Shown one piece after another: positions 1 through 64,000 of a stretch of DNA of 64,000 nucleotides. The stretch is from Methanocellales archaeon (GTDB lineage Archaea > Halobacteriota > JAWCLZ01), in the NCBI GenBank assembly GCA_038850275.1, contig JAWCLZ010000003.1, positions 28,194-92,193 on the forward strand, given 5' to 3'. The position numbers and the translations under genes were made by a program. The notes beneath the pieces were generated by a model. That model was not told the origin of the DNA, made no database searches, and saw nothing but the letters and a program-made list of their open reading frames with translations. Each line of letters starts with the position of its first letter. Positions within the stretch are counted from its first letter, which is position 1.

Positions 1-263
1 GGAATGGTATACCAATAGAACTAGCTATAATTAATGCAAGCATGATCTGCACTATCAAGAATTCCAATGGCTCATAAATCACCATCTTCACTCCCTCTGG
101 AATGAGATATGCCCAGATTGCTGCGATGATTGAATTTGTAAATGGAAAAGCTAAAAATGCAATTACAATGAATACAACTACCACTCTCAGCATTCGATTT
201 CGAAGCTCAATTATATGTTCCAGCAGTGGCATTTTCTTATCAGATGGCAGATCTGGACTCATC
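1..263 (-). CDS. tatC: Twin-arginine translocase subunit TatC, N-terminal part; gene runs off the window start
   Basis: Reverse-strand translation from ATG at 263-261 gives MSPDLPSDKKMPLLEHIIELRNRMLRVVVVFIVIAFLAFPF..., the conserved TatC N-terminus. The frame is open to position 1. It is absent from the ORF track because it is truncated. Confidence 0.7.
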
Positions 264-325
264 GCTAGCATTTATGCAGGCGAAAAGAAATAAGTTTATT
301 GTTTTTCAAGAATTGTTGCAATAAA

Positions 326-1108
326 CTATTTGCCCTTGAACTGTGCTTTCCGTTTTTGCATATAGGCAAGCATGCCTTCTTTTTGATCTTCAGTTGCAAA
401 GCACTTTCCAAATAGCTCAACTTCAAGTTTAAATCCCGAGGTTATGCTTTTATTTAAACCCTCATTTATAGCCTCCTTAGCATATCTCACCGCTAGAGGC
501 GCATTACTCGCGATTTTATTTCCAATTTCTCTAGCAGTCTCCATCAATTTATTTAGAGGTACAACTTTATTCACTAAACCAATTCTCTCAGCCTCTTTTA
601 CATCTATCCTATTACCAGTGTAGATGAGCTCCTTCGCCTTGCCAATTCCAATCCACCTAGCAAGCCGCTGAGTTGCACCCCAGCCAGGGCATATTCCTAA
701 TGTAACTTCAGGCTGGCCAAAGACTGCGTTTTCGCTAGCAATTATAATATCGCAGGCAATTGCAATTTCACATCCCCCTCCTAAGGCATAGCCATTAACA
801 GCAGCAATCACTGGCTTCTTCATTGCCTCAAGTTTAGCAGTAACTCTATGTCCCAGTTCAGCAAATTTTCTAGCTTCATCTATATTTTTATCCTTCATCT
901 CAGTTATATCTGCACCTGCTATAAAAGCGCGGTCACCGCTCCCTGTCAATATCACTACTTTGGTCTCGCTATCTTTATCAATTTGATCCAGTGCTACCTC
1001 GAGCTCGAGCAATGCCTTGCTATTGAGGGAGTTGAGCTTTTCAGGTCTATTTATCTTCAATATCGCAATGCCTTCTTCTTTCTCGATTAAAATGTTTTCA
1101 AACTGCAT
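326..1108 (-). CDS. Enoyl-CoA hydratase/isomerase (crotonase family)
   Basis: 260 aa with a crotonase-fold oxyanion-hole region (AAVNGYALGGGCEIAIACD) and a typical N-terminus ILKINRPEKLNSL. Confidence 0.85.
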   Translation of the reverse strand: MQFENILIEKEEGIAILKINRPEKLNSLNSKALLELEVALDQIDKDSETKVVILTGSGDRAFIAGADITEMKDKNIDEARKFAELGHRVTAKLEAMKKPVIAAVNGYALGGGCEIAIACDIIIASENAVFGQPEVTLGICPGWGATQRLARWIGIGKAKELIYTGNRIDVKEAERIGLVNKVVPLNKLMETAREIGNKIASNAPLAVRYAKEAINEGLNKSITSGFKLEVELFGKCFATEDQKEGMLAYMQKRKAQFKGK

Positions 1109-1164
1109 ATTAACACCACTTTGATCCTGAATTTTTTTATATTTAAACTATAGAGTAGTAAACT

Positions 1165-2301
1165 ATGAAGCCAGAGGTTTTTTTCACAAATGCTCGAGCA
1201 GCTGTTGTAGAACTTGAAAAGTGGTATCAGCCTGAGCTTAGTTTAGTGAGCAAGCTTGAGCGCTTAATAACTAAAAGCCAAGTTCTTGATATCGTTGAAA
1301 AAGGAGACATGGTTGCTTTGAAAACACATTTTGGAGATCGTGGAAATACAAAGATGCTGCGCTCTATATTTATTCGAAAAGTCGCAGAGATGGTGAGAGA
1401 AAGAGGAGCTATGCCATTTGTAACCGAGACCACGGGCTTGGGTATGATTAGAGATCGAAACTATGCAACTGGCAGAATTCAAATAGCTATGGAAAATGGC
1501 TATACCTATGAAACCCTCTCCGCGCCGATAATAATAGCAGATGGCCTTAAAGGATTTGACTATGTGGAGGTTGAAGTTAAAGGCTTGCAGCTTAAAAAAG
1601 TTTATATTGCAAAGGCAATTGCAGAAGCAGATAAGCTAATCTCACTGGCGCACTTCAAAGGCCACTTCAGAAGCGGTTTTGGAGGGACTTTGAAGAACAT
1701 TGGAGTTGGCTGCGTGGCAAAGCCAAGCAAATATGATATTCACATCTACGATCTACCCAAGATAGATAGAGAAAAATGCAACCAGTGCCTCGAGTGTGTA
1801 AAAATTTGCCCGACCAATGCAATTACAAGTCGAAATAATGAGATCGAGTTGATCAAAGAACGCTGCATCCGCTGCTTGGGCTGCTATGAAGTTTGCAAAT
1901 CCAATGCCATTCAAGTAGAGTGGACAATAGGTAGAGATATAGCCGAGCGAATAATTGACTGCGCAAATGCAGTGATCAAGCTTAAAGGCAGAGAGAACTT
2001 TGCTTTTTTGAACTTCTTAGTAGACATAACGCCCCACTGCGACTGCCACCCCTATTCAGATCTCCCAATAGTCCCAGATTTAGGCATAGCTGCTTCAAGG
2101 GAAATTCTATCTCTAGAGAAGGCCTCAATTGATTTGATAAATAGCGCTCCCACAATTCAAGGATCACTTGCGAGTTTGCAAGCGGGAATCGAGGACAAAT
2201 TCCACGCTACTTTCAACTGGAATCACTCTAAATATCAACTTGAGGCAGCGAAGAAAAGTGGATTAGGCACTTTTGATTATGAATTAATATCTATAGATTG
2301 A
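1165..2301 (+). CDS. DUF362-family protein with an inserted 2x[4Fe-4S] ferredoxin domain
   Basis: Two CxxCxxCxxxCP motifs (CNQCLECVKICP and CIRCLGCYEVCK) lie inside a DUF362-like scaffold. Confidence 0.65.
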   Translation: MKPEVFFTNARAAVVELEKWYQPELSLVSKLERLITKSQVLDIVEKGDMVALKTHFGDRGNTKMLRSIFIRKVAEMVRERGAMPFVTETTGLGMIRDRNYATGRIQIAMENGYTYETLSAPIIIADGLKGFDYVEVEVKGLQLKKVYIAKAIAEADKLISLAHFKGHFRSGFGGTLKNIGVGCVAKPSKYDIHIYDLPKIDREKCNQCLECVKICPTNAITSRNNEIELIKERCIRCLGCYEVCKSNAIQVEWTIGRDIAERIIDCANAVIKLKGRENFAFLNFLVDITPHCDCHPYSDLPIVPDLGIAASREILSLEKASIDLINSAPTIQGSLASLQAGIEDKFHATFNWNHSKYQLEAAKKSGLGTFDYELISID

Positions 2302-2314
2302 GATATAGATTGAG

Positions 2315-3040
2315 ATGAAACTCAAGGTAGGCTGCTGTGGGTTCCCCAAGGGTAGAAAGCAATATTATCAGCATTTCAATATAGTGGAACTTCAGAGTAC
2401 TTTTTACTCCCTCCCAGAGCTTGAGCTTGTGAAGAAATGGAGAGCAGAAGCCCCAAGTGATTTTGAATTCACAGTAAAAGGCTCGCAGTTAATCACCCAT
2501 TCCCCTGAGAGTCCAACTTATCGCAGGGTAAAGCTTGAGATAGGTGAAAAAGATAGAGGTAAATATGGACTTTTTAAACCAACGCCAGAAGTATTCAATG
2601 CTTGGGAGCAGACGCGCAAGATCTGCGAAGTATTGAAAGCGAGGATAGTAGTGCTTCAAACCCCAGCTAGCTTTACTCCAAGCGAAGAAAACCTAGCTAA
2701 TATGCATAGTTTTTTCTCAAGCATAGAAAAAGGAAGCTTGGAAATCGCATTAGAACTACGGGGGAAATGGGAAAGCAGTGTTATCAAGCAGCTCTGCGAG
2801 AAATATGATTTAATTCACTGCGTTGATCCATTTGCTTCGCAACCTATTCATTTGAAGCAAACCCTATATTTCCGATTGCATGGATCGCCACCTGGTAAGA
2901 AGATGTATAGCTATAAATATAGCGAAAACGACTTGAGATTGCTGCAGCTAAAAATCAAGAGCTATATGGACAAAGAGATATACTGCATGTTTAACAACAT
3001 TGCAATGTGGGACGATGCACTGCGATTCAAGGAACTATGA
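2315..3040 (+). CDS. DUF72 family protein
   Basis: N-terminal KVGCCGFP motif and the length are typical of DUF72. Confidence 0.55.
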   Translation: MKLKVGCCGFPKGRKQYYQHFNIVELQSTFYSLPELELVKKWRAEAPSDFEFTVKGSQLITHSPESPTYRRVKLEIGEKDRGKYGLFKPTPEVFNAWEQTRKICEVLKARIVVLQTPASFTPSEENLANMHSFFSSIEKGSLEIALELRGKWESSVIKQLCEKYDLIHCVDPFASQPIHLKQTLYFRLHGSPPGKKMYSYKYSENDLRLLQLKIKSYMDKEIYCMFNNIAMWDDALRFKEL

Positions 3041-3082
3041 TAAGCAAAAGTTTTATGGTTTCAGCTACACCATGAAAAACTA

Positions 3083-3155
3083 GGGCTCGTGGTCTAGAGG
3101 TTATGACGTCGCCTTGACGAGGCGGAGTTCCCCGGTTCGAATCCGGGCGAGCCCA
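3083..3155 (+). tRNA. tRNA-Val (anticodon GAC)
   Basis: Hand-folded cloverleaf. Acceptor stem GGGCTCG pairs with CGAGCCC. The anticodon arm TCGCC-TTGACGA-GGCGG carries GAC at positions 34-36. T arm is CCCGG-TTCGAAT-CCGGG, discriminator A. No CCA is encoded and a T-run follows. Confidence 0.85.
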
Positions 3156-3174
3156 TTTTTGATTGGAGATTTTA

Positions 3175-3564
3175 ATGAAAATTTATATAAAGATTTATAT
3201 AGATGGAGGGGTTAAGGGGCATCAATTCAAAAATAAAAGAACTGGTTTTATCGCTTTAGTTTTAAACAGTGAAGAGATAGTTGAAGAAGTTGGAGCAGTG
3301 ACCAATAATCAAGCTGAATATCTCGCTTTAATAAAAGCACTTGAAATAGCTATTCAGAGAAAAATTCCAAGAGTGGAAGTGCTATCTGATAGCGAGTTAT
3401 TGATAAAGCAGATGAAGAACCTATATAAAGTGAGGAGTGAGAATTTGATCCCGCTTCATAAAAAAGCTAGGGAATTAATTTTAAAACTTGATTCATTTAA
3501 AATGACGTGGATACCAAGGGAGCAAAATTTAGCTGGCAGAGTGCTAAGTAGAAAAATATCGTAA
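3175..3564 (+). CDS. rnhA: Ribonuclease HI (type 1 RNase H)
   Basis: IYIDGG...NNQAEYLALIKALE is the RNase H fold signature. ATG at 3175 is preferred over the TTG at 3163 used by the ORF track. Confidence 0.7.
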   Translation: MKIYIKIYIDGGVKGHQFKNKRTGFIALVLNSEEIVEEVGAVTNNQAEYLALIKALEIAIQRKIPRVEVLSDSELLIKQMKNLYKVRSENLIPLHKKARELILKLDSFKMTWIPREQNLAGRVLSRKIS

Positions 3565-3581
3565 AAAAGGAGGTGAAAAAT

Positions 3582-3734
3582 TTGGAGAGAAATGTAACAG
3601 AGATTAGGATTCCTTGGATAGAGGCAATTAAATTCTGGCTAGCAGGCGTGATAGCGATGATAATCGTCTGGGTAATAGTATTGCTTTTCTTCATATCAAT
3701 GTTCATACCAATTATCAGTAGAGCAAGATGGTAA
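3582..3734 (+). CDS. Small single-pass membrane protein, about 50 aa, TTG start
   Basis: A strong SD (AAGGAGGTGA at 3568-3577) lies 4 nt before TTG at 3582. Translation is ERNVTEIRIPWIEAIKFWLAGVIAMIIVWVIVLLFFISMFIPIISRARW. It is below the ORF-track size cutoff. Confidence 0.25.
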   Translation: MERNVTEIRIPWIEAIKFWLAGVIAMIIVWVIVLLFFISMFIPIISRARW

Positions 3735-3812
3735 AAATAGGCAAGAATAAGTTAAAAAAAGGAATTATATTTAATCATAAATATAGAAATTAAATAGCAT
3801 TTTGCATTTAAA

Positions 3813-4199
3813 TTAAAATGATAAGTTGATCACCTCATCAGCACTGCTTATAACCACTTCCCTCTCTCCTTTGTATTCCTGCACTAATCCATATGCTCGA
3901 ATTCTATCCCCAATTTTAATTCTCTTAGCAAGCTCTTTTGCACCAGCACTCTTGGGTATATAGAGCTTGATATTCGTGGAGTTTGAATTCAACTCTATTA
4001 TTAGATTCTCCCCTGTTTTAGTTGGCTGCTTTGCAATCACAACCCCCGTAGCAGATACTCGCTGGCCTACTCTAGAGCTATTTGAATACTCTGGGGCTTC
4101 GCCTTTAGCAGCTGGAAGTAAATAGAAGAGCGAGAGCGAGGCCAATGAAATGATTAATAGCAATACTATTATTCTCTCCTCTTTTTGAAGCATGTTCAA
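3813..4199 (-). CDS. Membrane-anchored OB-fold protein
   Basis: An N-terminal TM helix is followed by an OB-fold-like domain, GQRVSATGVVIA...IKIGDRIRAYGLV. Confidence 0.45.
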   Translation of the reverse strand: MNMLQKEERIIVLLLIISLASLSLFYLLPAAKGEAPEYSNSSRVGQRVSATGVVIAKQPTKTGENLIIELNSNSTNIKLYIPKSAGAKELAKRIKIGDRIRAYGLVQEYKGEREVVISSADEVINLSF

Positions 4200-4306
4200 A
4201 CATCTATGCTCAAATACTTAAATGTATTTTTTTGCAAATTACTCCATTTAAATCGAAACCTTCTTTATATGTTAAGAGTAATTAATAATTGGAGGCTTAT
4301 CAAAAA

Positions 4307-4615
4307 GTGGGCACTGACATCTGCACCGTCTGTGGTTTGCCCAAAGAGCTCTGCATATGTGAGGAGGTTGCGAAGGAGCAGCAAATCATTAGCGTAAAAG
4401 TCAATCAGCGGAGATATGGCAAAGAAGTTACTGTTATTGAAGGCTTGAACCCCAACGAGATCAACCTTCAGGAATTAGCGAGTTTTCTTAAAAGCAAACT
4501 TGCTTGCGGAGGCACTATTAAAAATGGCGTGATAGAGCTGCAGGGCAATCACAGGGAAAAAGTGAAGGAGATACTCACCAGCAAGGGATTTTCTGCTGAG
4601 CAAATAAAAATATAA
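4307..4615 (+). CDS. Translation initiation factor SUI1/aIF1 homolog
   Basis: SUI1 domain ([23 protein letters not shown]) with an N-terminal Cys cluster. GTG at 4307 lies 11 nt after GGAGG. The ORF track starts at TTG 4289. Confidence 0.8.
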
Positions 4616-4671
4616 AGTAACTTTTCAACAAGAAAAATATAAAACTTGGCTCAGCTATAGCAATTAGAAGA

Positions 4672-7362
4672 ATGGATTGGTATTCAAAGAGTATAGAAGA
4701 ACTATTTGTATTATTCAACACAAGTAAGCAAGGTATAACTCAAGAGCAGGCTAAGCAAGCTCTTTTGAAATATGGTTTTAATAAATTAAAGGAGAAGCCA
4801 AAGCCTCATCCCATAATTAAATTCATTGGGCAATTCAAGAGCGTGCCAATTTTAATGCTCATTGCCGCTACTTTTATTCTAGTGCTATTAACCATCTTCA
4901 CGCCTGAGAATAGACTCACTGATGCCATTGTAATTTTAATAGTGATTTTTCTAAATGCAATAATGGGCTACATTCAAGAGGCAAGAGCTGAAAAAGCCAT
5001 GGAGGCTTTGAAGAGGCTCACCAGTCCCAAGGCAAAGGTATTGAGAGATGGCGTGGAGAAGGTAATTGATGTCAAAGAAGTTGTACCTGGAGATATTTTA
5101 CTGCTTGAAGAAGGTGATAGAATACCAGCTGATGGTAGAATTTTGGAATCCCATAATTTAGAAGTAGATGAATCTATGCTCACTGGCGAATCCACTACTG
5201 TTAGAAAAGAAGCAGTTTCACTAGCGGGTAAAGTGCCCATTGCAGATCAAGTAAACATGGTTTTCATGGGCACCATAATTACCAGAGGAAGAGGGAAAGC
5301 TATCGCTGTTGCAACTGGTATGGATACAGAGATAGGTAGAATTGCAAGGTTCATTCAAGAAGAGGAGGAAGAGGAAACACCTCTGCAGCGAAGGCTGAAT
5401 TCAATGGGAAAGCAAATTGGAGCAATTGCACTTGTTGCGATGGTAGTGCTCTTCTCAATAGACATGCTAATACCCCCAAGTAATCTAATTGAGGGATTTT
5501 TGCTTGCTGTGAGCCTCGCAGTTGCAATTATTCCGGAGGGACTGCCAATTGTAACCCTAGTTACTCTAGCTGTTGGCATGCAGATTATGGCTAAGAAAAA
5601 CGCGGTCATAAGGAGGTTAATGTGCGTTGAAACCCTAGGCTGCACTACAGTGATCTGCTCAGATAAAACAGGTACGCTAACTAAAAATGAAATGACCCTT
5701 AGAGAAATGCATATCGCTGGAAAGCGCTATCGAGTTACAGGAGAGGGCTATTCCCCAGAAGGGGAGATCTTGAGCGATGGAGAAAAAGCAGACCTCAATG
5801 ATCCATCACTTAAAAGAGCGTTTGAAATCATGGCTCTCTGCAACAATGCACATTTGATAAAAGAAGGGGGAAAGTGGCACGCAGTTGGCGATCCAACTGA
5901 GGCAGCGCTAGTTGCAGCTGTGGGAAAGGCAAAGCTTAACCCCAAGGAATTGCGAGAAAAGCTTCCAAGAATAGAGGAGAAAATTTTCGACCCCAAGAGG
6001 AAGTATATGACAACTATTCACGCTATAGACAGCGAAGGCAAAATTGCTTTTATAAAAGGCGCTCCTGAGGTGCTACTTGAACTGTCGAAATATATTTTGG
6101 AAAATGGGAGAACTAGGGAAATCACTGAGAGCGATAGAAAAGCAATTGAAAATATAAATCTCGAGTTCGCTTCTAAGGCATATCGCGTGCTCGCCATCGG
6201 CTACAAGCAACTTGGGCAGAGTGAAATGAGTGAGATCGAGAAGGACATGACCCTCGTGGGGATACTTGGAATAGCGGATCCACCTAGGAGTGAGGCAAAG
6301 CGAGCAATAGATCAATGCAGAGAAGCAGGGATTAAAGTGGTGATGATAACTGGGGATCAAAAGAGCACTGCAATTGCAGTGGCAAGAGAACTGGGATTGA
6401 TAACTGGAGATGGCAAGGACAAGGTGCTAACTGGCTGGGAGTTGGATCAAATGGATGATGAGGAGTTCAAAAAGATCGCTGGGGAAGTCAGAGTCTACGC
6501 TAGGGTTTCACCTGAGCATAAGATGAAGATCGTGAATGCATTGAAAAGCAGAGGAGAGATAGTGGCAATGACAGGCGATGGCGTGAACGATGCACCCGCG
6601 CTCACCAAATCAGATATAGGAATCTCCATGGGTATCTCTGGCACGGATGTGGCGAAGGAAGCGAGCGATATGGTGCTCATGGATGATAACTTTGCCAGCA
6701 TAGTTGCAGCAGTTGAGGAAGGGAGGAGGATCTATGATAATATTAGAAAATTCATTAGATATCAACTCTCCACCAACGTTGGAGCAATTCTACTGCTTTT
6801 TCTAGCCACAATTCTCGTGCCATATGCAATACCGATGTACCCAGTTCAATTGCTATGGATAAATATAATGATGGATGGACCACCAGCAATTGCACTTGGC
6901 CTAGAGCCAGCTGATAAAGAAATAATGAAGCGCCCCCCTCGGGATCCAGAGGAAAAGATATTATCTAGTGCGATTTTGAAAGCGATCTTCTTGAATGGAT
7001 GTATAATGGGTCTAGGTGCTTTCCTCCTCTTCTACTGGGCCTACTATTTCAGTGGTCATAGCGATGCCGCGAGATATGCTCAAACCACGACTTTCACAGG
7101 CTATGTTATTTATCAAATGTTCAATGTATTCAACTGCCGATCCCTAGAGAGATCTATTTTTAGCATTGGCTTAACTTCAAATAAATTCCTACTTTTAGCT
7201 GTTTCTACTTCAATTTTCCTTCAAGTGTTGGTAGTCTATGTTCCTTTGTTTAATATTCTCTTTCACACCGTTCCCCTTAAACTAGAGGACTGGGTAGTAA
7301 TACTCATAGCTGCTTCTTCGGTTTTAATCCTTGAGGAGATTAAAAAAGCAATTATTCACTAG
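4672..7362 (+). CDS. P-type cation-transporting ATPase (P2/SERCA-like)
   Basis: 896 aa with TGES, DKTGTLT (phosphorylation site), KGAPE and TGDGVNDAPAL motifs, plus about 10 TM helices. Confidence 0.9.
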   Translation: MDWYSKSIEELFVLFNTSKQGITQEQAKQALLKYGFNKLKEKPKPHPIIKFIGQFKSVPILMLIAATFILVLLTIFTPENRLTDAIVILIVIFLNAIMGYIQEARAEKAMEALKRLTSPKAKVLRDGVEKVIDVKEVVPGDILLLEEGDRIPADGRILESHNLEVDESMLTGESTTVRKEAVSLAGKVPIADQVNMVFMGTIITRGRGKAIAVATGMDTEIGRIARFIQEEEEEETPLQRRLNSMGKQIGAIALVAMVVLFSIDMLIPPSNLIEGFLLAVSLAVAIIPEGLPIVTLVTLAVGMQIMAKKNAVIRRLMCVETLGCTTVICSDKTGTLTKNEMTLREMHIAGKRYRVTGEGYSPEGEILSDGEKADLNDPSLKRAFEIMALCNNAHLIKEGGKWHAVGDPTEAALVAAVGKAKLNPKELREKLPRIEEKIFDPKRKYMTTIHAIDSEGKIAFIKGAPEVLLELSKYILENGRTREITESDRKAIENINLEFASKAYRVLAIGYKQLGQSEMSEIEKDMTLVGILGIADPPRSEAKRAIDQCREAGIKVVMITGDQKSTAIAVARELGLITGDGKDKVLTGWELDQMDDEEFKKIAGEVRVYARVSPEHKMKIVNALKSRGEIVAMTGDGVNDAPALTKSDIGISMGISGTDVAKEASDMVLMDDNFASIVAAVEEGRRIYDNIRKFIRYQLSTNVGAILLLFLATILVPYAIPMYPVQLLWINIMMDGPPAIALGLEPADKEIMKRPPRDPEEKILSSAILKAIFLNGCIMGLGAFLLFYWAYYFSGHSDAARYAQTTTFTGYVIYQMFNVFNCRSLERSIFSIGLTSNKFLLLAVSTSIFLQVLVVYVPLFNILFHTVPLKLEDWVVILIAASSVLILEEIKKAIIH

Positions 7363-7544
7363 CCAAGTTCCCTGCCCATTCTTCGCTTCATTCTCTTTAT
7401 CATTGCAATTTGTTCTTGGCAGAGCTTGCAAACTTCTTGAGTGAAGCTCCCGCATTCCTTGCAGAAGGGGGATGCGCAGTATAGGCATTCGATTACCTGT
7501 TCTACTTCCCTTTCACATATCCTGCAAATAGGCAATCCCATCAC
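7359..7544 (-). CDS. Small zinc-ribbon protein
   Basis: 61 aa with four CxxC pairs (CRIC, CLYC, CKEC, CKLC). It is convergent with, and overlaps, the ATPase stop. Confidence 0.35.
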   Translation of the reverse strand: MMGLPICRICEREVEQVIECLYCASPFCKECGSFTQEVCKLCQEQIAMIKRMKRRMGRELG

Positions 7545-7550
7545 ACCAAT

Positions 7551-7922
7551 TTAAGATAAAAGTTTAACCCATTCCACAAGATCTTGACATCTCTCTGGAT
7601 CGCACTCTGCCCTGCAGCCTGCACATGGAGCAATGATATCTCCAGCTATTAGTAAATGATAGTTGGTTTTCCCCAGTTTTTCTTTCTCCTGCTGTTTAAC
7701 TGCAACTATTCTATAAGTTCTAACCCCATGCGCTGTTTCCCACTCCCGCTTAATCAAACCTTTGGATTCAAGAGCTGTAACTAAGCGCGAGCAAGCTCTG
7801 CTATCTATTTTCAATTTCTTCCAAAGCTCATTCTGTAGAATCCCGTTCTTCCTAGCCTTAATAAGCTTTAAAACATCTTCTTCGGTAACCTTTGACTTCA
7901 CTGAGTTTGTTTTAATCTGCAT
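7551..7922 (-). CDS. Winged-helix DNA-binding protein with a C-terminal Cys cluster
   Basis: wHTH-like core (LQNELWKKLKIDSRACSRLVTALESKGLIKRE) followed by a CAGCRAECDPERC tail. Confidence 0.5.
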   Translation of the reverse strand: MQIKTNSVKSKVTEEDVLKLIKARKNGILQNELWKKLKIDSRACSRLVTALESKGLIKREWETAHGVRTYRIVAVKQQEKEKLGKTNYHLLIAGDIIAPCAGCRAECDPERCQDLVEWVKLLS

Positions 7923-7929
7923 GAATACC

Positions 7930-8193
7930 TTATTCCTGCACTGGTATTATTAGCACTATATTATTCCCACGCAATACCACGGATCCCAGATTTCTCTTTT
8001 TCTCTCCATCGACTATTTCAGTTGTATCAGTTAAATATAGATTTAAATAGTCATCTGCACTTTCCAATTTGCCCTCAAGTATATTTTTCTCACCTTTCAT
8101 CTCCACTTGAATTCTGCTGCCAATCAATGTTTGCACTTTCTTATTTGGAAACAATAAAATCCCCCAACTTTTATTTATAATACCTGCTATCAT
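7930..8193 (-). CDS. Sm-like (LSm) archaeal protein
   Basis: Sm1/Sm2 features (IQVEMKGEKNILEGKLESADDYLNLYL and GSVVLRGNNIVLI). Confidence 0.65.
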   Translation of the reverse strand: MIAGIINKSWGILLFPNKKVQTLIGSRIQVEMKGEKNILEGKLESADDYLNLYLTDTTEIVDGEKKRNLGSVVLRGNNIVLIIPVQE

Positions 8194-8262
8194 AAACCTT
8201 TCTCTCGGCTGATTTCAATTTTAGAAAGCTTTTTACTAGATATACAAGTTTATTTATTTTTA

Positions 8263-8538
8263 ATGAGGGTTAAAGTTAAAACTTTTGCCAGCTTCCGGGA
8301 AATAATTGGCAAGCGGGAGGTCGAAGTGGAGTTAAAAGGCAATTCATCAGTCCGCGACCTCCTAGAGGAGCTTTGCAAGCAATACGATCTCCGAGCTCTG
8401 CTCTTCGAGGGGGATGCCCTGCAGAAATATATAAAAATACTTGTTAACGGCGAGGACGTGGTTTTCCTCCAAGGCTTAGATACAAAGCTAAAGAGTGGAG
8501 ATGAAATAGCTCTTTTCCCACCTGTTGCTGGCGGCTAA
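8263..8538 (+). CDS. MoaD/ThiS-type small archaeal modifier protein (SAMP), C-terminal GG
   Basis: 91-aa beta-grasp protein ending in ...FPPVAGG. Confidence 0.7.
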   Translation: MRVKVKTFASFREIIGKREVEVELKGNSSVRDLLEELCKQYDLRALLFEGDALQKYIKILVNGEDVVFLQGLDTKLKSGDEIALFPPVAGG

Positions 8539-8591
8539 AAATACTAAATTAGATAAAGGAGAGGCATAAAATTAAATGAAAGGTGACACCA

Positions 8592-9332
8592 ATGCAGCGC
8601 ATCATCGATTCCCATATCCATGCCTGCCCTATTAATAATCCCATTGAGCGGATTAAAAAAGAACTTAGAGAAGCTAAGATTGAAGAAGCAGTTTTGATAC
8701 CCTGGGTGAGGGATGAAGCGCTAGAGGGCGAGGGATTTGAGCGAGCAAATAGATATGTACTTGAAATTGCAAAGGCTGAGAAGGAAATGAAGTTCTATCC
8801 CTACTGTTCCATAAGTAGAGATTTAAAGCTGCCTGAGAACCACGAGGAATTCTATGGTGCAAAATGGCACTGCCTTGCTGATATCTATCACTCAGGCTGG
8901 GACTGGAGTGAGGTGAAGCAGCTAATTGAGCGCATCTATAGCGCGAGGTTGAATGTGTTAATTGAGGATAAATTTGAATTGGTATGCAAATTCATAAGCA
9001 TGTGCCCGGCTGATTTAACTATAATCATACCACACATGGGGATTCATCCCCACTATGAAGCAGGGGGTTTAATGGTGGATTTAAGAGTGCTTGGAAGAAG
9101 GTGGAAGATTTTAAAGGGATTGAAAAATGTTTATTTTGACACAGCTCTATCATCTGCAGTTATAATCCAAGATTGCATTGGAGAAGTAGGTTTAACAAGA
9201 GTACTCCACGGTTCTGACTCGCCCTTTGGAAGTATTCAGAGAGAGCTTATGCAAACGGATTTTGCATTGATAAAGCCTTATGAAAAAAGAGCAATTTTAT
9301 ATGAAAATGCATCAAGAATATTGAAGAAATAA
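8592..9332 (+). CDS. Amidohydrolase-2-like metal-dependent hydrolase (TIM barrel)
   Basis: N-terminal IDSHIHA metal-binding motif and later His/Asp residues (HGSDSPFG). Confidence 0.5.
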   Translation: MQRIIDSHIHACPINNPIERIKKELREAKIEEAVLIPWVRDEALEGEGFERANRYVLEIAKAEKEMKFYPYCSISRDLKLPENHEEFYGAKWHCLADIYHSGWDWSEVKQLIERIYSARLNVLIEDKFELVCKFISMCPADLTIIIPHMGIHPHYEAGGLMVDLRVLGRRWKILKGLKNVYFDTALSSAVIIQDCIGEVGLTRVLHGSDSPFGSIQRELMQTDFALIKPYEKRAILYENASRILKK

Positions 9333-9334
9333 AT

Positions 9335-9400
9335 GAAATAAAAGAAATAAAATAATAAAAAATAAAAATAAAAGAGATAAAAGAAATAAAACATCAGTCT
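9335..9400. terminator. A/T-rich low-complexity spacer between convergent genes
   Basis: On the minus strand this is a T-rich run directly after the cdc6 stop. Archaeal oligo-T terminators look like this. Confidence 0.3.
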
Positions 9401-9424
9401 TAAACTGTTGCACTTTTCAAATAT

Positions 9425-10549
9425 TTAGCTCTTTAAAAGTTCAAGTACTTCCTCGGGTTCATATTTCAATGTGATTATTCTAGTTTGACCGCGCTCGCCC
9501 TTGCTTGCCCCTTTAACATCGATCAATCTCAAAGCATCGAGTTTATTGACTAATTCATAGAAAATGGTATAGCCAAGTTTTGTCTTCGCTTGAAATTCCT
9601 TATATAAATCACCAGATCTAAATTCCCCCCTTGATTCAGCTAGAATTCTAAGAAGCAATTTTTCTTCATCCTTAAGTGATTTAATTGTGTATGCTAAATG
9701 AACTAGCCTTGATTTCTCATATGCTTTTTCCACGTCCTCTATAGAGATGGTTCTGCTTGCCCTTCGCTCTGCGTTGAAGCCTGCTCTCTTAAAGAGATCT
9801 ATTCCCACCCTCAAGTCAGCTGAGCTCATAACGCAGTCAACCACTTTATCTAGTACTTCATTTGAGACCACGCCAGGGTAGAAACCGTGCTTCACTCTAT
9901 ATGCAAGGATATCTCTAACCTCGTCTCTAGTGTAAAGCGGGAAATATATCTCTTCAGCTTGAAAAATTGACTGCACTCTTGGATCAAGGACTGAATTGAG
10001 ATTTAGCGAGAGATCACTTGAGATCGCTAGCACGCCTATCTTCGCGCCTGGCTGGGTTTCGTGGGCGCGTAGTAGTGAGTACAGCACGTCATTTACTTCT
10101 TGCTCATAGATTAAATAATTCATATCATCGAGAGCAACAATTAAAACCTTCTCCTTCTCCACAAGCTGCTTGGCGATATTTGAGAAGATTTTTTTAAAGG
10201 AAACACCTGAACTCGGCGGGGTGAAGCCAAAGATTGCATGGAAAATCTTGGAGAAAACTGCGTATCTAGTGGAATCAATCTTGCAGTTCACGTGAACTGG
10301 CACAACTTTTTGAGTTACACTTCGAATTTCCTCAAATAATTTTAAAACAGCGCTTGTCTTCCCTGTGCCAGGCGGGCCTAAGAGATAAGCATCAAGTGGT
10401 CTCATTCCGCGAAGCGCTGGCTTGACACTGAATTTGAGTGCTTCCATTTGCTTCTCGCGATGCAGAATATGTTCAGGCAAAAAGTCGAGCTCGAAGTATT
10501 CTTGATTTTTAAATATCGTTTCATCCCACATCAGCATATCTTTGACCAC
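9425..10549 (-). CDS. cdc6: Orc1/Cdc6 replication initiator
   Basis: AAA+ Walker A LLGPPGTGKT, Walker B VALDDMNYL, and a C-terminal winged helix. Confidence 0.9.
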   Translation of the reverse strand: MVKDMLMWDETIFKNQEYFELDFLPEHILHREKQMEALKFSVKPALRGMRPLDAYLLGPPGTGKTSAVLKLFEEIRSVTQKVVPVHVNCKIDSTRYAVFSKIFHAIFGFTPPSSGVSFKKIFSNIAKQLVEKEKVLIVALDDMNYLIYEQEVNDVLYSLLRAHETQPGAKIGVLAISSDLSLNLNSVLDPRVQSIFQAEEIYFPLYTRDEVRDILAYRVKHGFYPGVVSNEVLDKVVDCVMSSADLRVGIDLFKRAGFNAERRASRTISIEDVEKAYEKSRLVHLAYTIKSLKDEEKLLLRILAESRGEFRSGDLYKEFQAKTKLGYTIFYELVNKLDALRLIDVKGASKGERGQTRIITLKYEPEEVLELLKS

Positions 10550-10631
10550 GTAAATTACACCTTTTGGTAAATAGATGCACTACAAATTAAAGCTATCTAC
10601 TTATTATCTAAAAAGCAATATTTGCCCTCGA

Positions 10632-11377
10632 ATGTCAAACTCAAGCAATATACTTAATCTGGTTGCTGCTTGCGCGGTGGTTTTCTGCACTCAACTTGGT
10701 ACCTTCATGCGTGTTCCAGTGATACCACTCTATGCTGAGCAGTGTCTTTTTCACTATATCTCGCTCGCACGCCACTTGAAATCATGCTGATTTATTCAAT
10801 AGCAGGAATTGGCATTGCCTCATTCACTCTTTCAATAATTGCATTTATTGGCGATATCACGAGAATAGGATACCTAGGGAAATCCTATGGCTTGTTCACC
10901 ACTTTTATGCAGATTGGATAGCAACTGGACCAGCGATTGTGGACTCGTGGCAAGCGCAGTTGGATATCGCAGTTCCTTTCTATCTCTGGCTGCGTTATAC
11001 TCTTCGCAGCACTAGCTGCTGAGATATTACTACCCAACCCAGGCTTTTCTCCCAGTTTATGCAAATAAAATTGGAATAAGTATAATTGCAATAGGCTTGA
11101 TTCTCGCATCTCAAGCAGTTGGAAATGGGATCGCCAGGCTGCCGTTTCGCGCTCGTCAGATAGAACTGGCAGGAGGATGCCATTCATATTGCTTGGCTTA
11201 ATCGTAGCTTCGCTATCCGCTGGTTTACTTGCTTCCCTCGCTGGTTGGGCGAGTTAGTATCCACGCGGAATAGAGGTTTTGCTATGGGTGTTTACAGCAC
11301 TCGCTTTTACGGAGGCAGGCTTAATTGGAGCGCTAGGGGTGTATATACTTGCTGCACGCATGCAGAGGAAAAATTGA
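10632..11377 (+). pseudogene. Disrupted MFS transporter gene with at least 5 frameshifts
   Basis: MFS-like TM segments appear in successive different frames, each ending in a stop: MSNSSNILNLVAACAVVFCTQLGTFMRVPVIPLYA, then MLIYSIAGIGIASFTLSIIAFIGDITRIGYLGKSYGLFTTFMQIG, then GLVASAVGYRSSFLSLAALY, then AFLPVYANKIGISIIAIGLILASQAVGNGIARLPF, then RMPFILLGLIVASLSAGLLASLAGW, then EVLLWVFTALAFTEAGLIGALGVYILAARMQ. Confidence 0.6.
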
Positions 11378-11414
11378 TGCGACTGGAAACCTATTTTAGG
11401 TTAGTGAAATTGAA

Positions 11415-11627
11415 ATGATGGAAGTCATTGATATCTTAATCGTCTTCGGACTAATCCTCGCTGGACTGGGGATATCTGCTGTTAAAACCGAGCTTCTCTA
11501 TCAATATGAAATGAGGAGGATGAAGACTTGGGCTTATCAGAAGAAGAAATACCTCCGAGAGCTCGCTAAGGAGAAGAAAGAGAGGGAGAGGCTAAAGGAG
11601 GGGAGGATTGATAGCCCAAGGAAATAG
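11415..11627 (+). CDS. Small membrane protein with a charged C-terminus
   Basis: An N-terminal TM segment is followed by a Lys/Glu-rich tail. Confidence 0.35.
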   Translation: MMEVIDILIVFGLILAGLGISAVKTELLYQYEMRRMKTWAYQKKKYLRELAKEKKERERLKEGRIDSPRK

Positions 11628-11663
11628 TTTTAAAAGAGAGTTTAGAAAAAAGAGTTTCTAAAT

Positions 11664-12401
11664 ATGAAGGTTGTTTTCCTTGGCACAGGAGTGGTATACC
11701 CGGAGAATGATAGAGCTCAATCTAGTATTCTTGTGAAAACCAGAACTCAAGATATTTTGCTTGACTGTGGCGATGGAGCGCTGAGGCGTGTTTATGAAAG
11801 TGGTAATTCAATCGATGATATTGACCACTTGCTTTTAACTCATAACCACTTGGATCATAACGCTGACTTTTTATCCATAGTTCGAGCTAGGCAAGAGGTG
11901 GGGAAAAATTATTTGCATATCTATGGCCCAGTTGGTACTGAACAATTGCTCAGCATTTTGCTTGAGGCATATAACTTACAATTTGATGCTCAAATTAGAG
12001 AGCTTAGCGATTCTGAAGAAATTGAAATTGGAGAGCTAACTTTAGTCTGCAGGGAAGCAGTGCATAGTATACCAGCGCTTTGCTTTAAAATCCACGCTGA
12101 GGACAAAAATTTGATTTATTCTGGGGATACTGAGCCATGTGAAAACTTGAAATCGCTATGCAGAGACCAAGTTGATCTTTTAATACACGAATGCTCATTT
12201 CCAGATGGATTTGAAAAAGTTGGACACGCAACGCCTGAGCAGTTGGGGAGGCTAATCTCAAATCTCCCAGTTGAGAAACTTGCGATTACCCATCTATACC
12301 CTCAAGCTAGGGCAGTTCTAGATGGGGTAATTGCAAGCATAGCGAGATATTATTCTGGTGAGATAATAGTGGCTGAGGATCTCTTAGAGGTGGAAGTTTG
12401 A
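11664..12401 (+). CDS. MBL-fold metallo-hydrolase (RNase Z/ElaC-like)
   Basis: HxHxDH motif (LTHNHLDHNADF) and downstream His/Asp ligands. Confidence 0.75.
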   Translation: MKVVFLGTGVVYPENDRAQSSILVKTRTQDILLDCGDGALRRVYESGNSIDDIDHLLLTHNHLDHNADFLSIVRARQEVGKNYLHIYGPVGTEQLLSILLEAYNLQFDAQIRELSDSEEIEIGELTLVCREAVHSIPALCFKIHAEDKNLIYSGDTEPCENLKSLCRDQVDLLIHECSFPDGFEKVGHATPEQLGRLISNLPVEKLAITHLYPQARAVLDGVIASIARYYSGEIIVAEDLLEVEV

Positions 12402-13124
12402 ATGCAAGGGGTTATCCTAGCCGCTGGTAGGGGAAATCGATTGCGGCCTTTAACGGATTTTGTGGCAAAGCCTCTTTTACCAATTAAGGGCAAGCCTGCG
12501 ATTATCAGTGTGATTGAAAACTTAAGAGCAGCTGGTATTGAGGAGTTCATAGTTGTAACTGGCTATCTAAGTGAGCAGATCAAAAGATTTCTCTCCAGGG
12601 AAATTGAAATCGAAATTCAATTTGTTGAGCAGCTTGAGTTAACTGGAGCAGCAAATGCATTGCTCTGCGTGAGAGAGCTTGTTAAAGGGGATTTCTTAGC
12701 TTCTGCGAGTGATTGCTTGCTACCAGTGGAGTTTCTAAATTCACTTATAGCATTTCACTTTGCTGAAAAATGTGATGCAACCATTGCTTTGAAGCGTCTC
12801 GATGCAGAGCGAATGATGGAGTCAAGCACTGTTAAGTTGAGTGGGGATAATAGAATATTGCAAATTATAGAAAAACCAGCCAAGCATGAGATTCTAAGTG
12901 AGATTTCAGCTGCCCCAATTTACATATTCAAGCCAAGGGTATTTGAATTTCTATCTAAAGTTGAAAAATCACCACGTGGGGAATATGAGGTTCAAGCTGC
13001 TATTCAAATGATGATCCAAGCCAATCTATGCGTGAAGGGATTGATTGCTGAGCACTGGATTCATCTCTCAAATCTCAAAGATTTCCTCAAGCTGAATTTT
13101 GATTACATGGATGAACTGCTTTAG
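12402..13124 (+). CDS. Sugar-phosphate nucleotidyltransferase family protein
   Basis: N-terminal GVILAAGRGNRLRPLT, the NTP-transferase G-rich loop. Confidence 0.7.
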   Translation: MQGVILAAGRGNRLRPLTDFVAKPLLPIKGKPAIISVIENLRAAGIEEFIVVTGYLSEQIKRFLSREIEIEIQFVEQLELTGAANALLCVRELVKGDFLASASDCLLPVEFLNSLIAFHFAEKCDATIALKRLDAERMMESSTVKLSGDNRILQIIEKPAKHEILSEISAAPIYIFKPRVFEFLSKVEKSPRGEYEVQAAIQMMIQANLCVKGLIAEHWIHLSNLKDFLKLNFDYMDELL

Positions 13125-13126
13125 AG

Positions 13127-14023
13127 TTAAATAAGTTCTCTTAAATAGATCTTGTGCCTCCCGAGTTTTCCCCCGTAGTTACCAGCTGATATCTTTACAA
13201 CTCCAGGGGTGTTAATCCCAGCATTTATTGCTTGCTTCATTGCTTGCTTCACTGCTTCCATTGTTATGCCATTTATCACTATCTCAGGAATGGATTTCAC
13301 GCCATTTGGAACTCTAGATTCAGAGCCTAGTTTTTGCTTTAAAGTGGGGCAGTATGGATGATTTGTGGTTGGACCTATCTCGGGATATTTTGTCTCAGGC
13401 TTTGAGCCAGCACTGCAGATGTCAAAAGAGGTAATTGCGCCTTCTATTTTTTCAATTGCCTTAACTGCTTTCTCCCCAACCTTCAATGCCGCATTGATAC
13501 TAGTGCAGAAATACCAGATGTTGCCTCCCATGATTCCCTTTGCATATCCTAAGTAGCGCTCGATTTTAAAGTCATGGCCCATCATAATAGGCACATTTAT
13601 AACCTTCCTTCCATAGTACTCCTCTTCCCATTCATATCCATCGCCGCAGTGGCCAACTTTATCCATTATATCGATTTTTTTCTCAGAATCAGTGGCATTG
13701 AAAACTGCTGTGGTGGGAACCACTAGTATCCCTTGTCTAATCCTCTTGCCTAATTCAACCTCCAAGGTCTTAACTGCTCCCTCCCCGCCTAATATCCAGA
13801 TCTGGATCAATGCGCCAACTCTTCCATCTGGGGTTTGCTTTTTAGTCAGCCATCCTTCAATTCCACCTTCACTCTGGCCAAGTACAGTCAGAGGCAATGC
13901 AGTTGAAGAGAAAGCTGCACGTTGGAGTAATTTTTTATTCCTAGCGGTTATAAGCAAGCGAGAATATAGGCCATCGAAGGCCTCGCAATAGGTATCCTCT
14001 ATAATAGCCGCCATATCAAACAC
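13127..14023 (-). CDS. ftr: Formylmethanofuran:tetrahydromethanopterin N-formyltransferase
   Basis: 298 aa. Collinear with Ftr from N-terminus (IEDTYCEAFDG...LITA) to C-terminus (ISAGNYGGKLGRHKIYLRELI). Confidence 0.9.
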   Translation of the reverse strand: MFDMAAIIEDTYCEAFDGLYSRLLITARNKKLLQRAAFSSTALPLTVLGQSEGGIEGWLTKKQTPDGRVGALIQIWILGGEGAVKTLEVELGKRIRQGILVVPTTAVFNATDSEKKIDIMDKVGHCGDGYEWEEEYYGRKVINVPIMMGHDFKIERYLGYAKGIMGGNIWYFCTSINAALKVGEKAVKAIEKIEGAITSFDICSAGSKPETKYPEIGPTTNHPYCPTLKQKLGSESRVPNGVKSIPEIVINGITMEAVKQAMKQAINAGINTPGVVKISAGNYGGKLGRHKIYLRELI

Positions 14024-15001
14024 CTAATATTCCCTAGTTATCATATAGTTTGCCAGCTGCGCTAGGAGTGTTCTTGCGTGAGTTTGAGGCAGTACCTCGA
14101 GTTTTTTCTTTCCCTTTTCAACCATGAGCTTAGCTTTTCTCATGGCATATGTAATTGAGCCAGCTTGTTCAAGTATTTCAACTGCCCTTCCTATCTCGCC
14201 CTCGCTGGCTAGTTTGGCAAGTAAATTGAGATCTATACCTTTGGATTGCGCGTGTATCGCAACTAGTGTTTTCTTCTTCTCAATCAAATCACTTCCCCGT
14301 GGTTTTCCAAGTATCTCTTGCGGGGCGATTAGATCTAGGACATCATCTCGTATTTGAAAACCAATTCCAGTTACCAAGCCTATTTCATAAAGCGCATTTA
14401 CCTGCATTTCACTTCCCCCTCCCAGGAGCCCACCTATTGAGGTTGATGCAGCGAATAGCATGCCTGTTTTCTTGCGCACCATCTCTAAGTATTCCTTAAT
14501 GCTCACTGTTTCGCGCTTTTCAAAATCAAGGTCAAGCCATTGTCCTTCGCAGATCTCAGTGAGTGCTCTTGAGAGAATATCTATGCTGGCAACGATTCTC
14601 TCTGGTTGAGCCTTGGATTTAGCTAGGATCTCAAAGGCCTTGCAACATAGGGTATCGCCAGCGAGTATTGCACTTGAGGTATCCCATTTCACGTGCACCG
14701 CTGGTATGCCACGCCTGAGCTCGTCTTCATCCATTATATCATCGTGTATCAAGGTGAAGTTGTGCACTAGTTCAACTGCAACTGCTGCTGGTATTACATT
14801 TTCCGAGTTGCCCAGAACTGCCTCTGCAGCGAGCATGAGCATCACTGGTCTCAATCTCTTTCCCCCTGCATCAAGCAAGTGCCTTGAGGCTCTATAGAGC
14901 TCCTTAGGATGGGAAATTGGGAGATATTTTTTAATTGCTTCGTTAACTAATGCTGTTCTCTTTTTCAATTCAGCTTTTAAATCAAGTTCTTCAACTTTCA
15001 A
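14024..15001 (-). CDS. idsA: Polyprenyl (geranylgeranyl) diphosphate synthase
   Basis: FARM motif LIHDDIMDEDELRRG and SARM motif FQIRDDVLD. Confidence 0.85.
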   Translation of the reverse strand: MKVEELDLKAELKKRTALVNEAIKKYLPISHPKELYRASRHLLDAGGKRLRPVMLMLAAEAVLGNSENVIPAAVAVELVHNFTLIHDDIMDEDELRRGIPAVHVKWDTSSAILAGDTLCCKAFEILAKSKAQPERIVASIDILSRALTEICEGQWLDLDFEKRETVSIKEYLEMVRKKTGMLFAASTSIGGLLGGGSEMQVNALYEIGLVTGIGFQIRDDVLDLIAPQEILGKPRGSDLIEKKKTLVAIHAQSKGIDLNLLAKLASEGEIGRAVEILEQAGSITYAMRKAKLMVEKGKKKLEVLPQTHARTLLAQLANYMITREY

Positions 15002-15009
15002 GGTTTCAC

Positions 15010-16347
15010 CTACTCAAGAATTAATTCCTGGCCATTTCTAAGCACATGCAGGGTATCCCCAAGGATATAACCTGCTTCTTCAGCCATTTCTGCATATGAG
15101 CTATTCATATATATATCGCCGTGTGAGGGAATCACATTCTCAGGGCTAACCATTCGCAAGAGTTCCCAGTGGTCCTCTCTATATGCATGTCCTGAAACAT
15201 GCACATTGGTATATACCCTCGCTCTCTTCATCTTTAGCTTTGTTTCAATTGCATATCTATTAGCTTCATTCACTGGATTTGGTATTACATTAGCGGAGAA
15301 GATCACTCTATCATCAGGCTCTATTTTAAAAGGCGAGTCTCCATTTGCAATCCTATTGAGAACCGAGCCAGGCTCGCCTTGATGTCCAGTTGTGATTAAA
15401 AGATAATTAGCCTTTCCATCTTCCATTACTTGCTTTAGCATGCGATCTATATCTTTCTTATCCCCGCAGATCTTAACTTCTTGGTGCTCGAGATAGCCCA
15501 TTTTAATAGCTGTGCCGTAGTATCTCTCCATAGATCTACCCAGTAGTACTGGCATTCTCCCAATCTCCAAAGCTGCATCAACTATGGATTTGATCCTAGC
15601 TATATGGGAGGAAAAAGTGGTTACTATTATCCCTTTTTTTAAATCCTCCACCCCAAGTAGTGCATCAAATATTAATTCCCTTGCCACGCGCTCGGAGGGG
15701 GTTTTGCCTGATTTGCCTGCGTATATGGTTTCAGTTATCATAGCTATAACTCCCTGCTTTGAAAGCTGTCTGAGGCGAGAAGTATCAGGTGGTTCGCCTA
15801 GAACTGGCAAGCGATCTAATTTGAAGTCATTTGCATATAGCAGTATTCCCCCAGGGGTATGCAGTGCCACGAATACGCAGTCAATTATACTATGCTGTAC
15901 TCTAATGAACTCAGCTTGAATATCTGGGCTAATTTGATAGAATTCACCTGCTTTAAGTGGAATAACTTTATTTTCCACTCCAAATTTCTTCTCAGCAGCG
16001 ATCTCATGCTCTATAAGTGCTGAGGTATAAGGAGTGGAGATAATTGGAGCTGCGTAGCGATGAGCTAGCTTAGGCAACGCTCCAATGTGATCTAGGTGTC
16101 CATGAGTGCATATGATTGCCTTGATCTTTCCAGCTATGTCTTTTATAACGCTATCATCTGGAATGGCACCTATTTTTATTAAATCCATGGAGTGGATTTT
16201 TTCGATCTCAACATCTTCGTGGATCAAGACTCTATCAAGCCTTAATCCCATGTCAAAGATCACTGCTTCATCGCCAATTCTAACTGCAGTCATATTGCGG
16301 CCTACTTCATCGTAGCCTCCTATTGCTATTATTCCAATTTCAGTCAA
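15010..16347 (-). CDS. Archaeal RNase J-like beta-CASP ribonuclease
   Basis: MBL HxHxDH motif (THGHLDHIG), beta-CASP region, about 445 aa. Confidence 0.8.
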   Translation of the reverse strand: MTEIGIIAIGGYDEVGRNMTAVRIGDEAVIFDMGLRLDRVLIHEDVEIEKIHSMDLIKIGAIPDDSVIKDIAGKIKAIICTHGHLDHIGALPKLAHRYAAPIISTPYTSALIEHEIAAEKKFGVENKVIPLKAGEFYQISPDIQAEFIRVQHSIIDCVFVALHTPGGILLYANDFKLDRLPVLGEPPDTSRLRQLSKQGVIAMITETIYAGKSGKTPSERVARELIFDALLGVEDLKKGIIVTTFSSHIARIKSIVDAALEIGRMPVLLGRSMERYYGTAIKMGYLEHQEVKICGDKKDIDRMLKQVMEDGKANYLLITTGHQGEPGSVLNRIANGDSPFKIEPDDRVIFSANVIPNPVNEANRYAIETKLKMKRARVYTNVHVSGHAYREDHWELLRMVSPENVIPSHGDIYMNSSYAEMAEEAGYILGDTLHVLRNGQELILE

Positions 16348-16353
16348 TTTGAT

Positions 16354-17439
16354 CTACCTCGTTGAATAGTGCTTTATATTAAATCCCCTTTGCTCTAGAA
16401 ATTCCCTAGTTTTGCCCGTTATCACTAGTTGAGCTTTCTTCAAATCTTCTATGCAAGCGCAGCCACTCAAGAACATTGCAACTTTAAGTTCTTCCATGAT
16501 TAACTTAAGTTTCTCAATCACAGCTACCTCGCTCTTGAGCGCTGGCTTTAGCAATGGCAAGGCAATTCCACAGAGAGAGGCACCTAAGGCAATTGCTTTT
16601 GCAGCATCCAAGCCTGATCTTATTCCACCTGTGGCAATCACGTGCATGTCCTCACTAACCTTTGACTCCACGATGCTAACCGCAGTTGGAATGCCCCAGT
16701 TCCAGAATAATTTACCAAGGCTTTCTCTAACTGCATTTTTCTCAGCAACTGCTCTATAATATTCCACTCCCGCAAAGCTAGTACCGCCTAAGCCTCCAAC
16801 GTCAATCGCGGCTACCCCTGCTTTTTTCAATTCCCAAGCAACTTTATGTGAGATCCCAGCACCGGTTTCTTTAACGATTATGGGAACTTTGCTGGCTTTG
16901 CATATCTCCTTAATCTCCGCGAGCACGCCTTTAGCATTAACATCCCCCTCAAGCTGAATTGCCTCCTGCAAGAAGTTGAGGTGAATTGCCATCGCATCTG
17001 CATCTATCATTTCAATTGCCCTCTCTATGCCCTCAATTCCATATTTCCTTAGCTGTGCAGCGCCAAGATTGCCATATATAAAAGCACTGGGGGCATAATC
17101 CCTAACCACTCTATATGTATCTTCTAAACTGCTGTTCTCGAGAGCAGCCCTCTGACTTCCAACTCCTATGCCTATTCCCAGTTCTTCAGCTGCTTTAGCA
17201 AGTGCTATGTTTACTTTTTTTGTATCCTTGTGCCCCCCAGTCATTGATGCTATTAGCAATGGTGCCTTAAATTCATGTTCCAAGAAGTTTATGGAATATT
17301 CAATGACATCTTTATCCACCTCTGGGAGTGCATTGTGAATTAGGTATATATCCTCAAATCCACTCCACTTTGACTCAACCTCTTTCTCAGCGCAGATATA
17401 TAGATGTTGAATTTTGCGATTTGATGTCTCGCGAGACAT
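16354..17439 (-). CDS. fni: Isopentenyl-diphosphate delta-isomerase, type 2 (FMN-dependent)
   Basis: IDI-2 TIM-barrel signatures. ATG at 17439 (MSRETSNRKIQHL...) is the likely start. The ORF track extends to an upstream GTG at 17457 that overlaps the tandem repeat. Confidence 0.85.
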   Translation of the reverse strand: MSRETSNRKIQHLYICAEKEVESKWSGFEDIYLIHNALPEVDKDVIEYSINFLEHEFKAPLLIASMTGGHKDTKKVNIALAKAAEELGIGIGVGSQRAALENSSLEDTYRVVRDYAPSAFIYGNLGAAQLRKYGIEGIERAIEMIDADAMAIHLNFLQEAIQLEGDVNAKGVLAEIKEICKASKVPIIVKETGAGISHKVAWELKKAGVAAIDVGGLGGTSFAGVEYYRAVAEKNAVRESLGKLFWNWGIPTAVSIVESKVSEDMHVIATGGIRSGLDAAKAIALGASLCGIALPLLKPALKSEVAVIEKLKLIMEELKVAMFLSGCACIEDLKKAQLVITGKTREFLEQRGFNIKHYSTR

Positions 17440-17447
17440 ATTCTTTG

Positions 17448-17566
17448 CTTTATTCACCTTTTATTAACGTACCTCTTGCTTTATTCACCTTTTATTAACG
17501 TACCTCTTGCTTTATTCACCTTTTATTAACGTACCTCTTGCTTTATTCACCTTTTATTAACGTACC
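17448..17566. repeat. Perfect tandem repeat, 31-bp unit x about 3.8
   Basis: CTTTATTCACCTTTTATTAACGTACCTCTTG is repeated head-to-tail at 17448, 17479, 17510 and 17541 (last copy partial). It fills the ipk-idi2 spacer. On the minus strand each unit carries TAATAA and AAAGGTGA. Confidence 0.9.
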
Positions 17567-18319
17567 AAAATTCTCCTCACCGCTTAAAAAGGCTTCTACA
17601 TATCCCTTTTTAGCTGCATTGAATATTCTAGACTTAATCCCTGCTTTAGCAAGCTCTATAAGCTCTTCAACCTTCCCAAGCATTCCCCCTGTTACATCGA
17701 TGTCTTTTGAATTCCATAGATTTAGTGCTTTAAAAGACTGAGGCGTTATCACTGGAATTAAAACGCCATTTTTATCAAGCACCCCTTCGACATCTGTGCC
17801 TAAGCCGATTTGTTTAGCTTTGAATTGCTTCGCTAGGTATACTACTATTTGATCGCCGGATAAAATACCCACGCCTTTTTTAACATCCATTGCTACATCG
17901 CCGTGGAGCACTGGGAGGATATCCTTCTCAAGCATTGTTTCTATAACTTTACATTCAAATGAAACTATCCTTCCATCTTTTAAAGTTGCAGAGGAAAAAG
18001 GATGAACTGGCGCTGCTTTAACGCCCTGTTCTAACAGTGCTTTGATGAAGCAGTCATTTAAATTCCTCACAGCCTCGTGGGTTATTAATACCCCTGCGAA
18101 GTTTTCATTCCTCAAACCCTGGGTTAGCTTATAGGCCTTTGCTTGAGGGTGACCTTGTGAACCCGCGCCATGCACGAGTATTAGATTCTCAGATTTTGAA
18201 GCAATCTCGCTAGCGATTCTCTTGATCTCCTCTAGCTTAAGCCCACCTGCAGTTTTCTTTTCAGTGAGCACGCTTCCACCAATTTTTAAAATCCTCAGCT
18301 TTTTCCCTTCTTTCATCAA
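17543..18319 (-). CDS. ipk: Isopentenyl phosphate kinase
   Basis: Amino-acid-kinase fold (LKIGGSVLT, LVHGAGSQGH). Confidence 0.85.
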   Translation of the reverse strand: MMKEGKKLRILKIGGSVLTEKKTAGGLKLEEIKRIASEIASKSENLILVHGAGSQGHPQAKAYKLTQGLRNENFAGVLITHEAVRNLNDCFIKALLEQGVKAAPVHPFSSATLKDGRIVSFECKVIETMLEKDILPVLHGDVAMDVKKGVGILSGDQIVVYLAKQFKAKQIGLGTDVEGVLDKNGVLIPVITPQSFKALNLWNSKDIDVTGGMLGKVEELIELAKAGIKSRIFNAAKKGYVEAFLSGEENFGTLIKGE

Positions 18320-18333
18320 TCATTACCCTTCTT

Positions 18334-19239
18334 TCATTCAACCATTACCCCTATATCAGTTGCTCTTGTTTCAATGGCTTTGAAGCCTAAAGCGGAGATG
18401 GCTGAGATTATATCTTGCACGCGTGCTCTAGAGCAAATTGCAAACATGCATCCACCGCCCCCTGCACCCGTAAGCTTCGCTCCATATGCCCCTGCTTTTC
18501 TCGCAACATTGCACATCGTTGAGAGCTGCTCTGTGCTAACTCCAAGAGCTTCAAGCAAGCTTTGATTCATATTCATAAGCCTCCCAACAGCTTGATAGTC
18601 AGCTTTCTCTAGATATTGCAAGCCAGTTTTTGAAATATTGCCAATTGTTTTAATAATCCCTTGAGTTATCTCTGGATATTCTAGGTTCAAACTTCTAACC
18701 CTAGCTATCATTTCCTTGGTTGAAGATGGCTTGCAGGAATCCCCTATTACCATGCCCACATCGATAGCGCTGAATCGCTTTCGCTCTGGAATTACCACGA
18801 TTCCTCCAAATGTTGATACATAGGTATCTGTGGGACTTGCTGCACCTTGTACTTCATATTCAACTTCATGTCCAAGTCTAGCTATCTCATCCAAGTTAAG
18901 CCCTAATTTAAATTCTGCATTAAGCGCAGCTAGGGTTGCAACTGTAACAGCAGCCGAGGATCCAAGATGTGCCTCCGCTGGTATTTGAGATTTTATTTCA
19001 ATTTTAACTTTATTTGATATCTTCTTGCATTCTTTGATCTTCTCAATTGCTTTAATTACATATGGGTAGCTCTCAGCTTTATAGTTGGAATGAATCTCAG
19101 CCTCAAAAGCCCCTGAGTTATGCACTTCTACTTTAACCTTAGTTCTCAGATCTATTGCGCATGCAACTGCATTCTCTCCATATACAACCGCGTGCTCCCC
19201 AAAAAAATAGATCTTGCCAGGAGCTGAGCAGACCTTCAT
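18334..19239 (-). CDS. mvk: Mevalonate kinase (GHMP kinase)
   Basis: PGKIYFFGEHAVVYG N-terminus, GHMP motif LGSSAAV, and C-terminal KLTGAGGGGC. Confidence 0.8.
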   Translation of the reverse strand: MKVCSAPGKIYFFGEHAVVYGENAVACAIDLRTKVKVEVHNSGAFEAEIHSNYKAESYPYVIKAIEKIKECKKISNKVKIEIKSQIPAEAHLGSSAAVTVATLAALNAEFKLGLNLDEIARLGHEVEYEVQGAASPTDTYVSTFGGIVVIPERKRFSAIDVGMVIGDSCKPSSTKEMIARVRSLNLEYPEITQGIIKTIGNISKTGLQYLEKADYQAVGRLMNMNQSLLEALGVSTEQLSTMCNVARKAGAYGAKLTGAGGGGCMFAICSRARVQDIISAISALGFKAIETRATDIGVMVE

Positions 19240-19249
19240 TTTGCGAACC

Positions 19250-20050
19250 TCATTTAATCAAGATTGCAGCATAGCCCACAACTTCAGAACGATCTGGAAT
19301 TATATCTCCACTGGTACCATATTTCAAAAGCTCTCCTCTCTTCGCTCCTAGATTTTTGCTTGCTTGTATGAGCGCTGCGATTGCGCCATATCCGCATACT
19401 GTTGCATTTTTTTCATAGAGCCTTCTATAAAACTCGGATATATCTAAATTCAAGATAGCCTCGATGAAGTATTTATCTTTGGCTCTCGCCACTTGATCTG
19501 GCTCATAGTGTGTGAAATCGCTTGATGCCAGTATTATCGCTTTTCTCCCGGTTTTTTTCACTGCATCACTAACTTCATTGCCTATTTCCATAGCACTCAT
19601 TTCATCCTGTAGAGCTATGCAAATTGGCACTATTTTAAAATCCTTAAATAAATACTGTAGAAATGGCAGTTGCACTTCAAGGGAATGCTCATATCTATGG
19701 GCATCTTCATCTTTATCGATGATCTCAAGGGGCATGGCATTTATGAAATCAAGATCAACCTCCACCTCGCCCAAGGGCGTGCTCCACTTCTCAGTGGAAA
19801 CAGCCACTCCTGAGCCCCTCCCCCTATGATTTGGGCCAATTATTATATATGTCTCAGCTTTTGGAAGTGCTTTATATGCATAAGCTGCCACTGGGCCTGA
19901 GAACATATAGCCAGCGTGAGGCACAACTGCACCTATGCAGGGCATTTCTTTAACATTTGCCCTTGATAGATGCTCTTCAATTTCTCGCACGAGCTCCTCC
20001 CTTCTATAGGGATAGAACTGCCCTGCAACTGCTGGTCTCCTCATTGCCAT
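19250..20050 (-). CDS. MEMO1-family protein (AmmeMemoRadiSam system protein B)
   Basis: N-terminal MRRPAVAGQFYP, the UPF0103/Memo signature. Confidence 0.8.
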   Translation of the reverse strand: MAMRRPAVAGQFYPYRREELVREIEEHLSRANVKEMPCIGAVVPHAGYMFSGPVAAYAYKALPKAETYIIIGPNHRGRGSGVAVSTEKWSTPLGEVEVDLDFINAMPLEIIDKDEDAHRYEHSLEVQLPFLQYLFKDFKIVPICIALQDEMSAMEIGNEVSDAVKKTGRKAIILASSDFTHYEPDQVARAKDKYFIEAILNLDISEFYRRLYEKNATVCGYGAIAALIQASKNLGAKRGELLKYGTSGDIIPDRSEVVGYAAILIK

Positions 20051-20078
20051 AATCTATTGTTTTAATGCCTTATTAAGC

Positions 20079-20711
20079 TTACAATTCAGCTTCGAAGTCA
20101 GTTACGGAGTAATTGAAGAGATGCGATTCCCCTCTTTCTCTGAGAACTTCTCTGGCAAGGAGCCAGTAAATAGTTGCAAGTGCCTTGCGCCCTTTGTTAT
20201 TCGTCGGGATGACTAGATCAACATTTTGAATCATGTTATTAGTATCGCAAAGTGCAACAACTGGAATTCCAACATCCACTGCTTCCTTCACTGCTTGAGC
20301 ATCACCCAAGGGATCTGTTACAATTAAGATGTCTGGCTCGAAGTAATCTCTATAAGCTGGATTGGTTAGCGTTCCAGGAGTGAATCTCCCAACTATTGCT
20401 CGTGCTCCAATCGCTTTAGCAAACATCTCAGCTGGCTTCTGGCCATATTGCCTTGCTGATATTATTAATATCTTAGCTGGATTGTATCTCGCAAGAAGCT
20501 TTGCCGCGATCCTTATCCTCTCATCTGTTGCTTGAACATCGAGTACATATAACCCATCTGTTCTAACTTTATAGATGAATCGCATCATATCTCCTGTCTT
20601 CTGCTGCGTGCCAATATGCACCCCAGCCGCTAAATACTCGTCTATGGGGATGAGCGATTTATATTCAGCTTCTCTAAATTCAACCTCTTTCGCTTCCTTT
20701 TGAAATGCCAT
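20079..20711 (-). CDS. rps2: 30S ribosomal protein S2
   Basis: Archaeal S2 sequence ([32 protein letters not shown]). Confidence 0.9.
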
Positions 20712-20720
20712 GAAATCACC

Positions 20721-21053
20721 TCATTCGATTTCTTCCTCCTCGACAGAGTCCACTGCTTCCACAAATTCGATTTTTCGAACTGGGCGGTGAACTCTTTTGA
20801 TCACTGTGGTTCTTTTAACAGTTATTGGAATAACTCCTTTTTCAAATTCAAGTTCCGCAATTTCAATTGGATCATCGAGCTTGGTCTTCACCAGCACCGG
20901 AGCCCCCATTGCGATTTGAAGTGCCCTCGCGCCAATTATCCTTGCTTTTTCATAGCGTGTATATTTATCCTTTTCAACCAAATAATCACGCTCCAGAAAG
21001 AGAAATTGATGAGGTGAATTCCTTTCCCTTGTTTCTATTGAACCAATCAACAT
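20721..21053 (-). CDS. rpoK: DNA-directed RNA polymerase subunit K (Rpb6 homolog), with a C-terminal extension
   Basis: The core [25 protein letters not shown]...[12 protein letters not shown] matches RpoK. The likely true start is TTG at 20979 (preceded by GGAG), which gives 86 aa. About 30 extra C-terminal residues are not seen in typical RpoK. Confidence 0.75.
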
Positions 21054-21134
21054 ATCATTTCCTTTTGCAGGGTTTATTCTATAAGATGCTTTAGAGATAT
21101 AAAACTAGCTATTCCTTCATTATAAAATTGCTTG

Positions 21135-21764
21135 TTAATCTCTGAAGATTACCTTCAGGAAAATATCTATCAACACCGCTAATATGCCCACTATAAATAT
21201 GGCGTCAAAAATTCCAGCACCGCCGATTACCGCGAATATAGTTCGCTGATGCTGAAAGTTCAACACTTCCTGCAAGTGCAGAATATCAGCTCCTATCAAT
21301 ATTCCAATCGAGCCTGAAACATAAGAGCAAGGCCCAGCTCTGCTCCATTTTTTCCTCGCGGCTAAAACACCAATCAAGCTCGCGGTTACAACTGGAATGT
21401 GGTAGCTGTAGAGCAGTATACCCTCTTCAGGGACTACTTCAGATAAATTATATGCTAGATATGTTATAATTGCTATACCAAGCAAGCTCTCCATCGCTGG
21501 AGCTCGGCGTTGTTCAAGCATTCTTAGGGATAGAAAGATAGGAATTACCGCGCCAGCCACATTTATGCCAATGACAACATTATCACTTTTAAATAATGGT
21601 ATATTTGGAATATATATGTATAGCAGGATTGACAGGAATAGAATTGTGGCTGTTTCAGCGAATGTGAATCCAACGCTTCGAAAAGCAGTGAGGATGATGT
21701 ATATTATAAATGCAGCTATTGTGATTAAAATCCCAAGAGAAGCAAGAGCGAAAATATCGACCAT
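21135..21764 (-). CDS. Polytopic membrane protein of unknown function
   Basis: 209 aa, about 6 TM helices, no catalytic motif recognised. Confidence 0.5.
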   Translation of the reverse strand: MVDIFALASLGILITIAAFIIYIILTAFRSVGFTFAETATILFLSILLYIYIPNIPLFKSDNVVIGINVAGAVIPIFLSLRMLEQRRAPAMESLLGIAIITYLAYNLSEVVPEEGILLYSYHIPVVTASLIGVLAARKKWSRAGPCSYVSGSIGILIGADILHLQEVLNFQHQRTIFAVIGGAGIFDAIFIVGILAVLIDIFLKVIFRD

Positions 21765-21788
21765 TAAATCTCCAAAAAATTGAGAAGT

Positions 21789-22004
21789 TTACTTCTTAGC
21801 CTTGCCTTTGAAGCCAATTATACTCTTGGGCGAGCGCTTAATTCTATTTCTAATCCTTCCCCTTGAATCATAGCGCTGCGCTGGCCCAGGGCGTTTGTAT
21901 ACCATGTCCTTTTTTGGTACAAGCCTGGTTTGGCCCTTTCTACCCTTGATCTGAACCCATTCAACGCTTCCAGTCTTGCCCACTTTTTCACCTCTAAGTC
22001 TCAC
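21789..22004 (-). CDS. Small basic (Lys/Arg-rich) protein, possibly nucleic-acid binding
   Basis: 71 aa, pI clearly basic. I compared it with several small ribosomal and RNA-binding families and found no convincing match. Confidence 0.35.
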   Translation of the reverse strand: MRLRGEKVGKTGSVEWVQIKGRKGQTRLVPKKDMVYKRPGPAQRYDSRGRIRNRIKRSPKSIIGFKGKAKK

Positions 22005-22070
22005 TAGTATTATACAATAGTAAATAAATATTGCGTAGGTGTTGTTTTAATTTGTTTAATTATTTAATTA

Positions 22071-22114
22071 TATTTATCTTCCTCTTACTGTTTATTTATC
22101 TTCCTCTTACTGTT
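22071..22114. repeat. Tandem direct repeat, 22 bp x2
   Basis: TATTTATCTTCCTCTTACTGTT occurs twice head-to-tail at the 3' end of the usp gene. Confidence 0.8.
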
Positions 22115-22530
22115 AGAACTGGAACTGGTGAGGTTCTCACCACTTTCTCCGCCACGCTGCCGATCATGAACTTGCTAATCCCGCTTCTACCCATGGTTCC
22201 CATGACTATGAGGTCAAAGTTATTTTCTTTAGCATATTCAACGATTTTCTTCGCAGGATTCCCCTCGAGTACAACTCCCTCGCAGGGAACTTTCTTAAGC
22301 TCAGCCTCCAGCTTCACCTTCCTAATAGCCTCCTGTCCTCGTTTATGCAGCAGTTCAACGATGTCTCTACCTGAATATTTTATTGCTGGCTCATATTCAT
22401 CAGGGTTAACCACGTATAATGCAAACAATTTGGCTCCTGAAATACTAGCTATTTTTATTGCATAATCAATAGCTCTTTCCACATTCTTAGATCCATCTGT
22501 AGCAAGCAAAATTTTTTCAATTACTGCCAT
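22096..22530 (-). CDS. Universal stress protein (UspA family)
   Basis: ILLATDGS... and LIVMGTMGRSGISKFMIGSVAEKVV, the ATP-binding Usp signature. Confidence 0.8.
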   Translation of the reverse strand: MAVIEKILLATDGSKNVERAIDYAIKIASISGAKLFALYVVNPDEYEPAIKYSGRDIVELLHKRGQEAIRKVKLEAELKKVPCEGVVLEGNPAKKIVEYAKENNFDLIVMGTMGRSGISKFMIGSVAEKVVRTSPVPVLTVRGR

Positions 22531-22620
22531 CGCATTTGCCTATTCCTAGATTGCTATAAATCATTTTCTATTTTATCTCATTTGTTTATTTTCTGTTTTA
22601 TTTTCTTTTAACTCCACAAT

Positions 22621-23850
22621 TTATCTAAACCATTGACTTATATAGAACAAACCAGCCAGTGCTATTATCCCAAGGAAGAATAATCCAATGATCCAGAGTA
22701 TTCTGCTATATTTATCCACGAAGTGATTAACTGCAATTGTAACAGGCTCAGACTTGAAAAGTGTCTTCTGCCGTGGTTCTGAAATATTAAGATCCGCTAG
22801 AGGCTGCTCCATTATGGCTGAGCCCTGAGTTGCGAGAAGTTTAGGAGGTTCTTCTGCTACACCATTGACAATTGCCATTACTCGAACTCTATCATCAAAG
22901 CCCTTACGTATTCTCGCGCCCCAGATTACATTTGCATTTGGATCTAACTCTTTAGTGAATTCCTCTGCAATTTCATTTGCTTCCTCAAGAGTTAAATCAG
23001 GACCTCCAATTATATGCAATAAACAGCCCTTTCCACCTTTGATATCTATGTTCATAAGAGGATTCGAAAGCAAGCTTTTCACCACTTTCTGCACTTTATC
23101 CCTGCCATTTGCCTCTCCAACCAAAAGCGTGCCTACCCCGCCTAGTTCAGCAATTGCCTTGACATCCGCGTAATCAATGTTTATGAGAGATGGCTGAGTT
23201 ATGCTCTCCGAGATACCTTTTATAGTGTCCGCGATTAAATGATCCATTACGTTTAAAGCTTGCTCAATAGGCTGATTAGGCACTAGTTTTACCAAGCCAT
23301 CATTGCTAAGCACGATAACAGTATGGGCATGCTCCCTTAGCTTCTTCAAGCCCATTTCAGCTATCTTAATTCTTCCTCGCTCAACTGCAAATGGCATTGA
23401 TACCATCGCAATTACAATAGCGCCAATTTCCCTTGCAATCTGCGCCACAACAGGGCTAGCACCTGTACCAGTGCCTCCGCCTAAGCCAGCGGTTATGAAT
23501 ACAAGATCTGCTTTTCCTATTGCTTTAGCAATTGCCTCTTTCCCAAGCTCAGCGCTTTTCTCACCTATCTCAGGATTTCCACCTGCACCCAGTCCTTTGG
23601 TTAATGCGCCTATCAATACTTTTTTATCAGCTTGCACAATTTTCAAATGATTTGCATCAGTGTTTATAGCAATGGTTTCAGCACCTGCTATACCAAGGCT
23701 ATGCAAGCGATTAACTGAATTATTACCCGCGCCACCCACTCCCACAACTTTAATTTTTGGCTGGCTGAAATCATCAAAATCTGATTCAGAAGTAGATTTA
23801 TTTAACTCAGAATGAACTATAGCTTCCTGCACAATCTCATCCATCAACAT
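22621..23850 (-). CDS. ftsZ: Cell-division GTPase FtsZ with a C-terminal transmembrane helix
   Basis: GVGGAGNN, NTDA, tubulin signature GGGTGTG. The final approximately 25 aa (ILWIIGLFFLGIIALAGLFYISQWFR) are strongly hydrophobic. Confidence 0.85.
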   Translation of the reverse strand: MLMDEIVQEAIVHSELNKSTSESDFDDFSQPKIKVVGVGGAGNNSVNRLHSLGIAGAETIAINTDANHLKIVQADKKVLIGALTKGLGAGGNPEIGEKSAELGKEAIAKAIGKADLVFITAGLGGGTGTGASPVVAQIAREIGAIVIAMVSMPFAVERGRIKIAEMGLKKLREHAHTVIVLSNDGLVKLVPNQPIEQALNVMDHLIADTIKGISESITQPSLINIDYADVKAIAELGGVGTLLVGEANGRDKVQKVVKSLLSNPLMNIDIKGGKGCLLHIIGGPDLTLEEANEIAEEFTKELDPNANVIWGARIRKGFDDRVRVMAIVNGVAEEPPKLLATQGSAIMEQPLADLNISEPRQKTLFKSEPVTIAVNHFVDKYSRILWIIGLFFLGIIALAGLFYISQWFR

Positions 23851-23987
23851 CCCCTGCCAATTTTTATATTGGTTAAATAATTAAATGCTCAAGGATATAT
23901 ATTTTGCGATGAGAAATTAGAAAAATGTTAATTCTTTAAAAATTATTTTTAATCTTTTTTGCCTTGTTTAACACCTTTTATGTTCTC

Positions 23988-24269
23988 TTATTTTCCTACC
24001 CTAAGTGCTTTTATTTCTTCCTTCAGCTGCTCATCAGTTTTACCCTCAACATTAATACCCATTTCCCTAGCAAGTTTTCTAATCTCACTTTCTTGAGCAG
24101 GCGATGGTTTTTCAAGCGATTTCAACTCAAGCTCAGCCTCCCTCTGGGCTTTCTTGAATTCCCCCATTGATCTACCCATCGCCCTTGCAAGCTCAGGTAA
24201 CTTACTGGCGCCAAAAAGCAGTACAGCTACGCCCAATATCAAAAGTATCTCTGTAGTTCCAATTGCCAT
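23988..24269 (-). CDS. tatA: Twin-arginine translocase subunit TatA/E
   Basis: LLFGASKLPELARAMGRSMGEFKK. Confidence 0.8.
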   Translation of the reverse strand: MAIGTTEILLILGVAVLLFGASKLPELARAMGRSMGEFKKAQREAELELKSLEKPSPAQESEIRKLAREMGINVEGKTDEQLKEEIKALRVGK

Positions 24270-24373
24270 TTTACTTTATACCTCCTTTCAAAAACTTTTT
24301 GATTATTGGATATAAATCTATCGCAAGTTTATTATCTAATCCTTATTTTTTGGTATAACCAAACGCGAAGAGC

Positions 24374-25099
24374 CTATGCTGTAAATTTTGTTATCAATAT
24401 GCTAAGTTCGTAGAAGAAAATCATTGGAAAGGTTAGTAAAATAGGGCTGATTATATCCACCCCAGGAGTTACCCATGTTGCAGCTATTACAATTAATAAA
24501 TAAGCATGTCTTCGATAATATTTCAGCGTAGATCGATCTACAATCCCAAGTCTAACTAGCATGGTAATGAACACTGGCATTTCAAATACCAAGCCGAATA
24601 GAATGCAGCATAATAAAACGAAGTTCACAAATTCAAGGATTGAAAATGTAGCTTCAACTCCAATTGAAGCAGCATCCTCATAGAGGTATCTAAAGAAGAT
24701 AGGAAGCATTATAAAGTAGGTGTAGATCACGCCCAATATGAAGAGCAGAATTGCTGAAATCCCCCCCAGTGCTATAGAAGATTTTCCTACATTTTTGAGC
24801 TTCATCTGTGGAAATCTTTCTTTCAAAATTTTATACCCCTCGAATACGATCAATGGCAGTGCCATCAAAGCACCTATTGCTAGCGAGATCTTCAACTTTA
24901 AAATCAATACCTCTAGAGGAGTGAGATAGATAACTTTAGTTCCCTCTGGAAGGAGGTCTAGTTTTATTCTATTTATCAATAGATCTGTAAAGGGGAATGA
25001 TACAATCGAGCCAGCTATCACCACTCCAACTACCATCATTATCTTTCTTTTGAATTTCGTAAGCGCTGTACTTATGAACTCGAGTTCCTCATAGGCCAT
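24374..25099 (-). CDS. tatC: Twin-arginine translocase subunit TatC
   Basis: 241 aa, 6 TM helices, TatC N-terminal region. Confidence 0.85.
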   Translation of the reverse strand: MAYEELEFISTALTKFKRKIMMVVGVVIAGSIVSFPFTDLLINRIKLDLLPEGTKVIYLTPLEVLILKLKISLAIGALMALPLIVFEGYKILKERFPQMKLKNVGKSSIALGGISAILLFILGVIYTYFIMLPIFFRYLYEDAASIGVEATFSILEFVNFVLLCCILFGLVFEMPVFITMLVRLGIVDRSTLKYYRRHAYLLIVIAATWVTPGVDIISPILLTFPMIFFYELSILITKFTA

Positions 25100-25174
25100 A
25101 ATATGTTTAGAGTTAAGTTGATCTTCTATAAAAAATAAACTAAACCTTGACTATGAGTATGAGAATGCTATATG

Positions 25175-25825
25175 CTATATTATATCTCTTATCTCGCTCA
25201 AGTTCTCCAACATGAAATCTGGAGACACAGATCGAAGTTTTTCAGGAGTGGCAAACCCAGTGAGTACCACTGCTGTCTTGGTGCCTGCATTCTTACCCAT
25301 TAATATATCTTCAATCATATCACCAACGTATAAACTCTTACTTGCACTAATACCTAGGTTTTCAAGTGCAATTTCTAGTTGATATGGAGCTGGTTTGCGC
25401 TTTTCAAAGTCTACTTCATCTCCAAAGATCATTGTATCAAAAAATTTCATCACTCCCTGTGCTTCTATATCACGGAGCACTCTAGATTTATTGCCAGCTG
25501 AAACCAAGCCGATTTTCAAACCATTTGCCTTGAGATATTCAAGCGTGGAGATGCAATCCGGGAACAACTTGCCCTTGCTCCTCTCCTCTTCATATTGCGC
25601 TAGCCATATCTCATCGGCCTCTAACCACTTATCCTCGGGTATTTGCAAGTAGCGGTAAAATTCATACCAATTTGGCGTTGCGCGAGATCTATATTCTTCG
25701 ATTGAAATTGCCTTAATTCCAAAGCGGCTGAATACTTTTAAATAGCAATTATAATTCAACAGCAAGGAGTCATAGAGGGTTCCATCCCAGTCGAACATCA
25801 CTGCTTCCAAGCAATTGCCTTTCAT
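25175..25825 (-). CDS. HAD-superfamily hydrolase
   Basis: Motif I FDWDGTL, motif III K..., motif IV GDMIED. Confidence 0.75.
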   Translation of the reverse strand: MKGNCLEAVMFDWDGTLYDSLLLNYNCYLKVFSRFGIKAISIEEYRSRATPNWYEFYRYLQIPEDKWLEADEIWLAQYEEERSKGKLFPDCISTLEYLKANGLKIGLVSAGNKSRVLRDIEAQGVMKFFDTMIFGDEVDFEKRKPAPYQLEIALENLGISASKSLYVGDMIEDILMGKNAGTKTAVVLTGFATPEKLRSVSPDFMLENLSEIRDII

Positions 25826-26023
25826 CTTTATATCTTAAATTTTCACTTCAATTAATTAATAAATGCTTCTGTTGTATTCTAAAAATAATTTACTTAAATT
25901 TACTCTAAATTGCAACATTAAAGATTGCTATATAATTACAATTCACTATCTCGAGAACGAGAATTGCTTACTAAAAACGGCAAATTGATAAAGAAGTATT
26001 AATTAAAATCAATTGGTGGTTTA

Positions 26024-27307
26024 ATGCCTGAAACTTTAAGGATCGAACTTGGAAGAATGAGGATCTCAGGTAATCAAGCAATTGCAAGGGGAGCAATTGA
26101 AGCGGGAGTTCGAGTTACATGTGCTTACCCAGGCGCTCCAATTTCAGATCTACAGAATACCTTTGAATCTCTAGCAAAGAAACCTGGTTATCCTAGAAAT
26201 AATCCCTTTACCATTAAACTAGGGGAAGCATTGGATAAAGCTGGTTATGAACTCGTTGCCAAATGGGGTGAGATGACCAATGAACCTAATGCTCTTTCCT
26301 TTGCACTTGGAAATATAATCTGCAAAGGGGATAAGAAAGCGCGGGAATATATAACCCCTGAGGAGTATGATGTAATATATGGAGAAACAATTTTCTCTAA
26401 GCAGAAGATCTTAACCAAGGATGAAATCCCAGTTGGCTCCAGAGTTATGTGCTCAGTTAAACATCTTGGAGGTAATACCGCTGCAGACGTGGCTAGAACT
26501 CTCATGAATATAATTCCATATCCAGGGGGTCTTGCGATAGCAAGTGGAGACGATCGCCAGGGAACTGCTTCTCAAACAATGCAGGATAATAAAGTGCTAT
26601 TTGCCTGGCATTTTAGAATGCCAACCTTTGAAGTTCACAATCCAGCTAATGCTCATATAACCGTGAGAAATGCCTATAAACTCTGCGAAGAGCTAGGCGT
26701 GCCATTTGCGATAATTGAGAATTACAATCAATCCTATCGAGAGGTTGCCACTGATGTTACCCTTGAGATAGACATGCAAGCAAATAAAAGAAAAAAGGGA
26801 TTCACCCCAGATCCCTATAACCTTGTTACAATTGGACCGCAGATTAGACCTAAGGAGAAGAGACACTGGGAGAAGATTATTCCACTTATGAAGAAGAAGT
26901 TCTCGGATTACTTTGAATTTTTAAACAACGAGGTTATTCGCTATTCCGAGAATCCAACTAAACTAGTTATAGTTAATGGTCCATTTAGAGAGGACTTCAA
27001 CTACATTAGAAGCAGTGAAGCGAGGGAAAGGGAATTCAAGCGGGTTTATAAAAATCCAGTGGTCATAGCCAGCGATTTAGTGTGGCCTCTTCCCAGTGAG
27101 CTATATAAGAAGATCTTCGAGGAAAGCTCCATCGATGAAGTCTATGTCTTCGAAGAAGGCTATGGCAGAGTGATGTACTTCGAGACTCTGGATTTCATAA
27201 ATAGCAATGAATTCAATGTAAAAGTTAGAAATAGAGGCATTCCATATGAGCCTAGAATGTATGAAAGATTCTCCTACGCTGGCCATATAATGGCAAGCGC
27301 AAGTTAG
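26024..27307 (+). CDS. 2-oxoacid/indolepyruvate:ferredoxin oxidoreductase alpha-like subunit (pyrimidine-binding and transketolase-C-like domains)
   Basis: N-terminal GNQAIARGAIEAGVRVTCAYPGAPISD and ASGDDRQGTASQTMQDNK are collinear with the IorA/PorA N-terminal half. Confidence 0.7.
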   Translation: MPETLRIELGRMRISGNQAIARGAIEAGVRVTCAYPGAPISDLQNTFESLAKKPGYPRNNPFTIKLGEALDKAGYELVAKWGEMTNEPNALSFALGNIICKGDKKAREYITPEEYDVIYGETIFSKQKILTKDEIPVGSRVMCSVKHLGGNTAADVARTLMNIIPYPGGLAIASGDDRQGTASQTMQDNKVLFAWHFRMPTFEVHNPANAHITVRNAYKLCEELGVPFAIIENYNQSYREVATDVTLEIDMQANKRKKGFTPDPYNLVTIGPQIRPKEKRHWEKIIPLMKKKFSDYFEFLNNEVIRYSENPTKLVIVNGPFREDFNYIRSSEAREREFKRVYKNPVVIASDLVWPLPSELYKKIFEESSIDEVYVFEEGYGRVMYFETLDFINSNEFNVKVRNRGIPYEPRMYERFSYAGHIMASAS

Positions 27308-27319
27308 CGAGGTGAAAAC

Positions 27320-28243
27320 ATGCAAGCTGTTACCCTTCCTAAACCTGAGGAGAGAACTATTAAAAGACCAGTTGCAAACTGCCCTGGATGCGGTGCAACC
27401 AAGGTTTCCATGGCCTTGAAGGAGGGACTCAGGAGGTATAATAAGGAGAATAAAACTAACTATAAATTGATTTATGTAGCAGATAGAGGCTGCGGCAATC
27501 TTCAAGGTTGGCATGAATATGGAATAGTGGATGCAATTTACAACATGGGCATGGCTCCAATGGTAGCACTAGGAGCTAGATATTCCTCTGGAGGCCCTGA
27601 GAATGGATATATAGTGGTTTGCGCTAGTGGTGATGGTGCTTATAACTTTAATATTAATGGAATGAAGATCGCAGCTCAAGATCCTCCAAGCATGTACATA
27701 ATCTATGATAACTATTCAATTCGCATGACCGGAGGACAACTGGGCCTGAGGAATGACTATGAAGTTGAAGGTAGAGCCATAGGCTTCGATGTTTACTTCA
27801 TAAATCCCTATAGATATAACGAGAACGCAGAGATCTTCAAGAAACTCATAGGGGAATATTTGAATAAAAAGGCAATTATGGTAGTGGCAGATGGCACTTG
27901 CTCTCGAGACCTAAGGGGAATGATCTCAGGCATGGGGATTAAACTAGGTACATTTGTGAGAAGCGAGGGCTGCAAAGACTTAGTGTATCAAAAAGAGAGG
28001 GAAAAAATAGCGAAGGAAAATCCTGAGAAGCTCAAGGAAATGCCTCCATTTAAATGCAGGCTATGTGGAATGCACCTGCGCTGTCAAGCCTTACTGGAGA
28101 ACGACCCAACCCGCTGCTTTAACTGCGGTGCTTGCGCGCATTATGGATGCGAATTTTTAACCTGCCCCGAGCCAAATCTTGCCATGGTTACTGAGCATCC
28201 TAAGAAGTATCAAGAGTTCTTCGAGAAATATGCTAGGAAGTGA
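27320..28243 (+). CDS. OFOR beta-like TPP-binding subunit with a fused C-terminal Cys-rich (ferredoxin-like) tail
   Basis: CPGCG at the N-terminus. TPP motif GDG-x25-YDNYSIRMTGGQ. The tail is FKCRLCGMHLRC...CFNCGACAHYGCEFLTCP. Confidence 0.7.
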   Translation: MQAVTLPKPEERTIKRPVANCPGCGATKVSMALKEGLRRYNKENKTNYKLIYVADRGCGNLQGWHEYGIVDAIYNMGMAPMVALGARYSSGGPENGYIVVCASGDGAYNFNINGMKIAAQDPPSMYIIYDNYSIRMTGGQLGLRNDYEVEGRAIGFDVYFINPYRYNENAEIFKKLIGEYLNKKAIMVVADGTCSRDLRGMISGMGIKLGTFVRSEGCKDLVYQKEREKIAKENPEKLKEMPPFKCRLCGMHLRCQALLENDPTRCFNCGACAHYGCEFLTCPEPNLAMVTEHPKKYQEFFEKYARK

Positions 28244-28935
28244 TCGCAATGAAGCGAGACTTGGTTATTACCTTTCCCTCTATTGGGGGATCTGGATATC
28301 TAACTTTAGCGGAGACAATTGCGGATGCAGCGATTAAAGCAGGCTATTACTCAGTGGTATATCAATGCCGAGGCTTGGCTCAAGCTGAGGGACCAATGTG
28401 CCTCGATACTTGGATAAGTGAGAGAGAAATCCATGGAGCAGTTGCACAAGAGGTTAATTATATGAATGCCTATGAGATGACTGAGATCTGGCGCATGTTC
28501 ACTGAAGCAGGCAAGCAAGTTGAGAGGGTTTACTCAAGGGATCTTACAATTGTTAGTGATTATAGAGTTATAGAGCCAATTGTGGTGATGACAAGCATAA
28601 AAGGGCCTAGGTATTATTCTAGAGAGGAACTACTTGAGCTGATTAAGAACTATAAGATAGCTGGCAATACACCTAGGATAATTCTATATGACTTCTCTAA
28701 GTACAAGCAATATGCCTCTGTTTTAAAAGGGCCTTATTCTTTTGGCGTGATCGTCGCTGATCTCGAGCAGCGGGATGATATCATTAAAATTCCAAAGGAG
28801 GAAGCTAGGGAAGCGGTCTATGAGGGAGCGCCTAAGAAGGGCAAACTTCCTGAGTTGAACGTAGAAGCCTTTGAAAGAGGATATGAAGATCGAAGCAAGG
28901 CGAAGGCAAAAGAAGCAAAGGTAATCATAATTTAA
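28240..28935 (+). CDS. OFOR gamma-like subunit (divergent)
   Basis: VITFPSIGGSGYLTLAETIADAAIKAGY aligns to the gamma-subunit GRGGQG...AA...G region but with GGSG. Its start overlaps the previous stop by 4 nt. Confidence 0.5.
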   Translation: MIAMKRDLVITFPSIGGSGYLTLAETIADAAIKAGYYSVVYQCRGLAQAEGPMCLDTWISEREIHGAVAQEVNYMNAYEMTEIWRMFTEAGKQVERVYSRDLTIVSDYRVIEPIVVMTSIKGPRYYSREELLELIKNYKIAGNTPRIILYDFSKYKQYASVLKGPYSFGVIVADLEQRDDIIKIPKEEAREAVYEGAPKKGKLPELNVEAFERGYEDRSKAKAKEAKVIII

Positions 28936-28949
28936 TTTAATTTTATTTT

Positions 28950-29003
28950 ATTATTATTGAGCGTTGTATTATTATTGAGCGTTGTATTATTATTGAGCGT
29001 TGT
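28950..29003. repeat. Perfect tandem repeat, 18 bp x3
   Basis: ATTATTATTGAGCGTTGT repeats at 28950, 28968 and 28986. It lies between convergent genes and overlaps the last codons of the minus-strand gene. Confidence 0.85.
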
Positions 29004-29433
29004 TGATTATCTTTAAATATCTACGCAGGTCTGGAGTAAGGGGTATTGAAATTCTCTCTCCCTTATGGGTGTTTACTAAGTAATAGGTCTCTGGGAGGAG
29101 TGGTACTTCGTAAATTTGATTGTTTATTTTGATTTTAAAATAAGTTAGCCCGTTTTTGCCTTTTATTTCTGAGATCTCGCTCACTATTCCCCTAATCGCG
29201 TTGGAATCAAATGCATCTTTGCTCATGGATTTGCGAGTAGCTAGGAATATCAAGCTGAAGATTAGAATGGCAATTGGGATCAAGGCAAGGTGAATTATTT
29301 TTTCATCCAAGTTGATGTTAACAAGTAAAATTCTAGTTAATTCAAAGCTAAATACTGCAGCTGCTATTAGGAATAGGAGATTGAGGACGTAAGCTAAGCT
29401 GACTTTAGCATTCAGCTTAAGCAATTCAATCAC
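28990..29433 (-). CDS. Membrane protein (2 TM plus a C-terminal soluble domain), unknown function
   Basis: Hydrophobic segments at residues about 15-35 and 45-65. Confidence 0.45.
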   Translation of the reverse strand: MIELLKLNAKVSLAYVLNLLFLIAAAVFSFELTRILLVNINLDEKIIHLALIPIAILIFSLIFLATRKSMSKDAFDSNAIRGIVSEISEIKGKNGLTYFKIKINNQIYEVPLLPETYYLVNTHKGERISIPLTPDLRRYLKIINNAQ

Positions 29434-29480
29434 CGTAACTTAAGGTTAATATTAGTTATATATAAAGCTAACTACGAAAT

Positions 29481-29519
29481 CTTTATATATAACAATTTAC
29501 TAACATTTGGTTACTAACC
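29481..29519 (+). promoter_or_regulatory. Putative hsp20 promoter: TATA-like element plus an 11-bp palindrome
   Basis: CTTTATATATAAC lies about 55-60 bp upstream of ATG 29544. GGTTACTAACC at 29509-29519 is a perfect palindrome, and TTACTAAC occurs twice. An SD (AAGGAGGTGA) follows. Confidence 0.35.
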
Positions 29520-29543
29520 CAAGGTTAAGGAGGTGATAATTCT

Positions 29544-30020
29544 ATGTTCAGGAGATGGTGGTGGGACCCATTTGAGGAATTAAGGAGGATGCAGGAGAGA
29601 ATGTCAAGGATCTTCAACGAACTTGAGCCATTGTTCGGCGAGCGACTCGCATTACCTAGTGAAAGAGGCTGGATAAGGCCATATGGAGAACCATACACCC
29701 TAGAGCCATTTGCAGATATACGCGAGACCGAAAAGGAGATCATCGTAACTGTTGACCTCCCTGGAGTTGACAAAAAAGACATTAACATCGAAGTTCAAGG
29801 AGACCAACTGGAGATCAGCGCTGAGAAGAAATATGAAGCAGAGGAAGAGAGCAAGGGATACATCAGGAGAGAACGAGCATACAATAAATTCTATAAATCA
29901 ATGAGACTTCCAACTGAAGTTGACGAGACCAAAGCCGAAGCCTCGCTTACCAATGGAGTGCTGGAAATCAGACTCCCTAAAATTAAAGCTGCAAAAGCAC
30001 GTACCATACCAGTGAAGTAA
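29544..30020 (+). CDS. Small heat-shock protein (Hsp20/alpha-crystallin)
   Basis: Alpha-crystallin domain (ETEKEIIVTVDLPGVDKKDINIEV, GVLEIRLPK). Confidence 0.85.
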   Translation: MFRRWWWDPFEELRRMQERMSRIFNELEPLFGERLALPSERGWIRPYGEPYTLEPFADIRETEKEIIVTVDLPGVDKKDINIEVQGDQLEISAEKKYEAEEESKGYIRRERAYNKFYKSMRLPTEVDETKAEASLTNGVLEIRLPKIKAAKARTIPVK

Positions 30021-30038
30021 AAAATTATTTAAAAAATT

Positions 30039-30473
30039 TTATTTTTTATCAAATAGTTTTAAAATCCTCAACGCAAGATATGCAGCATTTTCAGCATTAT
30101 CTATGCCAACGCAAGCCACAGGAACACCTTTTGGCATCTGAGCTATAGAGAGCAAAGCATCCAATCCCATAAGCTTGCCACTTACTGGCACGCCAATAAC
30201 AGGCTTATTGGTCTTCGCAGCTATAACTCCTGGAAGAGCAGCTGATAAACCTGCTATTGCAATGAATATCTTTGCTTCACAGCTGCGCACATAATCATCA
30301 AGCTTCTCAGGATCGCGATGCGCTGAAATAACTTGCATGTCATATTTCACCTTTGCCTCACTCAAGATCTTCGCTGCTTTCTCAGCTATATGCATATCTG
30401 AATCTGAACCCATTATTATAGCCACTTCTAGCTTTTTCCTTCTTGCCATTTTCCCAAATATAGAAGCAAGCAA
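30039..30473 (-). CDS. purE: N5-carboxyaminoimidazole ribonucleotide mutase
   Basis: [17 protein letters not shown]...[11 protein letters not shown]...[24 protein letters not shown]. Confidence 0.85.
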
Positions 30474-30526
30474 GTATTTAAATCCGCTGATGTATTAAAA
30501 TAAAAGAATTTAACTAACATAAAGCG

Positions 30527-31621
30527 ATGGATATGGACCTTGAAACAAGACTTTCATTAATCAAGGGAGTGGGCGAGGAGATCGTTACAGAAGAAGAATT
30601 GAGAACTCTGCTTGAAACCAAAGAAAGACCAGTTGCTTACGATGGCTTTGAGCCAAGTGGAATTGCGCATCTACCAATTGGAGTCTTTCGACCGCTTTTG
30701 ATAAAGGATTTGATAAAAGCAAAGGTTCACTTTAAACTCTTAATCGCAGATTCATTTGCTTGGATTAACAACAAACTTGGAGGGGACTTAGAGAAAATTC
30801 GAGACTGCGGGAGATACTTCATCGAAGTCTGGAAAGCAGCAGGAGTGGATATGGACAAGGTTGAGGTGATTTGGCATAAAGAGCACTTCGACAACCCTGA
30901 GTACTGGAAAAAGGTCATACTCATTGCAAAGGAACATACTCTAGCACGCACCCTTCGTGCTCTAACAATTGCAGGTAGAATAGGCAGTGAGAGCAATCCA
31001 GCTGCTTATACCTTCTATCCCTCAATGCAGTGCGCAGATATCTTCCAGCTTCAATGCGACATCTGCCAGCTTGGCTTAGACCAGCGTAAAGTAAACATGC
31101 TAGCGAGAGAAATAGGGCCTAAAATTGGCTTCTGGAAACCAGTTGTGATAGGTCACCACATGCTCCTAGGTTTACAGGGGCCAAGAGACCTAGAGGGCTA
31201 CGATGAACTTGCAGTTTACGATAGAGCCATAAGCTCTAAAATGAGTAAGAGTAAGCCAGAAACATCGATATTTGTGCATGACTCAAGAGAGGAGATATTT
31301 CGAAAGATACGCGCTGCATATTGCCCTGAGAAAGTGGTTGAAGATAACCCGATCTTGGATTATTCAAAGCATATAATCTTTCGAGCCTTCAAATCCATGC
31401 TCATAGAGCGCCCTGCGAAATATGGAGGCAATTTAGAGCTATATAGCTATAGTGAGCTCGAGGAAGAATATCGCAGCGGTAGACTTCATCCCCTTGATTT
31501 AAAGCTCGCGGTTGCAAATCATCTTGATAGATTAATAGCACCAATTAGAGAACATTTTGAAAAGGATAAAAAAGCAAGAGAGCTCTACGAATTTGTTAGA
31601 AAAATTGAAGTCACTAGGTAG
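30527..31621 (+). CDS. tyrS: Tyrosyl-tRNA synthetase (archaeal type)
   Basis: GFEPSG and KMSKS motifs. The C-terminal region (AAYCPEKVVEDNPIL...KYGGNLELYSYSELEEEYRSGRLHPLDLKLAVA) is collinear with archaeal TyrRS. Confidence 0.85.
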   Translation: MDMDLETRLSLIKGVGEEIVTEEELRTLLETKERPVAYDGFEPSGIAHLPIGVFRPLLIKDLIKAKVHFKLLIADSFAWINNKLGGDLEKIRDCGRYFIEVWKAAGVDMDKVEVIWHKEHFDNPEYWKKVILIAKEHTLARTLRALTIAGRIGSESNPAAYTFYPSMQCADIFQLQCDICQLGLDQRKVNMLAREIGPKIGFWKPVVIGHHMLLGLQGPRDLEGYDELAVYDRAISSKMSKSKPETSIFVHDSREEIFRKIRAAYCPEKVVEDNPILDYSKHIIFRAFKSMLIERPAKYGGNLELYSYSELEEEYRSGRLHPLDLKLAVANHLDRLIAPIREHFEKDKKARELYEFVRKIEVTR

Positions 31622-31622
31622 T

Positions 31623-31795
31623 TTAACCTCGTTTTTTCCTACATTTTTTCCTAGGTCTTAATTCATCTGGGAGGTCTTTAAAGGCTAAGATTAAATCCTC
31701 AGTGCAAGTTCGCTCAAATTCAGCCCCTGGAATGAGCAGCTCGATTTTTTCGGGTTGAATAACTTCCTTCTTCACCCTTGATTTTCTCTGCCTCA
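31623..31795 (-). CDS. Small basic protein, 57 aa, possibly co-transcribed with mtd
   Basis: MRQRKSRVKKEVIQPEKIELLIPGAEFERTCTEDLILAFKDLPDELRPRKKCRKKRG. It sits 39 bp downstream of the mtd stop and is below the ORF-track cutoff. Confidence 0.25.
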
Positions 31796-31834
31796 TTTCC
31801 CTTGCTTCATAAAAAAAATTAAAAAATTAGAAAG

Positions 31835-32674
31835 TTACGCTGGCTTCTCAAGCAGTGCAACTTTCTTGAGGAGCTTTCCTTCTTTATCGTGGGGCTCTCG
31901 GAACACTGAATCATTTGCCTTCTCGATCTCCCTCGCCTCATCAGCGAGCTTGGCAGCTGTCCTCATTAAATCGTGAGAAGCTGCCCCGAGGATTATATAT
32001 TTATTTGGATCCTGCTCCACGAAGCAAGTTCGCACATTTATACTTCCCACGAGTTCAGCCATACTCAAAGCTGCAAATGCCTTTGCCTTAGCATAGGGAT
32101 TCTTGAAGTTTGCTCTCTCAACACAGCGCTCTGGGTTAGCAATTATGGTTGGAAGCGTCAATGCTTGGCCTGCTTTAGCTTGTTCAATCAACTTATCAAG
32201 TTCCTCTTGAACAAGTCTAACTGCTCCACAAATTGCTAGCACTTTGATTGCATCTGCATTGAAATTTGCCATTTCAGCTGGATCTAGAAATTCTCTCCTA
32301 GCAGCAATCAAGGGATCCACTGGTAGCAATATATATCCAAATCCCTCTGCCTTAAGCGCTGCTCTGAAGTCCTTGGATTTCTGATCCCCGCCAGCAGGAC
32401 CATCTGAGATTATCAAAGTGGGCTTGCCCTTGAAAAATGCCCTCGCTGCCGTAGGCCCAGCTGCACTGCAATTAGGGCTGATTATTACATAGAAGTTGCA
32501 GTTATATGCGAGTAGTTTTTCCGCTTCTGGAGCTTCATCCTTGCCCATCTTGGCCCCTGTTCCAACTACTCTACAGGCAATATCCCCTCGATCTGCTCTT
32601 TCATCAAGCAACAGCTCAACCATCGCACTCGTGGCGATGTTCCCCATTTTCATAACTCCAATTTTCACAACCAT
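31835..32674 (-). CDS. mtd: F420-dependent methylenetetrahydromethanopterin dehydrogenase
   Basis: 279 aa, collinear with Mtd (MVVKIGVMKMGNIATSAMVELLLDERADRGDI...CFVEQDPNKYI...DEAREIEKANDSV). Confidence 0.9.
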   Translation of the reverse strand: MVVKIGVMKMGNIATSAMVELLLDERADRGDIACRVVGTGAKMGKDEAPEAEKLLAYNCNFYVIISPNCSAAGPTAARAFFKGKPTLIISDGPAGGDQKSKDFRAALKAEGFGYILLPVDPLIAARREFLDPAEMANFNADAIKVLAICGAVRLVQEELDKLIEQAKAGQALTLPTIIANPERCVERANFKNPYAKAKAFAALSMAELVGSINVRTCFVEQDPNKYIILGAASHDLMRTAAKLADEAREIEKANDSVFREPHDKEGKLLKKVALLEKPA

Positions 32675-32851
32675 ATTTAAGTCCCCTTTCCAAGTCTCCC
32701 TTTGATTCTCGTGAATATAAATTTTGTTAAATTATGCGGCTCTCCAAGAAATCTATTTTCCATAAAATAGGATCTCGTAAATTTCAAGAGCATCGTTTCA
32801 AGAGCATTCAAAATCTTTTTAATCAAAAGCTTCGATAACTAGGATTAATTA

Positions 32852-33763
32852 ATGAAAAACGATGTAAAGCTAAAAGCTGCGTTGCTATCAATTACCTCAA
32901 ATATTTCATTGATAGTTCTAAAGCTCACAACTGGAGTGCTGATTTCTTCCATTAGTGTTATCTCCGAAGGAATCCACTCAGGCTTGGATTTAATTGCAGC
33001 AATTATAACCTATGCTTCACTCAAGAAATCCTCTCAACCGCCAGATGATACCCATAGATTTGGACATGGAAAGGTTGAGGATATATCTGGAGCTGTAGAA
33101 GCTATTTTAATATTCGGGGCAGCCTTCTTCATCATTTACATCTCAATCGAAAAGCTATTGAAAGGGGGAGAAATTGAAATGACCACTCCAGGGATTGCTA
33201 TCATGGCTATATCAGCGATTTTAAACTTCTTCGTCTCGAAGAAGCTGCTTAAAGTTGCAAGAGAAACCGACTCCATTGCTCTTGAAGCAGATGGCTGGCA
33301 CCTACGCACTGATGTTTACACCTCCACAGGAGTTCTAGGAGGTCTTCTTTTAATTGCAATCACAGGTTTGAAAATTCTAGACCCAGTTTTTGCAATCATA
33401 GTGGCACTCTTTATAATTAAAGCTGGCTTTGAATTAACCAAGCGCTCAATCTATGATCTAACTGATTATAAACTCCCGGATGAAGATGAATTAAAGATTA
33501 AATCCATACTAGAGGAACATACTTCTCAATTTGTAGAATTCCACAAGCTTCGAACTAGAAGATCTGGCTCGGATAAGTTCGTGGACCTCCACTTAGTGGT
33601 TTCAAAAAACTTAACTCTAGATGAAGCCCATAATTTATGCTATCATTTAGAGGATGACCTGAAAAAAGCTTTTCCAACTATGAATGTGATGATCCACATT
33701 GAGCCTTGCGGGCAGAATTGCATCTCCTGTCGAATCGAATGTAGAGCGAAGGAATCTACTTGA
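32852..33763 (+). CDS. Cation diffusion facilitator (CDF) transporter
   Basis: 6 TM helices plus a C-terminal cytoplasmic domain. Motifs HSGLDLIAA and DGWHLRTD. Confidence 0.8.
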   Translation: MKNDVKLKAALLSITSNISLIVLKLTTGVLISSISVISEGIHSGLDLIAAIITYASLKKSSQPPDDTHRFGHGKVEDISGAVEAILIFGAAFFIIYISIEKLLKGGEIEMTTPGIAIMAISAILNFFVSKKLLKVARETDSIALEADGWHLRTDVYTSTGVLGGLLLIAITGLKILDPVFAIIVALFIIKAGFELTKRSIYDLTDYKLPDEDELKIKSILEEHTSQFVEFHKLRTRRSGSDKFVDLHLVVSKNLTLDEAHNLCYHLEDDLKKAFPTMNVMIHIEPCGQNCISCRIECRAKEST

Positions 33764-34250
33764 ATCTACTATTGAACATTTCCTCCCCGTGAAGTGGATA
33801 TACCTTGATTAAAAAATCACGGATCATCTGCTTGCCATCGACAGCACTGTTAAAACCACACCAAATGTACTTCATAGAGGCGCCGAAGTAGAAAAAGCGC
33901 TTCCCCAGCGCTTCAAGGGAATCCGCGATTCTAAGTATTGCACTTTCCTCAACGTGGACAACGACATCAAAATGGTTTGCAATTGCTAGAGCTCGAAGTG
34001 CATCCTCTCCAAATTGCATGCAGTCAACATAATCAGCGAGGTCTAATCTATGGAAAATTCCAATTTTCTCTGAATCGATCTTATCAATTATCTCAAGTTT
34101 AATATCACAATCCCTCATAAAGTCCGCTATCACATCGCTTGTGAAAAAATTTCCCTCTTCATCCTCATAGAATACCACTACATTGGCTTGAGCTAAAACA
34201 TCTGCTCGCTTCCTCTCCTCTTGATCCATTGCAAATTTTACAATCATCAT
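33756..34250 (-). CDS. Acidic hypothetical protein
   Basis: 164 aa, no recognisable motif. Confidence 0.4.
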   Translation of the reverse strand: MMIVKFAMDQEERKRADVLAQANVVVFYEDEEGNFFTSDVIADFMRDCDIKLEIIDKIDSEKIGIFHRLDLADYVDCMQFGEDALRALAIANHFDVVVHVEESAILRIADSLEALGKRFFYFGASMKYIWCGFNSAVDGKQMIRDFLIKVYPLHGEEMFNSRFK

Positions 34251-34309
34251 TTATACTTTTTCTTTAATAAGTGAAAAACTTAATGCTTTACATCTACATA
34301 TCTAGCGCT

Positions 34310-35098
34310 ATGCTCAAACTTCAAGATCTCGCCCTAGATTTGGAGAGTGTTAAAAAAACAATTGAGAGTTTTATAAAAAACGAGGTTAAAGCTGCAAAAG
34401 CAAAGGGAGCTATCATTGGAATGAGCGGAGGACTGGACTCCTCAACTGTAGCGAAGCTATGCGTAAATGCTCTGGGTTCAAACAATGTCTTAGGGCTAAT
34501 TCTACCATTTAGCGAGGAAGATATAGATAGCTCTGATGCAGTTAACTTGGCGAGGACACTTAGAATTGCATATGAAGTAATCAATATCAAGCAAATATTA
34601 AATGCTTATCAACAGAGCTGCGAGCACTTCAAGCGTAGGAAGAGGCTTCCCAAGGCAAATTTAATCCCGAGGATTCGCATGGCAATGCTGTATTATCATG
34701 CAAATCTATTGAACTACTTAGTGATTGGAACCGGGAATAAAAGCGAGATTTCAACTGGCTACTTCACTAAATATGGCGATGGAGCAGCTGATATTCTACC
34801 AATAGGAGATCTATATAAAACCCAGGTTCGAATGCTTGCGGAGTATATTGGGATTCCAAAGCATATCTTAAAAAAAGTCCCAACCCCAGGGCTCTGGAGG
34901 GGGCAAACTGATGAGGGCGAGCTAGGGATAACTTATCCAGAACTTGACTTAATCTTATTTGCTCTAGAGAGAGGACTATCTGTGGGGGAAATTCAAAGAG
35001 AGACACAATTCCCTAAGCATAAAATTGAAATGGTTATATCTAGGCTCGCAAGAAGTAAGCATAAGAGAGAGATGCCACCTGTGGCTAAGATTAATTAA
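34310..35098 (+). CDS. nadE: NH3-dependent NAD+ synthetase
   Basis: PP-loop GMSGGLDSST. ATG at 34310 is preferred over the upstream GTG at 34271. Confidence 0.8.
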   Translation: MLKLQDLALDLESVKKTIESFIKNEVKAAKAKGAIIGMSGGLDSSTVAKLCVNALGSNNVLGLILPFSEEDIDSSDAVNLARTLRIAYEVINIKQILNAYQQSCEHFKRRKRLPKANLIPRIRMAMLYYHANLLNYLVIGTGNKSEISTGYFTKYGDGAADILPIGDLYKTQVRMLAEYIGIPKHILKKVPTPGLWRGQTDEGELGITYPELDLILFALERGLSVGEIQRETQFPKHKIEMVISRLARSKHKREMPPVAKIN

Positions 35099-35105
35099 TC
35101 CAAAA

Positions 35106-35594
35106 TCATCTCCCAATTAACCGCTGCTTGATCCAGTCGAAAATAAGTGTAACATAGCCCACATAGGGTATCTTTACCTTTGCAACTCCAATGACCCACT
35201 CAGGCTTAACTGGATATCTCACATTTGGAAGTCCACCTTGATCATAATATTTATTATTATCCCCCTTGGTTATGTAGCCTGCGAATGGTGCTATTTTACC
35301 ATTAGGCATGAGATCACCTGCGTTTACCCAGTACATTGCCCTATGGATAATTGGGGTCATCCTTGAATCACCATCTGGCTTGTAGAGAATAACATCCCCA
35401 TAGTCCCCGAACATCTTATAATTAATTTCCTTTCCCTCACGATATGTTATGATCTTTGTATAAGTTGGGCTTTGGATGAATAAAACATCCCCTATATTAA
35501 TATTCGGCACCATGCTTGGTGACTCAGGCACCACCATTGGAGGCCAAGTTCCAGATAAACTATAAAGCACAAGAGCTATTATGGAAACAAGCAA
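35106..35594 (-). CDS. Archaeal type I signal peptidase (S26B/Sec11-like)
   Basis: TM anchor then PESPSMVPNINIGDVLFIQ, the catalytic Ser box. TTG start. No in-frame ATG was found upstream before a stop. Confidence 0.7.
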   Translation of the reverse strand: MLVSIIALVLYSLSGTWPPMVVPESPSMVPNINIGDVLFIQSPTYTKIITYREGKEINYKMFGDYGDVILYKPDGDSRMTPIIHRAMYWVNAGDLMPNGKIAPFAGYITKGDNNKYYDQGGLPNVRYPVKPEWVIGVAKVKIPYVGYVTLIFDWIKQRLIGR

Positions 35595-35800
35595 TAGTGC
35601 AGATAAAAGATCTCTAACTAATGCTACAAAGGGGTCTTCGCTTTTAAGGAATCTTTGAACTTGTAGTTTGAGGAATTCATCGAATTTAATGCTATTTCCT
35701 CCAATTTTAAATTAATGAGATGCTTTATTGAAAAATCTTATGCCAATTGCATTGGAAATATCTTTAAATAGTTTTTTTGGTAAAAGTATGATTGAGTTAA

Positions 35801-36055
35801 ATGAAGGTACAGCGTATTGAACTCAAGAAGGGCAAATTTGAGGTTTACAAAGTGGGAAATATGAGATTCGAGAGAATCTTTGAATGCGGTGAGTCCAAGG
35901 GAGAGAGATGGGTGGGCTTCTTTGAGGATAAGGATCGCGACATTCCTGTATTCGCGCGCTCTAAAGAAGGCTTTACTATTGATGAAATTCGCGAAACATT
36001 GAAGGCGACTCAGAAGTTCATAGAGGTGGTGAAAAAGCGTTCAAAGCCAGAATAG
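35801..36055 (+). CDS. Hypothetical protein
   Basis: 84 aa, soluble, no motif. Confidence 0.35.
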   Translation: MKVQRIELKKGKFEVYKVGNMRFERIFECGESKGERWVGFFEDKDRDIPVFARSKEGFTIDEIRETLKATQKFIEVVKKRSKPE

Positions 36056-36061
36056 GAATAG

Positions 36062-36436
36062 TCAAGTACTTGCTTGCTGAGATGAGAGATTCTCCACTAA
36101 CTGCATTATTGCTCTATGAGCTCTCCTCCCTTTTTCAGTTAATGTATACTGCTTGAAAATCCCCTTCTGAACAAGTCCCTCGCTCTCAAGCTCGCTGAGA
36201 TGGTCTATTATATTTGACCTCGACCTCCCGAGTTCCTCAGGAATATCCCTCTCAGTGAGGTCTTTTTGAAGCGAGCAGTAAATCATAGTGGATGTTAATC
36301 CCTGCTCCTCGTGGAAAAGTAAATTTATAATGTAAAGCCGGGCAAAGCTCTTTGTGATATCTCTTACACCAGATGAGGTTAGAATTTGATATACCTTGTG
36401 AACATCATTGGTAATTTTTTCCTTAGCATTTTCCAT
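36062..36436 (-). CDS. ArsR-like winged-HTH transcriptional regulator
   Basis: HTH region (SNIIDHLSELESEGLVQKG). Confidence 0.55.
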   Translation of the reverse strand: MENAKEKITNDVHKVYQILTSSGVRDITKSFARLYIINLLFHEEQGLTSTMIYCSLQKDLTERDIPEELGRSRSNIIDHLSELESEGLVQKGIFKQYTLTEKGRRAHRAIMQLVENLSSQQAST

Positions 36437-36549
36437 AGCATTTTATAATTCATGGTAATGATATTATTACTTTTTTGTTTTTTAACTAATATAGCTTTCA
36501 AAAAATCTTTAAAATTAAAGTTTAATAAGAAATAAGTTGGAGGAGAGAA

Positions 36550-36765
36550 TTGCCCAACCTAAGTACTGCGATTGAAATAATTGTGCTGCTGATAGGGGGA
36601 ATAATACTTTTCTCAGTAATAGGACTCCTTTTGAAGTTCTACGAGGGTATGTCTATTCAGAGGAGAATCGATCAATTTCACCGATATAGAGCTTATATAA
36701 TTGATAGAGTAACAGGTGCTTTAACAATAGTGGGCCGCCCGGTTAAGAGGAGGAAAGATAAATAA
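36550..36765 (+). CDS. Small membrane protein
   Basis: 71 aa, one TM helix (IEIIVLLIGGIILFSVIGLL). Confidence 0.3.
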   Translation: MPNLSTAIEIIVLLIGGIILFSVIGLLLKFYEGMSIQRRIDQFHRYRAYIIDRVTGALTIVGRPVKRRKDK

Positions 36766-36768
36766 GGG

Positions 36769-36981
36769 CTATCGCTTCATTGCAGCTTTCTTATCCTTAT
36801 AGCGCTTGATATTCCAAGCAGCTAATAACATCCAGCCCAAACCTAGAATTATGACTACAATTACCCCAAGTGCATACTCAGGATAGATCTTCTTCACTTG
36901 CGTCATTGCTATGGCTATTATCGTGAAAGCAATGCTAATAGCTAGATTTATCTGAAGTTTGGTGTATGGATCAGTTGCCAT
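36769..36981 (-). CDS. Small membrane protein (2 TM)
   Basis: 70 aa, two hydrophobic helices. Confidence 0.35.
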   Translation of the reverse strand: MATDPYTKLQINLAISIAFTIIAIAMTQVKKIYPEYALGVIVVIILGLGWMLLAAWNIKRYKDKKAAMKR

Positions 36982-37145
36982 TTTCCAATACCTCTTTATA
37001 AATGCCTTACATCTAATCCCTTATAATTTTATCCATAAAGAAAAGAAGATTAAGAAATATAAAATTGAAGAAAAAGAAATAGAAAACAGATGAAAATCCA
37101 GATAGATATAAGAGCCTGAAAAAGAAATAAAAGGAAATAAAAATT

Positions 37146-37218
37146 GGGCTTGTGGGGTAGCGGACTATCCTAGCGGGCTTCGGACCCGCTGACCTGGGTT
37201 CAAATCCCAGCAGGCCCG
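37146..37218 (+). tRNA. tRNA-Arg (anticodon TCG)
   Basis: Acceptor stem GGGCTTG pairs with CAGGCCC (one G-U). The anticodon arm GCGGG-CTTCGGA-CCCGC carries TCG. T arm is CTGGG-TTCAAAT-CCCAG, discriminator G. No CCA is encoded. Confidence 0.85.
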
Positions 37219-37412
37219 TGCTTCTTTGCTCCAACCTAGCTAAGTGCTACGCCTTTAATTAAGGCTTCTCCAAAGGCTTTTGTTATCGAGCTTCGAAAAC
37301 GAGCTTTCTCCCTCCAAGAACCTTCTCATTATAAACGATTATGCGTCTTTGTTATGTCGAGTGAGCTTCATCAATCGCTCTCTATCTTCATTACTCCTCT
37401 TTCTTTCAATCA

Positions 37413-37643
37413 CTACTTTCTGAAGAGTTGCCTAAGCTCGGGATATCGCTTTTTCAAGAGTTCATTAATGTCAGGTCGAACAGCAATCCTTATTCCTTTA
37501 CCATCTCTTCTCCAGAAAGTCATCGCTATCTTGCCATAGTCTCTATAGATCAATGCATTGTTACCAAAAGTACAACCTGTGACAAATTGGATGCCATCGC
37601 TGAAACAGTTATTAGTCTCTACAATTGCAAGTACCTCTTCCAT
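37413..37643 (-). CDS. Small Cys-containing protein of unknown function, divergent from nikR
   Basis: 76 aa, [18 protein letters not shown]. No family assignment. Confidence 0.3.
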
Positions 37644-38044
37644 ATTGTGTTATAATTTTATTTTTCATGTTGCTTAGAAAGTTCGATGAAGTAATTGAGG
37701 AAAAGGGCTATATGAATAGATCAGAGGCAATTAGAGATCTAATTAGAGATTTTCTAGTTAGCGAGGAATGGGAGAGGGGGAAAGAAGTTATAGGTTCTCT
37801 CACCCTTTTATATGACCACGAAGTTAGAGGTGTAGATGAGAAGCTTACTGATATTCAGCATTCTCATCACGCGCATATTATTTCCAGCATGCATGTGCAC
37901 TTAGATGAGCGAAATTGCATAGAAGTATTGGTTATTAAAGGAGTGTCTGAAGAGGTGAAGAAGATAGCGGACACTTTAATCAGTGCTCGAGGAGTAAAGC
38001 ACGGGAAATTAGTGATGACCTCAACAGGTAGAGAAATAACATAG
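37625..38044 (+). CDS. nikR: Nickel-responsive regulator NikR, atypical N-terminus
   Basis: [25 protein letters not shown] is RHH helices A and B. The C-terminal metal-binding domain carries the His-rich motif HSHHAHI...[17 protein letters not shown]. The residues preceding helix A ([15 protein letters not shown]) do not resemble the RHH beta-strand. Confidence 0.75.
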
Positions 38045-38364
38045 CTTTTTTAATACCTAGTTTAGCAATAGCTTACCATTACACATTGCACCTCATCTGC
38101 CTTGGCTATGAGAAGATTTCCTCATTTGTATCAAGTTCTCCTTTTTAAATTTTTCTCGGATTCCATAGCTGTATCTTAAATGTCTTTTCGTCCATTTTGT
38201 CCACTTCGCTGAGCTACTGCATTCTCATTCATCCCGGGAATGCATTATCAATACTTCACTCATCCCGAAAATCTCTCCAAGAAGTATTAAGCTATGGAAA
38301 AATTTTCCTGAATCAATTAGTTTGGAGGAAAACTGATGCATTTGATACAAGGAGGAATTTGAAT

Positions 38365-39200
38365 TTAGCTTTTATGCCATTGACACTTTCCATTGACACA
38401 TTTGCATTCCAATTCATATTTCTTTGCATCATAGCATTCTCTCCATTCACATGTTGTAATTATTGGTTCTTCATATTTGGATTGGCAAACTTGTCCAGAG
38501 CAGCCGCTTTTTATGCAATCAAAATCAGATGAGCAATTCCCATAAGTTGACCAACCGCAGAATGGCTTGCATTCCCCTCTGTAAAATGCCCATTCTTCGC
38601 ATTCGCTTCCATCTGGGAAAATACATACACCATATTCATTTCCTTCTTTATCCTTTCTAAACTCCCACCTTGCTCCATACAATAAATTGAGGCTGGATTT
38701 GGTAGTGTCTCTTCATTTTCAATTTCAATATTTACTTCTTTTTGCCATAAAAGTTCTCCAGCGATGCTTTCAAATTCGACACCCCAGATTTGAATTATAT
38801 ATTTCCCTTTCCCTAGAGGCCCAATTTTCATGTTAACTTCATAATCACATATACATCTGCATATTTCACCCTCATTTTTTTCTTTTATTTTAATCAAAAT
38901 ATAATTTTTATAGGTTTCTACGTGGTTCAAATAAACCTTAATTTTGGCACAGCAGACATAGCTCAAGTGATGAGTTAAATTGATAAAACCATCGTTGAGT
39001 TTTAAATCCACTTTTTCCACGCCTTTCGTCCTTGTATACTCTCTTTCAATCTTTTCCTCGCACCCGCTTATATTATAATAAAGTTTTATCTCAAGAGAAG
39101 GAGCAGTTAACTTCTCAAAATACATAAAATATAGAAATAAACCAATTGCTGCAACTAAAACACTGAGCAATAAAACTCCAAGGATTGATTTACTTCTCAT
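38365..39200 (-). pseudogene. Secreted Cys-rich DUF333-domain protein interrupted by a -1/+2 frameshift
   Basis: The upstream ORF (signal peptide plus an N-terminal domain) ends ...NPASIYCMEQGGSLE. The DUF333 continuation WEFRKDKEGNEYGVCIFPDGSECEEWAFYRGEC plus a C-terminal 8-Cys domain is in another frame. The junction is at about 38650-38665. Confidence 0.6.
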
Positions 39201-39313
39201 AAGTTTAAAGATGATTCTATTCCCATTTATTTTTTATTCAAATTCAATTCCCTACGATAGTAGATGCATAAGTTTATATATAGTTTTATCAATTACTGAG
39301 CTCAGGTGAGAAA

Positions 39314-39691
39314 TTGAAGTGGCAAGCTCAGTCCAAGCGAAAGTTAACAGGAGGTCGAGTTCCACAGCTTAGGAGAAAGCGCAAGTTTGAGATGGGAAGA
39401 ACAGCTACCGAGCCGACCATTGGGGAGAGGAGATGTAAGAAGATCCAAGGCCTTGGAACTACTGAGAAGATGCGCTTGTTTAAATGCGATGTAGCAAATG
39501 TAACCGATCCCAAGACTGGTGTTACAAAAAAAGCGAAGATCGAGACCGTCCTTGAGAACCCTGCAAATCTCCATTATGTTAGAAGAAATATCTTAACAAA
39601 AGGTGCGATAATCAAAACTGAGTTGGGCAAAGCAAGGATAACCAACCGCCCTGCTCAAGATGGCGTGGTGAATGCGGTTTTAATCGAATAA
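39314..39691 (+). CDS. rps8e: 30S ribosomal protein S8e
   Basis: ENPANLHYVRRNILTKGAIIKTELGKARITNRPAQDGVVNAVLIE is the S8e C-terminus. Confidence 0.9.
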   Translation: MKWQAQSKRKLTGGRVPQLRRKRKFEMGRTATEPTIGERRCKKIQGLGTTEKMRLFKCDVANVTDPKTGVTKKAKIETVLENPANLHYVRRNILTKGAIIKTELGKARITNRPAQDGVVNAVLIE

Positions 39692-39694
39692 AAT

Positions 39695-40402
39695 TCAAGC
39701 TACTTTTAAATTAATTTTTGAAATGCCGCAATATAGTTTTGTTCCAGGGAAAGTAATGATGGCTATTTTTCCCTCGCCATAGCTAACATTTAACCCTAGG
39801 GTTTCATTGAAATATCTGCCCCATTCTCTATAGTAATTGCTTTTAATTATCACAGTAGTGTTATTGGTATAAATCGGAGAGGCTAATTTACTGGCTTTTG
39901 CTATTATTCTAATCACTCCTTCTCCAGCCTTTGAGTCCGAGCCAGCTAGCTCTATTACTGGTAAATATGAAACATTGCCCTTTGAAGCTCTAGGTGGCGC
40001 TAGAATTAAGGTGCTTTCCTCATATAAATATTTCACGAAGACAGCGCTGTTTTCATAGGCTATCACACGGTCAGCTAGCTCATACTCCACTGAGCCCAAG
40101 GAATATCGAGTTCCTTCGATTTCTATCCAGCTTTCGTTTACTAGAGAAATGCATCCATCTTTTATTTTTACCTCGCTCGTTCTCGATGGAGCCTGTGCGA
40201 GTGCCACTTCATCGATATTTGCCTTGAGCACTGAAAAGCTCTGCTCCATTTCACTAAGATGCGTCGACTTCTCAGCTGCATCGAGTACAGGCAAGCCATG
40301 GGTGTAAAAAAGCATTCCTGCCATGAGCACTGTGGAGAGTATTAATATATATCCAATTGCATTTGTAAGCGCGTCTTCCATCTTCAACATATTTTGCCTC
40401 AC
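39695..40402 (-). CDS. Pilin-like protein with an N-terminal TM/class-III-like signal (operon gene 5)
   Basis: N-terminus KMEDALTNAIGYILILSTVLMAGMLF, then a beta-rich domain. Start overlaps the stop of the upstream gene. Confidence 0.45.
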   Translation of the reverse strand: MRQNMLKMEDALTNAIGYILILSTVLMAGMLFYTHGLPVLDAAEKSTHLSEMEQSFSVLKANIDEVALAQAPSRTSEVKIKDGCISLVNESWIEIEGTRYSLGSVEYELADRVIAYENSAVFVKYLYEESTLILAPPRASKGNVSYLPVIELAGSDSKAGEGVIRIIAKASKLASPIYTNNTTVIIKSNYYREWGRYFNETLGLNVSYGEGKIAIITFPGTKLYCGISKINLKVA

Positions 40403-41859
40403 GAGCTGTATTTAATGAATACTTGAACGCAGTCCCAAGTTATTTCATCAAGCTTATTTTTCTTCGATATATAGACCCTCAAGTTATAAGCTGTGTTATT
40501 ACTCGGGCTTGCAGTTTCATTGAACCAGTAGGTTTTAGCTCCATTTAGCTCTATGGATTTATCTGAGATCAAGCCTGAAACTTCGAGGTGCAGGTTATCA
40601 CTGCCTCCATTCTGAGTGTGGCTGCTGATATTTATTGCTATATCGACTTCAAAGCCATGCATACCGCTGGGAAAGACTGGTGTAAATGAATAAATTTTTT
40701 CAAGAGAACCGCCTGATGGCGTGAAGCTCGCTGGTTCTAAGTCGCTGCTATTCCAAGTACCTATAATTGGTATAGTTACATTCACTACGTTGGATAGCGC
40801 TCCCTCAACTCCACTGTTGTTAACAACGGTAACTGCGTAGTAATATGTCATTCCCTGAGTTTTAACACTTGAATCTAGGTAGCTTGCGGGTGAGTCAAAC
40901 CAAGAGTTCGCTAGAAGCGTGGCTGTACCTAGATTTGAGTCATTTATGGGCTCGGTGCTTCTATAGATTTTATAGCTTGCCACTGATCCTATGGCTGGCT
41001 TTGTCCATCTAAGAAGTACGTCGGGATATGTTAAAACCACTGCATTTAAATCGCTAACATTACCAGGGGGTAGTCCAATTACTTTATATACCCTTAAATC
41101 ACTCGCAGTGTTGCCAGTTCGATCATAGGCTATGGCTTTAACTCTATATTCCCCATTTGGATATCTCTCGGTATTCCACTCCCATTGATAGGGATATTCA
41201 GCTGTGTAAACAAGGGTATCATTTAAGTAGTACTCCACTTTAACTACATATATATTATCCACTGCATTTACCCTTAGTTTCACTGTTTGTGAAATAGTTG
41301 AGCCATTTGCAGGACTAGGTGCAGTGAATGCGATTACCGGTGGCGTAGTGTCTATTGATGCATCGCATTCTCCAATAGTAATTACGCCAGTTGTGCGATT
41401 GAATCTCAAGATCTTTGTTTTTTCCGCGCTGGATATACTGCAATTTGCCACCGCTATTAATGGACTGATTGGTATTTTCACCTCTATATTGCGATTGACC
41501 TCAGGAACTAGTTTCACTAATCCTCTTTGTATTGCTATGGTGTAGAAGCTACCTCCTGCTTTGCTGGGAATTTCGACTTGAGAGGTTAATTCAATTATTT
41601 CTCCAGCTATGCTCGCGGTATTTATAACTCCATCAAAATCTTGGATTTTTGAGACTAAATCGCTGCCAATTGAACTGAGCTCGCGATATATAGCTATGTC
41701 AGTGGTGCTTATTAATATGCCTTGAAAGGATAGCGCTATGATGGAGAGTAAAACTGCAGAGATAGAGAAGGTTAATAGCAATTCAACTGTTACTGTCAAT
41801 GCATTTTCATCTTTCATATATATCCACCTTGATTTTTTCCTCGAGCTTAAGGATTCCAT
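40399..41859 (-). CDS. Large surface protein with a pilin-like N-terminus and FN3/Ig-like domains (operon gene 4)
   Basis: N-terminus KDENALTVTVELLLTFSISAVLLSII. It has many N-glycosylation sequons, and YKVIGLPPGNVSDLNAVVLTYPDVLLRWTKPAIGSVASYKIYRS is FN3-like. Confidence 0.5.
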   Translation of the reverse strand: MESLSSRKKSRWIYMKDENALTVTVELLLTFSISAVLLSIIALSFQGILISTTDIAIYRELSSIGSDLVSKIQDFDGVINTASIAGEIIELTSQVEIPSKAGGSFYTIAIQRGLVKLVPEVNRNIEVKIPISPLIAVANCSISSAEKTKILRFNRTTGVITIGECDASIDTTPPVIAFTAPSPANGSTISQTVKLRVNAVDNIYVVKVEYYLNDTLVYTAEYPYQWEWNTERYPNGEYRVKAIAYDRTGNTASDLRVYKVIGLPPGNVSDLNAVVLTYPDVLLRWTKPAIGSVASYKIYRSTEPINDSNLGTATLLANSWFDSPASYLDSSVKTQGMTYYYAVTVVNNSGVEGALSNVVNVTIPIIGTWNSSDLEPASFTPSGGSLEKIYSFTPVFPSGMHGFEVDIAINISSHTQNGGSDNLHLEVSGLISDKSIELNGAKTYWFNETASPSNNTAYNLRVYISKKNKLDEITWDCVQVFIKYSS

Positions 41860-42232
41860 CTTGGTATACTAAAGTGAGATTGAGATAGTCTAACGTTTGA
41901 TTTAGGTAATCTAAGTGGATTTCAACAGCTTCACCTCTCGCTGCATATAGCAAGGTAGTTGCGTTTACATAGGAATTGAAGTAGGAATGAAAGGTTGAAT
42001 TGAAAAAATCGCTACTGGTTTTATTTGCTTTTAAAACTGCATTTCTTGCCTCGCGAATTGTCATTTCCTGAAGGGATTTGAAGTGCTGCTTGCTTGGATA
42101 AAGTCCCGTCCCTGGAATGTTGCTTGTCAAGATTACATCGTTGAGTAGAATGGTTATTAATAGTAGGCTTAGCAACATGATGAATGCACTTAAGAGGATC
42201 ATTTGTCCCTCTCCATCTTTTTCCACATTCAT
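41807..42232 (-). CDS. Type IV pilin-like protein (operon gene 3)
   Basis: N-terminus GEGQMILLSAFIMLLSLLLITILL, with G-Q at the putative class III cleavage site. Confidence 0.45.
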   Translation of the reverse strand: MNVEKDGEGQMILLSAFIMLLSLLLITILLNDVILTSNIPGTGLYPSKQHFKSLQEMTIREARNAVLKANKTSSDFFNSTFHSYFNSYVNATTLLYAARGEAVEIHLDYLNQTLDYLNLTLVYQDGILKLEEKIKVDIYER

Positions 42233-42234
42233 GG

Positions 42235-42795
42235 CTACATCCTCCAGAGGGTGAGTTTAACTAGCACTAGGTTGTAAAAATCTGAGGTGCTATCTATATC
42301 TTTAATTGGATTGTTTTTATTGATTTTATCGCTATCGTAAATAACCACGGATTCATATACTGTAACCGCGTTATCAGAAGGCTCTCCATTCCAGATTATT
42401 GCTCCCGTTGCGAGATCCCATTTTGATGTGTTTATATATATTATTTCTAAATCATAGGCTATGCCTCGATTTGAGAGCGTGGAGATGAGGAGTTTTTCAA
42501 ATTCACTAAGATTCAATTTCCCCTGTAAGTTATTCTCTCGAGTCCCAGTCCAGTTTAATATGTTGCTTTTCAATGGCGAGCTGATATTCAAGGGATCTGG
42601 AGAGTAGTTAGATGTAGTTAATAAATCTTGACCAAGCATTGCTAAGTAAAACTCGATTTGCTGATTCGATGCAGAGGAGGTAAGGGGAGTTAGTGGGGTG
42701 GCTTTGGTTATGAATAGGAGTGCTGCTAGGATTAATGAAGCAGCTGCAAGTGCTTCTAAGGTGTAGAGTTGTCCAGATTCGTTTAATTTCACCAT
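42235..42795 (-). CDS. Type IV pilin-like protein (operon gene 2)
   Basis: N-terminus ESGQLYTLEALAAASLILAALLFI, a G-Q...E motif. Confidence 0.45.
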   Translation of the reverse strand: MVKLNESGQLYTLEALAAASLILAALLFITKATPLTPLTSSASNQQIEFYLAMLGQDLLTTSNYSPDPLNISSPLKSNILNWTGTRENNLQGKLNLSEFEKLLISTLSNRGIAYDLEIIYINTSKWDLATGAIIWNGEPSDNAVTVYESVVIYDSDKINKNNPIKDIDSTSDFYNLVLVKLTLWRM

Positions 42796-43292
42796 ATCAT
42801 CACCAATAGTATCAATCTTTCTTCCAATTCACTTGCGAGCACTACTCTCTTGGCTTGAGCAACTGTTGAGAAATCTGGTGGCGTTTTTCCAACCTTGAGC
42901 ACTGCCTGTGAATTTTCTAGGTATATGCTGTCATTTAAAAATCGAAGCTCTAGGTATAGTTCGTATTTTCTATTTGCTGTTACTAGTCCAAGTTCATTTA
43001 TTTTACTCTCATAGGAATTGCTTAGTGAACTATTCAACTCTCTAGCTTTTTCAAGTGAGATCAAGCCGGGGTTTTGAGGATTTACTGCAAGTCCTCTTGG
43101 GTCTTCAATTAAAAAGGCTGCTATTCTATTTGCTAGGAAATTCACATTCTCTGATTCAGATTGAAATGGAACGAAAAGTCCAGTTATGCTTTGAAAAAGA
43201 AATAAAAATGCCAGTGAGAATATGATTATTCCAGCTATGAAATCCAAGCTAATTTGAGCACAGGAGTCTAGTCTCTTAATCATTTCTTTCAC
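42789..43292 (-). CDS. Type IV pilin-like protein, DUF361-type signal (operon gene 1)
   Basis: N-terminus RLDSCAQISLDFIAGIIIFSLAFLFLF, matching the archaeal QxSxEF-type class III signal. Confidence 0.5.
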   Translation of the reverse strand: MKEMIKRLDSCAQISLDFIAGIIIFSLAFLFLFQSITGLFVPFQSESENVNFLANRIAAFLIEDPRGLAVNPQNPGLISLEKARELNSSLSNSYESKINELGLVTANRKYELYLELRFLNDSIYLENSQAVLKVGKTPPDFSTVAQAKRVVLASELEERLILLVMIW

Positions 43293-43422
43293 TTTTGATT
43301 AATATTCTAATTTATCTTCATTATATATCAATTATTACCAATATAATTAAAATTTTTCTAATAATTTTAAAAAACTTTGAAAAAGAAATCTTTAAGCATA
43401 GAGATTTGAATAACATAAAGCA

Positions 43423-44163
43423 GTGGAAATGGAATTGAGATTTGGAGAGAGAGTCTTTAAACCCGAGGTTAGGAAATTATATGATATGAAAGAGGTGATT
43501 TTCGATAGAGAGTGGCTTAAAACCGCTCCTAATTTAGAGCTATATTATATGTATCGCGATCTCACGTTGAGTAAAAAGGATGAAAACGCTAGTAGGCAAT
43601 ATTGCTTAAGATATGATATCACCATAATCCCATCTTTCAATCTCGGCAGAGAATATGTGAAAACCGCTGGTCATTATCATCCACCTTTAAATTCAAATTT
43701 AACCTACCCCGAGCTCTATGAAGTCCTAGAGGGGAAAGCACATTATTTGCTGCAGAAGCCAGAGAAAACAGATATAAGCAGAATTCTAGACGTGGTATTG
43801 ATCGAAGCTGAAGCAGGGGACAAGGTAATAATACCTCCAAATTACGGTCACATAACCATAAATCCAACTAAGAAAACCTTGAAAATGGCAAACTGGGTTT
43901 CTAGGAATTTCACTTCCATCTACGATCCCTATCGAAGAATGGGAGGGGGAGCATATTTTGAATTAACAAATGGCGAATTCATAAAAAACAAAAACTATAT
44001 CCAAGTTCCAGAGATTCGATTCCTAAAACCAGCGAATTTCTCTGAATTTGGCTTACAAAAAAACAAAGAGATCTATGGATTAATACGTAATCCAGAAAAA
44101 CTTGAGTTTTTGAATAAACCTTCTCAATATAAAGCACTCTTTGATAGAGTATTAAGCGGCTAA
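43423..44163 (+). CDS. Cupin-domain protein, cupin-type phosphoglucose isomerase-like
   Basis: Cupin motifs TAGHYHP...E...G and GDKVIIPPNYGHITIN. Confidence 0.5.
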   Translation: MEMELRFGERVFKPEVRKLYDMKEVIFDREWLKTAPNLELYYMYRDLTLSKKDENASRQYCLRYDITIIPSFNLGREYVKTAGHYHPPLNSNLTYPELYEVLEGKAHYLLQKPEKTDISRILDVVLIEAEAGDKVIIPPNYGHITINPTKKTLKMANWVSRNFTSIYDPYRRMGGGAYFELTNGEFIKNKNYIQVPEIRFLKPANFSEFGLQKNKEIYGLIRNPEKLEFLNKPSQYKALFDRVLSG

Positions 44164-44177
44164 AGGAAAATAAAGTC

Positions 44178-44219
44178 GTAGGAGATAAATGCAAGTAGGA
44201 GATAAATGCAAGTAGGAGT
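44178..44219. repeat. Tandem duplication (17 bp x about 2.5) of the RBS/start region of the MTAP gene
   Basis: GTAGGAGATAAATGCAA repeats at 44178 and 44195, with a partial third copy. This creates two ATGs (44189 and 44206). The first opens an 8-codon uORF MQVGDKCK*. Confidence 0.8.
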
Positions 44220-44937
44220 AATCCTAGGCTCTGGATACGATGAGTTTCTTGATGTCGGGAAAAGTTTCCAAGTTCGCACAAGCTATGGCGAAGTTGAAGC
44301 TAGGGAATTGAAGATCGGGGAGATAAAAACATTTATCCTCAATAGACATGGTAAAGAAGCTGCAACTCCAGCGAATAAGATAAATCATAAAGCTAATATT
44401 GCAGCGCTTCAGCAGCTTGGAGTTGAGCGAATAATTGCTCTCTCAACAGTGGGAAGCATGCATAGATCCATAAAAGTGGGAGACCTTGTGCTCCTAGATC
44501 AATTTATAGACTTAAGTTCTTGGTCTATAAGTTTTGAGGATAAATACTTCGATGTAAGCGAGCCTTTCTGCGAGGAATTGAGGAGCATAATATTGAAGTC
44601 AGCTAGAGCACTTGAACTTAAACTACATCCCAGAGGAACCTATATCTGCGTGCGCGGCCCGAGGTATGAAACCAAGGCGGAGATAAAGGCTTATCAAAAA
44701 CTAGGGGGAGAAGTTGTTGGCATGACAATTGCACCTGAATGTACCCTTGCAAGAGAAATAAATATATGCTATGCAGCAGTTTCACTCGTTACAAATTTTG
44801 CAGCTGGCTTAGGGAAAGCAAAGTTAAGCCATCAAAAAGTTCTTGAAGTATGCTCTCAGAAGAGGAAAAATTTGGAGAAATTAATCCTTAAAGTAATCCC
44901 TGAGATACCTATGGATAAAAAATGCAAATGCAGCTAG
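44206..44937 (+). CDS. mtnP: 5'-methylthioadenosine/purine nucleoside phosphorylase
   Basis: PNP/MTAP family (RHGKEAATPANKINHKANIAALQQLGVERIIALSTVGS...GMTIAPE). Confidence 0.8.
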   Translation: MQVGVILGSGYDEFLDVGKSFQVRTSYGEVEARELKIGEIKTFILNRHGKEAATPANKINHKANIAALQQLGVERIIALSTVGSMHRSIKVGDLVLLDQFIDLSSWSISFEDKYFDVSEPFCEELRSIILKSARALELKLHPRGTYICVRGPRYETKAEIKAYQKLGGEVVGMTIAPECTLAREINICYAAVSLVTNFAAGLGKAKLSHQKVLEVCSQKRKNLEKLILKVIPEIPMDKKCKCS

Positions 44938-45932
44938 CTTTTCTTTAAAATCCAGATATATCTCGTTAAGCTTCTATGCACACGTTGCTCTATAACTTCG
45001 AGCACTTCAAATTTAGCATTCTCAGCTAAAGATTTAATTGATCGATCAGAGACCACGACAGCGATTTTATTCTGCTTCAATACGCGATTCATCTCCAAGA
45101 GTGATTTACTATAAAGGTCTTCAATATCCCTAGCTTCAATTTTAGCTGATCTTCCATATGGTGGATCTGTGACAATGGCATCTACACAGCTATCCTTCAA
45201 GGGTAAATTGCGAGCATCGCTTATTAAGAGATAGTAACTTGCTCCATAGTAATCTAAGTTTAACTTCGCTCCTCTCACCATCTTATATTGAAAATCACCT
45301 CCAATTACCCGTGCACCTACGAGGGCTGCTTCAACTAAAATTCCACCTGCACCGCAAAAGGGATCAAGCAATAGCTCATTGCTTTTAACACCTGAGATAT
45401 TAACCAATGCGCGTGCGATATGAGGCATAAGCACGCCTGGATAGAAAAAGGGCTTCAATTTTGGCTTTCGCTTTGCAAATTCCCCTCTTTTTAAAGCTGC
45501 TATAAGCTTTCCGAAGATTGCTAATTCATCTGTTAAAATCACTCTGAATATAATCTCAGGATGCTCGAGATCAACGCGATAGCCTCGCTTGTGAATTAAC
45601 TCACCTAAGATATTCTCCAACCGAGGAGTGGCTTTAGATCTAGACTTCACTCTTACGCAGAAGCTTTTCGCATTTAAATTTAGATTCAATCTTTCCACTA
45701 AGTTAATGATACTTTGCTCATGCGGCTTGCACATCCCAAGGACTTCAATTATGCGATGCACCATTCCAAGGCGAGATTCGATCTCTGTTGGGTAAAAATC
45801 AACCTCAATAATTAATATCTGACCTGAAAAAGCCACTTCGCGGTATCTCACTCCAGAGGAATCTAGAAATCTAAGTACCTCTAGCCTTGGAAGTGTTTTA
45901 TGTTCGCCTGAGAGCTCAAAGGCCAAGATCAT
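44934..45932 (-). CDS. THUMP-domain tRNA (guanine-N2)-methyltransferase (Trm14/TrmN-like)
   Basis: THUMP N-terminal domain, SAM site LLDPFCGAGGILVEAA, catalytic DPPYG. Confidence 0.8.
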   Translation of the reverse strand: MILAFELSGEHKTLPRLEVLRFLDSSGVRYREVAFSGQILIIEVDFYPTEIESRLGMVHRIIEVLGMCKPHEQSIINLVERLNLNLNAKSFCVRVKSRSKATPRLENILGELIHKRGYRVDLEHPEIIFRVILTDELAIFGKLIAALKRGEFAKRKPKLKPFFYPGVLMPHIARALVNISGVKSNELLLDPFCGAGGILVEAALVGARVIGGDFQYKMVRGAKLNLDYYGASYYLLISDARNLPLKDSCVDAIVTDPPYGRSAKIEARDIEDLYSKSLLEMNRVLKQNKIAVVVSDRSIKSLAENAKFEVLEVIEQRVHRSLTRYIWILKKS

Positions 45933-45971
45933 ATAATTTTTAGATATGCACCTTAAAATATTAATAACAGC

Positions 45972-46352
45972 TTGATGATCTCTAAAAACGTGTACGCACC
46001 TCCAAATCGACTTCCAAAGGTTGTTAAAGCAATAATGCTTGAGGGCGAGCGGATTTTATTTCACTTGCATCAAACTCGAGCTAAGCATCCAATAACACCT
46101 GATACTATTTATATCACCAATTTCCGAGTTATAAGATACAGCCCAAAATTACTAGGACTTAAGCATGAAACTGAGGATTATTACTACAAAGATATAGCCA
46201 ATGTAAAGATCGATAAGGGCTTGATTTATTCCTCAATTTTACTTAAAGTTCGATTTCTATCCCACGATTTAATATTTGAGGATATTTCAACCAGAGACGC
46301 TGAGGAAATGTTTAGGATAATTGGGGAAATAATCAAGCAAGAAATTAAATGA
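45972..46352 (+). CDS. Bacterial-type PH-domain (bPH/YdbS-like) protein
   Basis: 126 aa with a beta-sandwich-like pattern. Confidence 0.4.
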   Translation: MMISKNVYAPPNRLPKVVKAIMLEGERILFHLHQTRAKHPITPDTIYITNFRVIRYSPKLLGLKHETEDYYYKDIANVKIDKGLIYSSILLKVRFLSHDLIFEDISTRDAEEMFRIIGEIIKQEIK

Positions 46353-46453
46353 GCTTAAAAATTTATTGAAAATAGTTTTTATATACTAAAAATACTTTAA
46401 ATACTTCTTTACTGAAGATTTAAATACTTCTTTAATTGAGTGGAGATGAAAAT

Positions 46454-47020
46454 ATGTCCAAAGCCGAAGAGGCAAAGGCAACCATAAAGATTGAAAATGT
46501 CGTAGCTTCAACATCCATTGGACGTGAAATTGATTTAAAAGCCATAACCCAAGCCCTAGAGGGCGCTGATTACGATCCTGAGCAATTCCCAGGATTGGTT
46601 TATCGCACTAAAGACCCTAAAACAGCTGCATTGATTTTTAGATCAGGCAAGATAGTATGCACAGGTGCGAAGAGCATAGAGGATGTTGATAAGGGTCTGA
46701 AAAAAGTTTTCAAAAAAATGGAGGCAGTGGGAATACAAGTAGCTGAGACACCTGAAATCACTGTTCAAAATATAGTGGCATCGGCAGATTTAGGTTCTGA
46801 GCTGAATCTAAATGCAATTGCGATAGGACTTGGACTTGAAAACATAGAATATGAACCTGAGCAATTCCCAGGATTGGTTTATCGCATATCTGAGCCAAAA
46901 GTGGTTGTGCTGCTTTTTGGCTCTGGAAAACTAGTCGTAACTGGTGGGAAAAAACCTCAAGATGCAGGAGCAGCGGTTGAGAGAATAGTGAAAGAACTTG
47001 AGAGTCTTGCACTGCTGTAG
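46454..47020 (+). CDS. tbp: TATA-box binding protein
   Basis: Two TBP repeats ([16 protein letters not shown]...QFPGLVYR and [16 protein letters not shown]...QFPGLVYR). ATG at 46454 is preferred over the upstream TTG. Confidence 0.9.
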
Positions 47021-47695
47021 ATGATAATCCCGGAGAGCGAGCGTTCCAAAGAGCCCCTAGTGGGAGAGAAAGTGATAACTCATCCCGATATCATTAGGGC
47101 AAATGAGTGGATTTTAACTGAATACAAGCCGCCTAAGAGAGAACTCTGCATCTTCGTGCCCTGCGCCAAGGTCAAGCCTTACCACGCTAGTCCATCCCAT
47201 AAGACCTATGATAAAGTGATCTTCAGCTTGCTTCCAAGGGAGAAAGTGCATATTGTGGCATTTGGAACTTGTGGTGTAACACCGAGAGAGCTTGACACCG
47301 AATATCCATTCATGCACTACAACTTCATGCTTGGCAAGTGCAATGTACCAGAAGTTAAAAAGCAATTCATAGAGATCGAGAGCCAGAGGCTCAGGAGATA
47401 TCTGGAGAAAACCAGAGAAAACTATAAATATAGAATAGCATATTGCATTGGAGATTTTCGCACGGCAATGCTCAAAGCCATTGAACTCAGCGGGATCGAA
47501 GTTATAGTAGTGCCAAGAATAGAAACCCTAGAGCGATGTAAAATTGCGAACAAAACCTTTGCATATGGCAGTTTAAGTAGAAGGGAGTACCTCCAAGACT
47601 TAGCTGATGCCATTGCAGATTTATTTAAAATGGAGAGGCGAGTGGTTGAAATATCTGAGATGCCGCGTGATAACTACGACTGGTATCTACTATGA
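47021..47695 (+). CDS. Conserved archaeal protein, possibly DUF5591-like (ArcS-associated domain)
   Basis: LCIFVPCAKVKPYHASPSH is the motif I associate with DUF5591. This is recalled from memory, not verified. Confidence 0.4.
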   Translation: MIIPESERSKEPLVGEKVITHPDIIRANEWILTEYKPPKRELCIFVPCAKVKPYHASPSHKTYDKVIFSLLPREKVHIVAFGTCGVTPRELDTEYPFMHYNFMLGKCNVPEVKKQFIEIESQRLRRYLEKTRENYKYRIAYCIGDFRTAMLKAIELSGIEVIVVPRIETLERCKIANKTFAYGSLSRREYLQDLADAIADLFKMERRVVEISEMPRDNYDWYLL

Positions 47696-48141
47696 ACACC
47701 TTTTACTCTCCAAAGCTGGAGCTATATATAAACATTCAGATGGAGAATGGTATTATCAAAAGGCTAATGTTCAGCAGAGCACCTATGGGCAAGGAAGCCA
47801 AAAGCAGGGTTATTGAGGACCTGAGGAGATATTTAAATGGAGAAGCGATTGATTTTTCAAAGTATAACATTTCCCTTTCAAGCTTCACTCAGTTTGAAAG
47901 AGCAGTATTGCTTGAAACTCGGAAGATACCCTTCGGCGTGACTATATGCTACTCCGAGCTTGCAAAACTCGTGGGAACAAGTGCGGTTAGAGCAGTTGGC
48001 AATGCTCTAGCTAAAAATCCAGTCCCCCTATTAATTCCATGCCATAGAGTAATTCGCAAAAATGGCTCACTAGGGGGCTATACCGCTGGAGTTAATGTGA
48101 AGCAAAAATTGCTGGAAATTGAAGGAATTAGAGGAGGATAA
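47692..48141 (+). CDS. ogt: Methylated-DNA-protein-cysteine methyltransferase
   Basis: Active site IPCHRVI and a helix-turn-helix. Confidence 0.85.
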
Positions 48142-48142
48142 A

Positions 48143-48952
48143 ATGAATAAGAGAAGAATAATTCCCTGTTTAGATACCAAGTTTGATGAAACAGGTAAAC
48201 CAGTAGTGGTAAAGGGAATTGAATTTGAGAATTTGCGCTACGCAGGCAATCCAGTTGAACTTGCAGAGCTATATTCCCTTCAAGGAGCGGATGAACTCGT
48301 GTTCCTTGACATCAGTGCTTCCATTGAAAATAGAAATACAATGGTCGAGACTGTGAAAACTATTTCGAAGGTTGTATCTATTCCCTTAACAGTTGGCGGG
48401 GGAATCAAGAGTATTAGAGATATAGAGTTAATTCTAGCAGCTGGTGCAGATAAGGTTAGCATAAATACCGCTGCGGTGAAAAATCCAAATTTAATAAAGG
48501 AAGCGGCTCAGAAATTTGGAAGCCAGCGGATTGTTTCGGCCATAGATTGCAAGCGCAACTTCAAATTCGAAGCAGGTAGAAATATGATTGAACTCGAAGA
48601 TGGAGGTAAAGCTTGGTACGAGGTTGTGATCTACAGTGGAAAGCAGCATACTAATATAGATGCAGTGCAATGGGCAAAGCAAGTTGAGGAATTAGGTGCT
48701 GGTGAGATTTTACTAACAAGTAAAGATAGAGATGGCACCAAACTTGGCTACGATATACCTATAACCAGAGCAATAGCGCAAGCAGTGGATATACCTGTTA
48801 TTGCAAGTGGAGGTGTAGGAAAACTGGAGCACTTCTATCAAGCATTCATAAACGGTGCCAGCGCTTGCTTAGCTGCAAGTATTTTCCACTATGGAGAATA
48901 TACCATAAAAGAGGTAAAAAATTATCTGCGTGAGAGGGGAATTGAAATTTAA
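48143..48952 (+). CDS. hisF: Imidazole glycerol phosphate synthase cyclase subunit
   Basis: RIIPCLD...[10 protein letters not shown]...VGGGI. SD GAGGAGGA lies before ATG 48143. The ogt stop overlaps the RBS. Confidence 0.85.
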
Positions 48953-48961
48953 GATCTTTTT

Positions 48962-49546
48962 TCAAGCCCTAGATCTACCTGCGGATTCACCATAGGTAAT
49001 TGCAGTTGCAATTAAATGAGCAACTCTAAGGGGCTCTGGTATTCTACTGCGAGTTGAAGCCAGTTTCACGATTTTCTCTGCATCTTCTGGTTCAATGCCA
49101 GTGCATTGCATATAAACCGGTAGTCCCCTTGGCTGGGTTTTAACTTCATAAATCTTCCCCGCGCGCTTTATAATCGCTAGTCTCAATTTGGGTTTGCTTA
49201 GATTTTGAAGTGCTGCCTCTATCGCAGTATAATCTGGCTTGGAACGCATTACAACTATTACTGGAACTTTGACTTCTTTGAAGACTTTTTTGACATCCAC
49301 AACATTAAAACCAGCTAGGGTAACTCCATTCAGCAATATCACTCTGATTTGAGGATAGTGCTTGGAATTTTTAACCATCATAATTATCTGTCTCGTGGCA
49401 TCTAAGCCATCTCGCTCAACCTCGGCTTTAAGCACGCCATCTAGCCACTTGCCTCCTCTAAATATGGTTCCAATTAAAAAGACTTTTTTTGAAACAAGTG
49501 GAGAATCATCGATGCCTAAAATGCGTATCTCAGGCTTGATATGCAT
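48962..49546 (-). CDS. UPF0215/DUF99-family protein
   Basis: N-terminal ILGIDDSP and the length are typical of DUF99. Confidence 0.55.
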   Translation of the reverse strand: MHIKPEIRILGIDDSPLVSKKVFLIGTIFRGGKWLDGVLKAEVERDGLDATRQIIMMVKNSKHYPQIRVILLNGVTLAGFNVVDVKKVFKEVKVPVIVVMRSKPDYTAIEAALQNLSKPKLRLAIIKRAGKIYEVKTQPRGLPVYMQCTGIEPEDAEKIVKLASTRSRIPEPLRVAHLIATAITYGESAGRSRA

Positions 49547-49824
49547 ATCAATTGGATAAGATTATGGCTAGATTTAAAAGGATATGCATTGAAAGGATAT
49601 TGAAAAGATAATAAGCATTGAAGTATAATTATTTTTGACAGGAATTATTTAACAGGAAGGTTTTTAAAATGAGAATATGGAAAGTGCACTGTATATATTT
49701 CGTGGAAGCGGAGTCTGAGAAAGAAGCTTGGCTGAAAGCTAGAGAATTCGCTGATAAGGTATCCTCCTTGGGAGAGGTGATTAAAATAGAAGATATTGAG
49801 GCAAGTGGAGTTGCCATTGCCTAG

Positions 49825-49857
49825 CTATTGCTTAGTTATTGCTTAGTTATTGCTTAG
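49825..49857. repeat. Tandem repeat, 11 bp x3
   Basis: (C/T)TATTGCTTAG repeated three times directly at the 3' end of rpoL. Confidence 0.6.
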
Positions 49858-50138
49858 CTATCCCTTTGGGTTGCAGTTAAGAATTTCTTTTTAAATTCAT
49901 CCAACTGCTTGCTTACCTGAGAGGCAGCGTCCCTTAAAACCTCAACTGGATCCGAGCCATCTGTTCTCACATAGAGTATTGGATCGCTTATCAATGGATG
50001 TTCAATGTCATAGGTCGCTGCTTCCACTCGTTTATCCTGAAGCAAGGCTGATTTCAGTAGATTTAAAAAGGTATGTCCTTCTCCACCGATTTCAATTTCA
50101 ATTTCCCTCTCAGATTTAGATAAAACTTTTATCTCCAT
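49854..50138 (-). CDS. rpoL: DNA-directed RNA polymerase subunit L (Rpb11 homolog)
   Basis: IEIGGEGHTFLNLLKSALL...ATYDIEHPL. Confidence 0.8.
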   Translation of the reverse strand: MEIKVLSKSEREIEIEIGGEGHTFLNLLKSALLQDKRVEAATYDIEHPLISDPILYVRTDGSDPVEVLRDAASQVSKQLDEFKKKFLTATQRDS

Positions 50139-50165
50139 ATTTATTTCAGCTCCTCAATTTTTCCA

Positions 50166-50252
50166 GATTCTCAATTTTTCAGCTTTAAATTACCGATTCT
50201 CAATTTTTCAGCTTTAAATTACCGATTCTCAATTTTTCAGCTTTAAATTACT
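50166..50252. repeat. Perfect tandem repeat, 29 bp x3
   Basis: GATTCTCAATTTTTCAGCTTTAAATTACC repeats at 50166, 50195 and 50224. It fills the csl4-rpoL spacer and overlaps the last codons of csl4. Confidence 0.9.
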
Positions 50253-50815
50253 CCCAAGCCGTAGTCTTCAGAGATCTTCCTAGTTTCAATACGCTCACAC
50301 CTCGGGCAGATAAGAATATAAGTGTTATTTTTTCGCTTTAGCGAAGCTCTGCATCTAGTGCAATATGCTTTAACAACGCCGAGGTGTCTATCTGCTGTGC
50401 TAAGCCTCATTGTACGCGAGTCGATAACTTTTGCTTTCACTATATCGTTAACTGCAAATTCCTTACTGAGTTCATTCACATAAGAACTTTTCACATTTGA
50501 AATATGTATCGAGCCTTGCGCAATACTTGGTATTTCTCTATCTTCCTTACCCTTGATTCGAGCTATCTCCACAACCGCCATAGAGTTTTTTAAATCAACA
50601 ATTCTCCCCACCACTACATCACCATTTTTAGGAACAGGAGGTACATTTGCGCTCGGGAGCACACTTACCACTCTATCCCTGCGGTTTATTTTGACATAGC
50701 CAATTATACTGGCAAATATACTTCCTTTTTCTTCATAAGTACCCGCACCTGCGATGAATTCTTCAGAAGTGCCTATGAAGTCCCCGGGGATTACGAATTT
50801 ATTTTCCATAGTCAT
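50243..50815 (-). CDS. csl4: Exosome complex RNA-binding subunit Csl4
   Basis: N-terminal domain, S1 domain (GDVVVGRIVDL), and a C-terminal Zn-ribbon CTRC...CPRC. Confidence 0.8.
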   Translation of the reverse strand: MTMENKFVIPGDFIGTSEEFIAGAGTYEEKGSIFASIIGYVKINRRDRVVSVLPSANVPPVPKNGDVVVGRIVDLKNSMAVVEIARIKGKEDREIPSIAQGSIHISNVKSSYVNELSKEFAVNDIVKAKVIDSRTMRLSTADRHLGVVKAYCTRCRASLKRKNNTYILICPRCERIETRKISEDYGLGVI

Positions 50816-51405
50816 CGCCTTTCGAGTCTATATAGCTCCACTTCTATACGCTCGATGTCTCTTTTATGAAATTTAAACGTGCGCTTAAGAGGGAAAAGCA
50901 TTCGCTTGAAATGAGTAATTCTAGCTTTACCCTGAATAAATTCTTCAATGAACTGCTTGCTCCCAGCATTATGAATTGAATACACCACCTTAGCGATTTC
51001 TAACGCTTTATTTAAGAATGGGCGATCGCTTCCCTTTTTTTGAGCGCCAAAGGGAGGATTCATCACAACTGTATCTGCACTCCCTCTCACGTGGGAAACA
51101 TCGCACGCGATAAATTCCACTTCCACGTCAAGCTGCTTTGCATTTTCTCTTGCTATTCTAAGCGCATTTATATCGCTGTCTATACCTATAACTTTTTCTG
51201 CCCCAAGCAATTTTGCTCCTATAGCTAAGATCCCAGTTCCGCATCCAAGATCGTAAACCACTCCTTTTAAATCTCCCTGCATATATGCAAAATGTAAGAG
51301 CTCAGCAGCGATTGAAGCTGGTGTGAAATACTGCTCCATCTCAACTTTTGCATCTGGGAAGCCCTTTACCCTCTCCAAGAGTATTTCAAGTTGCTTTTGC
51401 TTCAT
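50812..51405 (-). CDS. SAM-dependent methyltransferase (N6-adenine/UPF0020-like; NPPFG)
   Basis: VYDLGCGTGIL and NPPFG motifs. Confidence 0.7.
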   Translation of the reverse strand: MKQKQLEILLERVKGFPDAKVEMEQYFTPASIAAELLHFAYMQGDLKGVVYDLGCGTGILAIGAKLLGAEKVIGIDSDINALRIARENAKQLDVEVEFIACDVSHVRGSADTVVMNPPFGAQKKGSDRPFLNKALEIAKVVYSIHNAGSKQFIEEFIQGKARITHFKRMLFPLKRTFKFHKRDIERIEVELYRLERR

Positions 51406-51438
51406 TTACAAATTAAAAATCTCCACACAACTATTTGT

Positions 51439-51996
51439 TTATTTTCTCCTCTTCGCTAAGTCGCAGTAATATTTAAGCATGGAGCTGTGCTCAATCATCG
51501 AGGTGAAAACATAGGCTTCCTCAAGGGTTTTGCCGGCTGCAAAAGTACCATGCCCCTTAACTATAACGCCTTTATGTTCTTTCAGCGCAAGGCTCACGCT
51601 TTTCGCTAGCTCTTTAGAGCCCATGGGTCCTGAGACGATTGGTATTCTATAGAGGAAGTACTGCCCTTCAGTATCCAAGGGTTCCAAGTATTTCCTCCTA
51701 AGAAGTAGAGATTCTATGACTGCATATGGAGAATGAGCGTGTATTATCGCGAGTGCAGAAGTTTGCTTGTATATCTCGCGATGTACAATTGTTTCAGTCG
51801 ATGCTATTAAGTCGAAACTGGTAGGCCTTTCAATCTCCACTTCCACTATTGAATTCTTATCAAGCTCATCTAACTTAGCGCCTGTTCTAGTTATTAAAAT
51901 TTTATTTCCCACGCGAGTGCTTATGTTGCCGAAGTGGCCGCTAACTAAGCCTCTTTCCACAAGTATTTTTCCATATTTTGCTATTTCATGCCACAT
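51439..51996 (-). CDS. Class II aldolase/adducin-family protein
   Basis: Zn-binding pattern HAHSPYA and a FucA-like fold. Confidence 0.7.
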   Translation of the reverse strand: MWHEIAKYGKILVERGLVSGHFGNISTRVGNKILITRTGAKLDELDKNSIVEVEIERPTSFDLIASTETIVHREIYKQTSALAIIHAHSPYAVIESLLLRRKYLEPLDTEGQYFLYRIPIVSGPMGSKELAKSVSLALKEHKGVIVKGHGTFAAGKTLEEAYVFTSMIEHSSMLKYYCDLAKRRK

Positions 51997-53711
51997 TTCT
52001 CAGCCTCGCTTTGAAGTTGAAGTGCTTTAAGCTTATTCAACAGCGGCACTCCTTCAGCACTCCAGCCTCGAATTTCATAGTATTCTCTCAATGCGAGTTC
52101 AAATTCTTTTCTACTCAATCCATCGCTGAAGAATCTCTCAGGCAATTTATCATCTTTACACGTGAAACCTTCTCGAATATTAAAAAGCCGCTCCAGATTC
52201 CAAATTCTCTCCCCAGTTGTAAGTAAATCTTGAGAGGTTATTTCCTCTCCAACTGCAGCGCTCAAAAGGTCAGCATATTCCTCTTCAGTTAATGCTAGAG
52301 ATGAAAATCTGCAGAGTATTAGAGAATCAACTGCAGCTGATAAATTCTGAATCAGCGCCACTAGCGCGGGCTTTCCAGTGAAGGTATTGCGATCTATGAG
52401 CTTTGGCTTGCCGAGGATTTCCATAGCAACCATATAAGCTCGAAGATGGCAAGCACCACGGTTGGAAGTGGCATATGCAAGTGCCTGTCCACATAAACCT
52501 CTAGGGTCATAAGCAGGTATCTCAAGTGCTTTAACAGTCATGCTTGCCTCGGGTTTCTCTTTTGCTCTGCAATAGGCAAGGGATCCTTCGCTCAACATTT
52601 CTCCAACTCCTTTTTTCTCAGCCACTTTTTTCACGAGTTCCCCAAGATTTTTAATCTCGCTGTTATTCAACTCGGCATAGCTCGCTAATGTTGCTCCAGT
52701 GGAAATTGTATCAATTCCATAGTCATTGCAGAGTTCATTCACTTCTATGATTTTTCTTATATCATGATTATTGAGATTGGCGCCAAATGCCCAAATTGTT
52801 TCATATTCAGGTATAGAGAGATTTGAATTCTTAATAACTCTTTTACAGCCAATTGCACATTTAGCGCATGATTTTCTTTCAAGTTCAAAGTTCTCCTTGA
52901 TATATTCACCTGATATTTCTTCAGCGCGTGTGAACCCTCTTTCGCGGAAGTTATTAGCAGGTAGAATTCGCATGTGATTCATTAAATTCACAAGTGCTGG
53001 GGTGCCGTATTCAGCTAGACCCTTGGTTAATGCTTGACTCGCCTTGATTAAGCGTAGCGCTTGGGCTTCAGCGTGGCGGTATTTCTTTTCATTCATAGGT
53101 TTTAAAGATAAATCTATTGAGCTATTCACAATTATTGCTTTAAGTTTTTTAGACCCCATAACCGCACCTAAGCCTCCTCTCCCGCAAGCGTGGTTTCCAT
53201 CGTTGATTATATTAGCAAGTTTGATCAACTTTTCCCCTGCTCTACCAATGCAGGCAACTCGACCTTTTTTCGATAAAATATTAATAGTTTCTTTAACATT
53301 TAGCCCCCAGAGTTTGCTTCCATCTTTTATATCTATATCTTCATTGTGAATCTCAATATAAACTGGTGAATCTGCCATTCCTTTGAATATCAATGAGGCA
53401 TAGCCACAGTGCTTTAATTCTACGCCGAAGAAGCCCCCCGCACTGGAGTCAAAAATCGTATTGGTGAGTGGGGATTTTGAAATCACAGCGTGCCTACCTG
53501 ACATGGGTGCTATACCTGTTAACGGGCCAACTGTGAAGATGATTGCATTTTCAGCTGAAAGTGGATCTATAGCTGGTGGTATGGAATCAAATAATAGCTT
53601 CACCCCTAGCCCTCGCCCGCCTAGGTAGTTTTTAGCGAGTTTTTTATCTAGATTTTTTACCTTGATTTTCCCATTGCTTAAATCTATATCTGCAATTTTA
53701 GCTTCCCACAT
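51981..53711 (-). CDS. aor: Tungsten-containing aldehyde:ferredoxin oxidoreductase
   Basis: N-terminal domain with LGGRGLG, 576 aa, AOR-family middle and C-terminal domains. Confidence 0.85.
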   Translation of the reverse strand: MWEAKIADIDLSNGKIKVKNLDKKLAKNYLGGRGLGVKLLFDSIPPAIDPLSAENAIIFTVGPLTGIAPMSGRHAVISKSPLTNTIFDSSAGGFFGVELKHCGYASLIFKGMADSPVYIEIHNEDIDIKDGSKLWGLNVKETINILSKKGRVACIGRAGEKLIKLANIINDGNHACGRGGLGAVMGSKKLKAIIVNSSIDLSLKPMNEKKYRHAEAQALRLIKASQALTKGLAEYGTPALVNLMNHMRILPANNFRERGFTRAEEISGEYIKENFELERKSCAKCAIGCKRVIKNSNLSIPEYETIWAFGANLNNHDIRKIIEVNELCNDYGIDTISTGATLASYAELNNSEIKNLGELVKKVAEKKGVGEMLSEGSLAYCRAKEKPEASMTVKALEIPAYDPRGLCGQALAYATSNRGACHLRAYMVAMEILGKPKLIDRNTFTGKPALVALIQNLSAAVDSLILCRFSSLALTEEEYADLLSAAVGEEITSQDLLTTGERIWNLERLFNIREGFTCKDDKLPERFFSDGLSRKEFELALREYYEIRGWSAEGVPLLNKLKALQLQSEAEKCGMK

Positions 53712-53900
53712 TACTTCATCATATATTCAATTCTTCTTTTAACATTTCTCTATAAAATAGATGTGAATCTAGCGCAAAAATAATATTTTCAAAAGATATA
53801 TTAGTGAATGTAAACTATTTCTCTGAAATATTCTTAAATTATCCTTATTTTTAGAAAGATTTAAATAGAAAAAGAGATAATATATTCACGTGTTCACTAA

Positions 53901-53954
53901 AACGGCGTTGGGGATGGATGTGCAGTACAGGATAACGGCATATGGGGATGGATG
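53901..53954 (+). promoter_or_regulatory. Direct repeat pair upstream of a wHTH gene (putative operator)
   Basis: AACGGCGTTGGGGATGGATG (53901-53920) and AACGGCATATGGGGATGGATG (53934-53954) are separated by 13 nt. This region is unusually G-rich for the locus. Confidence 0.3.
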
Positions 53955-53979
53955 ATTGTGCGTGGAGAGTAAGAGTAAG

Positions 53980-54432
53980 ATGAAGATCCAGCTCCAGATC
54001 GAGGATGAAAGCGGTGAAAAAACCAAGATAATAACCTCCAGCAGTAAAATAGCCAAGAAAATTATTGAAGCCCTCGAAGCAATGGAGATCGGATCTTCAT
54101 CGAAACCACTCTCCAAACCCGCTCCTATTTTTTCTAGAAAACGCATGTTAACGCCTGAGATAAAAGAACTTACAAAAGAAACCCTCACTTTAAAAGAGCG
54201 ATTGCAGGGATTCATCAAATATGAATATCCTAGAGTCTGGTTTAAATCCCTAGATTTGAAAAAGAGCTTTGAGGAAACTTTTGATACCCAGATAAGTTTA
54301 AGTACAATCTCAGAATACCTCGCAAGGATGCATCGAGAAGGCTTGTTGGAGAGAAGAGGAAATCGAACTCAATGGGAGTATAAACTAGTGGAGAAAAACC
54401 AAGAGGCGAGGATTACTCAAGCAACGCAGTGA
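53980..54432 (+). CDS. Winged-helix DNA-binding protein
   Basis: C-terminal wHTH (LSTISEYLARMHREGLLERRGNRTQWEYKL). ATG at 53980 is preferred over the upstream TTG. Confidence 0.45.
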   Translation: MKIQLQIEDESGEKTKIITSSSKIAKKIIEALEAMEIGSSSKPLSKPAPIFSRKRMLTPEIKELTKETLTLKERLQGFIKYEYPRVWFKSLDLKKSFEETFDTQISLSTISEYLARMHREGLLERRGNRTQWEYKLVEKNQEARITQATQ

Positions 54433-54619
54433 ATGAATAAAAGCGTGAATCTTTTTTCACCTATTCATAAGATTTCAAAGGCTGCTTCAAAGGCTGCTTC
54501 GACTTAATCCCAGAATAACTAAGCTTGAGCGACTGAGAATTTGAGAAGTCCATATCCCAATGGATAAAGTCCATATCCAAAGAATAATAAGACATTATCA
54601 ATATGTTAAAGGTGGGAAT

Positions 54620-55633
54620 ATGAGAGAGGCATTGCTTTATGAAAAACTAGGAGATGGGAGGGTTAAATGCCACTTATGCAATCACTACTGCACAATCTCA
54701 CCTGGGAAACGCGGTATATGCGCGGTTAGAGAAAATAGAGATGGCACGTTGTATTCCCTTGTGTATGGCAAAGTTATTGCAGCGCATATAGATCCAATTG
54801 AGAAAAAACCCCTCTTCCATTTTTATCCAGGCTCTAAATCTTATTCCATTGCAACTGTTGGGTGTAACTTCAAATGTGACCACTGCCAGAACTATGAGAT
54901 ATCTCAATATCCAAAGGAATACTATCCTGATATCCCAGGAGTTGAGATGACGCCTGAGCAAGTAGTTAAGGAGGCAAAGAGAGCTCGCTGCATAAGCATA
55001 TCCTATACTTATACTGAGCCAACGGTTTTCTTCGAATTTGCATATGACTGCGCTAAGCTCGCGCGCGAAAATGGAATTAAAAATGTTTTCGTCAGCAATG
55101 GATACACAAGCCCTGAGGCAACTAAGCTCATTGCGCCTTACTTAGATGCAAATAACATCGATTTAAAAGGGGATGAGGATTTCTATAGAAAGGTTTCAGG
55201 GGCAAGGCTTCAGCCTGTGCTTGATACAATTAAATTGATGAAAGAACTTGGAGTTTGGGTTGAGGTAACCACGCTTGTAATTCCAAATTACAATGACTCC
55301 GAGGATTTTTTGCGATGGGCAGCTGAATTCATTAAATCCATAGATCCCTCGATTCCATGGCACGTGACTCAATTCTATCCAACTTATAAATTACTTGATC
55401 AGCCTAGAACGCCTATTAGCACGCTCAGGAAAGCGAGGGAAATAGGTTTAAAAGTAGGGCTAGAGTATGTCTATGAAGGCAATGTGCCTGGAGAGGGAGG
55501 GGAGAATACTTATTGCCATAACTGCGGGGAATTGCTCATTGAGCGATTTGGATATCTTTTAACCAAGATAAGGATGAAGCACTCCACGTGCATTAAATGC
55601 GGCGCGAAGATAGCTGGCGTGGGGATGCCTTAA
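54620..55633 (+). CDS. AmmeMemoRadiSam-system radical SAM enzyme
   Basis: N-terminal Cys-rich segment CHLCNHYC...CAVR, radical SAM motif GCNFKCDHCQNY, and a C-terminal CHNCG...CIKCG motif. Confidence 0.8.
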   Translation: MREALLYEKLGDGRVKCHLCNHYCTISPGKRGICAVRENRDGTLYSLVYGKVIAAHIDPIEKKPLFHFYPGSKSYSIATVGCNFKCDHCQNYEISQYPKEYYPDIPGVEMTPEQVVKEAKRARCISISYTYTEPTVFFEFAYDCAKLARENGIKNVFVSNGYTSPEATKLIAPYLDANNIDLKGDEDFYRKVSGARLQPVLDTIKLMKELGVWVEVTTLVIPNYNDSEDFLRWAAEFIKSIDPSIPWHVTQFYPTYKLLDQPRTPISTLRKAREIGLKVGLEYVYEGNVPGEGGENTYCHNCGELLIERFGYLLTKIRMKHSTCIKCGAKIAGVGMP

Positions 55634-55648
55634 GATCAATGGTTAGTT

Positions 55649-57739
55649 TTAAAAATGGCACTCCCAAGCTGGGCAGCCGCCTGAGTACTCTGACGCAGCG
55701 CTTACGTGCTCTTCGCCAGGGATTGAGCCTATGTATAATACTTGAGTTTTTTTACTTCCATATCTATAAACAGTTATTCCCTTGCATCGCAGTTTATAAG
55801 CGAGCATGAAAACCTCGCGCACATCCTCTATGGTTGCATCGTGGGGGAGATTCACAGTTTTAGCAACGGCGTTATCCACGTATTTTTGAAATGCAGCTTG
55901 CATTTTAACGTGCCACTCAGGGGCTATATCTAGAGCTGTGACGAATATTCTGCGAATATCCAATGGAATGCTCTCGATCTGCTGAATGCTTCCTCTTTTA
56001 GCGACCTCCAGCATTAATTCTTCGCTATAGAATCCTCTTTTCATCGCTATTTCTTCGAAATATGGATTCACTTCAATTAAGCGAGTGCCCTCCATTACAT
56101 CGCGTATGTATGAAACTGCAAATAGAGGCTCAATCCCACTGCTTGCACCTGCGATTATTGAAATTGTACCAGTGGGTGCAATGGTTGTAAGCGTTGCATT
56201 TCTAATTGCAGTGTATCCCTTTTTATCCCAGATGCTGCCCTTAAAATTTGGGAAAGAGCCTCTCTCCTCAGCGATTTCAATGGATTTTTTAATTGCCTCC
56301 TCGCTTATGAATTTCATTATTTTCTCCGCTATCTCAATGGCTTCATTTGAATCATATGGTACCTTAAGTTGAATCAGCATATCAGCAAACCCCATTACCC
56401 CCAAGCCGATCTTTCTATTTGCCTTGGTAATTTGCTCGATCTCTGGCATTGGGAATTTATTTGCATCTATCACATTATCCAAAAAATGTACCCCTAGTCT
56501 AACTATTCTACGGAGTTTCTCCCAGTCTATCTCTCCATTTCTAACCATCTTAGCAAGATTAATGGAGCCTAAATTGCAGGATTCATATGGCAATAGGGGT
56601 AATTCACCGCATGGATTAGTGCTTTCAATCTCACCAAGCTGTGGGGTTGGATTATGGCGATTAATTTCATCGAGGAATATAATTCCTGGGTCGCCAGTTC
56701 GCCAAGCCATTGTTATGATTAAGTCAAAAACATCTCTAGCGCTTAGTTTTTTAACAACTTGTTTATTCCTTGGGTTTATCAATTCATATTCCTTGTTCTT
56801 TTCAACTGCTTGCATGAAGCTATCAGTTACTCCCACTGAGAGGTTGAAGTTGCTTAGTGCTCTTTCATCTTGCTTTGCAGCTATGAACTCCAAGATATCT
56901 GGGTGGTCAACGCGAAGCACGCCCATATTCGCTCCTCTTCTCCTCCCACCTTGCTTTACCACTTCAGTTGCCACGTCGAATACTCGCATGAATGAAACAG
57001 GTCCAGAGGCAACTCCCATTGTTGAGCCAACTATATCTCCCTTAGGCCTTAGTTTAGAGAATGAGAAACCAGTTCCTCCCCCTGATTTATGGATTAATGC
57101 CATGTATTTAACTGCATCAAATATGGCATCCAAGGAATCTTCCACTGGAAGTACAAAGCAAGCTGAAAGCTGCCCTATTTGAGTACCAGCATTCATTAGC
57201 GTTGGGGAGTTAGGTAGAAATTCAAGGTTCACCATTGCACGATAGAATTGCTCCCTAGTTTCTTCAACTTCATCTTTACTTCGATATTTTAAATCAACCT
57301 CTGCAATTGCCCTTGCTACTCTCGCGAACATTCCACTAGTGCTCTCTATTATTTTACCAGTTTCATCCCTCAATAGATAGCGCTGCTTGAGCACTCTAAC
57401 TGCATTTACCGATAATTTAAGTTCATCAACTACTCCTAAAAATTGCTTTATTCTTCGAATTTCAGCTCTCTTCTTACGATAGAGTATATAAGCCTTGGCT
57501 GCATCTGCATATCCATGTTTTATCAATGTTTTTTCCACCAAATCTTGAACATCTTCAACATTAGGTATGGCTTCTGGAAAATGCTCATCCAAAGTGGAAA
57601 CAACTTCCCTAGCGAGGCGCTCTGCTGCTTCCCGGTCAGGCTTGTTGATCGCTACGGTTGCCTTATAGATTGCATTTGCAATTTTTTCTATTTCAAATGG
57701 AACAATTTTTCCATCGCGTTTCCGAATTTTAACAGGCAT
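55649..57739 (-). CDS. nrdJ: Ribonucleotide reductase large subunit with an ATP-cone, probably class II (B12-dependent)
   Basis: ATP cone (KIRKRDGKIVPFEIEKIANAIYKA), active-site NPCGE...CNLGS, and a C-terminal Cys pair. A class I alpha subunit cannot be excluded from the sequence alone. Confidence 0.75.
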   Translation of the reverse strand: MPVKIRKRDGKIVPFEIEKIANAIYKATVAINKPDREAAERLAREVVSTLDEHFPEAIPNVEDVQDLVEKTLIKHGYADAAKAYILYRKKRAEIRRIKQFLGVVDELKLSVNAVRVLKQRYLLRDETGKIIESTSGMFARVARAIAEVDLKYRSKDEVEETREQFYRAMVNLEFLPNSPTLMNAGTQIGQLSACFVLPVEDSLDAIFDAVKYMALIHKSGGGTGFSFSKLRPKGDIVGSTMGVASGPVSFMRVFDVATEVVKQGGRRRGANMGVLRVDHPDILEFIAAKQDERALSNFNLSVGVTDSFMQAVEKNKEYELINPRNKQVVKKLSARDVFDLIITMAWRTGDPGIIFLDEINRHNPTPQLGEIESTNPCGELPLLPYESCNLGSINLAKMVRNGEIDWEKLRRIVRLGVHFLDNVIDANKFPMPEIEQITKANRKIGLGVMGFADMLIQLKVPYDSNEAIEIAEKIMKFISEEAIKKSIEIAEERGSFPNFKGSIWDKKGYTAIRNATLTTIAPTGTISIIAGASSGIEPLFAVSYIRDVMEGTRLIEVNPYFEEIAMKRGFYSEELMLEVAKRGSIQQIESIPLDIRRIFVTALDIAPEWHVKMQAAFQKYVDNAVAKTVNLPHDATIEDVREVFMLAYKLRCKGITVYRYGSKKTQVLYIGSIPGEEHVSAASEYSGGCPAWECHF

Positions 57740-57780
57740 TAATTCCTATATCACTTGTTTGCGTGATATATTTTTCTGCA

Positions 57781-58611
57781 TTAAATTGGGGAAATTATCC
57801 TTCTGAAATTAGAGAGAATTTTACGCTCATAAACTTCCACATTCAGTTTTCCATTTAAAAAAAGCTCATCAGTGGTGTAGAAGAGCTTGACACATTCCCA
57901 GATCAAGTTGAAATCCTGTTTTAATTTATTTGCATATTTCATCAATTCACTTGCTGGCTTTGGATCTATAAGTTTTTTCATCAATTTCACTTCCTTTGCA
58001 ACAGGTACTTTTTTAACTCCGCTGAATGGATTTAGATATTTATTCAATGCATAGTCTATGAAGTAAGATTTCAAGCTGCATTCCTCGCATTTGCTTGAAA
58101 TACCGTGTGGGCAGATGCATAGCTTTGGCAAGCCATAGCTGTTACTCAAGCGCTTTTCAAGCATGAGATCTAAACCAGCGAGGGCAAGAGCTTTCCACCT
58201 CAGCTCTAGCGGTATTGCCTCGATTTGCTCAAAAAGCGCTTTAAATGTCAAATTGCAATGCTGTTTAACCATTTCTGCTTCTTCTTCAGCCAACTTTTTT
58301 TCACGCATTCTCCTTTCAATATGACTATGAAGCTGGTCATAGACTAATGCAAGTGCATCTTTATAAGTACGTGCGTACCACTCCTTCCCCCCTCTGGTTT
58401 TACGTGATATTTCAAGGAATTCCTTTTCCAGTAGCCTTGAGATTATATATCGAACTGTGCCATAGGATATGCCAAGCCTGCTTTGAATTTCCTTACAGCA
58501 TTTAAGCTCAAAGCTCGCTTGCTCAAGAATGCTTTCATATTGAAAGGGTTTTATCTCACTCCTCCCGCTGTAAATTTCGTATATGAAATGGGCAAGCTCC
58601 ATAAAATCCAT
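57781..58611 (-). CDS. HTH-domain protein with a central Cys cluster (CICPHG...CEEC), putative regulator upstream of nrdJ
   Basis: N-terminal wHTH-like segment (LGISYGTVRYIISRLLEKEFLEISRKTRGGKEWYART). Confidence 0.4.
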   Translation of the reverse strand: MDFMELAHFIYEIYSGRSEIKPFQYESILEQASFELKCCKEIQSRLGISYGTVRYIISRLLEKEFLEISRKTRGGKEWYARTYKDALALVYDQLHSHIERRMREKKLAEEEAEMVKQHCNLTFKALFEQIEAIPLELRWKALALAGLDLMLEKRLSNSYGLPKLCICPHGISSKCEECSLKSYFIDYALNKYLNPFSGVKKVPVAKEVKLMKKLIDPKPASELMKYANKLKQDFNLIWECVKLFYTTDELFLNGKLNVEVYERKILSNFRRIISPI

Positions 58612-58641
58612 TTATTCACCTTAGCTGCCCATAGATTGGGT

Positions 58642-60138
58642 TTATTTCTTCATATTGAATACTATGGTTTTTATAGTGGTCATTTCATCTATGCTATAGC
58701 CCAGGCCCTCTCTCCCAACTCCAGATTCTTTAACCCCTCCAAAGGGGAAGTTGCCTACTCCATGTGCAGGTGCATCATTAATAGTTATTTCCCCAACTTG
58801 CAAGGATTTAGCAGCTTGCCAAGCGTGGAATAAATTTGAAGTAAATATTGCGCTATCTAAGCCATATTTAGATTGATTTGCTATTTCAATTGCTTCATCT
58901 AAATCTTTGACTCTTATAATTGTAAGCACAGGCCCAAATGTTTCCTCCCATGTTATATCAGCATTTAATGGCACGTGGTCTAGAATGGTTGGATGGTAAT
59001 AGTTTTTCTCAAAATTGCCTCCTGCTAAAAGTTTAGCCCCTTTTGCTATGGCATCTTTTACCAAGCGATCCACTTTTTTAACTGCAACTTCATTTGTAAG
59101 TGGACCTATTCTCGTCTCTCTATCTCTAGGGTCACCTATCTTCCATTCCTCAATTTCTTTTAAAGCTTTAGCTACAAATAGGTCTGCTATTTTCTCACAT
59201 ACCAAAACTCTGCTTATGGCATCACATCTTTGTCCTGAGTTTTTAAGCGCGCCCTCAACGCATTTTTTAACAGCTAGGTCTAAATCCGCGTCTTCTAAAA
59301 CAATAGCTGCTGCTTTGCCCCCAAGTTCTAAGTGGCGCTTCTTCATTCCAGCTAAACTTGCGATTCTCTTTCCAACTTCAGTGCTGCCTGTGAAGGAGAT
59401 CATGTTGATTTTTTCATGTTTAATAAGCAAATCACCTATTTCCCCGCCGCCTCCCACTACCACGTTCAAGCATCCTTCTTTCACTCCTGCTTCTTCGAGT
59501 ATTCGAGTGAATAATAGCAGGGTTATGGGTGTATCGGTGGAGGGCTTGGCAACTACTGTGTTGCCACTGGCTAAAGCTGGAATTATCTTAGCAGCTGCTA
59601 TGTAAAGCGGGTAGTTGAATGGCGCTATAGCTGCTACAACTCCAAGGGGTTCTCTTATTACTATTGCGAATTTGCCAATTGTATCTTTAACAAATTCTCC
59701 AGGTATATATTCCCCTGCAATTTTCCTCACTTCTTCCATCGCTAGCTCTAAGCGCTCAGCAGTTGCAATTACTTCACTCTCAGCTGCTCTTAATGGCTTG
59801 CCTAGTTCAACAACTATAGTTGAGGCAATTTCGGCTTTATGTTTCAATAATAGCTCACGAGCTCTTTGAAAGATTTCCAGTTTTTCTATCACTGGTATAT
59901 CTCTACTTTTTTTCCTATTTTCATGGGCTGCATTTATCGCTGCTTCTATCTCTCTCTTACTTGCTTTTGCTACCCTTGCAAATATGCTATTATCAATTGG
60001 GGTATCCACCTCGATGGTTTCACCTGTGAAAATCCACTTTCCATTGATGTATATTTTAAACTTAGGAAGACCGTCGTGGTCGATTTCATATATAGGTCTG
60101 AAGAAATCCCCAAGTTCTATTTTTGGCTTCTCTCTCAT
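58642..60138 (-). CDS. NAD(P)-dependent aldehyde dehydrogenase
   Basis: ALDH catalytic Glu (ELGGKAA) and Cys (GQRC) motifs, 498 aa. Confidence 0.85.
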   Translation of the reverse strand: MREKPKIELGDFFRPIYEIDHDGLPKFKIYINGKWIFTGETIEVDTPIDNSIFARVAKASKREIEAAINAAHENRKKSRDIPVIEKLEIFQRARELLLKHKAEIASTIVVELGKPLRAAESEVIATAERLELAMEEVRKIAGEYIPGEFVKDTIGKFAIVIREPLGVVAAIAPFNYPLYIAAAKIIPALASGNTVVAKPSTDTPITLLLFTRILEEAGVKEGCLNVVVGGGGEIGDLLIKHEKINMISFTGSTEVGKRIASLAGMKKRHLELGGKAAAIVLEDADLDLAVKKCVEGALKNSGQRCDAISRVLVCEKIADLFVAKALKEIEEWKIGDPRDRETRIGPLTNEVAVKKVDRLVKDAIAKGAKLLAGGNFEKNYYHPTILDHVPLNADITWEETFGPVLTIIRVKDLDEAIEIANQSKYGLDSAIFTSNLFHAWQAAKSLQVGEITINDAPAHGVGNFPFGGVKESGVGREGLGYSIDEMTTIKTIVFNMKK

Positions 60139-60185
60139 TGCTCATCACTTCCTCCTAACCTATGTTTATCTCTACATTGAAAAAG

Positions 60186-60425
60186 CTATGCCAAGGCTTT
60201 TTCAGGACTTAATTGAATATGCTCTTTTTTAAGAGCTTCAGAGATTGCTTTCCCCAAGAGAAGTATTGCTTTTTTATGCTGTTTTCGACTTTTATGCACG
60301 TGCATTGGATTAACATTTAAAGCATTGTATTTACTAAGGTCGCAGGCTATTTGATTTTGCTCTAGAAATTCCTTTACTTGATATAAAGCTAGATGGATTT
60401 TAATTAATTCAAGCTTATTCATCAA
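60186..60425 (-). CDS. Small hypothetical protein
   Basis: 79 aa, basic, no motif. Confidence 0.3.
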   Translation of the reverse strand: MMNKLELIKIHLALYQVKEFLEQNQIACDLSKYNALNVNPMHVHKSRKQHKKAILLLGKAISEALKKEHIQLSPEKALA

Positions 60426-60484
60426 TCAAACTATTATCAATTTAAAGTTATATATTTTTTGATAGTTATCAAAAAAATGATAAC

Positions 60485-60835
60485 TTATTCGATACATTGC
60501 TCGAGCAATCCAGTTGGCTTTAGTCTAGCAAGCATCTCTTCATATTTCTTCTTGTCCCCAAGCATGTCGTTCAAAAGCCTTTCTTGAGCATGAGTGCCTT
60601 TTTTCACTCTAACCTCAACTTCTTTGCCAAGCTTTTTCTCCAATGCATATTTAATAACTACCCCAATCAACCCGCCCATGGGGCAAAAAGGTGAAGTTGG
60701 TTTGAACTCGATTCTAGCTTTATCACCCTCTAAAGAGATATCCTCAGCTTCCACGATTTTCAAATCGAGAACCGACATGGGATGCTCTGGGTCGTAGACT
60801 TTTTTAAGAATATCTAGAATTTCCTTTTTATCCAT
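60485..60835 (-). CDS. DUF59/MIP18-family Fe-S cluster assembly protein
   Basis: VYDPEHPMSVLDLKIV...FCPMGG. Confidence 0.75.
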   Translation of the reverse strand: MDKKEILDILKKVYDPEHPMSVLDLKIVEAEDISLEGDKARIEFKPTSPFCPMGGLIGVVIKYALEKKLGKEVEVRVKKGTHAQERLLNDMLGDKKKYEEMLARLKPTGLLEQCIE

Positions 60836-60962
60836 TTTTAAGCCTCTAATTTACTTCTCCTCTAAATATATTTATATCTTTCAAATAATTTGTTCGTATA
60901 TTTACGAACATTCGATTAATATCGAATAATTTTATATATTCTTTTTGCTTTTATATTTTACT

Positions 60963-62267
60963 ATGGAAATATTCGCCACCAAAAAAGGAATAATAGCAGT
61001 TAAAAATCCAGTTCGAATTCAAATTTTAGAGGCACTTCAAAAATCCGATTGCACATTCGAAGAACTCGTAGAGTGCGTTCAAAAAGCCAAGTCAACGGTT
61101 TCAGTACATCTTGAAAAAATGCAGAAAGATGGATTAATAAGCTCCAGCTTAGATAAGAAAGACAAACGCAAGAAGATCTATCGCTGCATCGCAACCTATA
61201 TTGGCACGACAACTGCAAGTAAATATGAACTTACTGAACAGATAAAAGAAGATATTCGCTTAAATGTAAGCGAAATGAATCGCTTTTTAAATGCAATTCG
61301 AGAATTAAAAACTGGAGATCATATTTGCTTTCTCTATGAAACAGAGGAGGAAAGAAATAAAGCACTTGTGCCCTACTTCGAAGAAGCTCTGAATAAAAAT
61401 GAGCAATGCCTCTACATTACTTTTGGTGAACAAGCTAAAGCAAAAAAAGTCCTAGACTTGAACTCGAAGCGGCTTGATGTAATTATCCAAAAAAATTTCA
61501 ATCCCGAGAACTTGCTAGCCTTAATAAAAAGAGAATTAGAATTAGCACTTGACAAGGGATATAGTGGACTGAGGATAGCTGTTGAAGTAGCTGAAAATAA
61601 TTTAAATAAACTTCTTGAATATGAATCCAAGCTCAACCTCTATCTCCCGAGTTCAAAAGCACTCTTGATTTGCCAATATAGTAGAAATAAATTCCCCCCA
61701 CAAGTGCTCTTGGAAATCCTCAAGATGCATGCATTTGTTATTGCAATGGACACCATATGCCGAAATTTCTACTACATACCTTCAAAAGGTGGAGAAGAAG
61801 AACTAAATAACTATCTTTTTAACCTAATGGAAATCGAAAAACTCCATAATCAAAAGCCATTTAACTATATGCGCTCTTTATTCCGAGCAATGCGCTACAT
61901 AACTCAAGCAATAGGGATAGATATAAAGCCAGTGCTTAAGCTCACCGGACGGGAAGTAGGCAGAGAACTCGCTGGATTAATGCATGCTACCGAGCCCATT
62001 GCTTTAATAAAAGAGATCGCAAGTTTCTGGGAATCGAATAAAATGGGGAAGCTCACCATACTTAAATCACAGCCTCCCATTGAGATTATAATTGAAAATT
62101 GCTATGAATGCGGTGGAATGCCCAACGTTGGCACTACGCTTTGCGCACTAGATGAAGGACTTATAAGTGCAATCCTAGATGAGAAACTAGGTGTTAAAAG
62201 CACTGTAAGGGAAAAAGAATGCTGGGGAACTGGATATAACCACTGTCGCTTCACAATCGAATGGTAG
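60963..62267 (+). CDS. Transcriptional regulator with HTH, MEDS and V4R domains
   Basis: N-terminal ArsR-like HTH, MEDS-like core (GDHICFLYETEEERNKALVPYFEEALNKNEQCLYITF), and a C-terminal V4R-like Cys pattern (CYECGGMPNVGTTLCALDEG...CWGTGYNHCRFTIEW). Confidence 0.6.
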   Translation: MEIFATKKGIIAVKNPVRIQILEALQKSDCTFEELVECVQKAKSTVSVHLEKMQKDGLISSSLDKKDKRKKIYRCIATYIGTTTASKYELTEQIKEDIRLNVSEMNRFLNAIRELKTGDHICFLYETEEERNKALVPYFEEALNKNEQCLYITFGEQAKAKKVLDLNSKRLDVIIQKNFNPENLLALIKRELELALDKGYSGLRIAVEVAENNLNKLLEYESKLNLYLPSSKALLICQYSRNKFPPQVLLEILKMHAFVIAMDTICRNFYYIPSKGGEEELNNYLFNLMEIEKLHNQKPFNYMRSLFRAMRYITQAIGIDIKPVLKLTGREVGRELAGLMHATEPIALIKEIASFWESNKMGKLTILKSQPPIEIIIENCYECGGMPNVGTTLCALDEGLISAILDEKLGVKSTVREKECWGTGYNHCRFTIEW

Positions 62268-62493
62268 GGAAAATTATTTTTGCTAGTGAAATAATTAAGA
62301 AATAGATGCAGCCAGAGACAACAAGGGTAATTATAGTACTAGGTTTTCTATTTGCAGTACTTGCTATTTCTATTCTAAAGATGGAGACCTTAGTGAGAGC
62401 CATTTTAAAGCGTTTTTAGCAATTTTTTAGTGATTGCAAATCAAAAAAGCTAAGTATATATCATACAAGCATTATCTGCGGGTGGAATAAATT

Positions 62494-63477
62494 ATGCAGG
62501 ATAAAACAGCAATAACCTTGAAGAGTCTTGAAGCAATAGAGGCCATAGCAGTCATAGGATATATATACTATGTACTCACTGGGAGATATGCATTTGCACT
62601 CATCGCTCCCAAAACAGCGATATTTCAAGTCTTCCTAGGTATATTTTTCATCATATTCATCATAGGAATAATCAATTTATTATATCGCTGGACACTTCCA
62701 CTCCATGGAAGTGGATTTTCAAAAATTCTAACTAGCTTTCTACGCTGGTTCAAAAACAATATATTAAGCTGGAAAATTTTTTTAATACTCGAAGCACTTG
62801 TGATTCAAGGTTTTCTGCAGAGCAGAGTATTCAAGCAGAGTAAGCTCCGTTGGTTTATGCACATGACACTTGCCTGGGGCTGCTTGATTTTCCTAGTGCT
62901 CTATATAATTGATATTAAAGAGATAATTGAAAAACTTCCACTTGGAGGCGTGCTTACCCAAGCGATTGATGTCACGATTATACTCATCTTTTTACTCACA
63001 ATTATAGGTGCATTAACAGCAATTGTTAAAAACTGGAATAGATCGCCTGAGATCATGGTTATATTGATAATAGCTGGGATAACAATGTGGTACATAATCT
63101 CCCAAGGTGAAGCTACTTTTAATTATCTATATAGCACTGGTCTATTCATCTATGAAAAATTACTTTACAATTTAGCAGCTGTATTGGTTTTCATTGGATT
63201 AACCATAGTATTCATTCGCAGGCGATCAAAGGAAGTTAAGCCCCTCACCGACTTCAAAATAGATATAAGACCAATTATATTAATCACAATATTATCTGCA
63301 ACTGGCTTCGCTGGCTTCTATCTTCAATATATCTCAACACTTGCTCACGAGATAGTTATACACGTGCACTTCATCACCACCTTCGGGGTAATAGCCTACT
63401 TCCCATTCAGCAAATTCCTACATATAGCCACTGCAAAACTAAGCTATATCCTAAATGCAGTGGAGGTGCATCATTAA
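62494..63477 (+). CDS. Polytopic membrane protein, candidate cytochrome-b-like (HdrE/DsrM/NarI-type) anchor
   Basis: About 8-9 TM helices with His residues inside them (WFMHMTLAWG, LAHEIVIHVHFITTFG). Its stop overlaps the start of the next gene (TAATG). Confidence 0.45.
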   Translation: MQDKTAITLKSLEAIEAIAVIGYIYYVLTGRYAFALIAPKTAIFQVFLGIFFIIFIIGIINLLYRWTLPLHGSGFSKILTSFLRWFKNNILSWKIFLILEALVIQGFLQSRVFKQSKLRWFMHMTLAWGCLIFLVLYIIDIKEIIEKLPLGGVLTQAIDVTIILIFLLTIIGALTAIVKNWNRSPEIMVILIIAGITMWYIISQGEATFNYLYSTGLFIYEKLLYNLAAVLVFIGLTIVFIRRRSKEVKPLTDFKIDIRPIILITILSATGFAGFYLQYISTLAHEIVIHVHFITTFGVIAYFPFSKFLHIATAKLSYILNAVEVHH

Positions 63478-64000
63478 TGCAAGCTAAATTCCAGCCCAAG
63501 AATTTAAGCTTCAAGCAAATGATCGAAGTCGACGCTTGCATGCGCTGCAATGAATGCTTGAAATTCTGCCCAGTTGTGGATATATATGGAAATGAAGTTA
63601 GCCCAAAAGGTAAAATCCACTTCTTCCGAGAGTTGATTAAGTCCAATGATTTAATTGCAAAATTGCTAGGCAGAGGGAAAAATGTAACCGAGGAGGAGGT
63701 CAATAAATATACTCAGAATTTATACATCTGCACCTCTTGCTTGCAATGCAGAGAAGTTTGCGAAGCAGGTATAAATACCGTTCCAATGTGGGAAGCAATG
63801 CGAGCGGATTTAGTTGAGAGAGGCAACGGCCCAATGCCCGCGCATAGAGCAATAAGAGAGAGAGTGGAGAAATTAGGTAATCCCTATAATGAGCCACCAG
63901 AGAAGCGCCTTGCTTGGATTCAGCCTGGGATGAAAATTGCTGAGAAAGCGGATTTGCTTTTCTTCGTTGGCTGCACCTCTGCACTTAGAATGACGATGCT
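63477..64000 (+). CDS. HdrD/DsrK/GlpC-like Fe-S protein (2x[4Fe-4S] plus CCG domain), 5' part; gene runs off the window end
   Basis: CMRCNECLKFCP and CTSCLQCREVCE ferredoxin motifs followed by a CCG-domain start (FFVGCTSA). Absent from the ORF track because it is truncated. Confidence 0.7.
   Translation, partial: MQAKFQPKNLSFKQMIEVDACMRCNECLKFCPVVDIYGNEVSPKGKIHFFRELIKSNDLIAKLLGRGKNVTEEEVNKYTQNLYICTSCLQCREVCEAGINTVPMWEAMRADLVERGNGPMPAHRAIRERVEKLGNPYNEPPEKRLAWIQPGMKIAEKADLLFFVGCTSALRMTM

Follow-up and report, generated by a model that had tools for sequence, protein, structure and literature searches.

The 31-nt repeat at the boundary of the genes for isopentenyl phosphate kinase (ipk) and type-2 IPP isomerase (idi2) is best explained as a tandem duplication of the ipk/idi2 junction that arose recently and in place, along which we infer that translational coupling is relayed from copy to copy; we put the probability of this explanation at about 70%. 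In our best reading, the array is an ordinary tandem-repeat polymorphism of the slippage type that is tolerated since it alters neither protein, and what it copies is a full stop/start overlap.

The window, by which we mean the whole 64-kb stretch of DNA analysed, belongs to a metagenome-assembled genome of an uncultured Methanocellales-type archaeon. Copies 100% identical to its IPK and Csl4 are present in NCBI MAGs labelled "Halobacteria archaeon" or "Methanocellales archaeon", on a 98.5-kb contig with MEM2924452.1/MEM2990010.1, and the nearest species-level genome is a Methanocellales MAG from a hot spring. Database searches returned no exact protein match for IDI2, for Csl4 read from its 190-aa start, for a 147-aa protein or for a PNP-family protein of the window, and a protein scan of the metagenome contig collection yielded no IPK relatives. 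Pfam assignments describe a minus-strand operon encoding ribosomal protein S2, a Memo-like protein, mevalonate kinase, IPK, IDI2, RNase J and a polyprenyl synthase, which is then followed by Ftr. The gene upstream of ipk, mvk (18334-19239, minus strand), has the GHMP kinase fold of a mevalonate kinase. The ipk gene itself (17543-18316, minus strand; 257 aa from its ATG) has the amino-acid-kinase fold, and isopentenyl phosphate kinase is the name carried by the 100%-identical database copy of its product. The idi2 gene (minus strand, FMN_dh fold) extends over 16354-17457 from a GTG of the ancestral type, or over 16354-17439 from an alternative ATG; the predicted products begin with MNKAKNMS and MSRE, respectively.

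Tandem Repeats Finder places the array at 17445-17566, with a period of 31 nt, 3.9 copies, 100% matches, no indels and a score of 244; its 122 nt amount to 3.94 copies. The perfect 31-bp repeat described by the first-pass annotation is therefore real, as 100 dinucleotide shuffles produced 0 matches and none is expected by chance. On the coding (minus) strand the unit reads GGTACGTTAATAAAAGGTGAATAAAGCAAGA, of which the unit given earlier (CAAGAGGTACG...) is a rotation. Copies 1 (17536-17566), 2 (17505-17535) and 3 (17474-17504) are exact, while copy 4 (17443-17473) matches over 17445-17473 (29/31 nt) and differs in its last 2 nt, ending in ...GCAAAG instead of the ...GCAAGA of the other copies. 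In a scan of the 64-kb window the unit was confined to this one array, and it is unrelated in sequence to the units of the other arrays there; the exact 31-nt unit had 0 matches in the metagenome contig collection. A transcription terminator was rejected as a reading of the array, whose coding strand has no oligo-T tract (the longest T run is 2).

Two positional statements of the first-pass annotation need adjustment. The span it gave, 17439-17566, does contain the array, but 17439 is the position of the idi2 ATG, 6 nt beyond the repeat. Likewise, the array was said to fill the ipk-idi2 spacer; it does more than this, since copy 1 includes the last seven codons of ipk and its stop.

Each unit comprises the seven last ipk codons with TAA, the ancestral idi2 GTG and about five idi2 codons. 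Within copy 1 the 3' end of ipk reads GGT ACG TTA ATA AAA GGT GAA TAA (G T L I K G E stop), and ipk is closed in frame by the TAA of GGTGAATAA (17545-17543), so that the first copy indeed supplies the ipk stop, as had been proposed. The same copy holds the first internal GTG (17550-17548). On the other hand, the TAATAA motif that had been described as tandem stops is read in the ipk frame as tTA ATA Aaa, that is, as the sense codons L-I-K, and is not the ipk stop; it is in frame with idi2 and precedes the GTG by one codon. Copy 4 carries the GTG at 17457-17455, homologous to the idi2 start in all relatives, and a TAA at 17452-17450.

The ancestral state of the junction was established by comparing the same operon in six distinct lineages (L002, L003, L004/L005, L006, L007 and L008; IPK 83-65% identical). 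All six have a single-copy junction with no repeat, in which ipk and idi2 overlap by 8 nt, and in 6/6 there is likewise a 4-nt overlap (ATGA) of mvk with ipk. In these relatives idi2 starts at a GTG inside ...GGTGAATAA, whose TAA ends ipk, and the junction reads ...GGTAC-TTAAT-AGAGGTGAATAA, with GTGGATAG in L007 and GTGGGTGA in L008. In L002 idi2 can start only at the GTG, given the in-frame TAA three codons upstream and the lack of any ATG before the conserved TSNRK motif; the N-terminus that the window encodes from GTG 17457, MNKAKNMSRETSNRK, aligns with MNNIARDIARETSNRK of L002. The 31-nt unit is homologous base for base to this junction. Since the relatives are single-copy and homologous, the unit is the ancestral stop/start overlap plus its surroundings, copied in place, and the array is a derived state. 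Small in-frame duplications of 9, 12 and 15 nt also occur in the first idi2 codons of relatives.

An independent assembly of the same species, L001 (GCA_038848365.1), encodes an identical IPK, and its flank upstream of the array is 99.7% identical to that of the window over 2.46 kb, with 8 substitutions. Its array has 2.9 copies compared to 3.9 in the window, exactly one unit fewer, in a comparison between two metagenome assemblies of which L001 is chimeric or recombinant downstream. This difference, together with the absence of the array from the six related lineages, supports the recent expansion that was proposed from copy identity. The L001 contig itself is chimeric or recombinant, for its sequence switches near window position 17190, some 250 bp inside idi2, to 100% identity with the L002 species, as represented by another MAG. 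The repeat itself was considered as a recombination breakpoint and rejected, as the drop in identity between the window and L001 falls at that point inside idi2. The existence of the array is secure, whereas the exact copy numbers are uncertain, because a perfect array of 91-122 nt can be miscounted in metagenome assemblies.

All-frame translation of the array shows that the GTGs at 17550, 17519 and 17488 open three identical 12-codon ORFs, MNKARGTLIKGE*, all on the minus strand and all with the GTGAATAA overlap at either end. Mini-ORF 1 (17512-17550) has 8-nt overlaps on both sides, of its GTG with the ipk stop and of its TAA with the GTG that follows; mini-ORF 2 (17481-17519) is identical to it, as is mini-ORF 3 (17450-17488), which is closed by the TAA of copy 4 over the idi2 GTG at 17457, 10 nt upstream of ATG 17439. 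With the fourth GTG (17457) the idi2 frame begins. Thus, the -8 stop/start overlap is kept at 4/4 unit junctions. Each internal GTG opens a 12-codon ORF ending at the TAA over the next GTG because 31 equals 1 modulo 3. Every frame of the unit, however, has a stop beside the GTG (TAA, TAATAA or TGA), so any period would yield a layout compatible with coupling. The geometry of the mini-ORFs is therefore not evidence of selection, and the idea that a period of 31 was selected to make a relay is unsupported.

The first-pass annotation correctly named both flanking genes. The conserved start of idi2 is GTG 17457, within the repeat, and not the ATG at 17439 that gene callers took, which calls for caution in annotation. 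This ATG is in frame with idi2, 18 nt downstream of the GTG, and absent from all relatives, indicating that it was acquired in the window lineage, where it might be used independently. The last copy had been said to supply the ribosome-binding site of idi2. It does carry initiation signals of idi2, but its GGTGA stands 14 nt from ATG 17439, compared to the 4-8 nt at which SD-type cores (GGTGA, AGGTG or GGTGG) precede candidate starts in the window. This GGTGA contains the ancestral GTG. The proposed SD-like AAAGGTGA is not primarily a ribosome-binding site: its GTG is the start codon in all relatives, and in L002 the only possible one. No well-placed SD was found for either GTG 17457 or ATG 17439, which is in keeping with termination-reinitiation rather than de novo ribosome binding.

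Based on these observations, we propose the following course of events. The ancestor had its idi2 GTG inside ...GGTGAATAA, in an 8-nt overlap with ipk whose geometry is typical of termination-reinitiation. A segment of about 29 nt across this overlap was probably duplicated once and joined by a 2-nt GA, or by an equivalent 1-nt change, and the resulting 31-nt unit may then have grown to three to four copies by slipped-strand mispairing or unequal recombination. Copy 1 retains the end and stop of ipk and the last copy the start of idi2, leaving both proteins unchanged. Ribosomes that finish ipk could then be handed on from mini-ORF to mini-ORF until they reach idi2, as each unit contains 21 nt from the ipk 3' end together with the -8 overlap; the last TAA of such a relay lies at -8 from GTG 17457 and at +10 from ATG 17439. 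IDI2 output might drop stepwise with each added unit, and it is possible that copy number tunes the translational coupling of the two genes, as first suggested.

Overlaps of -8, -4 and -1 nt are the signature of termination-reinitiation and the commonest gene distances in Haloferax volcanii and E. coli (PMC10666635), and strict coupling was observed in 13/14 overlapping pairs tested (PMC6728339). In E. coli the upstream gene's last 15 nt are enough for termination-reinitiation (PMC10666635). When the start is moved to +13/14 nt, reinitiation amounts to 40-60% of that at the native overlap, and in H. volcanii it has all but vanished by about +22 nt (PMC10666635), for which reason a plain 93-nt spacer should break the coupling of ipk and idi2. 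A relay through the mini-ORFs would explain how a coupled junction tolerates a 93-nt insertion. As the process is known from Haloferax and E. coli, we apply it to Methanocellales by analogy.

The ipk-idi2 array has company. The window contains 12 perfect tandem duplications with a period of at least 8 nt in 64 kb, compared to 0.55 expected, and the periods of its arrays are varied (11, 12, 17, 18, 22, 29 and 31). The first-pass annotation's remark that similar repeats occur at other gene junctions agrees with this count, as seven of the ten arrays with a period of at least 11 nt span a stop codon (2292, 17445, 18305, 22071, 28949, 49816 and 50166). The array at 22071 lies at a Usp gene, and those at 28949 and 49816 lie between convergent gene ends. 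The remaining three consist of one array that spans a ribosome-binding site and start codon (44178), one that is intergenic (54474) and one that is an in-frame 12-nt duplication within Ftr (13227). A crude neutral-target model, with a small n and a rough gene map, predicts that 15-38% of the arrays should span a stop codon, which places the observed share at P of about 0.001-0.01. Unit boundaries did not cluster significantly just past stop codons (normalised offsets of about 0.33 compared to 0.5 expected, n=7). The simplest reading is that this clade often forms short tandem duplications, which persist mainly where they straddle gene ends and alter no protein.

Other junctions show the same kind of event. 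At the mvk/ipk boundary, a 22-nt duplication of 2.1 copies (18305-18350, minus strand; 92% identity, one indel) is older and has decayed. It split the ancestral ATGA overlap of the mvk stop and the ipk start; what it left there is a four-codon mini-ORF (MKEG*), separated by 6 nt from the ipk ATG that follows. The csl4-rpoL spacer measures 104 nt in the window compared to 9-13 nt in relatives, because a 29-nt array of three copies spans the csl4 stop. The 3' end of rpoL has its own array with a different unit in each lineage: 14 nt x 3.07, 11 nt x about 6 and, in the window, 11 nt x 4.2. The 14-nt array of 3.07 copies, found in relatives, is identical in three independent assemblies.

A bolder account would unite these cases. 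It holds that the four -8 overlaps and three 12-codon ORFs form a natural translational relay, or attenuator ladder, that passes ribosomes from ipk to idi2, in which slippage, by adding or removing units, adjusts the IDI2:IPK ratio in a heritable and reversible way, and that junction-spanning duplication recurrently separates coupled genes and makes spacer DNA in this clade (mvk/ipk, csl4/rpoL, the 3' end of rpoL). We consider this combined account doubtful. A limited search of the literature turned up no relevant account of duplications that split the junction between overlapping genes in prokaryotes.

Several other explanations of the ipk-idi2 array were weighed against a duplicated junction with a coupling relay. 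The most substantial is that the insertion is neutral and coupling was simply lost, idi2 being initiated de novo at ATG 17439 or GTG 17457 and copy number having no effect. The in-frame ATG 18 nt past the GTG, unique to the window lineage and preceded by a GGTGA, speaks for such a loss, and the arrays between convergent gene ends, where coupling is impossible, show that an array needs no function to exist. However, that GGTGA falls outside the 4-8 nt SD range of the window and no other SD is present, while the stop of the last mini-ORF stands at distances from both candidate starts that are within the range predictive of reinitiation (PMC10666635). On balance loss of coupling seems rather unlikely. 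Selection might instead maintain the array as an expression rheostat, a contingency-type VNTR whose copy number sets the IDI2:IPK ratio. The copy difference between assemblies with 99.7% identical flanks would agree with this, as would the addition of one reinitiation step per unit and the fact that reinitiation works below full efficiency and is sensitive to geometry (PMC10666635). Yet we saw no sign of selection, and similar arrays sit at 3' ends with no downstream gene; the 14-nt array shared by three assemblies of relatives is not hypervariable; IPK and IDI2 are not known as subunits of a complex of fixed stoichiometry; and the copy difference may itself be an effect of assembly. We therefore regard a selected rheostat as unlikely.

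The remaining alternatives carry less weight. The A/T-rich TTAATAAAA of each unit could act as an iterated TATA-like box that drives transcription of idi2 independently of ipk. The archaeal TATA consensus is TTTATATA, and the TTAATAAA of the unit is two mismatches away from it; octamers this close are common at 40% GC, however, no BRE-like element was recognised upstream, and the same sequence is ordinary LIK coding sequence in all relatives. An internal promoter of this kind is thus improbable, even if there is a precedent in the MIRU spacer between senX3 and regX3, which has promoter activity (PMC4213456). The tandem copies could also have been made or miscounted by the assembler, given that the source is a metagenome-assembled genome, that an array of 91-122 nt nears the length of a short read and that L001 is chimeric only 250 bp downstream. 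Such an artefact is very improbable, since the array occurs in two independent assemblies with differing flank SNPs, an array of a relative is identical in three separate assemblies, and the mvk/ipk duplication has diverged in a way that artefacts do not; copy numbers up to 3-4 and the non-random tie of the arrays to gene ends point in the same direction. A k-mer artefact at the period of 31 was ruled out by the varied periods, the independent assemblies and the diverged mvk/ipk duplication. Hardly credible, finally, is the idea that a dispersed or mobile repeat of MIRU, MITE or REP type, or else a structured RNA element, was inserted here. The position in an operon spacer and the unit ORFs that overlap their neighbours recall MIRUs, but the unit matches the relatives' single-copy junction base for base, forms one array only in the window, has no exact metagenome match and shares nothing with the units of other arrays. 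The array shows no stable RNA fold (MFE of -20.7 compared to a shuffle mean of -22.1 kcal/mol, z = 0.43), and the only Rfam match of the array is at chance level (E = 0.48), which together rule out a structured RNA or a member of a known RNA family.

The duplicated junction is relevant beyond this locus, a conserved essential operon for archaeal lipid precursors. It constitutes a clean natural experiment on coupling, with a single -8 overlap in the relatives and three or four of them in two populations that belong to one species. If the relay works, a coupled junction can take an insertion of about 90 nt and keep the downstream gene expressed, and the array would suggest how coupling might be graded by simple means in synthetic operons. 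Taken with the other arrays, it indicates that spacer DNA in compact archaeal genomes can arise from duplicated gene ends. If it is merely a neutral product of slippage, it is an ordinary VNTR and at most a strain marker. We consider the array a tidy, fairly ordinary tandem-repeat polymorphism that provides a nice natural test of reinitiation.

Comparison with known systems helps to place the array. Contingency repeats have units of 1-8 nt in coding regions or promoter spacers and switch genes on and off by shifting frame or spacing. The ipk-idi2 array resembles them in being prone to slippage and close to translation signals, but its 31-nt unit is situated outside the two final coding sequences, and a change in copy number leaves both frames intact. 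The likeness to phase-variable slipped-strand repeats drawn in the first-pass annotation is thus not sustained: gain or loss of 31 nt changes the frame of neither gene, and we rejected a phase-variation repeat because, however many units there are, the ipk frame ends in copy 1 and that of idi2 begins in the final copy. Pairs that use termination-reinitiation (-8/-4/-1; Huber et al. 2019, PMC10666635) have the same geometry as ipk/idi2 (-8) and mvk/ipk (-4) in the relatives. The known coupled pairs have one overlap, whereas the array has it four times with 12-codon ORFs in between.

The closest analogue is the MIRU-VNTR of Mycobacterium. Both consist of head-to-tail units of tens of bp between co-directional operon genes, and in both the unit bears a short ORF in the orientation of the operon, with ends that overlap the stop and start of its neighbours. 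The ORF of a MIRU unit is coupled to what follows by a -4 nt stop/start overlap (PMC12548453), compared to the -8 GTGAATAA overlap of the archaeal unit. Like the copy difference suggested by our two assemblies, the number of MIRU units differs between strains: senX3-regX3 has three 77-bp units in H37Rv and two 77-bp units plus one of 53 bp in CDC1551 (PMC4213456). MIRUs are, however, a dispersed, apparently mobile family of related sequences at many mycobacterial loci, while the ipk-idi2 unit occurs at one locus, where it was built from local junction sequence. Its archaeal host and its homology to the local junction set it apart, and we do not count it as a member of the MIRU family. With ordinary minisatellites or VNTRs, which arise by slipped-strand mispairing, the array shares perfect head-to-tail copies, a derived state and, as assembled, a copy difference between near-identical genomes. 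We see no essential difference from these; the array is special only in duplicating a complete stop/start overlap.

At the 5' end of idi2, the conserved start is the GTG that overlaps the ipk stop (17457 in the window), while automated gene calls place the start at ATG 17439, giving a protein of 361 aa in the window and likewise in L001, the second assembly of the window's species. The call in the related lineage L005 begins still further downstream (345 aa), and the start-codon annotation of idi2 is inconsistent across the clade. Directly after ATG 17439 on the minus strand lies a perfect 12-nt palindrome, GTCTCGCGAGAC (17425-17436), which forms a small hairpin in the RNA fold of the region and is replaced in the relatives by the non-palindromic gcacgcgagacc.

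The first idi2 codons of several single-copy relatives carry in-frame duplications of their own: ATAGCACGC x 2 (IAR-IAR) at 3279-3296 in L004/L005, which are one lineage, an imperfect 12-nt duplication (IARD/IARE) at ~4785-4808 in L002, and the 15-nt CGCGGAA(A/C)ATCCAAT x 2 at ~3275-3305 in L007. The idi2 5' end seems to be a recurrent, duplication-tolerant site throughout the clade.

The L001 contig (GCA_038848365.1, JAWCNR010000058.1) matches the window at 99.7% identity as far as a point about 250 bp inside idi2. Its identity then switches at L001 ~2690, corresponding to window ~17190, beyond which it is 100% identical to L002 (JAWCMA010000002.1), a different Methanocellales MAG. L001 is a metagenome chimera or else a recombinant of recent origin. 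The crossover falls in a conserved stretch of idi2, away from the ipk/idi2 repeat.

The upstream mvk/ipk junction carries a 22-nt x 2.1 tandem duplication (18305-18350; 92% identity, one indel), which is an older event. The ATGA stop/start overlap of the two genes, intact in 6/6 relatives, is split by this duplication in the window, leaving upstream of ipk a 4-codon ORF, MKEG*, at a distance of 6 nt from the ipk ATG.

Across the csl4 stop we found a perfect array of 29 nt x 3.0 (50166-50251), extended to ~50140 by a degenerate partial copy; the csl4-rpoL spacer measures 104 nt in the window versus 9-13 nt in the relatives L009-L012. Directly downstream of the array, tggaaaaattgaggagctgaaataaat looks like a decayed older copy. 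At the other end of rpoL, a tandem array between its stop and that of a convergent 51-aa ORF was present in every lineage compared: 11 nt x 4.2 in the window (49816-49861), AAAGCATAAATGCT x 3.07 in L009/L010/L011 (3853-3895) and GCTATGCTTCA x ~6 in L012 (~3868-3935). The site of these arrays is conserved, and the unit sequence turns over between lineages. The 14-nt x 3.07 array shows no difference among three independent assemblies.

Further short duplications in the window include a perfect 12-nt tandem duplication across the stop of a DUF362 gene and the start of a DUF72 gene (2292-2316), and perfect arrays across the Usp stop (22 nt x 2, 22071-22114) and across that of a 147-aa ORF opposite a convergent POR-subunit gene (18 nt x 3.1, 28949-29003). 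In another perfect array (17 nt x 2.4, 44178-44218), the start region of a PNP-family gene (RBS, ATG and first 4 codons) is duplicated, which creates an 8-codon upstream ORF. The remaining perfect arrays are intergenic (12 nt x 2.25, 54474-54500) or form an in-frame duplication within Ftr (12 nt, 13227-13257). Overall, 7 of 10 arrays run across a stop codon, a share above that expected from a simple neutral-target model (P ~ 0.001-0.01, with small n).

Follow-up and report, generated by a model that had tools for sequence, protein, structure and literature searches.

A predicted membrane-spanning FtsZ paralogue of the archaeal FtsZ2 branch in uncultured archaea labeled Methanocellales

A central question of prokaryotic cell division is how FtsZ filaments attach to the membrane and whether FtsZ deforms the membrane when attached directly; it has so far been approached through adaptors (FtsA, ZipA, SepF, and CdpC) and through engineered membrane-targeted FtsZ. 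The ftsZ gene analyzed here lies in a 64,000-nucleotide stretch of archaeal DNA (hereafter, the window) and bears on this question. A natural FtsZ with an integral membrane anchor, strongly selected beside a canonical FtsZ2, would amount to a natural experiment. We refer to the gene and its product as TM-ftsZ and TM-FtsZ, and residue numbers follow the 409-residue ORF unless stated otherwise.

FtsZ core, linker, and C-terminal helix

The longest version of the minus-strand ORF (22621..23850) begins with an ATG at 23850 and encodes 409 residues. Translation most likely begins at the second ATG, at 23844 (MDEIVQEA...), because the homologues all begin with M[DE]xIV, an in-frame TAG follows the first ATG in one homologous locus (L124), and a conserved GGGGAT sits just 5′ of 23844. 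With this start, the TM-ftsZ coding sequence, itself supported by the ORF listing and the Pfam and NCBIfam matches, would span 22621..23844 on the minus strand and specify 407 residues plus the stop codon (22621-22623, read directly). Alignment of the upstream regions suggested that the Shine-Dalgarno-like GGGGAT (23854-23849, minus strand) is the ribosome-binding site and that a second conserved box, CAATATAAAAA (23871-23861, minus strand), may mark the start of the 5′ UTR; together, the two occupy 23849..23871. The TATA-like element to which an earlier note on this DNA had pointed is real. It corresponds to a BRE/TATA-like box, GCAAAATATATAT, at 23907-23895 on the minus strand and is likely the TM-ftsZ promoter, being kept 5′ of all six TM-ftsZ genes examined, two of which lie in unrelated genomic contexts. 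TM-ftsZ thus has a conserved promoter-like region of its own, which is separate from ftsZ2 in most genomes.

The same note had described the protein as having a canonical FtsZ core, and domain searches bore this out. The Tubulin/FtsZ GTPase domain (PF00091, residues 32-189; 23284..23757, minus strand) was detected with an E-value of 1.5e-41 and 143 bits against a cut-off of 33, and AlphaFold2 (AF2) modeled it with a pLDDT of about 90. The C-terminal domain of the core (PF12327 FtsZ_C, residues 238-331; 22858..23139, minus strand), which contains invariant alignment columns, gave an E-value of 3.6e-28 and 98 bits against a cut-off of 27, and the TIGR00065 ftsZ model reached 365.5 bits, above its cut-off of 295.2. 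GGGTGTG, which lies in the GTPase domain, GVGGAGNN, GLGAGGNP, and the T7 motif NIDYAD, just upstream of the C-terminal domain, were all found by direct reading. GGGTGTG and NIDYAD form invariant columns in an alignment of 36 TM-type and canonical sequences, and both align to Methanocaldococcus jannaschii FtsZ1 (MjFtsZ1). The polymerization motifs of TM-FtsZ are intact. MjFtsZ1 was also the best solved relative in a PDB search (310 bits), with bacterial FtsZ proteins reaching at most 246 bits. We rejected a CetZ identity since the 49 PDB matches at E<=1e-20 consisted entirely of FtsZ, with no CetZ among them, and since the TIGR00065 equivalog cut-off was passed. The N-terminal tail (MDEIVQEAIVHS...SDFDDFSQPK; 23758..23844, minus strand) is predicted from the alignment and AF2 to form a short helix (residues 2-13) followed by an acidic stretch, with low pLDDT over residues 1-26. 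Its layout is the same in canonical FtsZ2 relatives and resembles the published N-terminal peptide of Haloferax volcanii FtsZ2.

The core is followed by a disordered linker of about 45 residues, the conserved motif FVDKY, and a strongly hydrophobic helix of 21 residues, with five more residues at the end of the chain. The fast-evolving linker (residues ~336-376; 22723..22845, minus strand) has an AF2 pLDDT below 50, and its length ranges from about 45 to 75 residues among homologues, with indels between them. In the juxtamembrane FVDKY motif (residues 377-381; 22708..22722, minus strand), identified from the alignment, the Asp is invariant across the 36 TM-type and canonical sequences. Sequence comparison suggests that FVDKY is probably what remains of the C-terminal peptide of canonical FtsZ (IIDVI, or the FIDGI type found in the peptide NEDQLDDFIDGIF of Methanobrevibacter smithii FtsZ). 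The motif is internal, with 28 further residues after it, including the helix, such that TM-FtsZ has no free C-terminal peptide of the GID/IID type.

The claim that the linker leads into a hydrophobic helix was upheld by hydropathy, AF2, conservation, and purifying selection. Within the predicted transmembrane helix ILWIIGLFFLGIIALAGLFYI (residues 384-404; 22639..22701, minus strand), the segment ILWIIGLFFLGIIALAGLF (residues 384-402) had a Kyte-Doolittle 19-residue mean of 2.71 and a position-independent Hessa-scale sum of -3.97 kcal/mol, the latter within the range of genuine membrane proteins of the window. AF2 modeled residues 376-406 (407-residue numbering) as one helix with a pLDDT of 80-89. 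Across 182 FtsZ proteins and some 170 FtsZ ORFs in the retrieved loci, only the TM-FtsZ clade had a 19-residue mean above 1.6 in the last 120 residues, and a back-translated TM pattern matched TM-ftsZ alone, both in the window and in the homologous loci L001-L004. We defined a tail anchor as a single TM segment no more than ~30 residues from the C-terminus, without an N-terminal signal peptide or another TM segment. TM-FtsZ conforms to this layout by hydropathy and AF2: its N-terminus is acidic, and the sole hydrophobic peak of the 409-residue ORF is at residues 384-404. The helix is preceded by DKYSR and followed by one lone R or K, a charge distribution consistent with an N-in/C-out topology, which would place the C-terminal stub SQWFR (22624..22638, minus strand) outside the cell. 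The variable helix positions tended toward one face (resultant 0.53), a trend that was not significant (p about 0.10).

Conservation of the tail and placement in the FtsZ2 branch

A missed stop codon or a frameshift, which the earlier note had named as ways in which its reading could fail, was excluded as the origin of the tail. The same tail was found in at least 10 sequences (P0001-P0009 and the fragment P0121) at 70-92% identity, from separate NCBI MAG, JGI, and Logan assemblies, and the reading frame was unbroken in six loci. The pN/pS ratio was 0.02-0.12 for the pre-TM and TM segments, 0.05-0.14 for the core, and 0.3-0.8 for the linker, the tail codons displaying many synonymous changes and hardly any non-synonymous ones. 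By this measure, the hydrophobic tail is under purifying selection as strong as that in the GTPase core. Nothing spoke for a false tail created by an overlooked stop, a shifted frame, or chimeric assembly, and the conservation and pN/pS data refute such an artefact.

We also searched for the tail outside these sequences. A tail-only word-index search returned the 93-residue fragment P0121 as its sole match, and an exhaustive tail-only HMMER search returned P0121 and a chance match to a eukaryotic Ig-like repeat protein (P0178), with no donor family found; in the 50% library, full-length TM-FtsZ is probably contained in a canonical FtsZ cluster. The back-translated TM pattern had no matches in the metagenome and viral contig sets, and a protein-based metagenome scan detected canonical FtsZ only, at no more than 56% identity. 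TM-FtsZ is confined to a handful of uncultured MAGs labeled Methanocellales.

A phylogeny of FtsZ paralogues, which had been proposed as a check, placed the TM clade in the FtsZ2 branch, with MjFtsZ1 outside. In this neighbor-joining tree (200 bootstraps, with MjFtsZ1 as the FtsZ1 reference and the cdrS-linked canonical group standing for FtsZ2), the TM clade and the canonical group were joined with 83% support, and both fell, along with a paralogue from Methanococcales, in a clade with 100% bootstrap support. The nearest canonical relatives, with 59-62% core identity to TM-FtsZ as compared with 49% for MjFtsZ1, are immediately preceded by a CdrS-like RHH gene in seven loci, matching the published cdrS-ftsZ2 synteny. 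Since the canonical relatives are cdrS-linked, the tree excludes MjFtsZ1, and the N- and C-terminal sequences resemble H. volcanii FtsZ2 peptides, TM-FtsZ is assigned, at the level of sequence, to the archaeal FtsZ2 branch. The same CdrS-like neighbors, tree, and peptides ruled out the FtsZ1 identity suggested by the top PDB match and by source names; labels like 'FtsZ 1', which some of the relatives carry, are unreliable.

With archaeal FtsZ2, exemplified by the SepF-tethered H. volcanii protein HVO_0581, TM-FtsZ shares the branch, the layout of core and linker, the N-terminal acidic DxF..P, and the Asp of the C-terminal motif. It differs in that its peptide is not a free end but is followed by the TM helix, in that its core is only ~60% identical, in that its hosts have a canonical FtsZ2 as well, and in that cdrS is missing upstream. 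A cdrS gene directly upstream of ftsZ2 is common, not universal; no such RHH gene lies upstream of TM-ftsZ in the window, L001-L004, or L124. The TM clade has a long branch: its members are ~60% identical to any canonical FtsZ2, whereas the canonical proteins are 77-87% identical to each other, and they carry 15 fixed clade-specific changes at positions conserved in canonical FtsZ2 (for example, VLDNNRL to VLSNDGL). The clade lies equally far (58-63%) from each of the canonical groups and shares derived states with the co-resident FtsZ2 in one of four diagnostic columns, a number too small to date the duplication. An old duplication and a recent but accelerated one are both compatible with these sequence distances.

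The co-resident FtsZ2 and possible roles of TM-FtsZ

The search for other FtsZ genes that had been suggested revealed a canonical FtsZ2 beside TM-FtsZ in every genome checked. In L124, TM-ftsZ and a canonical ftsZ2 stand in tandem on one contig and are probably co-transcribed. In GCA_964631075.1, the canonical P0014 and P0017 belong to the same MAG as the TM-type P0007 and P0008; this assembly has two copies of each FtsZ type and may be a mixed bin. In GCA_038850285.1, the canonical P0180 is encoded on JAWCMA010000013, a contig of the assembly that also contains L001. The accession of the canonical P0181 is 934 away from that of the window's own TM-FtsZ protein, and on the basis of these adjacent accession numbers the window's own MAG, with proteins MEM2924460.1 and MEM2925394.1, probably carries a canonical FtsZ2 as well. 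P0038 and P0034 were rejected as canonical copies of the window's subclade since both belong to other assemblies. By sequence, then, TM-FtsZ is an extra paralogue, and its hosts also keep a soluble canonical FtsZ2 ending in ...SIIDIIR/K, a type of C-terminal peptide that binds SepF in other archaea. Inspection of the 64-kb window by eye revealed no obvious candidate for SepF, FtsZ1, or CetZ. The earlier reading is thus supported in part: the protein is an FtsZ with a conserved membrane-type helix, but the proposal that this helix simply bypasses a separate tether is not supported in that form, as the protein is an extra paralogue beside an FtsZ2 with the type of peptide that binds SepF elsewhere, and it has kept the likely relic FVDKY.

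We favor, with a probability of roughly 0.6, the reading that TM-FtsZ is a tail-anchored, self-tethering FtsZ that polymerizes on the membrane, possibly together with soluble FtsZ2. Since the helix lies within ~26 residues of the C-terminus, it would leave the ribosome only at termination, which would imply post-translational insertion in the manner of tail-anchored proteins; a published study (PMC6593721) reports Get3-like factors for archaea. The position of the helix and its flanking charges suggest that the GTPase domain stays cytoplasmic (N-in/C-out), where it would polymerize with GTP at the inner face of the membrane, at about the normal FtsZ linker distance. Such a protein would most likely provide a SepF-independent attachment of the division ring, either as homopolymers or in a co-polymer with soluble FtsZ2 (cores about 60% identical) as a built-in anchor or nucleator, co-polymerization being a purely inferential element. 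The near-invariant helix suggests a specific contact within the membrane as well. Permanent anchoring would be compatible with whatever role TM-FtsZ has. As an observation in its own right, the near-invariance of the helix sequence is more than a plain anchor needs and counts against a simple-anchor reading.

A more specific proposal can be offered only tentatively: TM-FtsZ would be the physical anchor of the ring and co-polymerize with FtsZ2, its integral-membrane subunits would pass constriction force into the bilayer, the helix and outer stub might couple to an envelope partner, and SepF would be dispensable or redundant. If true, this anchor and co-polymer arrangement would be the natural counterpart of the minimal divisome engineered with FtsZ-mts.

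Conversely, the long branch and the 15 changes that set the clade apart at core positions conserved elsewhere suggest that TM-FtsZ may have left the division machinery. It would then be a neofunctionalized cytoskeletal protein, forming membrane-attached filaments for cell shape or the envelope with no division role, comparable to the divergence of CetZ from FtsZ. The lost cdrS linkage, the helix conservation in excess of the need of a passive anchor, and the retention of a canonical FtsZ2 that already covers the division role are in line with this. We nevertheless consider it unlikely, as TM-FtsZ passes the FtsZ equivalog cut-off of TIGR00065, has no CetZ among its PDB matches at E<=1e-20, stands in tandem with ftsZ2 in one genome, probably co-transcribed, and has a linker of a length typical of division FtsZ.

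TM-FtsZ could also be a membrane-bound regulator that caps or sequesters FtsZ2, or SepF via the FVDKY relic, and so tunes or inhibits ring assembly. An Asp-containing motif resembling the C-terminal peptide is kept beside the helix, a canonical FtsZ2 co-exists, and the promoter is separate from that of ftsZ2 in most genomes. However, nothing marks a capper, since the longitudinal interface retains both of its elements, the GTP-binding loops and the T7 loop NIDYAD, in intact form, and AF2 puts FVDKY at the start of the helix rather than in an extended form as in the SepF complex, making this explanation improbable. Least credible of the functional readings, and very improbable, is that TM-FtsZ is the only FtsZ of its type in the cell and simply replaces the SepF tether, as first envisaged: a fused anchor could in principle make a separate tether needless, and in 2008 Osawa, Anderson and Erickson reportedly obtained rings in liposomes from an engineered FtsZ bearing a membrane-targeting sequence, but every genome checked also encodes a canonical FtsZ2 whose C-terminal peptide is free, which contradicts this reading as far as FtsZ2 is concerned.

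Related membrane-attached proteins and the genomic neighborhood

The fused helix had been called unusual, and a limited literature search returned no description of a naturally membrane-spanning FtsZ. Direct membrane binding via amphipathic helices is described for Odinarchaeota FtsZ1 (an N-terminal helix), Mycoplasma FtsZ, and chloroplast FtsZ1, and the fact that such binding is functional sets a precedent for a self-tethering TM-FtsZ, which likewise has its membrane attachment built in without an adaptor. These amphipathic-helix proteins are peripheral and bind reversibly, whereas the TM-FtsZ segment is uniformly hydrophobic, of bilayer-spanning length, and in a tail-anchor position, so its attachment should be permanent.

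In the engineered FtsZ-mts, the membrane-targeting sequence of MinD replaces the FtsA-binding peptide. In both FtsZ-mts and TM-FtsZ, a membrane-binding element after the linker replaces or extends the C-terminal adaptor-binding peptide; FtsZ-mts is artificial, bacterial, and amphipathic, whereas TM-FtsZ is natural, archaeal, and predicted to be transmembrane. A functional analogy also exists with ZipA of bacteria and with SepF, CdpC, and CdpA of haloarchaea, which combine a membrane element, a long flexible linker, and attachment to FtsZ filaments. These are separate FtsZ-binding proteins, whereas the anchor and the filament subunit of TM-FtsZ are one polypeptide. Another archaeal protein of the FtsZ/tubulin superfamily, SSO1376 of Sulfolobus solfataricus from the FtsZl1 family (Makarova and Koonin 2010, PMC2875224), is likewise joined to a membrane-spanning region, but it belongs to a distant FtsZ-like family rather than to FtsZ proper, its helices are N-terminal, and its gene is disrupted by a transposon. 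TM-FtsZ would offer a simple construct for liposome reconstitution and a case of paralogue specialization within the divisome of archaea; in practice, work is limited by hosts that have not been cultured and by the very small size of the clade.

Finally, TM-ftsZ had been placed upstream of tatA-tatC. This has to be corrected, since the genes, in the order tatC, tatA, ftsZ, usp, are all on the minus strand, and ftsZ is hence downstream of the tat genes. The adjacency to tat recurs, with no evident functional link: tatA lies upstream of TM-ftsZ in the window and in L001, L002, and L003.

Core and C-terminal helix of TM-FtsZ

The gene for TM-FtsZ, an FtsZ with a predicted C-terminal transmembrane helix, was a single unbroken 409-codon ORF on the minus strand of the window (22621-23850). 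Pfam placed a Tubulin domain at residues 32-189 and an FtsZ_C domain at residues 238-331, and the protein scored 365.5 bits with the NCBIfam equivalog TIGR00065 (cut-off 295.2). Three nucleotide-binding loops (GVGGAGNN, GLGAGGNP and GGGTGTG) and the T7 loop NIDYAD, read directly from the protein, were invariant columns in a 36-sequence alignment, confirming the genuine FtsZ core that the earlier note had recognized. Hydropathy was low from the end of the core to about residue 380 and then rose over ILWIIGLFFLGIIALAGLF, which had a 19-residue Kyte-Doolittle mean of 2.71, close to the peaks of the window's evident membrane proteins, and a position-independent Hessa-scale sum of -3.97 kcal/mol. 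With the 36-sequence alignment as input, AlphaFold2 returned (in 407-aa numbering) a confident FtsZ core (pLDDT about 90), an unstructured segment at residues 331-377 (pLDDT below 50) and one terminal helix at residues 376-406 (pLDDT 80-89). From the Pfam domains, the hydropathy rise and this model, the predicted layout is a short N-terminal tail, the FtsZ core, a flexible linker of ~45 residues (a normal length for FtsZ), a bilayer-length helix and a final SQWFR; hydropathy, the Hessa-scale sum and the model agree on the hydrophobic helix after a linker that had been noticed in the sequence.

Among 5.8 billion proteins searched, the nine best matches (70-100% identity), drawn from NCBI MAGs, JGI and Logan assemblies, all had the same terminal helix, and a C-terminal fragment (P0121) was the tenth sequence with this tail. 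All 111 further matches were 359-403 aa long and had a short end peptide such as ...SIIDVIK. Codon alignments of the six TM-ftsZ loci were used to count substitutions; across the window and loci L001-L004, pN/pS was 0.02-0.12 in the pre-TM plus TM region (synonymous divergence 0.45-0.9) and 0.05-0.14 in the GTPase core, versus 0.3-0.8 in the linker, which also contained indels. A missed stop or frameshift, the artefact considered in the earlier note, and an assembly chimera were excluded by the shared tail and its low pN/pS. A test for a conserved face on the helix was not significant.

The TM proteins kept an [FI][VI]D[KQ]xY motif five to seven residues ahead of the helix (FVDKY or FMDKY; the most divergent protein has IDQRY). 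In a MAFFT alignment, the Asp of this motif and that of the canonical ...IIDVI... peptide occupied one invariant column. In the crystal structure of SepF with an M. smithii FtsZ peptide (NEDQLDDFIDGIF), Asp374 of the peptide pairs with an arginine of SepF; the peptide adopts an extended form in that complex, whereas AlphaFold2 set the motif at the start of the helix. We infer from these sequences that the tail arose by extension past the original C-terminal peptide, for example through stop-codon loss, and not by its replacement.

Placement on the FtsZ2 side

Some source names ('FtsZ 1') and the best solved structure, M. jannaschii FtsZ1, pointed to FtsZ1, an identity overruled by cdrS synteny, the tree and the terminal peptides; these comparisons place TM-FtsZ on the FtsZ2 side. 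The nearest canonical relatives, soluble proteins with a free C-terminal peptide, shared 59-62% core identity with it. Directly upstream of their ftsZ, in seven loci spanning Methanomicrobiales and two other lineages, lay a small ribbon-helix-helix (RHH) gene whose product (MRRITIRLPEQQ...GEFP..SEAIR) matched Pfam RHH_1. Judged by sequence, this is the cdrS-ftsZ2 arrangement described as highly conserved in Euryarchaeota (PMC7439475), and also the 'ftsZ2 with parD' one (PMC8178401). In L127 (2705-2980), L128 (2199-2453), L006 (9764-9973) and other Methanomicrobiales loci, the protein encoded directly after the CdrS-like RHH gene is called 'FtsZ 1' by some sources, and because of this the paralogue numbers in automated archaeal FtsZ annotation are unreliable.

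A neighbour-joining distance tree (200 bootstraps, rooted on bacterial FtsZ) supplied the paralogue phylogeny that the earlier note had proposed. M. jannaschii FtsZ1 fell outside a clade with 100% support that comprised a Methanothermococcus protein, DPANN copies, the canonical Halobacteriota group and the TM clade; the Methanothermococcus protein, only 55% identical to M. jannaschii FtsZ1, is hence a paralogue. On a long branch, the TM group (100% support) was placed as the sister group (83%) of all canonical Halobacteriota FtsZ2 (99%). The terminal peptides of H. volcanii FtsZ2 (N-terminal ...SLEDSDDQFGDPR, C-terminal ...NNGLDVIR; Liao et al.) are similar to those of the canonical relatives (...TEDDFEDFGSPS and ...SIIDIIR) and to ...SESDFDDFSQPK in the TM protein.

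Canonical FtsZ2 proteins were 77-87% identical among themselves, versus 58-63% between TM proteins and any canonical one. At fifteen positions with at least 90% conservation among canonical FtsZ2, the TM clade had a different, fixed residue, and it also differed by one single-residue deletion. The duplication would be either old or recent and accelerated. By sequence, TM-FtsZ falls within the family definition as an FtsZ2-branch paralogue, differing from the usual FtsZ2 in having neither a free C-terminal peptide nor cdrS linkage.

Tandem ftsZ genes were seen elsewhere. Micrarchaeota and other DPANN loci (L010-L029, L079-L085, L119) carried two, which formed sister clades in the distance tree, both on the FtsZ2 side and neither with FtsZ1. 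Draconibacterium/Prolixibacteraceae (Bacteroidota; L049-L068, L101-L117) had two tandem ftsZ-like genes of ~440 and ~464 aa with different C-termini; to our knowledge, bacteria almost always have one ftsZ, making such a pair unusual.

Co-resident canonical FtsZ2 and possible role

The search for other FtsZ genes suggested in the earlier note revealed canonical FtsZ2 alongside TM-FtsZ. Logan contig L124 carried the TM gene (699-2003) and, 45 nt after it, a canonical 356-aa ftsZ ending ...ESIIDVIR; just downstream of the pair, a small protein (3250-3828) weakly matched a mechanosensitive-channel beta-domain. MAG GCA_964631075.1 held TM proteins P0007 and P0008 (contigs 13 and 57) and canonical P0014 and P0017 (contigs 74 and 110), all four genes in different contexts (L003, L004, L125, L126); either two related populations were binned together, or the lineage truly has both types in duplicate. 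Two further canonical proteins belonged to the 90% cluster of P0017. P0180 lies on JAWCMA010000013 of GCA_038850285.1, whose scaffold 2 carries the L001 TM gene, and P0181 (MEM2925394.1) is 934 numbers from the window protein MEM2924460.1 and has the same organism label, which indirectly suggests that it belongs to the window's own MAG. The co-resident canonical copies all ended ...VDSIIDIIR/K. Given these co-occurrences, the membrane-anchored FtsZ is an extra paralogue beside a normal FtsZ2 wherever this could be checked, the genomes compared all being MAGs, one possibly mixed. With one genome each for 185,579 species, the tail was encoded by only four loci in three MAGs, all labelled Methanocellales; the JGI metagenome collection and IMG/VR gave no tail matches.

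Because the helix ends five residues from the C-terminus, which leaves no co-translational recognition, the protein would be tail-anchored and would enter the membrane post-translationally. The core needs cytoplasmic GTP, and this, together with the charges around the helix (DKYSR inside, a single R/K outside), would put it in the cytoplasm, where it would be expected to polymerise at the membrane surface. A permanent, adaptor-free attachment of the division ring is the most economical reading. Co-polymerisation with soluble FtsZ2 is plausible, since the cores are ~60% identical and the genes stand in tandem in one genome, and the near-invariant helix hints at a specific contact within the membrane. 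A cytoskeletal role outside division is unlikely, and a regulatory role is less likely still. That TM-FtsZ works as the sole FtsZ, without a tether, is highly improbable and is contradicted by the co-resident canonical FtsZ2. The earlier note is thus supported on the FtsZ core and the selected predicted helix, but its proposal that a fused anchor bypasses a separate tether is not supported as it stands.

The haloarchaeal tethers are SepF for FtsZ2 and CdpC for FtsZ1. Direct FtsZ-membrane binding documented in the literature searched involved amphipathic helices only, in Odinarchaeota FtsZ1 (PMC12583498), in Mycoplasma FtsZ and, as cited in the Mycoplasma work, in chloroplast FtsZ1. The only transmembrane fusion found in the superfamily was SSO1376, a disrupted FtsZl1 protein (PMC2875224) whose helices are N-terminal, whereas that of TM-FtsZ is C-terminal. 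Full-text literature on FtsZ and membrane attachment, in which subscription journals were thinly covered and absence is unproven, yielded no FtsZ proper that ends in a transmembrane anchor.

Upstream region and gene neighbourhood

All homologues shared the N-terminus M[DE]xIVQEA. Because the first ATG runs into an in-frame TAG in L124, the second ATG (window 23844) is the likely start, giving a 407-aa protein. The upstream region was kept in all six TM-ftsZ loci, including L004 and L124 with their unrelated genomic surroundings. Its alignment revealed GCAAAATATATAT (23907-23895, minus strand) and CAATATAAAAA (23871-23861, minus strand), followed in conserved order by GGGGAT and ATGGA; the TATA-like element reported earlier is thus present and conserved. 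Its spacing would suit an archaeal BRE/TATA promoter and a transcript leader of ~25 nt.

The minus-strand gene order was HAD hydrolase, tatC, tatA, TM-ftsZ, usp, DUF5350, DUF1614, rpoK and rps2, so that ftsZ lies downstream of the tat genes and not upstream, as had been stated. The block was syntenic in L001 and L002, and TM-ftsZ was likewise preceded by tatA in L003, though in neither L004 nor L124. Tat would not be used by a tail anchor, and we see no functional link between the two. Nothing suggests a mobile-element origin, given the housekeeping neighbours and matching GC (TM-ftsZ 0.42, window 0.40).

A second TatC-like ORF, of which the window start leaves just the N-terminal part, lay at 2-271 (minus strand), making two tatC paralogues within 25 kb. 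Five successive ORFs at 39695-43292 (minus strand), each with a short charged stretch and then a hydrophobic helix, look like an archaeal type IV pilin-like (class III signal peptide) cluster. The regions 13127-19239 and 31835-32674 (both minus strand) held an isoprenoid/mevalonate block syntenic with L001 (by eye, GGPP synthase, RNase J-like, type 2 IPP isomerase, IPK and mevalonate kinase genes) and Ftr- and Mtd-like genes (methanogen-type C1 enzymes, also identified by eye). These genes fit a methanogen-related archaeon and the Methanocellales label. The window also carried tRNA-Val(GAC) at 3083-3155 and tRNA-Arg(TCG) at 37145-37219.

Follow-up and report, generated by a model that had tools for sequence, protein, structure and literature searches.

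Three tightly spaced, co-directional genes of a Methanocellales archaeon raise the question of whether they encode a genuine 2-oxoacid:ferredoxin oxidoreductase (OFOR) and, if they do, from which lineage it comes and on which substrate it might act. The genes, here g1, g2, and g3, lie on the + strand of the window, the whole 64,000-nucleotide stretch of DNA that we analyzed, and the g1 product is 100% identical to an NCBI "hypothetical protein" from a Methanocellales MAG. A sequence-only reading had described them as a divergent OFOR-like unit in the order alpha, beta with a fused ferredoxin tail, and gamma. This description holds well: the open reading frames lie where it had placed them, the motifs that it quoted are present, and searches of Pfam and NCBIfam profiles return OFOR or indolepyruvate:ferredoxin oxidoreductase (IOR) matches for g1, g2, and g3 that are far beyond chance.

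At the level of sequence comparison, we confirm that the three genes form a divergent, real OFOR relative of IOR with a naturally split large subunit. Our main reading, to which we assign a probability of ≈0.6, is that they encode one heterotrimeric, TPP- and [4Fe-4S]-dependent predicted OFOR descended from the IorA/IorB lineage, in which IorA has been split between domains II and VI. The assembly is probably a dimer of trimers. Direct support exists for the domain content, the conserved cofactor ligands, and the operon structure, for the folds assigned to g1 and g2, and for the family's phylogenetic isolation.

The principal features of the locus are collected in Table 1. Ribosome-binding sites precede g1 (GGTGG) and g2 (GAGGTG), and a promoter is presumably located within the AT-rich region that separates g1 from the divergent HAD-hydrolase gene, a neighbor that is kept in the closest archaeal loci. 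For g3, the ATG at 28249 is more probably the start codon than the GTG at 28240, because AGGAAG sits 8 nt upstream.

Table 1. Features of the g1-g2-g3 locus, in window coordinates
Feature	Position	Strand	Description
Intergenic region, HAD-hydrolase gene (divergent) to g1	25826..26023		AT-rich; holds the g1 ribosome-binding site
g1	26024..27307	+	427 aa; OFOR alpha-type, domain I (Pyr domain) and domain II; N-terminal half of IorA
YPGAPISD motif, g1 residues 35-42	26126..26149	+	Ala in place of Thr of canonical YPGTPS(S/T)E
Insertion 1 in Pyr domain, g1 residues 56-76	26189..26251	+	Family-specific, 21 aa, helical; gap in every canonical IorA (MAFFT alignment)
NEPNA, g1 residues 86-90	26279..26293	+	Glu87 invariant; aligned to the Glu of IorA NEK(V)A
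Insertion 2 in Pyr domain, g1 residues 100-136	26321..26431	+	Family-specific; 37-residue gap in canonical IorA
GDDRQGTASQTMQDNK, g1 residues 175-190	26546..26593	+	Counterpart of IorA DDPxxxSSQNEQD(S/N)R; Pro to Arg
g2	27320..28243	+	307 aa; OFOR beta-type, domain VI (PP domain) and fused ferredoxin domain V; C-terminal half of IorA
CPGC (C21, C24)	27380..27391	+	Predicted proximal [4Fe-4S] ligands, with C58 (27491-27493) and C194 (27899-27901)
GDG-X24-N, g2 residues 104-140, GDGAYNFN...YDNYSIRMTGGQ	27629..27739	+	Predicted TPP/Mg2+ binding motif; Pfam TPP_enzyme_C match
Ferredoxin domain V, g2 residues 218-277	27971..28150	+	Eight invariant Cys, two predicted [4Fe-4S] clusters; weak Fer4 match
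g3	28240..28935	+	231 aa from GTG; domain III, gamma/IorB-type predicted CoA-binding subunit
GGSG glycine-rich loop, g3 residues 16-19	28285..28296	+	Replaces GGQG

Domain content and cofactor ligands

The assignment of g1 to the pyrimidine-binding N-terminal half of IorA is borne out by its match to the NCBIfam IOR_alpha model (TIGR03336; E = 1.3e-26, 93.1 bits, model positions 69-313), which covers domains I and II; the start of POR_N is matched as well. The AF2 model of g1 (pLDDT 84, pTM 0.89) finds its best PDB folds in the alpha subunits of 2-oxoglutarate:ferredoxin oxidoreductase and oxalate oxidoreductase and in the N terminus of PFOR. From established TPP-enzyme chemistry, Glu87 is presumed to be the TPP-activating glutamate. 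In the first of the two Pyr-domain insertions, a helix (residues 61-73) is modeled at high pLDDT, and the second is modeled as ordered strand and helix elements; canonical matches skip g1 profile positions ~55-131.

Two further motifs set the family apart. The Ala of YPGAPIS is found in 105 of 105 family proteins, 104 of which read YPGAPIS(D/E) and the remaining one YPGAPFSE, whereas Thr occupies this position in 127 of the 139 nearest canonical IOR-type proteins. The second region, GDDRQGT(A/S)SQTMQD, is invariant in the split family, and canonical sequences have DDP instead. In PFOR, Thr31 of the YPITP motif is a substrate contact. Substrate-side residues are altered in all members of the split family, with Ala in place of Thr and DDR in place of DDP.

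The description of g2 as the TPP-binding (PP-domain) subunit with a fused ferredoxin domain likewise stands. Pfam TPP_enzyme_C is matched above its cut-off (E = 9e-9), IOR_alpha is matched at 25.2 bits (model positions 349-469), and the AF2 model (pLDDT 76) most resembles the beta subunits of S. tokodaii OFOR, H. pylori Oor, and M. marinus OGOR among PDB folds. The quoted motifs are NCPGCG (C21, C24), SGDG...YDNYSIRMTGGQ at residues 103-140, CRLC...C at 246-255, and CFNCGACAHYGC at 266-277. Invariant across the g2 family are G104, D105, G106, N131, and RMTGGQ, together with 12 Cys residues. Four of these, C21, C24, C58, and C194, line up with CxGC, DIGC, and xxC in canonical IorA and would bind a proximal [4Fe-4S] cluster. 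The other eight, C218, C246, C249, C255, C266, C269, C272, and C277, align one-to-one with the canonical CxxCxxCx5CP and CxxCxxCxxxCP motifs, the first of which is expanded in g2 by a 25-residue helical insertion between Cys1 (C218) and Cys2 (C246). The final Cys of "LTCP" in the window protein, C282, is not conserved across the family. The tail had been proposed as a new replacement for a separate delta ferredoxin, an idea that does not survive comparison: Canonical IorA consists of POR_N, PFOR_II, TPP_enzyme_C, and a C-terminal Fer4 dicluster, and the ferredoxin tail of g2 is therefore inherited rather than new.

As suggested earlier, g3 is related to the gamma-type subunits, matching Pfam POR (PF01558) with E = 1.6e-11 and 45.1 bits against a cut-off of 27.4. 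Its best NCBIfam matches are IorB models, which it hits far under their cut-offs (28.3 versus 205.8 bits for TIGR03334 and 32 versus 274 for NF004915), and it also weakly matches the domain III region of fused IOR-family proteins of the PRK13030 type. The reported GGSG in place of GGQG is indeed present and is invariant in 15 diverse family members. The retention and conservation of domain III argue for CoA use, although CoA binding by g3 is left less certain because GGSG replaces GGQG.

Fission of the large subunit and relation to known systems

Taken together, the three products contain domain I with the activating Glu and domain II, domain VI with GDG-X(24-27)-N and four Cys, the eight-Cys domain V, and domain III. 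This is the IOR arrangement, in which the large subunit carries I-II-VI-V and the small subunit III, and g1 plus g2 are colinear with canonical IorA proteins (P0206, P0212), all 12 Cys included. The locus had also been called atypical in its split, order, and fusion. Of these, fission of IorA is unusual, but the order and the ferredoxin fusion are ordinary, since canonical IorA is colinear with g1 plus g2. The gene order is simply iorA-iorB, for which the gamma-delta-alpha-beta POR operons are the wrong yardstick. What is unusual is limited to extreme divergence and the break in IorA between its domains II and VI.

Could the fission itself be artificial, a frameshift, a sequencing error, or a recoded stop codon having cut one ordinary iorA in two? 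The sequence-only reading had named a miscalled frameshift as grounds for refutation. The two genes do share a frame in the window, lie a TAG and 12 nt apart, and are read through by canonical IorA in tblastn. Such artifacts do exist, as the "split IorA" of two loci (L046, L048) is a canonical IorA interrupted by an in-frame TGA at the position of a conserved Gly. Across 73 non-redundant loci, however, g1 ends in TAA 38 times, in TGA 33 times, and in TAG twice, g2 sits, relative to g1, in frame 0 at 32 loci, in frame 1 at 24, and in frame 2 at 17, and the gaps mostly range from −8 to +16 nt, clustering at −8 or at +12 to +16. Moreover, g2 is preceded by its own ribosome-binding site, and the split is common to the archaeal and bacterial clades. 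Because all three stops and all three frames occur and the gaps are short, g1 and g2 are separate cistrons, and the chance that the division is a miscalled frameshift is negligible.

IOR was first described from Pyrococcus furiosus (Mai and Adams 1994, as cited in PMC4641369). The cassette resembles IorA/IorB (TIGR03336/TIGR03334) in its best g1 and g3 profile matches, its domain and gene order, the position of the ferredoxin domain C-terminal to the TPP-binding part, and the retention of the 12 Cys, the GDG-N motif, and the activating Glu. It differs in having two cistrons at all loci in place of the single large subunit of ~600-650 aa, in the 21- and 37-aa Pyr insertions and the 25-aa ferredoxin insertion, and in gene neighborhoods without a link to aromatic amino acids. 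The IOR signature motifs YPGTPS(S/T)E and DDPxxxSSQNEQD are not matched by the split family, and the equivalog cut-off of TIGR03336 (650.9 bits) is missed by g1 (93.1) and g2 (25.2). The fused IOR-family proteins of ~1100-1170 aa (PRK13030 type) belong to the same branch and are matched by the g1 profile at 80-86 bits; they follow the opposite trend, with everything in one chain, and no form of the branch is more fragmented than the split family.

The four-subunit archaeal POR/VOR/KOR enzymes, whose general OFOR architecture is described in PMC12337175, share the superfamily, the cofactor set, and separate alpha, beta, and gamma chains with the cassette, and the g1 fold matches that of the Methanosarcina acetivorans PFOR (PDB 9bt4, chain 9bt4_A). 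Sequence similarity to them is marginal, and assignment of the cassette to this class was rejected: These enzymes have a separate delta ferredoxin and the order gamma-delta-alpha-beta, whereas the cassette has no delta gene, carries its ferredoxin domain on the beta C terminus, and runs alpha, beta-Fd, gamma. Fused PFOR (PDB 6cin, 1b0p) also gives fold matches to g1, but it represents another lineage with the domain order I-II-III-V-VI in one chain; it would share a physiological role with the cassette if the inference from gene neighborhoods is right. The Moorella thermoacetica oxalate oxidoreductase (PDB 5c4i) is a three-subunit OFOR too, and the structural comparison of g1 places it among the best matches. 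In this enzyme, domain III and not beta carries the fused ferredoxin domain, and the enzyme is not known to use CoA. We found no specific sequence relationship between it and the cassette.

Distribution, divergence, and regulation

The same-order g1-g2-g3 cassette occurs in ≈130 loci, and its order is kept in every locus that is long enough (45 genome-derived and 80 metagenome loci). Its members, all of them from MAGs, SAGs, or metagenomes, place the split family only in uncultured archaea and in sulfate-reducing or syntrophic bacteria; the hosts are mostly Desulfobacterales and Syntrophobacterales MAGs, with a small Methanocellales-like archaeal clade that includes the window. Archaeal and bacterial members are ≈57% identical in g1, ≈53% in g2, and ≈44% in g3, and the cassette is under strong purifying selection across the ≈130 loci. 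The cofactor ligands are invariant in both groups (Glu87 of g1, GDG-X24-N and the 4 + 8 Cys of g2, and the glycine loop of g3). The family-specific changes are the two Pyr-domain insertions, YPGTPS to YPGAPIS, DDP to DDR, and GGQG to GGSG. Among 1.84 billion representatives, the whole family falls into a single full-length cluster scoring 788 bits, with canonical IorA next at 95 bits; the split family is an isolated offshoot.

In bacteria, the cassette operon commonly appears to be under the control of a sigma-54 enhancer-binding protein. The gene for such a protein lies directly upstream on the same strand at 28 of the 78 loci with enough flank, and seven loci have a perfect TGGCAC-N5-TTGCT at a distance of 113-136 nt upstream of g1.

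Predicted mechanism and candidate substrates

For OFOR activity, CoA dependence, and the substrate, we infer the following scheme. The 2-oxoacid would bind at the interface between the Pyr domain of g1 and the PP domain of g2, where the TPP ylide, activated by Glu87, would attack C2 with release of CO2. Two electrons would then pass singly from the proximal cluster (C21/C24/C58/C194 of g2) to the pair of clusters in the g2 ferredoxin tail and from there to an external ferredoxin, and the acyl group would be transferred to CoA held by g3, in a reaction that would be reversible in principle. A non-redox enzyme, namely a split alpha/beta TPP decarboxylase of the sulfopyruvate or phosphonopyruvate type with an accessory protein, is very improbable. 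Although g2 weakly matches the beta subunits of phosphonopyruvate/sulfopyruvate decarboxylase (PDB 9iz3_B, E = 1.4e-4), these matches are limited to the generic PP domain; the twelve invariant Cys at OFOR/ferredoxin positions, domain II, and the domain III subunit are all kept, and the structural neighbors of the g1 and g2 models are OFOR subunits.

As to the substrate of the predicted OFOR, archaeal gene neighbors hint at pyruvate or 2-oxobutyrate. This lead comes from relatives with g1 85-89% identical to that of the window and from only three of ≈five archaeal context types, whose genes belong to 2-hydroxyacid dehydrogenases, racemases, Etf, or the methylmalonyl-CoA pathway. In one (L006 and L007/L049), the genes upstream, which share the strand of the cassette, encode SucCD and an acyl-CoA carboxylase (CT, BC, BCCP), those downstream are of the LarA-like, CCG/Fer4, and FAD-linked oxidase types, and methylmalonyl-CoA mutase, MeaB, and a B12-binding protein are close by. 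In another (L082), the genes after the cassette encode a fused methylmalonyl-CoA mutase, a carboxyltransferase, an HMGL-like/PYC_OADA/biotinyl protein (transcarboxylase-type), and SucC. In the last (L057), the cassette precedes genes for a racemase, an FAD-linked oxidase, EtfB, and EtfA with an Fe-S domain, which is how LctBCD, a lactate dehydrogenase that consumes ferredoxin, is built (PMC5861303). The cassette's neighbors in the window are housekeeping genes, with no CT, BC, BCCP, LarA, or GlcD within its 64 kb, and neighborhoods of the methylmalonyl or 2-hydroxyacid type are absent from all bacterial loci. A canonical fused PFOR adjoins the cassette in 26 bacterial loci, mainly in a Desulfobacterales-type context, which could reflect redundancy rather than shared function. 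The nearest characterized family acts on arylpyruvates, which counts against pyruvate or 2-oxobutyrate. A short-chain 2-oxoacid from 2-hydroxyacid or propionyl-CoA-linked metabolism (pyruvate and/or 2-oxobutyrate), in preference to arylpyruvates, is our favored but tentative assignment, whose odds we place somewhat short of even.

The cassette might instead be an ordinary IOR in function, an arylpyruvate (indolepyruvate, phenylpyruvate, or 4-hydroxyphenylpyruvate):ferredoxin oxidoreductase with IorA simply in two chains, serving aromatic amino-acid catabolism or anabolism from aryl acids. The curated models that score best for g1 and g3 are indeed IorA and IorB, the iorAB domain order is identical, canonical iorAB of Desulfovibrionales is also co-transcribed with a sigma-54 enhancer-binding protein (PMC4641369), and a tyrosyl-tRNA synthetase gene 1.6 kb downstream in the window points weakly the same way. 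We nevertheless consider this unlikely, given scores 7- to 25-fold under the equivalog cut-offs (93 versus 651, 25 versus 651, and 28 versus 206 bits), the drop in score from 788 bits for the family to 95 bits for canonical IorA, signature motifs near the active site that are altered in all members, the lack of a conserved neighboring aminotransferase or aryl-acetate-CoA ligase, and informative archaeal neighborhoods that belong to lactate-type and propionyl/methylmalonyl-CoA metabolism. An OFOR for some other 2-oxoacid, or a CoA-independent one like oxalate oxidoreductase, unrelated to pyruvate, 2-oxobutyrate, or arylpyruvates, would fit the deep isolation of the family, its two large Pyr-domain insertions, its altered substrate-side motifs and domain III glycine loop, and bacterial neighborhoods that give no metabolic clue and hold only sensor and stress genes (PAS or PilZ enhancer-binding proteins, GAF-GAF proteins, Usp, PrkA). 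No pointer to any specific alternative substrate emerged, however, the conserved domain III favors CoA use, and the archaeal contexts are most simply those of pyruvate or 2-oxobutyrate metabolism, so that this, too, seems improbable.

Returning to pyruvate and 2-oxobutyrate, we offer one fuller account that is possible but remains rather doubtful. The family may be an offshoot of the IOR lineage re-tooled for these substrates by fission of IorA, two Pyr insertions, loss of the substrate-binding Thr, a new Arg by the DD motif, and a changed CoA loop. In Methanocellales-like archaea, the enzyme may act as the ferredoxin-reducing partner of Etf- or FAD-linked 2-hydroxyacid dehydrogenases and the methylmalonyl-CoA pathway, and in Desulfobacterales and Syntrophobacterales as a sigma-54-controlled auxiliary enzyme, the three genes having been exchanged between archaea and bacteria as a self-contained cassette. 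If pyruvate or 2-oxobutyrate is the substrate, the enzyme would feed lactate- or propionate-type metabolism with reduced ferredoxin and acyl-CoA, and if the offshoot was re-tooled in this manner, the family would represent an independent, convergent route to a PFOR-like function.

The g1-g2-g3 cassette and its products

The cassette in the window consists of three open reading frames that all run in the same direction (26024-28935), an alpha-type gene with domains I and II (g1), a beta-type gene with domain VI and a ferredoxin domain V (g2), and a gene for domain III (g3). Both g1 and g2 are preceded by their own Shine-Dalgarno-like sequences, with a gap of 12 nt between the two genes. The mechanically called GTG start of g3 overlaps the g2 stop codon, whereas an ATG at 28249 is better placed, 8 nt past an AGGAAG, and corresponds to the Met at which g3 orthologs begin; this ATG is more probably the true start.

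Features of the window, with coordinates in nucleotides of the window
Feature	Coordinates	Strand	Description
g1	26024-27307	+	ORF, 427 aa
g2	27320-28243	+	ORF, 307 aa
g3	28240-28935	+	ORF, 231 aa counted from GTG
AOR-like ORF	51981-53711	-	576 aa, aldehyde:ferredoxin oxidoreductase model matched over N-terminal ~230 residues only
ORF	40399-41859	-	486 aa, without NCBIfam match at E<=1e-5
CCG/Fer4 (GlcF-like) fragment	63537-63995		Coding fragment at the extreme end

The g1 product is 100% identical to the NCBI entry 'hypothetical protein QXJ68_02090 [Methanocellales archaeon]', and near-identical cassettes occur on contigs of hot-spring Methanocellales MAGs. The surroundings in the window are housekeeping in character (a divergent HAD hydrolase, TatAC, FtsZ, Usp, Hsp20, PurE, TyrRS, Mtd, a CDF transporter, and NadE), and no further genes of the 2-oxoacid:ferredoxin oxidoreductase (OFOR) superfamily were found in the 64 kb. 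Elsewhere in the window, the AOR-like ORF is either a divergent or a truncated member of that family, and the terminal CCG/Fer4 fragment shares 33% identity with the CCG protein encoded beside the cassette in the archaeal locus L006.

Profile searches place all three proteins near indolepyruvate:ferredoxin oxidoreductase (IOR, subunits IorA and IorB). No Pfam domain reaches threshold in g1 (POR_N, E=0.025), which matches NCBIfam IOR_alpha (TIGR03336) at positions 69-313 of the model with E=1.3e-26. The g2 protein matches TPP_enzyme_C (E=9e-9) and also positions 349-469 of IOR_alpha, and g3 scores 45 bits against Pfam POR (PF01558; cut-off 27.4), its best NCBIfam matches being the IorB models. 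Scores against the IOR equivalogs are far under their cut-offs (93 and 25 versus 651; 28 versus 206). PDB sequence searches with single proteins and family profiles returned marginal matches only, to OFOR alpha and generic TPP domains, and no IOR-type structure. Single-chain AlphaFold2 models built from the family alignments are confident and resemble OFOR alpha subunits for g1 (pLDDT 84, pTM 0.89; Magnetococcus marinus OGOR, oxalate oxidoreductase, and the N terminus of PFOR) and OFOR beta subunits for g2 (pLDDT 76; Sulfolobus tokodaii OFOR, Helicobacter pylori OorB, and M. marinus OGOR).

By every superfamily criterion tested, these proteins are OFORs; they depart from IOR proper in their scores, in the absence of a single large subunit, and in their signature motifs. 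The cassette encodes a three-subunit OFOR of IOR ancestry, strongly conserved and functional-looking, that is more than a chance arrangement and from which conventional OFOR chemistry is expected. The sequence-only reading had the structural identity of the three genes right, and every motif it quoted is present in the window. The family is an unrecognized subfamily, annotated as 'hypothetical protein' (the NCBI label for g1) or mislabeled as IOR through COG transfer ('indolepyruvate oxidoreductase alpha' at JGI), and our literature search found nothing specific on a split or three-subunit IOR or on the cassette family.

Fission of IorA and family-specific substitutions

The Pfam architecture of canonical IorA (proteins P0206 and P0212) comprises POR_N, PFOR_II, TPP_enzyme_C, and a C-terminal Fer4 dicluster. 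In a MAFFT alignment with ten canonical sequences, concatenated g1 and g2 are colinear with IorA from end to end, and the break falls between domains II and VI. The proximal-cluster cysteines of g2 (C21, C24, C58, and C194) and those of its ferredoxin domain (C218, C246, C249, C255, C266, C269, C272, and C277) correspond one-to-one with canonical IorA. Because the colinearity extends to all of these cysteines, the ferredoxin tail and the alpha, beta-ferredoxin, gamma order are inherited from iorA-iorB, and the only novelty is the fission of IorA itself. The unusual order and fusion emphasized in the sequence-only reading are mostly a product of taking POR operons, instead of iorAB, as the yardstick. 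OFOR protomers are built from one to four polypeptides that keep the same domain set (PMC12337175).

The split of IorA is a genuine one. In the window, g1 and g2 lie in one frame with a TAG and 12 nt between them (27305-27322), and tblastn with canonical IorA crosses the g1 stop as a single HSP (26069-28156), as an ordinary iorAB with a miscalled frameshift, the outcome against which the sequence-only reading had set its own interpretation, might be expected to look. This shared frame is not conserved among relatives. Across 73 nonredundant loci, the g1 stop codon is TAA (38), TGA (33), or TAG (2). The frame of g2 relative to g1 is 0 in 32 of these loci, 1 in 24, and 2 in 17, and most gaps between the two genes measure -8 or +12 to +16 nt. 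With three stop codons and three frames in use, both a frameshift and read-through are ruled out as the cause of the split. The g1-g2-g3 order is the same in every locus of sufficient length (45 genome or contig loci and 80 metagenome loci).

No second genuine fission of IorA was found among the split-IorA candidates inspected. Three loci (L046, L047, and L048) resembled natural split operons and were rejected; L046 (1220-1290) and L048 (1298-2950) encode canonical IorA with one in-frame TGA exactly at the conserved Gly of GD(I/R)GCYxxG. This indicates UGA recoding or an error, and the pattern looks like UGA-to-Gly recoding in an organism with a code of the genetic code 25 type whose genes were called under the standard one. 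Artifacts of this kind swell the count of apparent ~400-aa 'IorA-N' proteins in databases. Many of the remaining 340-460-aa hits were likewise rejected, as their tails are unconserved, often Arg/Pro-rich, and frameshift-like.

Within the family, conservation is strict at the expected catalytic positions and also at positions that differ from canonical IorA. All twelve cysteines of g2, GDG104-106, N131, and RMTGGQ are invariant in 24 diverse members, as are Glu87 and the block GDDRQGTxSQTMQDNK of g1 and the GGSG of g3 in the family. Relative to canonical IorA, the family has two additional segments in its Pyr domain, both ordered in the model (21 aa, residues 56-76; 37 aa, residues 100-136), and a 25-aa insertion between the first and second cysteines of the first ferredoxin motif. 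The canonical YPGTPS reads YPGAPIS in the family, with Ala in 105 of 105 members as opposed to Thr in 127 of the 139 nearest canonical proteins; DDR replaces DDP in the DDPxxxSSQNEQD block, and the GGQG glycine loop becomes GGSG. In structures of PFOR, the Thr of the YPITP motif lies in contact with the carboxylate of the substrate, so by analogy these changes plausibly remodel substrate binding.

Distribution and bacterial neighborhoods

The family is well isolated from its nearest relatives. A g1 profile searched against 1.84 billion cluster representatives returned one full-length family member at 788 bits plus fragments; the next hits, at <=95 bits, are canonical IorA (600-650 aa) and fused IOR proteins (~1100 aa), which cover profile positions ~11-55 and ~132 onward and skip the insertion region. 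Word-indexed searches yielded 136 clusters (90% identity) for g1 and 80 for g2, all from metagenomes or MAGs. Among named genomes, the archaeal carriers are Methanocellales-like MAGs (84-96% identity to the window), and the bacterial carriers are many Desulfobacterales, Syntrophobacterales, or 'Deltaproteobacteria' MAGs and one SAG (50-59%), including Eth-SRB2, a partner in an ethane consortium; no isolate with the cassette was found in this set. In a neighbor-joining tree of g1 and g2, archaeal and bacterial members form reciprocally monophyletic clades, and a long stem separates the family from canonical IorA; this topology implies that the whole cassette passed between domains after the family arose. 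The deepest bacterial branch has phage-integrase fragments next to the cassette (L003, 16613-17150; L050, 9219-9740), a hint of mobility that would fit movement of the three genes together.

Bacterial neighborhoods contain no conserved metabolic partner, the recurrent genes being regulators and housekeeping functions. Of the 78 loci with enough upstream sequence, 28 have a gene for a sigma-54 enhancer-binding protein immediately before the cassette and in the same orientation, and the sensor domain of this protein varies by lineage (PAS, in a 738-aa or 458-aa protein, or PilZ). Seven Desulfobacterales loci carry a perfect TGGCAC-N5-TTGCT 113-136 nt upstream of g1. Together with two near-matches, these are the only such sites, so a sigma-54 promoter was rejected as a universal family feature, and archaeal loci have none. 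In Desulfovibrionales, canonical iorAB likewise has a sigma-54 enhancer-binding protein associated with it (PMC4641369). These data suggest that expression of the bacterial cassette is conditional; they carry no information on the substrate.

Other bacterial neighbors recur by lineage. In 18 Syntrophobacterales-type loci (for example, L019, 9670-11183, and L051, 4635-5702), the neighbor is a ~350-aa GAF-GAF protein that lacks an output domain and in some cases has a stand-alone receiver protein beside it; in 26 loci, a divergently transcribed fused PFOR stands beside the cassette. Just downstream of g3, 22 Desulfobacterales-type loci (for example, L013, 9674-10060) have a conserved Cys-rich ORF of 128 aa that matches no Pfam model and might act as a small redox partner or in maturation. 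In one lineage (L052-L055; for example, L052, 6991-10529), a PAS sigma-54 activator precedes the cassette and the starvation-associated PrkA/DUF444 (YeaH) module directly follows it. Further recurrent neighbors are Usp, PrkA/YeaH, lytic transglycosylase, Etf, ApbE, and CFA synthase.

Archaeal neighborhoods and the candidate substrate

Archaeal relatives whose g1 is 85-89% identical to that of the window occupy three different metabolic neighborhoods. In L006 and L007/L049, the cassette is immediately preceded, on its own strand, by genes for SucC, SucD, an acyl-CoA carboxyltransferase (PF01039), biotin carboxylase, and BCCP. Farther upstream come methylmalonyl-CoA mutase, MeaB, a B12-binding subunit, adenosyltransferase, and a glyoxalase-fold protein, and the opposite strand downstream of the cassette encodes a LarA-type 2-hydroxyacid racemase homolog, a CCG/Fer4 protein, and a GlcD-like FAD-linked oxidase. 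L082 has a PAS histidine kinase gene upstream, together with one for a LuxR-type response regulator. The genes that follow its cassette in the same direction encode a fused methylmalonyl-CoA mutase, a carboxyltransferase, an HMGL-like/PYC_OADA/biotinyl protein, and SucC; the carboxyltransferase paired with the biotinyl protein has the composition of methylmalonyl-CoA:pyruvate transcarboxylase. In L057 (6058-10785), a contig of the archaeal clade, the cassette is directly followed on the same strand by an Asp/Glu-racemase-family gene and then by three genes arranged as in the LctBCD lactate dehydrogenase/Etf complex, for an FAD-linked oxidase, EtfB, and an EtfA whose N terminus carries a 2x[4Fe-4S] domain.

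On Methanocellales-like and unclassified archaeal contigs, the cassette stands beside a full methylmalonyl-CoA pathway island, which is unusual in relatives of methanogens (L006, 855-13401; L049, 1-16789; L082, 13648-21281). The island contains succinyl-CoA synthetase, an acyl-CoA carboxylase or transcarboxylase-type pair, methylmalonyl-CoA mutase with MeaB, and adenosyltransferase, with the glyoxalase-fold protein as candidate epimerase.

Common to the archaeal contexts are a 2-hydroxyacid dehydrogenase with a racemase, in two independent arrangements, and the propionyl/methylmalonyl-CoA pathway, in two gene sets. In both settings the 2-oxoacid at hand would be pyruvate or 2-oxobutyrate, and we give this pair a probability of about 35-40% as the substrate. 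The adjoining OFOR would then make acetyl- or propionyl-CoA and regenerate reduced ferredoxin; LctBCD converts lactate to pyruvate only when given reduced ferredoxin (PMC5861303). These metabolic contexts are absent from the window, its closest relatives, and all bacterial loci. The bacterial hosts, Syntrophobacterales and Desulfobacterales, come from groups known for their use of the methylmalonyl-CoA pathway. An arylpyruvate, the substrate class implied by the IOR label, seems rather improbable for an enzyme that carries the motif changes described here, and we rate some other substrate about equally improbable, leaving the rest of the probability unassigned. Pyruvate or 2-oxobutyrate is accordingly our tentative preference.

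OFORs link central carbon metabolism with low-potential ferredoxin in anaerobes as entry and exit points, and their substrate range sets the acids that an organism can ferment or fix. Because g1 has no Pfam domain above threshold and is labeled hypothetical at NCBI and IOR alpha at JGI, the enzyme is missed or mis-assigned to aromatic amino-acid metabolism when metabolism is reconstructed for syntrophs, for sulfate reducers of marine sediments, and for Methanocellales-like archaea of hot springs. With a conventional mechanism expected, the interest is that of the specialist and no cause for astonishment; the family offers a clean natural case of a subunit divided in two, in a superfamily known more for its fusions. 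If the pyruvate/2-oxobutyrate lead is true, the cassette would represent a fifth structural solution to short-chain 2-oxoacid oxidation, substrate class would be able to switch inside the IOR branch, and the enzyme would be a marker of lactate or propionate-type metabolism in uncultured archaea.
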